Shown here: in pieces, positions 1 through 25,517 of the stretch
Layout: the number at the start of each line of letters is the position of its first letter
How positions within the stretch are numbered: position 1 is the first letter of the stretch
Notes under the pieces: model-generated
What the model was told of the DNA's origin: nothing
The model's input: only the letters and a program-made list of their open reading frames with translations
Database searches by the model: none
Translations under genes and position numbers: made by a program
DNA from: a virus
Taxonomy: Duplodnaviria; Caudoviricetes
Reading direction: 5' to 3' (one strand)
DNA length: 25,517 bases
IMG/VR virus record: IMGVR_UViG_3300014613_000098
Span: 1-25,517 of that record

Positions 1-199
1 GTTGTTAGGGTGAATCGGCAATAATGTCAGGTCGTAGAATGTGTTGATCCTGCGCGAAGGTGTTATAAGGATCCGCGTGCACGTATTTAGTTGTATATGT
101 TTGGCTTTCAGGGGGGTGGGGGTCGGGTTTTGGCGTTCCGGGCGCGTGCGATGCCCCCCGTTCTTATATATATAAGTCACTTTCCTCATTTACATCAGG

Positions 200-487
200 T
201 TACTTACAATGCTCATTAAGTTCAGTTATCCATTCTGGTGGTACTTTTAATTCTGCGTTTAAGTATCTTCTTATTGCTTCCATTAATTCACTTTTCCTAT
301 GTTCTTTCCATATAAGGTAGGGCATTATGCCTAGCGGGGGCCTAGTACTGCCTAGGATATCTGCTGGATTTAACTGGTTAGTAAAATCCTCTATAAATCG
401 CAGGGGTATTGCAGAGTTTTTTAGTTGTTCCCATGTATTCATCCATTCGATTACTGCGTTAATTTGATCGGTTGTCAGGGTTTTCAT
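200..487 (-). CDS. hypothetical phage protein (95 aa)
   Basis: ATG preceded by an A-rich leader; same strand as the rest of the left arm; no recognisable motif. Confidence 0.7.
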   Translation of the reverse strand: MKTLTTDQINAVIEWMNTWEQLKNSAIPLRFIEDFTNQLNPADILGSTRPPLGIMPYLIWKEHRKSELMEAIRRYLNAELKVPPEWITELNEHCK

Positions 488-510
488 TTTTTTTATTTTA
501 TTTGTGGTTA

Positions 511-565
511 TTTTCTATCATTTTCTATCATTTTCTATCATTTTCTATCATTTTCTATCATTTTC
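511..565. repeat. 10-bp tandem repeat (TTTTCTATCA) x5.5
   Basis: Five perfect copies at 511-560 plus TTTTC, read directly. Confidence 0.97.
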
Positions 566-770
566 GCATTCCGGCGGGATTTGCTTATTTAGAAACTACT
601 CTCCCGGGGCGGTTTTCAATTAAGTATTTAGTTTTCAATTCATTAGTATATACAGTTATTTTGCATATAAGGTAGTTAGACTAAATAAACATAAGGCAGT
701 TAAGTTAATAGTTATCAATACGTTCTGGATCAGTGTGCTTGATTTGTTTTTCATTCATGGGGCGGGTAAA

Positions 771-810
771 GTTACAAAAAGTTACAAAAAGTTACAAAAA
801 GTTACAAAAA
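771..810. repeat. 10-bp tandem repeat (GTTACAAAAA) x4
   Basis: Four perfect copies; the rightmost contains the TAA stop of the MTase at 802-804. Confidence 0.97.
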
Positions 811-1896
811 CATACCAAGTTCTTTCTGGATTCGTTTTTCGGCGATTTTTATGTATTCAGGGCTTAGTTCGATTCCTATGTAGTTCCGGTTAAGTTTGCG
901 GGCCACGATAGCGGTAGTGCCTGATCCAAGAAATGGGTCAAGTACGGTGCCGCCCTCCGGGCAGCCGGCTTTGATGCATGGCGCGATTAAATCTTCAGGA
1001 AATGTGGCAAAGTGGGCTTCGGAAAATGGCTTGGTTGTGACTGTCCAGACAGAGCGTTTATTACGACTTTCATTAACCGTTACAAAACTTTCTTGCCCTG
1101 TTCCATTTTTACCATTTCGCTTACCTCCGTAACGTATATTACCCTTGTTTAATCTAATATCATCAATACAAACACTATCTTCCTTTATTGCCTCCGCATC
1201 GTAGTAATACCTTTGTGACTTACTCATCAGAAAAATATACTCATGGGATTTGGTGCATCTGTTGGTTACGGGTTCGGGCATTGGATTGGGTTTGTGCCAA
1301 ATTATATCCTGCCTGAGCCACCAGCCGGCGGTTCTGAGTGCGAATGCACACATCCATGGGATTCCGATGAGGTCTTTGGGTTTTAAATTTTTGACTCTTT
1401 CTGTTTTTCTTCTTTGGTGTGCATTACCTGGTTCGCCTTTATTGGGATAATATCCCCCAGAACCACCCGCATAACTATCTCCTAAATTCAACCAACAAGT
1501 TCCTTCCGGTTTCAGCACCCGCCTTACCTGTTCAAATACCTCAACCATTTTCTGGACGTAGGCTTCTGGCGTCGCCTCAAGGCCGATCTGGCTGTCAATG
1601 CGGATGGCCCCGCATTTTGGGCAATTATCTTTATATATCGCATCACCCACGCCACCATCAACATTATCACTTCCAGTCTCACCAAAGGCACTTCTCTTAC
1701 TGTCTCTCTTGTGGCTACATTCCGGATCACCCCCTTCCCATGTTGCGGTTCCGTAATCCCGGAGTCCATAGTAAGGAGGCGACGTAACAACACAATCAAC
1801 TGCGTTGTCAGGCAACTGCTTGAGTAAATCAAGACAATCACCATGGTGGATTTTGTTAATCCACCCCGCCAACTCCGTACTTTCTTTAGTATTCAT
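802..1896 (-). CDS. DNA amino-methyltransferase (N4-C/N6-A), beta class, with a Cys-rich insertion
   Basis: Catalytic VTSPPY near the N-terminus, SAM-binding VLDPFLGSGTT near the C-terminus, plus IIWHKPN and HFATFP; insertion with C-S-H and CPKC. Confidence 0.93.
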   Translation of the reverse strand: MNTKESTELAGWINKIHHGDCLDLLKQLPDNAVDCVVTSPPYYGLRDYGTATWEGGDPECSHKRDSKRSAFGETGSDNVDGGVGDAIYKDNCPKCGAIRIDSQIGLEATPEAYVQKMVEVFEQVRRVLKPEGTCWLNLGDSYAGGSGGYYPNKGEPGNAHQRRKTERVKNLKPKDLIGIPWMCAFALRTAGWWLRQDIIWHKPNPMPEPVTNRCTKSHEYIFLMSKSQRYYYDAEAIKEDSVCIDDIRLNKGNIRYGGKRNGKNGTGQESFVTVNESRNKRSVWTVTTKPFSEAHFATFPEDLIAPCIKAGCPEGGTVLDPFLGSGTTAIVARKLNRNYIGIELSPEYIKIAEKRIQKELGMFL

Positions 1897-1942
1897 TATT
1901 TATCATTTCAAACAAGGAAGCCGTGGATATCCGCCGCGTGGA

Positions 1943-2035
1943 TCACTCTCTGTAATCCAACATACCCTTGACCCGGGTTAGGCTATCAGAATGCACTCTG
2001 CCCGGGATACTATTTAGGGCTTCCTTGTAGGTCAT
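1943..2035 (-). CDS. possible 30-aa ORF (MTYKEALNSIPGRVHSDSLTRVKGMLDYRE)
   Basis: ATG overlaps the stop of the upstream gene (ATGA coupling); fills an otherwise empty gap; below the ORF-track cutoff. Confidence 0.35.
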   Translation of the reverse strand: MTYKEALNSIPGRVHSDSLTRVKGMLDYRE

Positions 2036-2241
2036 GCCTCTTTCTCTCTCCCGCACACCGTACACCGATACCTGCGTGGCTGAATGCCTTTTGCTGGCGC
2101 ATGAGACCAGATCCGCATACCCTGCCCGTAAAGTTTATCCTGTTCTGCGTGAACGCAGGTACACTTCTGGATGATACTTGGGGATCTAGATGCGGTTACC
2201 GGATGGGATTGTTTCTTCATAGTTAAAGGTTTCACCTGCAA
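2032..2241 (-). CDS. small Zn-binding phage protein (CxCxH...CxxC)
   Basis: CTCVHAEQDKLYGQG and RCTVCG; the start may be the ATG at 2220. Confidence 0.7.
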   Translation of the reverse strand: MQVKPLTMKKQSHPVTASRSPSIIQKCTCVHAEQDKLYGQGMRIWSHAPAKGIQPRRYRCTVCGREKEA

Positions 2242-2516
2242 TCAAAATCCTGCCCATTGTTTGACATCTTTTTCCTCGCTAAATCTAGGGCTTTAGAAAT
2301 AGCCTCGATTACAGCCTCCCACTTCTCAAGATCCATAGATTCCCGGAAAAGAAAAGAATCCCTCCCCTGCAAAGGCTTAATCGAAACCTTGTTTCTAGAA
2401 TAATCCAATATGAGTTCTACGCTCACTTCTTCAGGATCGCTCATGATCAGTTTCGAGTACTCAACGGAAACGAGATACCGCTCCGAAGCGCGGACTATCC
2501 TGTAATTTTCTGCCAT
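2232..2516 (-). CDS. hypothetical protein (94 aa)
   Basis: ATG with a TTAACCA leader; tightly packed with neighbours. Confidence 0.7.
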   Translation of the reverse strand: MAENYRIVRASERYLVSVEYSKLIMSDPEEVSVELILDYSRNKVSIKPLQGRDSFLFRESMDLEKWEAVIEAISKALDLARKKMSNNGQDFDCR

Positions 2517-2540
2517 TGGTTAAAATTTTAAAGGTTAGCA

Positions 2541-3137
2541 TTAAAATTTGATTTTAAGTGGCATCCCGGATCCATTTCCTATATTATGCGTTATATCCAC
2601 AGGGGCTAATTCAATAAAATAACCCCTTCCAAATCCTTTTGATATACTAATGATGCTCGCATTTCCATCAAAAACTATATCAGATATTTTATTAGCCCCA
2701 TGAGATGTAAGCCAGAAATCTATTCTCTTTACTTTTTTTATGTGTTCCTCATCCAATATGCCATCATGGCAGGGGTCCCCCTCTTGCGTGGTTGCACCCG
2801 TAACTTTTCTTTCTTTATTCTCAATATATGCCCTTGCTATCGGGTGAAGTTCCCTGGGAATACTAAAACGCTCCACATGAATCTCTGCATTCTGAATCTT
2901 ATTTTTCTCAGAGGCGTAAAATGAATTCATACCATCGGTGTATATAGTTCCGATGTCCATGGAAATGTCTCTTATTGCGACAAAATCAATCGCAATCCTT
3001 GGGATTGGGTAATATTTTTCAACCACCTGGAGAGACCCACCTTCTTCGTGGTTTTCATCCTCTATCCATATTGTTTCCTGATATGTTCTTATAACACCAG
3101 TGATTTCTAGTTTTTCGACTGTCAGATTTACTTTCAT
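2541..3137 (-). CDS. hypothetical protein (198 aa)
   Basis: Long AT-rich ORF overlapping the upstream XRE gene stop by 4 nt. Confidence 0.75.
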   Translation of the reverse strand: MKVNLTVEKLEITGVIRTYQETIWIEDENHEEGGSLQVVEKYYPIPRIAIDFVAIRDISMDIGTIYTDGMNSFYASEKNKIQNAEIHVERFSIPRELHPIARAYIENKERKVTGATTQEGDPCHDGILDEEHIKKVKRIDFWLTSHGANKISDIVFDGNASIISISKGFGRGYFIELAPVDITHNIGNGSGMPLKIKF

Positions 3138-3325
3138 TTGTTTTTATATAATAAATTACACACATCCATATTCAGAACAGATGCTATTTTAAAAAGAGTT
3201 TCAATGCTTGGCTGCCTTCTGTTCTGAACATAAGAATTCACCATGTTATAACTTTTGCCAAGTCTTTCGGCCAACCAGGTTTGCTTAATTCCTTTTTCCT
3301 TCAGGACTTCTTTGATTCTGTTCAT
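3134..3325 (-). CDS. XRE/Cro-like helix-turn-helix regulator
   Basis: MNRIKEVLKEKGIKQTWLAERLGKSYNMVNSYVQNRRQPSIETL is a typical Bacteroidota HTH_3-type sequence. Confidence 0.9.
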   Translation of the reverse strand: MNRIKEVLKEKGIKQTWLAERLGKSYNMVNSYVQNRRQPSIETLFKIASVLNMDVCNLLYKNK

Positions 3326-4355
3326 CTATCGCTTTAAAAATTTCGTACACTACTTGCGGAACCACCGCATTTCCGAGTCCTTTCAGCCTATTCACCCGAT
3401 CTTTAATCCCGATTGCAACTCTTGGGATTCCTTCGGGTTCCCTGCTGAAATATCCGTCCATCCGGGTGGGTACATCATCAGCCACTCCACCCAGACAGGA
3501 TTCAGGCTGCCCGTTTGTTCCGTCGTTTTGTGAATTTCCCTGCCCAATAAACTGTTTGCTGGAACATTCTGGCAACTCTCTGCATTCCCGTCCTTGTGGT
3601 CTCTCGTTGTCGGTGTCGGAAACATCTTGGCATAGGTCTGTAAATCCATTCCCCCTTGGCCATGTATTGCCGGTTGATTGGCGTTTTGGGATTTCGGTGT
3701 TGGCAGCATCCCCTTTACCACATTGCTCAATCCCTGCTGCTTGCTCTTGACACTCCTTCGGCCTGAACAGTCCGGGGTCGGCAGCATCCTGACATCTTGA
3801 AATTGTGTTTTCCCGTTCTCGTCGCATCGTTTCAATCCCTGTGTCTGTGTGGTAGGCCACAATCCACACCCTGTCCCGTCTGTGCCACGCTCCGACACCG
3901 CAAGCTGGAATAACAAAAACCTCGACCTGATACCCTTCATCTTCCAGGTCAAGGAGTATCCGCTCAAGTGTTCTGCCATTTTCCATCGAGAGGAGGCCAG
4001 CAACATTTTCGCCAACGACATAGGCTGGTTTAATCTCTCGGATAACTCTAAGCATTTCAGGCCAGAGGTAACGGTTATCATTTTTTCCTTTTCTTTTCCC
4101 CGCTGCGGAAAACGGCTGACAAGGGAATCCCCCCACAATGATTGTTGGTTCGGATGGATTCCACTTTGTTCCTCCAAGTATTTTTTCATAGGTTAATTCT
4201 TTTATGTCATCAAAGACAGATACATCCGGCCAATGTTTTTTTATCACTTTCTGACACCATGGGTCAATCTCACAGAAACAGATGGGTCTCCATCCCAGCC
4301 AATTACCTGCAAGGCTAAAACCCCCTATACCAGAGAATGTGTCAATGATTTGCAT
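3285..4355 (-). CDS. dcm: DNA (cytosine-5) methyltransferase, large (alpha-like) chain
   Basis: Motif I FSGIGG, IV GFPCQPFS, VI ENVAG, VIII HRRDRVW and X LGNAVVPQV; no recognisable motif IX in this frame. Confidence 0.92.
   Translation of the reverse strand: MQIIDTFSGIGGFSLAGNWLGWRPICFCEIDPWCQKVIKKHWPDVSVFDDIKELTYEKILGGTKWNPSEPTIIVGGFPCQPFSAAGKRKGKNDNRYLWPEMLRVIREIKPAYVVGENVAGLLSMENGRTLERILLDLEDEGYQVEVFVIPACGVGAWHRRDRVWIVAYHTDTGIETMRRERENTISRCQDAADPGLFRPKECQEQAAGIEQCGKGDAANTEIPKRQSTGNTWPRGNGFTDLCQDVSDTDNERPQGRECRELPECSSKQFIGQGNSQNDGTNGQPESCLGGVADDVPTRMDGYFSREPEGIPRVAIGIKDRVNRLKGLGNAVVPQVVYEIFKAIDEQNQRSPEGKRN
3392..4189 (-). CDS. nested out-of-frame ORF, putative second (beta-like) subunit of the C5 MTase
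   Basis: 265 open codons in the +1 frame; LNPVWVEWLMMYPPGWT resembles motif IX; four (L/F/W)PT(P/T) repeats; leader AGAATTAACCT-ATG. Confidence 0.75.
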   Translation of the reverse strand: MKKYLEEQSGIHPNQQSLWGDSLVSRFPQRGKEKEKMITVTSGLKCLELSERLNQPMSLAKMLLASSRWKMAEHLSGYSLTWKMKGIRSRFLLFQLAVSERGTDGTGCGLWPTTQTQGLKRCDENGKTQFQDVRMLPTPDCSGRRSVKSKQQGLSNVVKGMLPTPKSQNANQPAIHGQGGMDLQTYAKMFPTPTTRDHKDGNAESCQNVPANSLLGREIHKTTEQTGSLNPVWVEWLMMYPPGWTDISAGNPKESQELQSGLKIG

Positions 4356-4369
4356 GTAAAATCAATTAA

Positions 4370-4385
4370 CCGGCGAAGGCGCCGG
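4370..4385 (-). terminator. GC hairpin CCGGCG-N4-CGCCGG upstream of the C5 MTase
   Basis: Perfect 6-bp intergenic stem; only a weak U-tract follows on the minus strand. Confidence 0.4.
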
Positions 4386-4408
4386 GAAGAAAAAAACTCT
4401 CCAATTCC

Positions 4409-4906
4409 TTATTTCTTCTTCCTCCCGGATTTCGGCGCGGCCAACTTCTCTTTCCCTTTATCACTCTTTTCAGGTTGTGCCTTCGCCCTCTTCACCGGTT
4501 TAATCGCTGGCTTAATCACCGGCTCGATCACGGGTTCGCCGACGAACTCATCCAAATCCTCCTTTAAGGTGAAAAACGACCTCTCTTCGACTTCTCTAAC
4601 TGCAATCTTCGGCTTTTTCTTCGCCGTGGGTTTCACCATGGGTTTCACATCGGGCTTTACTTCAGCCTCCACCTCTTTCTCCTGGCCGGGGGATCCATAA
4701 ACCTTAACATCGTTCAGGCGAAAGGTAATTCTTACGCCATCCGGGCGAAACCCTACTACGACAGCCTCATTGCCCTTTAAAGTCCGAATCCTGTTCTGAT
4801 GCCGGGTGTTGTAAAAATCCAAACTGCAATCCTCGCCGCCGACAGAAAAAATCTTATCCTCCATGATCTTTTCCAGTTTTCTCAAATTTTCATCTAAGTT
4901 GTTCAT
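4409..4906 (-). CDS. hypothetical protein with a Lys/Pro-rich low-complexity C-terminal half
   Basis: VKPDVKPMVKP, EPVIEPVIKPAIKPVK and a basic tail. Confidence 0.75.
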   Translation of the reverse strand: MNNLDENLRKLEKIMEDKIFSVGGEDCSLDFYNTRHQNRIRTLKGNEAVVVGFRPDGVRITFRLNDVKVYGSPGQEKEVEAEVKPDVKPMVKPTAKKKPKIAVREVEERSFFTLKEDLDEFVGEPVIEPVIKPAIKPVKRAKAQPEKSDKGKEKLAAPKSGRKKK

Positions 4907-4969
4907 AGCCTAATGTTTAAAGTGAATAAATCAAAATTTGGGACACCATTATATTTATAGGTGCATTTT

Positions 4970-5200
4970 TTATTTTTTTTCCAGAACACACTCATCTAAC
5001 CATATCCTTTCCATTGATGGCACAATCTCACCAAAACTCTCTACGCCCTTACTTCTGGGGTAAGCAAGAAAAAGATTCTGCTTTACCTCGACCCATCCCC
5101 AGCAAAGAGAGGCGCCAACCCTCTTCGGGAAAAGAAAGAACTTTCTTTTTACCCTCGTCGCACCGGTACGGTAAACTTTTACAGACTTTTTCATCCTCAC
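4970..5200 (-). CDS. hypothetical protein (76 aa)
   Basis: Coupled by a 4-nt overlap to the upstream ORF; RVKRKFFLFPK motif seen in small phage proteins. Confidence 0.6.
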   Translation of the reverse strand: MRMKKSVKVYRTGATRVKRKFFLFPKRVGASLCWGWVEVKQNLFLAYPRSKGVESFGEIVPSMERIWLDECVLEKK

Positions 5201-5424
5201 TCGGTTTTAGGTTTACTATCCGGCCTTCTGCCTTTTAAATACTGCTTCAGATAAGCCCTCTCCAGCTTCCTCAGCTTTCGGTAAAGTTCATAATCCATCC
5301 CCTCTGGCCTTTCGGTTATCATTGGCGCAAAGTTGCTTTTTGCCTTCTCTCCTGGGACTGTCGGGATTTCTGAAATTTTAGAAACCTTCTTTCCCGGAAT
5401 TAACTGTTTCCATCCTTTTTTCAT
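5197..5424 (-). CDS. hypothetical basic protein (75 aa)
   Basis: ATG start, packed in the operon; RPEGMDYELYRKLRK. Confidence 0.7.
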   Translation of the reverse strand: MKKGWKQLIPGKKVSKISEIPTVPGEKAKSNFAPMITERPEGMDYELYRKLRKLERAYLKQYLKGRRPDSKPKTE

Positions 5425-5426
5425 AA

Positions 5427-5597
5427 TTAAAATTCAATCCATTCAAAAATAAAACCAACAATAAGCCATAAAGCACAAACAACTATCAATGCTAAACAAA
5501 CATAAAAAACGATAATATATAAGTTAAATATAATGGTTACTGCTACTAAGCATAATGCTAAAAATATTAGTATTGGCTTAATTAGACAATTGTGCAT
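5427..5597 (-). CDS. small membrane protein, 56 aa (not in the ORF track)
   Basis: Manual translation MHNCLIKPILIFLALCLVAVTIIFNLYIIVFYVCLALIVVCALWLIVGFIFEWIEF; exactly fills the gap; about two TM helices. Confidence 0.6.
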   Translation of the reverse strand: MHNCLIKPILIFLALCLVAVTIIFNLYIIVFYVCLALIVVCALWLIVGFIFEWIEF

Positions 5598-5614
5598 AAG
5601 TTATTTTTTTAATT

Positions 5615-6223
5615 TTAAAGTTCTTCAAAATTCTCAACCTCTGCCAGAATGTAATCGTTCTTTATCACTATCGGTGGCGTGTATCCCTGATCTGCGAACC
5701 GCGAAAAGATAACTACCTTCCCCGCGTAATCCCCGTGAAGCACCCTCGCGAATAACGTATCAATCTTATCCCCGTAAAAAACTTTTGACATTGGTTTCTT
5801 TATCACTTCCACAATATTGTACCCGTTCACGGTAACAACCTTTCCTTCCCGTTCAACGAAGTAAACATTATGAGGCTTCACAAAAGCGTAAACACCCCAA
5901 TTACTGATAAAAAAAGCGGGATCATCCACCTGCGCGCAAGAGTTAAACCACCTACCAAAAGCGTTGAGCAGTGCGAGGTACTCCACGTGAGCGAAATCCC
6001 CCGGAAGTATATCCTTTACGCAGGAACTCACTACTTCCCCCGTGTTCGGCACGTACATAGCCGCATCAAACTGAGGATGAACCATGCTGATACTCAAATC
6101 CCCACTGGTGAGGGTGCTCTTAACATGATCATATTCGGCAAAAGGCAGATCCTTTTTCATTCTGATTTTTAAAAGAACGTGCCCGATAGGTCGAACACTC
6201 AAAGGATCTATTTCGTTACTCAT
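5615..6223 (-). CDS. GroES-like co-chaperonin, apparently two tandem GroES-like domains
   Basis: VRPIGHVLLKI...GEVVS...ILPGDFAHV, then NGYNIVEVI...GKVVIF...IKNDYILA, resembling the Cpn10 strand pattern. Confidence 0.6.
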   Translation of the reverse strand: MSNEIDPLSVRPIGHVLLKIRMKKDLPFAEYDHVKSTLTSGDLSISMVHPQFDAAMYVPNTGEVVSSCVKDILPGDFAHVEYLALLNAFGRWFNSCAQVDDPAFFISNWGVYAFVKPHNVYFVEREGKVVTVNGYNIVEVIKKPMSKVFYGDKIDTLFARVLHGDYAGKVVIFSRFADQGYTPPIVIKNDYILAEVENFEEL

Positions 6224-6236
6224 CTGGTTGGTCTTG

Positions 6237-6599
6237 TTAATAAATCCATTGTCTTGCTATCTCGCAAAGTGCAACAAAAACTGCATCTTTATATCTTTTT
6301 AATTGTCCAAGTTGTGCATAAGAAACTAAATCCGGGTGAATGCGTTTTTCACGATCACATTCTTCTCCATATTTCCATCCCAGCGTAAGATATGCTTGCA
6401 CCCAACGTCCATGTAATTCTTCAGGAGAGCGTGAACGTTGTTCCCCACATTGACGTTCAATTACATTAAAAAATTGATCTTTGAAGTCCTGTTCTCGTTC
6501 ATTCCATAGTACAGGAATTATTGGGGCATTTGCTGCTTCTGCTGCAAGCCTCGCAGCATCATATACAAATCTTGCCCTACGTTCTATTAATGTTTTCAT
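6237..6599 (-). CDS. RyR-domain protein
   Basis: ELHGRW...GWKYG...KRIHPDLVSYAQL...KD matches the RyR repeat consensus HxxW...GWxYG...HPxLVPYxxL. Confidence 0.85.
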   Translation of the reverse strand: MKTLIERRARFVYDAARLAAEAANAPIIPVLWNEREQDFKDQFFNVIERQCGEQRSRSPEELHGRWVQAYLTLGWKYGEECDREKRIHPDLVSYAQLGQLKRYKDAVFVALCEIARQWIY

Positions 6600-6637
6600 T
6601 TGTCTTGGGGTTGATTTTTAAAATTGTTCAAGGTCTT

Positions 6638-6838
6638 CTAATAATTATGAGTTGTTATTTTAACTAGTGTTCGTTTCCTTTTGATAACTTCTTTAGCTTC
6701 TTCCAGCGTATCATACCACCCTGTTGTGTAAGCATCAACATTATCAGGATTAAACCAAAAGCCAAAAATAGATTTCCGCTGAATACAAAACGTTTTCCTT
6801 GTTCCATAATCATATTCTTTTATTCTGTATGTTTTCAT
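6638..6838 (-). CDS. hypothetical protein (66 aa)
   Basis: KTYRIKE...IQRKSIFGFW...TLEEAK, typical small Bacteroidota phage protein. Confidence 0.7.
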   Translation of the reverse strand: MKTYRIKEYDYGTRKTFCIQRKSIFGFWFNPDNVDAYTTGWYDTLEEAKEVIKRKRTLVKITTHNY

Positions 6839-6881
6839 TGTTCTTTTGTTTGGTTAAATATCGCATATATAATACATTCTA

Positions 6882-7115
6882 TTATTTGGCGGTTTTGCTA
6901 AATATTTTGTCTGATAACTTAACAGCACTTGGATTGTTTTTTAAGTAATTGCCATATCTTTCAAGATTCAGCCTTGTTTCGGCAAAATTTTTCATCCTTT
7001 CATCTGTGCAGTGATTTTTACAATGTTCTATCCAATTTAATAATCCTTTTTTTATTAACCTCCCGCAGTAAGAACAGTAAGTATGTGTTTTCTCGTTGTT
7101 ATTTTTTATTTCCAT
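6882..7115 (-). CDS. hypothetical protein with CxxC...HxxxH/C putative Zn finger
   Basis: YCSYCG and EHCKNHC. Confidence 0.65.
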   Translation of the reverse strand: MEIKNNNEKTHTYCSYCGRLIKKGLLNWIEHCKNHCTDERMKNFAETRLNLERYGNYLKNNPSAVKLSDKIFSKTAK

Positions 7116-7309
7116 TATATTTTTCTAAGAATCCTCTTTATCTCTTTGTTGAGATCATCATCTGTCGTAATCCTTTCATCAAAAACTCTTTTTGTGAAAT
7201 GTCTAACCATTTTGGATGCTAAGCCTGCGGGAGAACGATCATCAATTTTATCCAGATCAATAATATCCTTATTAGACCAATGATCTTCGGCTGTGTGTCT
7301 TTGGATCAT
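7115..7309 (-). CDS. hypothetical protein (64 aa)
   Basis: Translationally coupled on both sides. Confidence 0.6.
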   Translation of the reverse strand: MIQRHTAEDHWSNKDIIDLDKIDDRSPAGLASKMVRHFTKRVFDERITTDDDLNKEIKRILRKI

Positions 7310-7506
7310 CTTTTGAATTTTTTATGGTACTCTTTCTGCATTACATCAACATCCCTGCCACTAGGCGAAATCCCGCGGTCGCGAAGATAATTCTCAAGGA
7401 TAATGGAAATCATCCCTGAAAACGTCCTGCGCTCGGCAACACGCAATTCCTCTATCCTGCTGTTGAGATCATTATCTATTGTGATGCTTTTACTTACTTT
7501 GCTCAT
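7306..7506 (-). CDS. ribbon-helix-helix (Arc/CopG-like) DNA-binding protein
   Basis: SKSITIDNDLNSRIEELRVAERRTFSGMISIILENYL; start moved to ATG 7506 because a promoter occupies 7530-7560. Confidence 0.8.
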   Translation of the reverse strand: MSKVSKSITIDNDLNSRIEELRVAERRTFSGMISIILENYLRDRGISPSGRDVDVMQKEYHKKFKR

Positions 7507-7529
7507 GATCTGAAACTTTAATTTCAATG

Positions 7530-7560
7530 CAAATATAATACGAAAAAACAAGATAGTCAA
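7530..7560 (-). promoter_or_regulatory. Bacteroidota-type promoter for the left arm
   Basis: TTGACT-N17-TATATTTG on the minus strand. Confidence 0.8.
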
Positions 7561-7609
7561 GGGAATTGTTTTTTTTTAATGTTTTTTTTAAAATTTAACT
7601 CCCTAACCC

Positions 7610-7641
7610 TTGACAAGCCAATATCCCATTCACTAATTTTG
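7610..7641 (+). promoter_or_regulatory. Bacteroidota-type promoter, divergent from 7530-7560
   Basis: TTGACA-N18-TAATTTTG. Confidence 0.8.
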
Positions 7642-7711
7642 AACCACAATAATGAAGACATTGAACACGAACAACGGAACAAATAGATATTAACAATTAA
7701 GAAACAACAAA

Positions 7712-8869
7712 ATGGCAGTACAGACAAATCACCTGATCTATTCCTCGGCTACGGCGGAGAGCCTCGCCGCGGCTTACGCCGTGTACAAATGGCACACGGA
7801 TAACGGACATACACTTACCGTGTACGATATCGTAGGTATCATCACGGCTACCCTCACAACCTACTGCGGGACTACTCTCGTGGATGCAACCTACGACGCT
7901 ATCTATATCACCGCACCATGCGAAGCGACGAGCCAGACAACCCCCGTTGGGACAATTAACTGCACTCAACAGTATGCGCTCAGAGCTAAATTGAAGGTTG
8001 CTTCACAGGGAACCTTATCCGCGCTGATCGAGGACGCAACTACTCACACCGCGACAACTATCGGAGATAGCGCGATCACGGACTGGACGACTGATCTGTT
8101 CGTCGATGAGCATATCCTGATCACCGCCGGCACTGGCGCGAATCAACTCTCGCGGGTGAAAAGCAATACGACTACCGTCGCTACGATCCGCGGCATATTC
8201 TACGCCGAGCCTGATGCAACTTCAGACTTCAAGACCTGCGTCGGGATGGAGCTCTACCTGGCCGGGAAGGCCGATACGAATACATCCGCAATCCTCGGCG
8301 TGACGGAAAGAACGTGGACAGCACTCTACCCGGATAATACAATCCCTCTGCTTCTGAGTTACTTCGCCGGATATCCGGGATATGCAGTACAACAAGGAAC
8401 AACATGCACCTCCATCGGGATCAAGACGCTTGAACACACCGCACAATTTGGAAGTGTAGATTCAAAAGCGGGAATGTACGTTCAGATTTATTCCGCTACC
8501 ACAAACGGATACCAATGGGGACTGATCGAGTCCAATACCGCAAACATTCTTACTCTTGTCCTGCGGGACGCAACCCACGGCTGGAACTTGCTTACGACCC
8601 CAACCGGAACGCCGGCGTACAAGATCGTGAACCAACTATCGGATATTTTCAACGACCTCTATGCGAAATACTACATTCTCACCTATCTGACCGATCTCTC
8701 AAGTACAGCCGTACTGGCTGAATTTAAGCGGATCATCGACGTGAATGATACCCTCGCTATCCTGCCCGCTGGCTTCGCCTCAATCCAGGACGTTGACTAC
8801 ATCCACGACACGATTCTTCCAACAGGGAAGAAGATGTTCGACGCACTTAGATTAGGCGTCACAGCCTGA
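7712..8869 (+). CDS. Thr/Ala-rich putative virion protein (385 aa)
   Basis: Two copies of a phage structural motif (ILITAGTGANQLSRVKSNTTT / VQIYSATTNGYQWGLIESNTAN); composition like the capsid gene; own promoter and terminator. Confidence 0.7.
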   Translation: MAVQTNHLIYSSATAESLAAAYAVYKWHTDNGHTLTVYDIVGIITATLTTYCGTTLVDATYDAIYITAPCEATSQTTPVGTINCTQQYALRAKLKVASQGTLSALIEDATTHTATTIGDSAITDWTTDLFVDEHILITAGTGANQLSRVKSNTTTVATIRGIFYAEPDATSDFKTCVGMELYLAGKADTNTSAILGVTERTWTALYPDNTIPLLLSYFAGYPGYAVQQGTTCTSIGIKTLEHTAQFGSVDSKAGMYVQIYSATTNGYQWGLIESNTANILTLVLRDATHGWNLLTTPTGTPAYKIVNQLSDIFNDLYAKYYILTYLTDLSSTAVLAEFKRIIDVNDTLAILPAGFASIQDVDYIHDTILPTGKKMFDALRLGVTA

Positions 8870-8888
8870 TAACAACTATCACTATCCT

Positions 8889-8920
8889 AAAAGCCCAGCC
8901 TTGACTTAGCCGGGTTTTTT
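8889..8920 (+). terminator. intrinsic terminator overlapping the next promoter
   Basis: AAAAGCCC...CGGGTTTTTT imperfect stem followed by a U-tract. Confidence 0.6.
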
Positions 8921-8930
8921 GTTATATTTG
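8901..8930 (+). promoter_or_regulatory. promoter for the terminase genes
   Basis: TTGACT-N16-TATATTTG. Confidence 0.75.
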
Positions 8931-8951
8931 CACCAGAATAAACCGAGACCG

Positions 8952-9596
8952 ATGAACCTCTCAGAGTTAGACCGCAGGAAATTCCCCTTCCCGATAGAAG
9001 GCACGATAAATTATCGCAAGAACTACCAAGACCTGCAACACTACCCCGAATTTATGAACTACCCCGATAAGGAAGCGGGGATAAACTTCAATATAGCCTT
9101 CAGATATGTGATGCTTCTCTATACCCCCAACACACCGCTTCTCTCTATCGCGGAATACCCCGAACGCAGACTCGCCGCGGCGCAACTATCTTTAATCAAC
9201 CAGAAGCACTATAAAGAACTCTTCTCAAGCGGAAACAGTTACGTGAACCAGATCATCATCGCTTACGTCCGAATGATGAAAAACCCAAAATGGACGAAGA
9301 TGTGCGTATTTATGGATGCGTACTATAACCAGCTCTCAAAACTGCAATCAGGGAATACTGAAGCCGGCGAAAGAACGAATAACCTTCTCGATAACATCAA
9401 TAAGATCGAGAAAAATATCGAAGACCTCACGAATGAGCTTCTTAACAGTGATCACACGCTACGCCTTGTGGACGACCTCTATCAGCGTATCGAACAGGAA
9501 CGGCTCTACACGCCGGAAGAGATAGCGCAATCAATATTCGACGGGAAGGACCCGCTTAACGGATGGACGCCATGGGCAGACGACCGAAACAAATAA
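8952..9596 (+). CDS. putative terminase small subunit
   Basis: Directly upstream of and overlapping TerL; helical, coiled-coil C-terminal half; start moved to ATG 8952 downstream of the promoter; function by position only. Confidence 0.5.
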   Translation: MNLSELDRRKFPFPIEGTINYRKNYQDLQHYPEFMNYPDKEAGINFNIAFRYVMLLYTPNTPLLSIAEYPERRLAAAQLSLINQKHYKELFSSGNSYVNQIIIAYVRMMKNPKWTKMCVFMDAYYNQLSKLQSGNTEAGERTNNLLDNINKIEKNIEDLTNELLNSDHTLRLVDDLYQRIEQERLYTPEEIAQSIFDGKDPLNGWTPWADDRNK

Positions 9597-11737
9597 CCGG
9601 AAGGACCAACCTTAACTACCAACCCCCGGATGAGGTTCTTATCCTTAACGATAACGACCCCGACCTGCAACCGATAGAGATAAAGCTTCCCTCGCCACCA
9701 CCGCTGAAATATATCGACGGATATGGCCTTCCCGCGGAGGATCAGCTCTTCACGCGACCCGTAGTTCCCGAAGCGCTGAGAAGGATCCAGCGGGATAGCG
9801 TCTCGATAAAAGAGTGCTGGCAGAAATTTGAAAGGCGACAGAATGACCTTCAGGATGAGATCCTCTGGCTAAAAAAACAATGGTTCTACCGCCTTAATGG
9901 ATACTGGTGTTTCATTAATGGGAAGCCTACGTATATCCCGCCATCCCATTATGAGTTGATCGCATTTATGAAAACACATACCGGGCTGATCCCGCAATAT
10001 CGCGAACGCAGCAGGAAGCTTCATACCGTATTCCATTGGGCTAATAACTTTACATCAGACTTTGAGGATCAGAAGTTCGATGCTATCGGGAATAGGCTTC
10101 CAAACAGGTACGGCGATAAACTGATCGATACTGGTGAGAGAAAACTTTTTGGAGTAGTATTCTCTAAAGGGCGAAGGCTCGCCGCTACGACGGATGCGAT
10201 AGCGTGGGTGAACCGTCGCATTATAACGCATAAGAACAAGTATTCCGGGATGCAGGCTCAAGACGCGGATCATGGGAAAAAATTATGGTTGAAGTACACC
10301 GCCATGTCCCGTACCATCCCATGGTTCTTTATGCCTATCTTCGATGGGGATACGGATCCGCAGACGAAGATCGTATTCCAAGACAAGGATCAGTTAGGGG
10401 AGTACGGCCTTGAAAGCAAGATCGATTACGCTAAGACGCACTCATCTTACTTCTATGACGGGGAAGAGATCTTCGACTACTACCGGACGGAATCCGGAAA
10501 GGTGATAAAGGAAGTAATCTATATGGGATGGGAAATCGTGAAGAACACTATTAGCTGGTCAAGCGGGAAGATCATCGGCGGCTTCGCCATTCACGAATCT
10601 ACTGCCGGCGAGTTTGAGAAACAAGGAGGCGCTGAATTTTTTTACCTCTGCAGAGATTCCGACTTCTACCATAGAACCGCTAACGGGCAAACGAAGTCAG
10701 GGCTCGTGAATATATTCCTTCCGAGTGATGAAGGATCGCCCGGCTTCATTGACCGGTACGGAAACTCACTAAAGGAGAAAGCGCGAAATCACTACCTGAG
10801 AGAAAGAAAACACTATCTCGATGAAAGCACCTCCGAGGGGATGATGAAGTACCAGGAACAACTCAGGCTTCACCCGCTTTCCTTCGCCGAGAGCTTCACC
10901 CAGGCCGGAATGGGAATCGGCTTTAATATGATCATCCTCGATAAAAGGATCAGTGAACTCCGGTTTCTGGAACGGGCAACGGTAAGAGGCAACTTTGACT
11001 GGGTGCGGGACTTCGGCGGTGACGTGACATTCTTTGAGAACCCGATGGGAAGGTGGTATGTGAGTAAACTCTACCCTTCTGAGATGGCGAATAAAAAATA
11101 CTGGAAAGACGGTCACTGGTATCCTCTCTTTAGAAATAAGGTTATGCACTGCTCAGACCCTTTCGGCTATGATGAGACGGAACACTTCCGCCAGTCTAAT
11201 GGTGGTGGGATAGCAATAGAGCGGAAAGACCCTTCAGATAATGAGAAAGATATAACTAAAAGCGATAAGCCGGATATTGTCTATACCTATTCCGCACGGC
11301 CAGCGACGAAAGAAGAATTCTGTGAGGATATGCTCAAGTCAACAATCTATTATGGAGGTATGCACTCCCCGGAGGTAAATATAGAAATAGTCCGGGAATA
11401 CTTCAAGCGAAAAGGTTTTGGCGGATATCTCTACTACTTCCGTGAGGGGGACGGAAGCTACCGTAAGACCGCTGGCTATTCCCTTACTAGGGACACGCCG
11501 GATAAGATCATTGGATGCGCAGTCACGTTCGTGGAATTATACGGCCATAGAATAAAACATCTCGAACTACTTCAGCAATGTAAAGACCTTAGAGGGAAAA
11601 AGGATATTAAGAATAAAGACCTCGTAGCTGTTTTCGGCGGGGCAACTCATTCTATCGAGAATGACTACCGCAGCGAGGAAATGGTTGACCACTCGGAGAG
11701 AGACCTGAGTTCGTGGTTTATTAAAAAGAATTATTGA
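9563..11737 (+). CDS. terL: terminase large subunit, crAss-like type
   Basis: RLNGYWCFINGKPTYI; Walker A-like KGRRLAATT; YDGE...TESGK Walker B region; ESTAG coupling motif; nuclease SDPFGYD...SNGGG...PEVN...DLV. Confidence 0.88.
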   Translation: MDAMGRRPKQITGRTNLNYQPPDEVLILNDNDPDLQPIEIKLPSPPPLKYIDGYGLPAEDQLFTRPVVPEALRRIQRDSVSIKECWQKFERRQNDLQDEILWLKKQWFYRLNGYWCFINGKPTYIPPSHYELIAFMKTHTGLIPQYRERSRKLHTVFHWANNFTSDFEDQKFDAIGNRLPNRYGDKLIDTGERKLFGVVFSKGRRLAATTDAIAWVNRRIITHKNKYSGMQAQDADHGKKLWLKYTAMSRTIPWFFMPIFDGDTDPQTKIVFQDKDQLGEYGLESKIDYAKTHSSYFYDGEEIFDYYRTESGKVIKEVIYMGWEIVKNTISWSSGKIIGGFAIHESTAGEFEKQGGAEFFYLCRDSDFYHRTANGQTKSGLVNIFLPSDEGSPGFIDRYGNSLKEKARNHYLRERKHYLDESTSEGMMKYQEQLRLHPLSFAESFTQAGMGIGFNMIILDKRISELRFLERATVRGNFDWVRDFGGDVTFFENPMGRWYVSKLYPSEMANKKYWKDGHWYPLFRNKVMHCSDPFGYDETEHFRQSNGGGIAIERKDPSDNEKDITKSDKPDIVYTYSARPATKEEFCEDMLKSTIYYGGMHSPEVNIEIVREYFKRKGFGGYLYYFREGDGSYRKTAGYSLTRDTPDKIIGCAVTFVELYGHRIKHLELLQQCKDLRGKKDIKNKDLVAVFGGATHSIENDYRSEEMVDHSERDLSSWFIKKNY

Positions 11738-11755
11738 AAAACTACTAATCAAAGA

Positions 11756-11986
11756 TCACCCAATGTACAAAATATTTTCCACGTATTTCTTCGTAAACAA
11801 GATTTCAACTATCCCGTCATCCTCACTCCCGTCCTTCCTTAATTGTTTATTTCTGCCTTTGTAGTTCTTAAGTAATTCCCTCCTGTATAGCTCGACCTCA
11901 TTCTCGTTTTGAAATATCCTTTGATCCTCAACGATTACTTCCGAACGGTATCCGTTAATTCCTTGAACACTCAAAATCTGGATCAT
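11756..11986 (-). CDS. hypothetical protein (76 aa)
   Basis: ATG 11986 lies just downstream of a minus-strand promoter. Confidence 0.65.
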   Translation of the reverse strand: MIQILSVQGINGYRSEVIVEDQRIFQNENEVELYRRELLKNYKGRNKQLRKDGSEDDGIVEILFTKKYVENILYIG

Positions 11987-12007
11987 GGGAAAGAAAATTT
12001 GTTTGAA

Positions 12008-12038
12008 CAAAGTTAGCTAATTAGATAAGGCTTGTCAA
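12008..12038 (-). promoter_or_regulatory. Bacteroidota-type promoter
   Basis: TTGACA-N17-TAACTTTG on the minus strand. Confidence 0.75.
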
Positions 12039-12079
12039 TGAAATATAATAATTCCCTGAAAACTTTTTTCCTCAAAATA

Positions 12080-12111
12080 TTGACAAGTGATAACGTGTAA
12101 ATCTATCTTTG
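12080..12111 (+). promoter_or_regulatory. promoter of putative sRNA1
   Basis: TTGACA-N18-TATCTTTG. Confidence 0.8.
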
Positions 12112-12113
12112 CT

Positions 12114-12182
12114 TCGGTTCTCGGTGTTCTCACTTCTCACACCTGATCGGGGCGGAAAACTCAAAAGCTTCGCCCCTTTTTT
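12114..12182 (+). ncRNA. putative small RNA 1 (~68 nt)
   Basis: Promoter, then hairpin GGTGT-[TCTCACTTCTC]-ACACC, then terminator GGGGCGGA...TTCGCCCC-T6; no ATG inside; 5' end estimated. Confidence 0.6.
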
Positions 12183-12188
12183 AAAATT

Positions 12189-12383
12189 ATGAAACAGCCA
12201 AGATTATATTTTTTGATCCTGATGTCTCCAGTAATTATGATTTTTATTATCATCTGGCAGGTCGGGATATTTTTTGCAGTAATTGTATCTTGCCTATTGA
12301 CAATCCCCAAAAAATTGTTATCTTTGTGCAGTGAATTTTTTCATGGTCACAGATTTTGGTTAATCACAAAGAGCCCGGAGTAA
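12189..12383 (+). CDS. possible small hydrophobic protein (64 aa)
   Basis: ATG after AAAATT; long hydrophobic stretch; its 3' half overlaps a promoter and sRNA2, so it may be spurious. Confidence 0.35.
   Translation: MKQPRLYFLILMSPVIMIFIIIWQVGIFFAVIVSCLLTIPKKLLSLCSEFFHGHRFWLITKSPE
12297..12326 (+). promoter_or_regulatory. promoter of putative sRNA2
   Basis: TTGACA-N16-TATCTTTG. Confidence 0.75.
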
Positions 12384-12395
12384 TCCGGGTTTTTT
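12330..12395 (+). ncRNA. putative small RNA 2 (~65 nt)
   Basis: Promoter followed within about 45 nt by terminator GCCCGGA-GTAA-TCCGGGT-TTTTT; 5' end estimated. Confidence 0.55.
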
Positions 12396-12451
12396 GTTTT
12401 AATCCCCTTTATTAAGTTTCGGTTTTTTGCAGATCAATTTTTTTCCCTATT

Positions 12452-13159
12452 CTATGTTGATTTTATATTTTTTTTTATTACAATGTTTCCTCGAAATAGC
12501 TTAGATAATTTATCAACTGGAAAATCCATAGGGATACTCACGGGAATATTAATAGGAATAGTATGTTTATTTTTTTTATTTTCAGATTGTAATAATTTTA
12601 TCAACTGGAAAATATCTACACCATCATCTGAATGTTCTATACTATGACATTGATCACATAATGTTATTAAATCATTAAGATTTTTATGTTCATTAAAGTG
12701 ATTTTTATATGTAAGATGATGGATATGTAAGTTATTATTGCGCCCACACATTTGACATTTATTTTTATCTCTTTTTAATACTATTTTCCGCACGAATCTC
12801 CAATAATCCGTTTTTAGAAAATCTTTATAATTTATATCTTTTAAAGCATTTTCGTTGTATTCTGTTCTTATTCCTTTCTTCTTTTTTTTATTCTTATTTT
12901 TGATTGCTCTAATATTTTTTTTTATATCATTCTTTGTAATTATACGATTTCTTTCAAGTTGGGCCAGTCTTTCGGTTTCTTCGTTCAGATAAACATTTTT
13001 TTTCCTCTTTGGATTGAATTTTCCATCAATTATTATTTTAGCCTCTTTGGATTGTTCTTTTTTTAAATTTTTAGCATATTCTCTTTTAGCTTTTATTTTA
13101 TTTGCTAATTCTGGATGGTTTCTAAGATATCTTAAATTACTTCTTTCCGCTCTATTCAT
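12452..13159 (-). CDS. HNH endonuclease with a basic N-terminal extension
   Basis: W...VLKRDKNKCQMCG...LHIHH...NLNDLITLCDQCHSIEH; very AT-rich relative to flanking genes. Confidence 0.9.
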   Translation of the reverse strand: MNRAERSNLRYLRNHPELANKIKAKREYAKNLKKEQSKEAKIIIDGKFNPKRKKNVYLNEETERLAQLERNRIITKNDIKKNIRAIKNKNKKKKKGIRTEYNENALKDINYKDFLKTDYWRFVRKIVLKRDKNKCQMCGRNNNLHIHHLTYKNHFNEHKNLNDLITLCDQCHSIEHSDDGVDIFQLIKLLQSENKKNKHTIPINIPVSIPMDFPVDKLSKLFRGNIVIKKNIKST

Positions 13160-13164
13160 ATATA

Positions 13165-13235
13165 AAAACCCCTATGTTTTCGGAGTGGCGGCTCCTACTC
13201 ACATAGAGGTTTTAATTACGTTCTCATGTCCGCCA
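13165..13235 (-). promoter_or_regulatory. structured 5' leader (attenuator/pseudoknot-like) of the HNH gene
   Basis: 13-bp outer stem with one G-U on the minus strand; inner GGAG-CCGCCA-CUCC hairpin; upstream UGGCGG complementary to the loop. Confidence 0.6.
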
Positions 13236-13246
13236 ACATCCCAAAA

Positions 13247-13277
13247 CAAAAGTACAAATATTTGCCCACTTTGTCAA
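13247..13277 (-). promoter_or_regulatory. promoter of the HNH gene
   Basis: TTGACA-N17-TACTTTTG on the minus strand. Confidence 0.75.
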
Positions 13278-13380
13278 GCAAAAACAAGCAAAAAGCAAAA
13301 AAATGTTGAAAACCCGGAAAAATTGTTGATAAAAACACTTTTCGGTACTGGAATACCTAATCAAAAATTATTTCCCCTGC

Positions 13381-13412
13381 TTGACTTTTGCACTTCGTTT
13401 ATATTATATTTG
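13381..13412 (+). promoter_or_regulatory. promoter of the portal gene
   Basis: TTGACT-N18-TATATTTG. Confidence 0.8.
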
Positions 13413-13493
13413 CAACAACTTTATGTAAAGCTTTAGGTAAAATTAAGTAAAACCTTATAGCACAATAAGTTAAATCATCAGCAGAAAAACAGT

Positions 13494-15941
13494 ATGATTT
13501 ACAGACTTAGTGGATTCGCCAGAACGGAATACACGCGTCCTTCCGATGAGGTTCCGCCGGAATACAAAGAGACGCCGGAATACGCCAAGGAATGGGCGCA
13601 ATTCATCTATTCGCGATACCTCGCGGGAGAAACCTGCATCACACCGGATGAACAGGAAAACATCAAGCTGAACCGGGAATACGCCGCCGGGCGACAAGAC
13701 CCGGAAATATATAAAAGCAGAGTCCTTCTCGAAAGAAAACAACCGCCCATTACTACGGATGAGGATAGCGAATATACCAGTATCCTGAAACAAAGGGAAG
13801 GCTTTATTAACGTAAACTTCGAGGATATCCTCTCGCCTATCCCTAAGATCCTTCTCAATATCCAGGGGCTGATGGAAGATACCGAGCATAATATCAGCGT
13901 CTACGCCATCGACGAGAAGAGCACCACCCTAAAACAGGAACTAAAGTATAGATCCCTCTTTGAGGGACAGAACCGCCCGGTCAAGCAATATATCCAACAG
14001 ACGATGGATATGCCTCAAGACGTTCAGGAAAAAGCGTTACCGTCCTCAATGGAAGAGCTTGACCTCTGGGAAAAGATCGGATCATTCAAATTGGCGTATG
14101 AATCCGCGATGAAGGACGGCATTGATTATACTGAAAAACTCTCGAAGAACCCGAAAGTAAAGCGCGCGGTCATAGCGGATTTGATTACGAACGGCAAGGC
14201 ACTAGTCTATGTTTATAATGATATCGGTGGCGTAGCGAAATGGAAATACGCTGACTTCGCTGATCTCGTCATGGAAGGAAGTATGGAAGAGGATAACTCG
14301 GACAGTTCCTTCGGCGGGCTGCAGCAGTGGATGACGGTAGCCGACGTGAGGGCGGAACTCGCGGCGGAAGATATGAACGTCTCCGAGGACGATATTAAAT
14401 CCCTTGCTGAAAGGTGGGGATCGTTCAATGATAATAAGGTTTCATACGGCACGGAACGCAAGAGAAGTTCATTCCCTTATGATAATATCCGCGTGCCGGT
14501 GATGTTGAATTACTGGAAAACGGTAAATACTTCATTCAAAACGTATCACGTAGATGGGAAGGTCTACAATGAAAATTGGCGTAAGAAAGAAAATGGTCGC
14601 TATCGCCTTCCCAGAGCCTACGATACGGAATATAGGAATACAAAAAGGGAAGACCTGCGGACGCTCTACTCAACGAAATGGATCATAGGAAGCGATATCG
14701 TCTGGAAATACGGGCAGGTTAAGGATATTCCATTTGATTACCACGATAAGGACGTGAAGCTTCCTTTTATGCTTTTTAAGATTCCGGGGAAGTCCATAGT
14801 GGAAGCTATGCGTCCTATCGAGGATGAGATCGTTCTTACTTATCTCGATCTTCAGAATGCCCGCGCCCAGAGCGCACCTACAGGCCTGAAGATAGAGATC
14901 AGCTCAATCACGAACATTCCCATGGGTAAGGGCAAGGTTATGCACCCATTGGATGTGCTAACGATTTACCAGCAGACCGGAAGATTACTTTACCGGTTAG
15001 CGCCGCCTGAACCCAGCAACCCGATAGGAAGTCAAAACCCGGTAGATACGCTCCTTGGCGGGTACGACGCTTCTATTATTAGCGCCGTGAAATCACTTGA
15101 ATTGTATTACCGGGAACTGGAAAGGATCACAGGCATCAGCGACTTCTCAACAGGTAGAAGCCCGGTCTCGGAACAAGGACTTGGCGTGACGCAGATAGCA
15201 CTCGCGACAACGAATAACACGCTCAGGCCGATCTACACGGGCTACATTACGATCAAAGAAAACGCGGCTAAGTACGCGGCGATAAAGATTCAGAGCGTGA
15301 TCATCAACGCGAAAGGCGAAGAATGCCCTTATTATAACATCCTCGGCCCGGCAAAGTTCAACGCGATTAAGAGCGCGGGCGGATTCCCGCCAGTATACTG
15401 GGGGATAGAAATTTCAGCAAAACTGGATAGCCTCACTAAGCAAGCTATCCTCGAAGCGGCGAGAAGCGCTCTCGCTGTAGGAAAGGATGGGGTGCCTATA
15501 CTCACCTATAGCGAATATATTTTCATAGTTGAGAAGATTAATACCTCTGAAAACCTCGCCGATGTCCGCGCATGGATTCAGTACAAGGAGCAACAGGCAG
15601 AGATAAGATCATTCCAGCGGGCGCAGGCGACACAAACCATGATTGGCGAACAGACGCGGGCGACGAACGAACAGAAGGCGCAGGAGGAGATAGCTAAGAC
15701 GGCTATAGAAGCGAAGAAGTCCAAGGAAGAGAAAGAGCTGGATCACAGGCTTGAGACCGAGACGAAGCTCTTAGATCACTTCTTGAAGATTAAACTATTG
15801 GAGGCTGAAGGAAAAGCGATAAAAAAAGAGGAACCGGAAATAGGGAAAACACGGGCCGAAAGGGCGGGAATTAACCAGCCGGTATTGCCCGCAGGTGGAA
15901 CGGAAGAGTTAATGCCGGTTGCACAAACACAACCAACGTGA
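13494..15941 (+). CDS. portal protein, crAss-like type
   Basis: 815 aa; NREYAAGRQD, SPIPKIL, VYAIDEKS, YQQTG, LERITGISD patterns; helical C-terminus; between TerL and capsid. Confidence 0.85.
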   Translation: MIYRLSGFARTEYTRPSDEVPPEYKETPEYAKEWAQFIYSRYLAGETCITPDEQENIKLNREYAAGRQDPEIYKSRVLLERKQPPITTDEDSEYTSILKQREGFINVNFEDILSPIPKILLNIQGLMEDTEHNISVYAIDEKSTTLKQELKYRSLFEGQNRPVKQYIQQTMDMPQDVQEKALPSSMEELDLWEKIGSFKLAYESAMKDGIDYTEKLSKNPKVKRAVIADLITNGKALVYVYNDIGGVAKWKYADFADLVMEGSMEEDNSDSSFGGLQQWMTVADVRAELAAEDMNVSEDDIKSLAERWGSFNDNKVSYGTERKRSSFPYDNIRVPVMLNYWKTVNTSFKTYHVDGKVYNENWRKKENGRYRLPRAYDTEYRNTKREDLRTLYSTKWIIGSDIVWKYGQVKDIPFDYHDKDVKLPFMLFKIPGKSIVEAMRPIEDEIVLTYLDLQNARAQSAPTGLKIEISSITNIPMGKGKVMHPLDVLTIYQQTGRLLYRLAPPEPSNPIGSQNPVDTLLGGYDASIISAVKSLELYYRELERITGISDFSTGRSPVSEQGLGVTQIALATTNNTLRPIYTGYITIKENAAKYAAIKIQSVIINAKGEECPYYNILGPAKFNAIKSAGGFPPVYWGIEISAKLDSLTKQAILEAARSALAVGKDGVPILTYSEYIFIVEKINTSENLADVRAWIQYKEQQAEIRSFQRAQATQTMIGEQTRATNEQKAQEEIAKTAIEAKKSKEEKELDHRLETETKLLDHFLKIKLLEAEGKAIKKEEPEIGKTRAERAGINQPVLPAGGTEELMPVAQTQPT

Positions 15942-15972
15942 ACAATAACTTTAAATGGTATTACCTAAACAC

Positions 15973-16004
15973 TTGACAATTAGTATATTTTTAATGTATA
16001 TTTG
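15973..16004 (+). promoter_or_regulatory. promoter of the scaffold-capsid operon
   Basis: TTGACA-N18-TATATTTG. Confidence 0.8.
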
Positions 16005-16043
16005 GAAGATTTTATGAAACTTTAATTTTAAAAAAAATAAGTC

Positions 16044-17240
16044 ATGGGAAAAGAGGAAGCAATCATCGAGACCAAAGAAGTAAAAGAAGTTAAAGATCCA
16101 AAGACTGAAACCGTGGGAACCGTGGAATCTGTGGAAACCGCAGAACCCCTGGAATCTGCCGCTGAAACACTCGGAGGCGTAACGTTCAACAAAAAGACGG
16201 ACGAGGAATTTACCCGCAGGGGGCGTCCACCTAAGTTCAGGTTTATCTCGGAAGAGAAGAAAGAGGAAAAGCCGGTTGAGACGGTTAAAACCGTTGAACC
16301 CGTTGAATCTGTGAAACCCGTAGAACCTGTTACGGTTGTTGAGAAAGAGGAGGCCGCTATCAGCCAATGGGAGGAACGCATCGCCCAACTTCAGACGGAG
16401 AATGAAGAATTGAAAAAAGCGAAAGAGAACCCGTATAAGATACCGGAATTCTACAAGCTTCAGAAGATCAAGGAAGAGACGCCGGAGGAGTTTGACCTCT
16501 ATATGGGGCTCGTCTACGGCAAGCCGGACAGTGAGAAAATATGGAAGATAGGATTTCTGAAAGACAACCCGGAATATTCTGATAAGCCGGATGTGGTACA
16601 GCGGATTTTCGAGCGGAAGTTCCCGAACCTGTTTTTATCCCCGGAAGAGGATGAGGATGAGGATGATGAAAAGATCAGAATCAGGAATTATCAGGACGCG
16701 CAGATTGATCTCGATCTTGAGGCGAAGAAGATAAAGAAAACGCTATTGGGAAGGCTCGAAACTATCGAAGTTCCACTAGCGACAGACAAAAAAGAGGAAG
16801 AAAAGAAAAAAACGGATAAATTAGTAAATGAATGGAAATTACCTTTTACTCAATTAGCAAGAGAATTATCTAAGAAGCAACTCAAGTTTCAACTCGCAGA
16901 TAAGAGTGAGTTTGAGGGCGAATTAGTGATTCCTGAAGAATCGAAGGAGGAAATCTTCAAAAGGGCAGCTATTATGGTTTTACACCAGGGTCTGCCCTTT
17001 AGCGAGGAGAACCTCAGTAAAGTATCTGACTTTATCTGGCGCGAAGTTCGTGCCGACTACTCAGAACCTCAATTTCAGGATATTCTTCAGAACGCTATAA
17101 GCAAGAGGGACTCAGAATGGGGGGTGAAAGTGAACAACCCAGGTGTAATCAAATCTACTCATATTCCAAAGGGAGAGATTATGACCGAGGACGATAAGCA
17201 GAGAGATTTCATCAGCAAAGTTCATGGAGCCCAAAAATAG
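16044..17240 (+). CDS. acidic scaffold-like protein upstream of the capsid gene
   Basis: Glu/Lys-rich, coiled-coil, VE(T/P/S) tripeptide repeats; position between portal and MCP. Confidence 0.7.
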   Translation: MGKEEAIIETKEVKEVKDPKTETVGTVESVETAEPLESAAETLGGVTFNKKTDEEFTRRGRPPKFRFISEEKKEEKPVETVKTVEPVESVKPVEPVTVVEKEEAAISQWEERIAQLQTENEELKKAKENPYKIPEFYKLQKIKEETPEEFDLYMGLVYGKPDSEKIWKIGFLKDNPEYSDKPDVVQRIFERKFPNLFLSPEEDEDEDDEKIRIRNYQDAQIDLDLEAKKIKKTLLGRLETIEVPLATDKKEEEKKKTDKLVNEWKLPFTQLARELSKKQLKFQLADKSEFEGELVIPEESKEEIFKRAAIMVLHQGLPFSEENLSKVSDFIWREVRADYSEPQFQDILQNAISKRDSEWGVKVNNPGVIKSTHIPKGEIMTEDDKQRDFISKVHGAQK

Positions 17241-17279
17241 TTATTAACAAAATAAACTAAATATAAGGAGAACTAAAAT

Positions 17280-18689
17280 ATGGCAGCTACAGATGCTAAC
17301 ACCTATCCAGGTGCGGGGGTCTTGAGTGAAACGATTATGACGTTTCTCGACTACCTAAAACCGCAGTACTGGAATGAGATAGCCGCACGATTCGGATATC
17401 AGTTCGATGGCGTGTGGCAGATTCTCGGCTCAATGGGCAGGGAAGAACCTGTCGGAGCAGATGAATTCTACGCTTACGAAGAAAACCGTTATCGCCGGTC
17501 TATCAGCGGAACGCCTGACACTATTACTCCTGGCGTTGGGGGAACGGTTGTGTTTACGCTTGACGCCGCAGATCACGAACAGAGCGGGGCAATATCATTC
17601 CCAAGAAAATGGGATGAGGTGCTTACCACTACCGAAGTCCCCTGCTGGATCTCAGCGAAGGACGTTACCACGCCTGATGCGCACACGATCACGATCACTC
17701 CTGTATTTGCCACGGATAACATCGGGAACCTGACCGGCAAGAAGCTGATCATCTTCTCTGGTGCTAAAGCCGCGGGGATGTCACAGGGTGATTCTACCTT
17801 TGTCGGGGCGACAAAACGCAAGTTCGTCGCGCAGATCATCCCGGAAGATGTCGGAGTGGAAGGAACACAGCTCGTGAATACTGAATGGTTCAACGTCATC
17901 GACGATGGACGTTCCATCAGTGGATGGTATAACCCCGGCCTTATGCGGGCAGAATACTTTCTGAACAGTAAGATCGATGGTGCCTTTACCTGGGGTAAGG
18001 AAAATACGAACTCCGTTACGCAGACTACCGCTCGCGGATCTGTTAACCTAGTCAAAACTACCAAAGGCATGCTTCAATGGATCACTGAACTCGGCAAGAG
18101 CATGTCTATCACCGGTGGCGCTTATGCCCCGGCCGACCTGGATACGACAGCCCTTCACATGAAACAGAATGGCGTAACTTCCGGCGTTGCTATCGCTTTT
18201 TGTGGGTCTAACGCGCTTATTGACATCCGCAACTCGTTGAAGGACCTGATCGATACTAACGGAACGGACTACACAAAAGTCCTGAAGACCATGTTCGGTG
18301 GTGCAAGCGTAGAACTTGGGCTGAGCATCAACTTCAAGACTTATACCTCCGGAGATATGACTTATATCTTCAAGGAAGTTCCTGCATGGATTGATCCCAC
18401 TACTTACGGTGAGACCGGATTCAATATGTCAAAGCACGTCGTCATAGGCCCGCTTGAGATGTATCCCAACCCGGATAACCCCGGCAAGATGCTTCCGAAC
18501 ATCGGGATGCGTTATCGTGCCAAAGGCAATTACAGCCGTAGAGCTGAAGTGTGGAACACCGCAGGAGCTGGTGGAGCCGCTTACTACCCATACAATACGG
18601 ATATTGACGAGGTTATGCTTCACTTGCGTAGCCACGTGATGTTCGTGATGCTGAAGGCGAATCGTTGGATCATCCAGCGCGGAACCTGA
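17280..18689 (+). CDS. major capsid protein, crAss-like type
   Basis: 469 aa; EFYAYEENR, TTKGMLQWI, GMRYR, HLRSH patterns; followed by a strong terminator. Confidence 0.85.
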   Translation: MAATDANTYPGAGVLSETIMTFLDYLKPQYWNEIAARFGYQFDGVWQILGSMGREEPVGADEFYAYEENRYRRSISGTPDTITPGVGGTVVFTLDAADHEQSGAISFPRKWDEVLTTTEVPCWISAKDVTTPDAHTITITPVFATDNIGNLTGKKLIIFSGAKAAGMSQGDSTFVGATKRKFVAQIIPEDVGVEGTQLVNTEWFNVIDDGRSISGWYNPGLMRAEYFLNSKIDGAFTWGKENTNSVTQTTARGSVNLVKTTKGMLQWITELGKSMSITGGAYAPADLDTTALHMKQNGVTSGVAIAFCGSNALIDIRNSLKDLIDTNGTDYTKVLKTMFGGASVELGLSINFKTYTSGDMTYIFKEVPAWIDPTTYGETGFNMSKHVVIGPLEMYPNPDNPGKMLPNIGMRYRAKGNYSRRAEVWNTAGAGGAAYYPYNTDIDEVMLHLRSHVMFVMLKANRWIIQRGT

Positions 18690-18700
18690 TAAACCTAACC

Positions 18701-18733
18701 AGGGAAGTCCCTTCGGGGGCTTCCCTTTATTTT
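18701..18733 (+). terminator. intrinsic terminator with a cUUCGg tetraloop
   Basis: AGGGAAGTCCC-TTCG-GGGGCTTCCCT-TTATTTT. Confidence 0.9.
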
Positions 18734-18770
18734 CAAAACGAGAAGTGAGAACCTTTAAAACAAAAGAGCT

Positions 18771-19760
18771 ATGTTAATCGTAAACGGAAAAAAACTGAAC
18801 CTGAATGAGATCGAGGACGCCTTCGTGAAGGATGTCTATATCCCCTCCATGGAAGCATTAAAGAAGCTGGATCAGAAGAATTACACCTTCGCAGAGCCGG
18901 AGAATAAGATAAGTATCAACCACGAGGGGGTGGAAGAACACTCTTCGGGTACATACGTGAGGATGAGGCAAAACTGCTCATTCATCTTGAACGGAAATAA
19001 GCCGGAGAGTAAAACCATTGGATATGACGTGAGGTATTTCGAGACATCCAGTTATGACTCGAAGAACAACGAGGTCTTTACCCCCGTCTTATGGAATTTC
19101 CCTGGAACGGCCTTACAGGTGAAGATGAACGAGAAGCCCGACCTATTATGGTTTCTTATTTTCGCATCCCCCTCGGTAGAGCCTATAGATGGCCTTGAAA
19201 AATTCCAGAACCAGTTGCGCGAACCGGTCGTTCAGTACAAACTTCAGAACAGCGCCGCGGATGCGGAGATAACACTTCGCCAAAAAAGGAGACTGCAGAA
19301 TGTGTCGAACCTCATCCTTGACGAGGAAGGACTTGCGGGGGCGGATCTGAAGGTTGCCGCGCGGAATTTCAACATCTCAGTAACAGACCTGAGCGAGGAT
19401 CAGATCAGGGTCACGCTCGAGGAGCGGATCATGAGAAGGAATAAGCATACCGGCAAATACGACTGGAAACTGATTGAATCCTTCGAGGAAATCATCCGGG
19501 AACGCACAGGGAAATCTTCAAGTATTTCCGATATCAACCTTATGGGACATGTCAAGTCATTGATCGCGGAAGCTCAGGAACTGAAGATTTTGACGAACAA
19601 GAAAGGCGTCGGCAACAGAATCGAATGGTGGCTTAATGAGAATCTTATCACGAAACACGCACCGTCGATGAATAAGGATGATGAAATCTTAAAAGTATTT
19701 ATGCAGGAAGAGGAGGAGAGAACCAAACTTGAGAAAGCAGTAAGAGAGAAAAAAATGTAA
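18771..19760 (+). CDS. hypothetical protein downstream of MCP (329 aa)
   Basis: Long ORF in the position of the conserved post-capsid gene of crAss-like phages; function unknown. Confidence 0.8.
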   Translation: MLIVNGKKLNLNEIEDAFVKDVYIPSMEALKKLDQKNYTFAEPENKISINHEGVEEHSSGTYVRMRQNCSFILNGNKPESKTIGYDVRYFETSSYDSKNNEVFTPVLWNFPGTALQVKMNEKPDLLWFLIFASPSVEPIDGLEKFQNQLREPVVQYKLQNSAADAEITLRQKRRLQNVSNLILDEEGLAGADLKVAARNFNISVTDLSEDQIRVTLEERIMRRNKHTGKYDWKLIESFEEIIRERTGKSSSISDINLMGHVKSLIAEAQELKILTNKKGVGNRIEWWLNENLITKHAPSMNKDDEILKVFMQEEEERTKLEKAVREKKM

Positions 19761-19780
19761 CATAAAAACAGTGAAATGAG

Positions 19781-21436
19781 ATGGCTATAGCAATGAATAA
19801 TGCGGCGCTGAGGTTCCGGATCAATTTTGATGTCCCTAACCAGTTATTGATATTCACAGACCTGATACAGGCCGCGTACAATACTACTTACGGGATGGTG
19901 TTGGCTAACGTAAAAGGGATTATCAAGGTTACGGATCCTCTCGGCGGGATTTATCAGAACGCCGGATGGACAACGGTAAGCTTCGCCAGCCCTGATATCG
20001 ACGGAGCAACACTGGACTGGACGAAGATAGACATTGACATGCTCGTTGATTCGGATGGGATTCCGGTTAACGGAACTTACACGCTTGAGTATTATCTCAC
20101 GAATGGCGTGACTAATTACTATATATCAAAGAGTTATGACTTTCAGTATATCTCGCCCGTTGTTGAGATCGAGATGCAAGCGATCTGCAGAACAAGTCAG
20201 TTAAGCAGCGAGGACGTTACGGAGTATACCGTTGATAGTATTGAGCCTACGATAACAAGAACGCACCATATTGTTAAACCAGAAGGATCAGATTTTACAA
20301 CTCCGGCTGACACGGCTGACGCTTACAGGTTAATAGGCGGAGGAGACACGAAAGAGACCGTGATTTGGACGAACATTTGGCAGACGACTATCAGTTCCAT
20401 CTTGGTTTACAATATGGAATACTGGGGAATTTCGATATGGATCGTCGTCAACGATACCGTAACCGGATACGATAGCCTCGACGCTCAATGCGATGATTGC
20501 GCCTGTCATCTAAGGCCCTGTATCAATACTCTTGTAACCAGATACCAATCCTATAAAGATACAAATCCCGTAGAAGCCGCGAAGCTGAAGGAATATCTCT
20601 TTATGACAGGGATGAAGTGGATGCAGTTTGAGTTCAGCGAGAGATGCGGAGAGGATTATAGCATATACTGTGCTGAGATTAAAGCTATTCTCGCTACGGC
20701 GGATTGTTTCTGCCTTACCGAGAGCGATACCTCTACGCGTCCGATCTGGCCATGGGGTGCCGGTGAGGGGGTCAGTATATCCGTTGATTCCGGCTGGACG
20801 GCTGGGACGGCTGCTCCTACTGGTGGAACTCCGGGGATAGGATATATTCAGTATACAGGGGTGCCACCTGCTATCACCGATTGTGTGATCTGGATTAAGA
20901 GCGGAGGAACATGGACAAAACTCGGAAGTGTATTCGGGGGGACAGGTGCAACTGGGGCTGACGCAACGCCTGTTATAATACTGTATAGCGATTCAAGTGA
21001 TTACGGCACGGATGCGGGTACTCTTGAGAAAGATCTTATAGTATATACCCTTTTAGGTGATTCCCTCGCAGACAGCGGGGATATGGCCCACGTAACGGCA
21101 CTGGTTCAGTTAGCTTCAAACGGCAGAGGGAAAACGCTTAAACTTTATTTCGGCGGGGATGTAACGGCACAGTTCTTTACGGACAGTGAAACGGATACAG
21201 ATAACAATATCGTGAAGATGGAAATGTGGATTTCCCGAACTGGTGCAACAAGTCAGTTCTATGATTCATTAGTTATGAGAAATGGTCTCTTCAAACCGGC
21301 GATAGGGACTGCCGCTAAAGATTGCGCCGTAAATATAGACATAAAAGTAACAGGACAAAATTCGGAAACTTATGCGAATGATATTGTACTGAAACATTTC
21401 AGGGTTGAATTAATTAAAGCATACATTGCCCCATAA
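19781..21436 (+). CDS. putative virion structural protein (551 aa)
   Basis: Beta-rich N-terminus, Cys-rich middle (CDDCAC, CFC), GTAAPTGG...WIKSGGTW...GATGADA fibre-type linker. Confidence 0.7.
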   Translation: MAIAMNNAALRFRINFDVPNQLLIFTDLIQAAYNTTYGMVLANVKGIIKVTDPLGGIYQNAGWTTVSFASPDIDGATLDWTKIDIDMLVDSDGIPVNGTYTLEYYLTNGVTNYYISKSYDFQYISPVVEIEMQAICRTSQLSSEDVTEYTVDSIEPTITRTHHIVKPEGSDFTTPADTADAYRLIGGGDTKETVIWTNIWQTTISSILVYNMEYWGISIWIVVNDTVTGYDSLDAQCDDCACHLRPCINTLVTRYQSYKDTNPVEAAKLKEYLFMTGMKWMQFEFSERCGEDYSIYCAEIKAILATADCFCLTESDTSTRPIWPWGAGEGVSISVDSGWTAGTAAPTGGTPGIGYIQYTGVPPAITDCVIWIKSGGTWTKLGSVFGGTGATGADATPVIILYSDSSDYGTDAGTLEKDLIVYTLLGDSLADSGDMAHVTALVQLASNGRGKTLKLYFGGDVTAQFFTDSETDTDNNIVKMEMWISRTGATSQFYDSLVMRNGLFKPAIGTAAKDCAVNIDIKVTGQNSETYANDIVLKHFRVELIKAYIAP

Positions 21437-21450
21437 AAAAAAATAAAACT

Positions 21451-22773
21451 ATGAGAACAATAAAATTATTCTTTCTGGCGACGTTGCTCTTTTGCGCAAC
21501 TATTAGCGTCGCACAGTATAAGTATACCACGAAGTACGTAAATCTCGCTACTGCGACTTCGCCCGTCGCGTTAAACGTGACGTCCGACGTAGGCGTTGTA
21601 TTCGCGAGCGGGACAAAAAGCCTTTCCTCAAACTTTGAGATCACAGTAACGGGCTCGCCCTCTGACGGGCGAAATTTCATCGTGTTCTGGGACGGAACGG
21701 CGGTGACGCTCAACGGAAATTACGTTACTGTTTTCGGCAAACGGTTCCGCGATGAACAGGCAACGGCTAAGATGATGGCGTGGGCTATCTACAGAGGGAG
21801 CCTCGCGGTATGGGACGTGAGGGTATTTCAGGATATGAACGCTTATCATTGGGTTACTAAGACTAATTTAGCCCTTGATATTTTTGATGAGGCGACAATA
21901 ACGTTTGATACCGTAGGAGGAGTTAAAGTAAAAGACGGCGGGATTACAAACCCTCAAGTAGGGGCTTCCGCAGCAATAGCTTATTCTAAACTTAACCTTG
22001 TAGATGCTATCCTGGCCGCTGACATAAACGCTTCAGCGGGAATACCATATTCAAAATTAAGCTTGACAAATTCCTTACTCGCAGCAGACATTTTTGCAAC
22101 TGCGAATATTCCTTATTCAAAACTTCTTTTAACAAATTCCTTATTAAATGCAGATATTAATTCATCCGCGGCTATAGCATATAGTAAACTTAATCTTACA
22201 GGGGCTATTCTTGCGGCTGATATTACTGCCGCGGCCGGGATACCGTACTCAAAATTAACTCTTACGGGAAGTATCTTAAACGCGGACATCGCAACCGGCG
22301 CGGTTATAGGATGGAATAAGATGGCGTTGCTGACCGCCTCGAAAGCGCTTGTATCGGATGGGAGCGGATACGTAACTACGAGCGTTACAGCGACAGAACT
22401 CGGTTATTTATCCGGCGCCACTTCAAATATTCAGACTCAGATTACCGCAGCCAGCGCAGCGGCAACTTATACGAAGAGCTCTGCCGCGACTATCGTTCTT
22501 GACGGAACGGCTACCGAGGTTTATATTCTTAATTGTACGGCAAATAATATAGCCCTTACGCTGCCCGCAGCAAGTGATTTCCCCGCAAATCGTTCGATTC
22601 AATTTATAAAAAAGTTTTCCGGCGGAGTATTTAATATTGTTATTAGTCCGGCCGGGGCGGACTTATTGGAAGATACAGCCGCGACAGACGTGGCAAGTAT
22701 TACTATGGGCGCGGCAACCGGCTCAACGCTAAGGCTTGTCACTAACGGAGTAGATCATTGGTATTCATATTAA
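21451..22773 (+). CDS. fibre-like protein with signal peptide and 22-aa repeats
   Basis: MRTIKLFFLATLLFCATISVA|Q; ILxADIxxxAxIxYSKLxL repeats; KALVSDGSG...TELGYLSGATSNIQTQI; C-terminal TLPAA...LVTNGVDHW fibre domain. Confidence 0.8.
   Translation: MRTIKLFFLATLLFCATISVAQYKYTTKYVNLATATSPVALNVTSDVGVVFASGTKSLSSNFEITVTGSPSDGRNFIVFWDGTAVTLNGNYVTVFGKRFRDEQATAKMMAWAIYRGSLAVWDVRVFQDMNAYHWVTKTNLALDIFDEATITFDTVGGVKVKDGGITNPQVGASAAIAYSKLNLVDAILAADINASAGIPYSKLSLTNSLLAADIFATANIPYSKLLLTNSLLNADINSSAAIAYSKLNLTGAILAADITAAAGIPYSKLTLTGSILNADIATGAVIGWNKMALLTASKALVSDGSGYVTTSVTATELGYLSGATSNIQTQITAASAAATYTKSSAATIVLDGTATEVYILNCTANNIALTLPAASDFPANRSIQFIKKFSGGVFNIVISPAGADLLEDTAATDVASITMGAATGSTLRLVTNGVDHWYSY
21944..22330 (+). 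repeat. 66-bp (22-aa) degenerate coding repeat, about 6 copies
   Basis: YSKL recurs every 66 nt (e.g. 21982, 22048) five times, plus one WNKM variant. Confidence 0.9.
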
Positions 22774-22774
22774 G

Positions 22775-23395
22775 ATGGGCGCATGGAAAGGGGATAAAAG
22801 AATTGATCTTCGGGGATATAAGGATGTCCCCGCATTCCTTTTTTTGCCATCAGATGAGTACCCGATAATAAGGAAGGAAGAAATTCCGGGCGATATATTC
22901 GCGCTGGACGGTTCCGTAGAACGCATTAACCCGGATTACTGGATCACGATGGGAGATTACGATCCTTACTGGGAAATGGCGTTGAGAAAGCATTGCAGGA
23001 AGGTTCTCAGAAAACACTACCAGAAAGTTTATTCTCATATCGAGGATGTTTATTTTCTTGACGCTATCAAGCCGCAGAAAGGGATAGAAGATACTTTTCT
23101 TCTTAACGGGGATAATATTTTCTTTGTCTGGTTTCATCATACTATCGGAACCGCACTTCATCTGCTTGTTGTTATGGGTTATAAAAAAATTTATCTCTAT
23201 TCAAAACTGGCCGGATATAAAGACTACACCATATTGCTTTTTTTGAGCGAGTTTAAGCAGATTGCAGACAAACATGGAATACAGATTATAAGTGTTAGCG
23301 AGAAAACCCAGGTGAATGGCTTTATGAAATATATTCCTTTTGAAAAATTAATTAATTGTAACCCAATAGTTAAGACAAGTTGTTTAGAAGTATAA
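22775..23395 (+). CDS. Maf/DUF115 (MptE-like) glycosyltransferase-like protein, possibly degenerate
   Basis: NPDYWITMGD and TIGTALHLLVVMGYKKIYLY resemble the PDY and AlxlAxxmGxkxIyLxGxD motifs; the GxD is missing. Confidence 0.55.
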   Translation: MGAWKGDKRIDLRGYKDVPAFLFLPSDEYPIIRKEEIPGDIFALDGSVERINPDYWITMGDYDPYWEMALRKHCRKVLRKHYQKVYSHIEDVYFLDAIKPQKGIEDTFLLNGDNIFFVWFHHTIGTALHLLVVMGYKKIYLYSKLAGYKDYTILLFLSEFKQIADKHGIQIISVSEKTQVNGFMKYIPFEKLINCNPIVKTSCLEV

Positions 23396-23419
23396 CTTTA
23401 ATGTTTGATATATAATAAC

Positions 23420-24127
23420 ATGAATCTCAAAGATATAAACGGAATACTTGCTTTTGCGATCAAGGATAAGAAGCCGGATTTGGTTATTACGATTCCCGTC
23501 TTTATAAGGCTGATTCACGTCTCACAGCTAAAGCACTTTAAAAGGAAAATAGGGTTACCGGAGGAGTATGCTCCGGGACAACCTATTCCGAGACAAGCTT
23601 ATGAGATTTCAAAGATGAACAGTATTGATTTGGCACCGTTCAAGGTCGTTATGGGGAATAACTCAATGCCATTAAAGATTAATGCCTACGGGAATGCGTT
23701 GATACCTTCAGACTTTTATTTTCCTTCTTCCGCGAGGTATCAATGGGTGAGATCACAGATTTTAGTATCCTGGCAGGAGGTAGAGATCCTTGATGATAAA
23801 ACATTCAACAAGAGAATTACCTCAAGCCTTATGGCCCCTTCCAGGAAGCATCCGGTAGCGAACGTGCAGAACGGGGCTATTCAGTTTGTGCCTAAAGACC
23901 TGAAGCTTGTGAACTTCACCTACCTTAGAGTGCCACCGGAACCGGTCTATGGCGTAAACTATACAAGGGGCTTCGCTGAATATACCCCCGCGACGAGCAC
24001 AGAACTTTTATGGTCAGACACGAACGTTATAGATATATGTGCGATAGCTCTCTTTGATCTGGGGATAATAATGAATAAGCAAGAGATAGCGAGTTACGCG
24101 AACAAGGTTGAACAAACAGGAATTTAA
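23420..24127 (+). CDS. putative tail tubular/ring (head-tail connector) protein
   Basis: DLAPFKV, LIPSDFY, HPVA, FTYLRVPPEPVYG patterns like crAss-like ring proteins; ATG 23420 preferred over TTG 23405. Confidence 0.65.
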   Translation: MNLKDINGILAFAIKDKKPDLVITIPVFIRLIHVSQLKHFKRKIGLPEEYAPGQPIPRQAYEISKMNSIDLAPFKVVMGNNSMPLKINAYGNALIPSDFYFPSSARYQWVRSQILVSWQEVEILDDKTFNKRITSSLMAPSRKHPVANVQNGAIQFVPKDLKLVNFTYLRVPPEPVYGVNYTRGFAEYTPATSTELLWSDTNVIDICAIALFDLGIIMNKQEIASYANKVEQTGI

Positions 24128-24138
24128 TTACATAAAAA

Positions 24139-24510
24139 ATGGAAACTGGAAAATTAAAAACATGGGTCAGCGCCATCACGGATTTGCGGAAGATCACTTC
24201 GCCCGTTAATGGGGCTGAGATAGGAGTGTACGAGAATAACTCTATCTACGAATGCGTGTTCGGGGACACGAACCAGGACGACGGGGACGATTACGTTAAA
24301 ATATCTTCCGGTAGTCATTTTACCTGGGCGAAGCGCGTCAGCTTCGTATCCTCGGCGAAGGGATCAGTTTTACCAACTCCCGATGTGAGTATGCGTGGGC
24401 AGATATTTCTCTTAGAGGGAGCGCTTTACGCTTCGGACATTCCTTATATGTGTTACAAAAAATCCAACGGTAGTTATGCGTGGGGTGAAATTTATTTTGG
24501 AATAGTTTAA
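24139..24510 (+). CDS. small putative virion protein (123 aa)
   Basis: AITDLRKI...QDDGDDYVK...W resembles tailspike N-terminal domains; YMCYKKSNGSYAW C-terminus. Confidence 0.6.
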   Translation: METGKLKTWVSAITDLRKITSPVNGAEIGVYENNSIYECVFGDTNQDDGDDYVKISSGSHFTWAKRVSFVSSAKGSVLPTPDVSMRGQIFLLEGALYASDIPYMCYKKSNGSYAWGEIYFGIV

Positions 24511-24527
24511 TTTAAAAAAGAAAAAAA

Positions 24528-25517
24528 ATGAAAAAGTTAGTAGTTTTATTGGCAATGATGCTCATGAGTGTTATTGTTTTTTCTCAAAAAGAGGTTAGGT
24601 TTTTTTCATATCCGGATTCAAGTACATATTTCTGGGGGATTATAAAACCAAGTGACTTTATTTATATTGAAGATGAAGATCAGATGTACATAGTAACTTC
24701 AAGAATGGGGACACGACATAATATTCATCGAATGTTAGAGGACGATAAGGGTTATGCCGTGAGACTTAATTTCGGTTACGATACAGGTTTTGTTTTAACG
24801 ACAACGGGGCAGAGTATTTATGATGTAAAGACTTTTTATTCTGCACCTATGACTGCTGCCGGGACAAACGGAAACAACATCCGACTTGGAACAAGTGCCT
24901 TGAATGCAGTTACATCTGGCTACGGTAACGTGGCTATCTCTCCGAGTGCGCTGAAAGCAAATACTACGGGGTATGGAAATATTGCTATTGGCGATAGTGC
25001 TGGTATGAAAATAACAACTGGTTATGATAATATTGCTCTTGGCAGATGGGCTTTGTTAAATAATGTAACAGGATCGGATAATATAGCTATTGGAAAAAGT
25101 GTTCTTCGTGTTACTACTGCTGGTAATAATGTTGCTATTGGTAATGCGGCAATGAATTTGAATGTATCGGGGGCATCAAATGTTGCCGTAGGGGGGGGTA
25201 CATTAATATTAAATACATCTGGATCATATAATACATCTATAGGCACATCATCTATGACACAAAACACCACTGGGTCGTGTAATACCGCAATAGGAGTAAG
25301 TAGTCTTAGTGGGAACACTACTGGATATGGGAATTTTGCTGGTGGTGCTGTAGCGCTGGCATCCAATACTACAGGTTACTCTAACATAGCTATTGGTGAT
25401 AGTGCGTTGAGGCAACATACTCTTGGCTATGGAAATATTGGAATTGGAAGCAGGGCACTTGCCGGGGCAATAACTACTGGTGCATATAATGTAGCTGTTG
25501 GACATCAGGCTGGATTA
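24528..25517 (+). CDS. fibre/adhesin-like protein with signal peptide and 14-aa NTTGxxNxAIG repeats (truncated at the window edge; not in the ORF track)
   Basis: Manual translation, 330 open codons: MKKLVVLLAMMLMSVIVFS|QKE...VLTTTGQSIYDVKTF...ALKANTTGYGNIAIGDSA... about 15 beta-roll repeats. Confidence 0.9.
   Translation, partial: MKKLVVLLAMMLMSVIVFSQKEVRFFSYPDSSTYFWGIIKPSDFIYIEDEDQMYIVTSRMGTRHNIHRMLEDDKGYAVRLNFGYDTGFVLTTTGQSIYDVKTFYSAPMTAAGTNGNNIRLGTSALNAVTSGYGNVAISPSALKANTTGYGNIAIGDSAGMKITTGYDNIALGRWALLNNVTGSDNIAIGKSVLRVTTAGNNVAIGNAAMNLNVSGASNVAVGGGTLILNTSGSYNTSIGTSSMTQNTTGSCNTAIGVSSLSGNTTGYGNFAGGAVALASNTTGYSNIAIGDSALRQHTLGYGNIGIGSRALAGAITTGAYNVAVGHQAGL

Follow-up and report, generated by a model that had tools for sequence, protein, structure and literature searches.

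What does an open reading frame nested wholly within a phage methyltransferase gene encode, and what might the spaced repeats in its product do? The question arises from a virus record of 25,517 bases, 34% complete, which we refer to as the window. The outer frame (3285..4355, minus strand) encodes a 356-residue protein, here called alpha, which consists of a catalytic part with motifs I-VIII, a low-complexity linker and motif X (PF00145, E 7.7e-47; phrog_363). The PF00145 match is confined to residues 1-177, and the N-terminal half of alpha aligns with M.HhaI through motif VIII. Taking the motif labels to be those generally used for C5-methyltransferases, we located motif I at 4337-4320, motif IV with its Pro-Cys at 4133-4107, motif VI (ENV) at 4010-4002, motif VIII at 3884-3864 and motif X (residues 327-333) at 3357..3377, all on the minus strand. 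These are the five motifs that an earlier sequence-only reading had listed for the main frame, and their order in alpha is that of a C5-methyltransferase. The linker (about residues 175-305; 3441..3833, minus strand) is polar, with few hydrophobic residues, weakly conserved and free of stops.

The nested frame (3392..4189) encodes a 265-residue protein, beta, in the +1 frame (phrog_1008, E 7.5e-26; 577 homologues among 964 candidates). It starts 166 nt after the alpha ATG, all of its 798 nt lie inside alpha, and motif X of alpha follows directly after its stop codon. Both open reading frames are therefore where the sequence-only reading had placed them; the strand, which it left unstated, is minus for both, and for all parts of beta described here. 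Met37 of beta and the conserved segment after it (4061..4081) are preceded by purine-rich sequence, and this methionine could be the main start or a second one. Residues 79-99 (3896..3955), dual-coded with alpha motifs VII-VIII, are predicted to form a beta-hairpin (local pLDDT about 82) with weak homology to the N-terminus of EcoHK31I-type beta chains. Four units with a Pro-Thr (PT) head come next, and they are followed by a near-invariant motif IX-like segment (residues 229-245; 3455..3505). An AlphaFold model of beta alone has low confidence (pLDDT 61, pTM 0.27) and shows the units as coil. Beta matched no family in Pfam, NCBIfam or PADLOC, a search of the ESM Atlas returned unnamed viral clusters only, and E. 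coli K-12 gave no match to the beta family, which is uninformative.

The assignment of motif IX to the nested frame is only partly borne out. The position of the segment fits, and it matches motif IX of the EcoHK31I-type beta weakly (E 2e-4 in a two-sequence search), but it has no library match. A canonical motif IX profile ranks the segment first within beta, although not above shuffled sequences (P 0.97), and scores the best window of alpha higher (P 0.066). Motif IX is not conserved in alpha, and cross-profiles of the motif are weak. In single-chain relatives the IX-like segment stands about 50 residues ahead of motif X.

Judging from matches to Pfam and PHROGs, the plus strand of the window carries genes for terminase, capsid-like and tail proteins, and the minus strand a run of small genes. 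The methylase gene lies within this run, between an unknown ORF and a gene for a Cro/C1-type helix-turn-helix protein (3134-3325, minus strand), which overlaps the last 41 bases of alpha and could regulate the methylase. In the same run, 1.4 kb downstream, is a second orphan methyltransferase of the N6/N4 type (805-1896, minus strand; PF01555), which fits an anti-restriction role. A 120-residue protein with a RyR domain match (6237-6599, minus strand; PF02026, E 1e-7; phrog_5154) is also encoded in the window. The low-GC stretch (about 29%) that follows the terminase gene contains, on the opposite strand, a gene for an HNH endonuclease (12452-13159, minus strand), probably a mobile insert. Apart from a distant HNH nuclease, none of the 31 window ORFs scanned matched a restriction-enzyme family in Pfam or PHROGs. 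The methylase is thus an orphan as far as its neighbors show, these being the helix-turn-helix protein and unknown ORFs in a phage, in a record that is 34% complete and that may hold a nuclease without a library match. Two four-base palindromes, CTAG (0.35 of expected) and GGCC (0.61), occur too seldom in the window as a whole; such counts do not identify a target. A promoter scan gave nothing above shuffles.

Groundwater metagenomes contain DNA nearly identical to the window, and no RNA dataset with such DNA was among the matches listed. Large parts of the stretch are matched by contigs from other groundwater runs (X3-X6), and no indels are listed for these matches. In one of the runs (X5) eight variant letters introduce no stop in either frame and change residues in both; these were left out because depth was below 5. 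Short groundwater contigs with a rearranged unit region, which probably come from related phages, were also left out of the analysis.

Selection on the two frames

In order to determine whether the overlap is maintained, we assembled a set of 248 related loci drawn from viral contigs and genomes, taking at most 80 from each of 582, 500 and 460 confirmed matches. Together with the window this gave 249 loci, 50 of which were left out because the motif IV, IX or X pattern was missing (truncated or divergent sequences). The sequence-only reading had proposed the openness of both frames in homologues as the test by which it could fail. It passed: 185 of the 199 classifiable loci are nested with both frames open. 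The others have a stop in alpha (5) or in beta (2), have both IX and X in the +1 frame, an AquI-like arrangement (4), or show other frame switches (3). The third frame is open in none of the 185 loci and has a mean of 13 stops.

The loci were retrieved with beta patterns, so that openness of beta is partly a matter of design and openness of alpha is the independent test. When the beta protein of the window was held fixed and its codons were resampled, 6.2 stops were expected in alpha, which stayed open in none of 300 trials; the converse resampling gave 3.4 expected beta stops and a probability of 0.023 that the frame is open. Resampling of beta codons in 138 representatives gave 6.9 expected alpha stops per gene and a mean chance of 0.4% that alpha is open.

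Substitution rates were obtained from 31 disjoint pairs, drawn from 155 candidate pairs among 167 genes, for alpha codon positions 1, 2 and 3, of which position 1 is the wobble position of beta. Before the overlap the rates are 0.069, 0.028 and 0.282. From motif IV to motif VIII they are 0.076, 0.025 and 0.106, and here both proteins are constrained. Between motifs VIII and IX the rates change to 0.247, 0.088 and 0.070, and in motif IX they are 0.118, 0.034 and 0.026; at motif X they are 0.053, 0.028 and 0.251. Amino-acid identity between VIII and IX is 88% for beta and 71% for alpha. The changes in this part fall on the wobble position of beta, and therefore beta is the selected protein there, with alpha a linker kept free of stops. 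All 28 net indels observed in the VIII-IX part are multiples of three and preserve both frames.

The start region of beta carries a further signal. An ATG at +49 or +52 from motif IV (Met37 in the window) was counted 167 times in the 185 loci. The alpha Asp codon that creates this ATG is GAT in 110 cases and GAC in 18, compared with an upstream background of 115 to 124. We regard dual coding as practically certain. The earlier estimate of about 800 dual-coding nucleotides stands in so far as 798 nt are open in both frames, but amino-acid selection in both frames extends over only about 290-340 nt, from the start of beta to motif VIII.

The PT units: turnover and likeness to recognition elements

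The nested frame had been described as carrying four spaced PTP repeats. Four units are present, but the first has PTT in place of PTP; it corresponds to the strand at the end of motif VIII, read in the +1 frame. Unit 1 (25 residues from beta residue 110; 3788..3862), the head of which coincides in part with the end of alpha motif VIII, is of a type that occurs in 72 of 254 stored proteins, among which many are closely related. The types of unit 2 (26 residues from residue 135; 3710..3787) and unit 3 (28 residues from residue 161; 3626..3709) occur in 11 and 9 of these proteins, respectively. Unit 4 runs for 40 residues from residue 189 up to motif IX (3506..3625), and its type is found in 7 of the 254 proteins, two of which are AquI-like split betas. 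Each of the four types recurs in other proteins beside other neighbors.

The number of units per gene varies widely among the 138 representatives: one unit in 30 genes, two in 43, three in 38, four in 18, five in 5, six in 2 and, as counted by a regular expression, none in 2. The 339 units belong to 142 types, 101 of which are singletons, and 136 genes show 121 arrangements of them; the median length of internal units is 34 residues. Unit number differs, often by one whole unit, in 99 of 297 pairs whose identity is 90% or more across 150 nt counted from motif IV (the pairs are not independent). Whole units are thus gained and lost, and with every net indel a multiple of three this agrees with the earlier suggestion that unit number would vary by in-frame indels.

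Are the units recognition elements? According to extracts of PMC2413257, a paper on BsaHI, the TL consensus of target-recognition domains reads aromatic-x-R/K-x5-P-x-P-T-I/L/V and lies 10-50 residues before motif IX; the last unit of the window begins about 40 residues before the IX-like segment. We compared a 12-position profile of the units with eight canonical enzymes from GenBank (SPbeta/phi3T, SPR, rho11s, H2, Dcm and three phage enzymes). When the whole head was masked, so that scoring covered just the 7 residues that follow T-x, all 15 T-[LIV] windows of the variable regions, which were chosen by our own pattern and several of which are related, fell in the top 5%, compared with 13 of 173 and 25 of 249 control windows (8-10%) under the same masked profile. 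The spacing of TL elements in the canonical enzymes (30-48 residues) brackets the median unit length of 34. The residue after PT is Pro in 288 of the 339 units and V, I or L in 40, so that the units depart from the full consensus as given in the extracts of PMC2413257, and its upstream part is absent from them.

Profile searches beyond this set gave little. A profile of the last unit together with motif IX found no solved methyltransferase, nor did the beta profile, and hhalign of the former against the SPbeta enzyme gave no match. The PADLOC orphan-methyltransferase model PDLC03718 matches 5 of 39 last-unit fragments. Among 127 proteins, considered as protein sequences only, 13 are single chains that carry motifs IV and VIII, two to eight units, and motifs IX and X in that order; 11 have units, IX and X, 66 have units and IX, and 37 were unclassified. 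Tandem elements of TL character thus lie between motifs VIII and IX, a statement that refers to profile likeness and not to structure. Turnover of whole units and likeness to TL elements both favor the earlier proposal that the PT units are a modular array, and we consider it likely, from their sequence, that they are recognition elements.

A proposed mechanism and its alternatives

The observation of the two frames is confirmed and the interpretation first given to it is supported. The best reading, to which we assign a probability of roughly two in three, is that the locus encodes an orphan two-chain anti-restriction methylase that is probably multispecific. Beta would be made by internal initiation at Met1 or Met37 and would dock on alpha to complete the small domain of an active enzyme, and it is very likely that the two act as separate chains. 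Each PT unit in turn may present a loop to DNA, like the tandem TL domains of Bacillus phage enzymes. The middle of alpha would be a passive linker, free of stops only for translation to reach motif X. Units may be added, dropped or swapped by recombination at their similar heads, and only changes in multiples of three would survive. The enzyme is likely to serve in protecting phage DNA from several host restriction enzymes; such shielding by multispecific methylases has been reviewed for Bacillus phages (extracts of PMC12707154 and PMC8936443).

True multispecificity seems probable to us. The reading that competes best with it, which we hold to be unlikely, is a two-chain enzyme with one specificity, in which a single unit is in use (for example the last, beside motif IX), the remaining ones being spare cassettes or structural repeats. 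Silent target-recognition domains do occur in Bacillus enzymes, 30 of the 138 genes have just one unit, and some types are tied to a position, type 1 being first in 29 of 30 occurrences and type 3 last in 18 of 18. Spare cassettes are hard to reconcile, however, with purifying selection on internal units in the beta frame, visible in the 88% identity and the wobble changes, and with the presence of the same types in first, middle and last positions.

We think it improbable that beta is real but its PT units are flexible spacers or partner-binding sites, with specificity low or coming from elsewhere. The Pro after PT, the lack of a library or structure match and the coil in the model would fit such units. 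Spacers would not be expected to resemble TL elements downstream of the masked head or to lie between VIII and IX in single-chain enzymes, and alpha offers no conserved candidate domain from which specificity could come.

It appears very improbable that frameshifting, ribosomal or transcriptional, leads from the alpha frame into that of beta after motif VIII and so yields the active enzyme as a single chain (which would then return to the alpha frame, or have X supplied by alpha). Single-chain relatives exist, and a few loci (L136, L218, L246) do switch frames. A fusion would have no need of the part of beta upstream of VIII, which is under selection (the alpha wobble rate drops from 0.28 to 0.11), nor of the favored ATG at +49/+52, and one chain would require two shifts; M.EcoHK31I, moreover, functions as separate chains according to extracts of PMC2836561. 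Finally, that the nested frame is a by-product of alpha codons or an assembly artefact, for which one could cite the first unit and part of the beta N-terminus as readings of conserved alpha motifs, is refuted by the substitution pattern across the frames; conservation across phyla and the matches in other groundwater runs, for which no indels are listed, also speak against it, and we give it almost no weight.

A broader proposal can be drawn from these sequences, and we put its chances at about even: the nested gene may be an exchangeable specificity subunit built of 25-40-residue modules (over 140 types), each programming a different target, shuffled by recombination under the constraint of two frames and moving between single-chain, split and nested forms. 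If this is true, nature has supplied in this family a library of minimal DNA-recognition units. Should each unit set one target, there would be many very small swappable modules with which to map a recognition code and to build multi-site methylases that ease DNA transfer into restrictive bacteria. The family is seen in hundreds of viral contigs and genomes. Annotation often records alpha alone, the middle of which is not the selected product, and predictions of specificity would therefore look at the wrong protein. The family is also a clean natural case of the upkeep of a long overlap, in which one frame is selected for its sequence and the other only for lacking stops.

Comparison with known methyltransferases

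The likeness to M.EcoHK31I that had been proposed for this locus holds for the nested two-chain layout. In extracts of PMC2836561 and PMC3404938 the beta chain of that enzyme is nested in alpha, holds only motif IX and is needed for activity, and the target-recognition domain is in alpha. Using a primer from the supplement of PMC2836561, we searched 5,426 complete E. coli genomes and found an EcoHK31I-type gene in 81, where it is chromosomal. The copy that we read (L262:2498-3427), which we take as M.EcoHK31I or a near allele, encodes a 309-residue alpha beside a NotI-family nuclease and a 176-residue beta in the +1 frame with Met17 and Met26, as in the extracts of PMC2836561. RefSeq lists only the alpha gene for this copy. 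Both systems have an alpha carrying motifs I-VIII as well as X, and a beta nested entirely in the +1 frame, from near motif IV to just before X, with motif IX (in the window, the motif IX-like segment) at its end. The homology is weak, both for motif IX and for the N-terminal hairpin of the M.EcoHK31I beta, which matches the family profile with E 7e-5.

The likeness does not extend to the recognition elements. M.EcoHK31I has one specificity (YGGCCR) and is part of a restriction-modification pair, whereas the window gene is a phage orphan. The two papers place the recognition domain of M.EcoHK31I in alpha, and in the alpha that we read a T-L motif is seen at residue 243, whereas in the window the middle of alpha is a near-neutral linker and TL-like units are arrayed in beta. 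The M.EcoHK31I beta lacks the PT array, scoring at best 0.6 bits against 16-29 in the window.

The C5-methyltransferases of Bacillus phages SPR, phi3T/SPbeta, rho11s and H2 are multispecific (extracts of PMC12707154, PMC8936443 and PMC2413257). Like the window gene they are phage orphans, with tandem elements of 30-48 residues between VIII and IX, and in both groups each element has a T-x-[TS] core. Each of the Bacillus enzymes, however, is a single chain read in one frame, and its elements have T-L/I/V and an upstream part that is conserved; the window family has T-P in a separate nested chain, mostly shorter units with a C-terminal helix, and members in many phyla; units 1-3 of the window (25-28 residues) are shorter than the Bacillus domains.

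M.AquI consists of two chains split after motif VIII, and its smaller chain has the distal variable region and motif IX, as in the window family (extracts of PMC3404938). By the same extracts its motif X is on the small chain and its genes are not nested, and the window gene, with X on alpha, differs from it in both respects. AquI-like members do occur in the family (L140, L183, L191 and L215 among the 199 loci; L251, which is mycobacteriophage Peaches gp77/gp76; and proteins P0129 and P0131), and in these alpha ends after motif VIII and beta continues through motif X. With single-chain members (P0134, P0136, P0153, P0214) the family shows three gene layouts: nested, AquI-like split and single-chain. 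In P0004, L136, L218 and L246 a frame switch inside the overlap yields hybrid products, which may be errors, pseudogenes or transitions between layouts. In P0196, P0207 and P0234 a motif X pattern comes right after VIII and PT units follow X; by these pattern matches alone, the motif order is possibly permuted.

The nested gene has already been marked in GenBank for Paenibacillus phage Diva (gp49/gp50, 'g49 internal gene') and E. coli phage K1ind2 (ORF29/ORF28), and the Paenibacillus phage genes are listed, in the extracts of PMC6070908 and PMC5056774, without comment. These phages share both families (PHROG 363 for alpha, 1008 for beta) and the nested layout with the window, and the records give labels only; the papers cited describe no function or unit array. 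Our literature search found no description of this phage family; the original EcoHK31I paper, Trautner et al. 1996 and REBASE lay outside its scope, so that absence from print is not established. In the parts of the literature that we cite, a single E. coli enzyme is the only one described with the nested two-chain layout, and tandem domains are described for a few Bacillus phages. Here a nested two-chain layout and tandem units, the putative recognition elements, are joined in one family, with the putative recognition part in the hidden frame.

Follow-up and report, generated by a model that had tools for sequence, protein, structure and literature searches.

Does a short transcription unit between the terminase and portal genes of a phage produce an RNA that acts on the phage's own late messages? 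The question is raised by positions 12080-12182 of a linear virus record of 25,517 nt, hereafter the window, where the initial annotation had read a promoter, a short body without ATG, and a terminator, and from which it had proposed an antisense RNA tuning the translation of morphogenesis genes.

A predicted small-RNA unit upstream of the portal gene

All coordinates of the unit were verified in the sequence, and reading the window sequence revealed no ATG between promoter and terminator. The parts of the unit and the genes that flank it are the following.

9563-11737 (+): terminase large subunit gene, TerL (PHROG 6681, E 1.5e-46)
12080-12111 (+): Bacteroidota-type promoter, TTGACA-N18-TATCTTTG, with TTGACA at 12080-12085 and TATCTTTG at 12104-12111
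12115-12182 (+): predicted sRNA of ~67 nt, its 5' end placed by prediction ~4 nt past the box
12116-12124 (+): 5' pairing block of GUUCU type, predicted to pair at -6 to -1 and -18 to -17 of the target start
12126-12138 (+): main seed, exactly complementary to the target leader over 13 nt and largely within the loop of a hairpin
12149-12182 (+): intrinsic terminator with an 8-bp GC-rich stem (12149-12156/12169-12176), a 12-nt loop, and T6 at 12177-12182
13494-15941 (+): portal gene, sharing 21-22% identity with its counterparts in Cellulophaga phages Calle_1 and phi38:1, with the unit upstream in 4/4 phages

The TATCTTTG box corresponds to what we take to be the Bacteroidota primary-sigma element, TAnnTTTG. 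The TTGAC-N19-TAnnTTTG form of the unit promoter recurs before the portal (13381) and scaffold (15973) genes, and TTGAC-N17..19-TAnnTTTG sites precede the TerS, portal, and scaffold genes of the window. Since the unit shares its promoter form with the portal and scaffold genes, it would be transcribed by the host primary-sigma RNA polymerase. The predicted sRNA has a fold z of -2.26, and its terminator, with a loop of 12 nt, was not caught by a simple terminator scan whose loop limit was 8. Rfam gave no match on 12080-12182 at E values up to 5 and none on the unit up to E 1 in a 461-nt search, which agrees with the initial annotation, where the RNA was not recognised as a described family.

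Strain contigs from three other studies have 0 listed substitutions in 12113-12181 and 9 in 12184-12254. Two listed changes fall in the unit promoter, both at nonconsensus positions, and the sequence upstream of this promoter diverges in two of the three contigs. The three contigs share most of their changes, have a depth of 3.8-5.5, and only 10 of the 19 differing letters of X8 are listed; the apparent constancy of the RNA body at the strain level is supporting, not decisive.

Predicted pairing with the leader of the post-capsid gene

The main seed points to a late region of the genome, in which a probable scaffold gene lies between the portal and major capsid genes.

17280-18689 (+): major capsid protein gene (PHROG 13704, virion structural protein; relatives carry PF17236), after the portal and scaffold genes
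18701-18733 (+): terminator following the major capsid gene, whose read-through likely yields the target mRNA
18740-18752 (+): target site, -31 to -19 relative to the ATG at 18771
18771-19760 (+): target gene, coding for a 329-aa homolog of phi38:1 gp094 without a Pfam or PHROG family

As annotated, 12126-12138 is the exact reverse complement of 18740-18752, between the capsid terminator and the ATG at 18771, and it is the longest such match in the window. Taken alone the match is only mildly unusual, and it would count for little if many windows were scanned, because 55 of 2,000 dinucleotide shuffles of the RNA yield a 13-nt complement somewhere on the + strand. The whole predicted duplex, at -26.2 kcal/mol, is reached by 1/1000 shuffled RNAs and by 0/1000 shuffled leaders, figures to be read with the limit that this RNA-leader pair was chosen post hoc. 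Among the 31 start regions of the window, the target start ranks first with and without opening costs, a place that shuffled tracts give it in 5 of 100 trials. The helix of 13 bp occupies -31 to -19 and leaves -16 to -7 unpaired, these positions depending on start codons and an RNA 5' end that are themselves predictions. The seed was also said to be displayed in a loop: 11 of its 13 bases indeed lie in the loop of a GGTGT/ACACC stem in the window, but this display is not conserved among relatives, the pairing tract being predicted to be single stranded in two of three and to form a weak 4-bp stem in the third.

The unit and its predicted pairing in related phages

Capsid and portal searches placed the window in a close clade with 100/100 support, together with L002, L009, L010, L011, and L012; L013, absent from the tree, is close to L009 by its proteins. 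L010, L012, L013, and L014 do not span the TerL-portal interval, and the relatives that cover both the pre-portal region and the post-capsid leader are L002, L009, and L011 only, with capsid identities to the window of 61%, 53%, and 56%, respectively. L008, L020, and L065, which repeat L002 (equivalent also to G001), and L007, which is the window itself, were not counted.

All three relatives carry a unit made of a promoter, a pyrimidine tract, and a terminator upstream of the portal gene, directly before the portal promoter or the gene itself. The TTGAC-to-box spacing is an identical 19 nt in the three, and each pyrimidine-rich tract begins with a GUUCU block and is followed by a GC hairpin and a T run. 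In L002 the box reads TTACTTTG, outside our first promoter pattern, and the unit was located by reading the interval; in L009 the unit directly follows the TerL stop. A separate downstream portal promoter is present in the window, L002, and L009. In L011 (6260-6376), the portal ATG lies ~20 nt past the terminator, and portal expression would require read-through, because no promoter other than that of the sRNA was found before that gene. The signals of an sRNA gene (promoter, no open reading frame, intrinsic terminator) are thus present in 4/4 phages, as signals in sequence, not activity.

Similarity searches with the unit itself recovered little, the tracts of the relatives being too diverged for BLAST: there was no match in G001 or in 50,697 phage records, and among 401 sampled Bacteroidota genomes seven had short matches only, six of them to the terminator. 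An exact 19-nt scan found 0 loci, single-protein scans of viral contigs found 0 loci with TerL and 1 with the capsid, and scans of genome contigs found 0 loci with the capsid alignment and 1 distant locus with the portal alignment. A degenerate promoter-plus-seed scan returned 118 loci, one of which (L065, an already-known relative) is in this phage group. No such unit was seen before the portal gene in eleven distant loci; L028 was screened separately from these. Two distant relatives have an sRNA-like unit after TerL, and neither pairs in this way with its post-capsid leader (L016, 61/1000 shuffles, rank 19/63; L030, 738/1000 shuffles, rank 80/87), so the pairing appears confined to the close clade. 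One distant relative was found in a Bacteroidetes metagenome-assembled genome (MAG), which, with the promoter form and the portal similarity to phi38:1, makes a Bacteroidota phage distantly related to phi38:1 the most likely assignment.

For the comparative test, both the target (-45 to +15 of the gene after the capsid gene) and the place of the unit were fixed beforehand. Values for the three relatives are given below.

L002: own-leader duplex -20.1 kcal/mol, reached by 15/1000 shuffled RNAs and 4/1000 shuffled leaders; target rank 1/93 (whole 73.6-kb G001), 1 after opening costs; target first in 2/100 shuffled tracts
L009: -21.1 kcal/mol, 8/1000 and 19/1000; rank 1/5, 2 after opening costs, a rank that carries no weight since 52/100 shuffled tracts also put the target first
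L011: -17.2 kcal/mol, 1/1000 and 0/1000; rank 1/21, 1 after opening costs; target first in 5/100 shuffled tracts

Multiplied by hand, the shuffled-tract figures of the three relatives give ~5 in 10,000, an optimistic value, the phages being kin; with only three relatives in one clade, shared ancestry inflates their apparent independence. Consecutive pairs number 13 in the window, 10 in L002, and 11 in L011, with one G-U each in L002 and L011; L009 has three blocks of 4-7. In the relatives the block corresponding to 12116-12124 pairs within -13 to -5 of the target start. Beyond a shared GAG anchor the leaders differ from phage to phage, and the RNAs follow. Assigning each of the four RNAs to its own leader is the best of 24 permutations (-84.6, the runner-up at -81.7 being 2.9 kcal/mol worse), and 1 of 24 is the smallest p value that four sequences can reach. 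Across the four sequences, the window and L011 RNAs show a clear preference for their own leader, whereas the distinction between L002 and L009 is weak: the L002 RNA reaches -20.0 kcal/mol on the L009 leader and -20.1 on its own, and with the start-region sets of L009 and L011 it likewise puts the target at rank 1. Energies between non-own partners go as low as -12 to -20 kcal/mol. A short, imperfect complementarity to a distant mRNA start region is above chance and conserved, and the predicted RNA and its matching leader occur together in every one of the three close relatives that cover both places. We consider a functional pairing of some kind between the RNA and the post-capsid leader highly probable on this comparative evidence.

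Other proposed targets

Two further pairings had been proposed, and each is present as a string of letters. The match to the TerS leader (8942-8952), formed by the 5' pairing block at 12116-12124, exists with one bulge, and its strength is within chance (76/1000 shuffles), with the TerS start ranking 2/31 among the start regions of the window; in the relative G001, none of five candidate TerS starts outdoes shuffled controls (107-837 of 1000). The 8-nt match at the start of the fibre gene (21452-21459) is likewise within chance (75/1000 shuffles), that start ranking 19/31. We therefore rejected TerS and fibre as secondary targets, and of the proposed tuning of morphogenesis genes there remains the part concerning the leader at 18771, whose pairing is kept in 3/3 relatives.

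The leader of the scaffold gene gave mixed results against shuffles, 0/1000 in L009, 55/1000 in L011, 414/1000 in the window, and 472/1000 in L002. In L009 (4803-4877), the RNA pairs with the scaffold-gene leader as strongly as with the main target (-20.4 kcal/mol).

Other readings of the two sites were also discarded. The purine tract of the target leader is not a Shine-Dalgarno sequence, lying 16-31 nt upstream of the ATG; a minus-strand decoy is contradicted by the promoter and T tract on the + strand in 4/4 phages; and the two sites are not exact inverted repeats in relatives, as a DNA-level inverted repeat would be.

The target protein

The target protein is widespread, with 257 cluster representatives at E values up to 0.001 and viral look-alike clusters in Atlas, and Pfam and PHROG searches on 100 aligned members gave no family beyond scattered weak matches. 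It matches phi38:1 gp094 with a profile probability of 95.7% (E 1e-8), and gp094 also follows a capsid gene, annotated as hypothetical among structural neighbours. A structural model (mean pLDDT 80.5, pTM 0.52) matched, by Foldseek, uncharacterised proteins of Tenacibaculum phage Gundel_1, phi14:2, and ProJPt-Bp1 (E 1e-4 to 3e-2). The phi14:2 match is S0A085 (E 6.4e-3), whose 294 aa are also the length of g090. The g090 gene is syntenic, after the major head protein gene, and lacks the proteomics note that many neighbours carry; the profile probability between the target and g090 is only 6.5%. The target protein itself is probably not a virion component.

A sequence search of the PDB with the target gave a best E of 0.14, to the Siz1 entry 2rnn, of which the matched part is presumably the SAP domain, and a Foldseek comparison of the model with the PDB gave 0 matches with E of 0.001 or lower; a SAP/HeH-like domain in the middle of the protein is suggested as a weak lead only. 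In crAss-like phages, a figure legend places the label "gene75" after the major capsid protein (PMC7886860). The target probably belongs to this crAss-like "gene 75" family, g090 being equated with it by our own reasoning.

Comparison with described small RNAs

Among the closest described systems is the c4 antisense RNA of phages P1 and P7, which we take to be RF01695 and whose Rfam model gave no match on the unit in either of the searches above. As described in a recent review, c4 is likewise phage encoded, with short blocks of the trans type that act near the initiation site of a gene of its own phage and with phage-specific sequences (PMC12197685). It differs in targeting an antirepressor message and in depending on a folded structure, whereas the RNA of the window would target a late post-capsid gene 6.6 kb away, has a mostly unstructured tract, and possesses its own promoter and terminator. 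The top target, a post-capsid gene, has no match to an antirepressor family.

FopS/GibS of Bacteroides (RF04319) resembles the predicted RNA in its 65-70 nt, its primary-sigma promoter, its single-stranded 5' seed followed by a terminator, and its repression at start regions, but its seed is anti-start-codon and it acts on host PUL mRNAs (PMC11697453). The FopS model did not match the unit, its sole match, below threshold, being on the neighbour at 12331-12403. StxS of Shiga-toxin phages is also a short RNA made from a late promoter with a nearby terminator and represses a gene of a late transcript, but it arises in lambdoid phages as a by-product of Q antitermination, is processed, and is bound by Hfq (PMC7547250). 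Here, three of four phages have a separate promoter for the portal gene, and a layout in which the unit is the sole entry fits L011 only. SviR of the Vibrio satellite PLE is a trans-acting sRNA that lowers translation of a late capsid-region gene by occluding its initiation site (bioRxiv 10.1101/2022.04.08.487710); it is made by a satellite against its helper phage, whereas here RNA and target reside in one phage genome. The unit likely represents a new family of phage trans-acting sRNA.

Neighbouring and unrelated RNAs

The window holds a second promoter-sRNA-terminator unit (12297-12398, +) that aligns along the FopS model RF04319 and keeps the anti-start-codon seed; the match, at 12331-12403, scores 34 bits for a cutoff of 56 (E 0.0022 in the 461-nt search). 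Similar FopS-like units occur in L016, G002, and L019, and G002, a distant phage, has four paralogous promoter-sRNA-terminator units (L153:6829, L153:2017, L154:6812, and L154:7968), two of them FopS-like. A divergent promoter (~12038-11950, -) opens a transcript whose start resembles the 5' part of the FopS-like unit and which may represent a third small RNA or lead into a short open reading frame. Farther downstream, an HNH gene (12452-13269) has its own minus-strand promoter (~13281) and a hairpin leader (13164-13213, weak TEG147 match); 467 other letters replace its region in run X6, which marks this region as an apparent mobile slot between the sRNAs and the portal promoter. G001 also has a promoter followed by an ATG-free stretch (L005:14420-14560), whose 5' end carries a 10-nt complement to the post-capsid leader, possibly a second regulator or chance.

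Of the 118 loci of the degenerate scan, 27 represent an unrelated family of structured RNAs of ~100 nt behind a Bacteroidota promoter, in which the first hairpin has a loop complementary to the terminator loop and 3' arm, the two changing together. Rfam searches on seven members returned one match, below threshold. The loci are as follows.

L036, L047, L062, L066, L091, L094, L095, L097, L099, L101-L103, L107, L108: RNA family of ~100 nt
L118, L128, L129, L133-L135, L139-L141, L145-L147, L149: same family, remaining loci

Proposed mechanism and alternatives

Our favoured interpretation, which we hold to be reasonably probable, is that the unit makes a trans-acting sRNA of ~67 nt that represses translation of the post-capsid gene. 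The pyrimidine-rich 5' half of the RNA would pair with the purine-rich post-capsid leader, and the resulting two-block duplex, 16-21 bp within -31 to -1, would occlude the initiation region. No promoter-like site was found within 700 nt upstream of the target ATG in 4/4 phages, and the target message is therefore likely a product of read-through at the capsid terminator, which would make it scarcer than the capsid mRNA. An abundant short RNA, made from a strong host-type promoter and facing a scarce read-through message, would set a threshold on the target protein, so that this probably nonvirion protein may be kept low until late transcription outruns the RNA. Adenines at -3, -6, -12, and -13 promote initiation in Flavobacterium (PMC6847099), and Bacteroides sRNAs offer a precedent for start-region occlusion (PMC11697453). 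The predicted duplex covers A-12 in 3/3 relatives and A-6 in the window and L011. Since the predicted fold leaves the start region largely accessible when the RNA is absent (mean unpaired probability of 0.58-0.76 over -15 to +10), occlusion appears likelier than activation.

The same RNA and pairing might instead lead to processing or activation, the duplex guiding a nuclease cut that separates the capsid and downstream messages or opening a cis hairpin between the terminator's U tract and the purine tract. The site begins ~13 nt past the stem of the capsid terminator, the strongest helix of the window lies upstream of the usual initiation determinants, and in the predicted folds of the leader U tract and purine tract pair with each other in 4/4 phages, as a 10-bp hairpin in L009; yet the start region is already largely open, and pairing over A-12 in all relatives fits occlusion better than release, so that we judge this outcome unlikely. 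We find it quite unlikely that the unit is mainly a cis signal, either a promoter-proximal terminator awaiting antitermination, as at lambda pR'/tR', or the end of the terminase message, with the RNA as a by-product. StxS is such a by-product (PMC7547250), and the layouts of L011, where the terminator of the only promoter found ends ~20 nt before the portal ATG, and of L009, where the unit abuts the TerL stop, would suit this role. Against it, the portal genes of the window, L002, and L009 have a downstream promoter of their own, and a cis role leaves unexplained why the tract tracks one distant leader; moreover, cis and pairing roles can coexist, as they do for StxS.

The fit to the phage's own leader could also reflect a shared purine-rich style of leaders, selection having acted instead on pairing with host mRNAs or with competing phages. 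For this speak the resemblance of the neighbouring unit to FopS, whose targets are start regions of the host, and the non-own pairings that reach -12 to -20 kcal/mol. CU-rich seeds are generic. Composition-preserving shuffles, however, rank the target first in just 2-5 of 100 trials in three of the four phages, and the RNAs of the window and of L011 have a clear preference for their own leader, which makes this reading improbable. That the unit produces no functional RNA, its promoter and terminator being remnants of a variable gene slot and the complementarity a coincidence, seems to us very improbable: the TerL-portal interval is indeed variable (the HNH gene is replaced in X6, and L002 and L011 have other genes), and a 13-nt match arises in some shuffles, but a syntenic unit whose top-ranked pairing falls on the orthologous leader occurs in 3/3 relatives, with target and place preset. 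Translational repression of the post-capsid gene is thus the reading we retain.

Significance for phages of Bacteroidota

Bacteroidota ribosomes are described as ignoring Shine-Dalgarno sequences. Trans-acting sRNAs have been described in phages of proteobacteria, cyanobacteria, and staphylococci, mostly with host genes or lysogeny control as targets. In the 2025 review, "Bacteroid" and "capsid" each have 0 occurrences (PMC12197685). Our literature search, whose coverage left out most subscription journals, found no description of this RNA. What the unit would add is a single, named, co-conserved target of the phage's own genome in the late region of a Bacteroidota phage. The gene concerned is widespread, and its dose appears to be controlled by the phage. 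G001 encodes a ParB-like protein (L006:3624-4586) and no integrase among the 53 proteins scanned, and a temperate, carrier, or plasmid-like prophage state of this phage is possible.

More tentatively, and with considerable doubt, the clade related to phi38:1 and crAss, with its late genes placed behind host-type promoters, may employ a dedicated sRNA as a timer that sets a threshold for one conserved, nonvirion post-capsid protein, possibly one that binds nucleic acid by means of the SAP/HeH-like middle domain. If this proposal is true, the clade would provide a Shine-Dalgarno-independent case in which a phage silences one of its late genes in trans, and the crAss-like "gene 75" product would be a dose-critical late switch.
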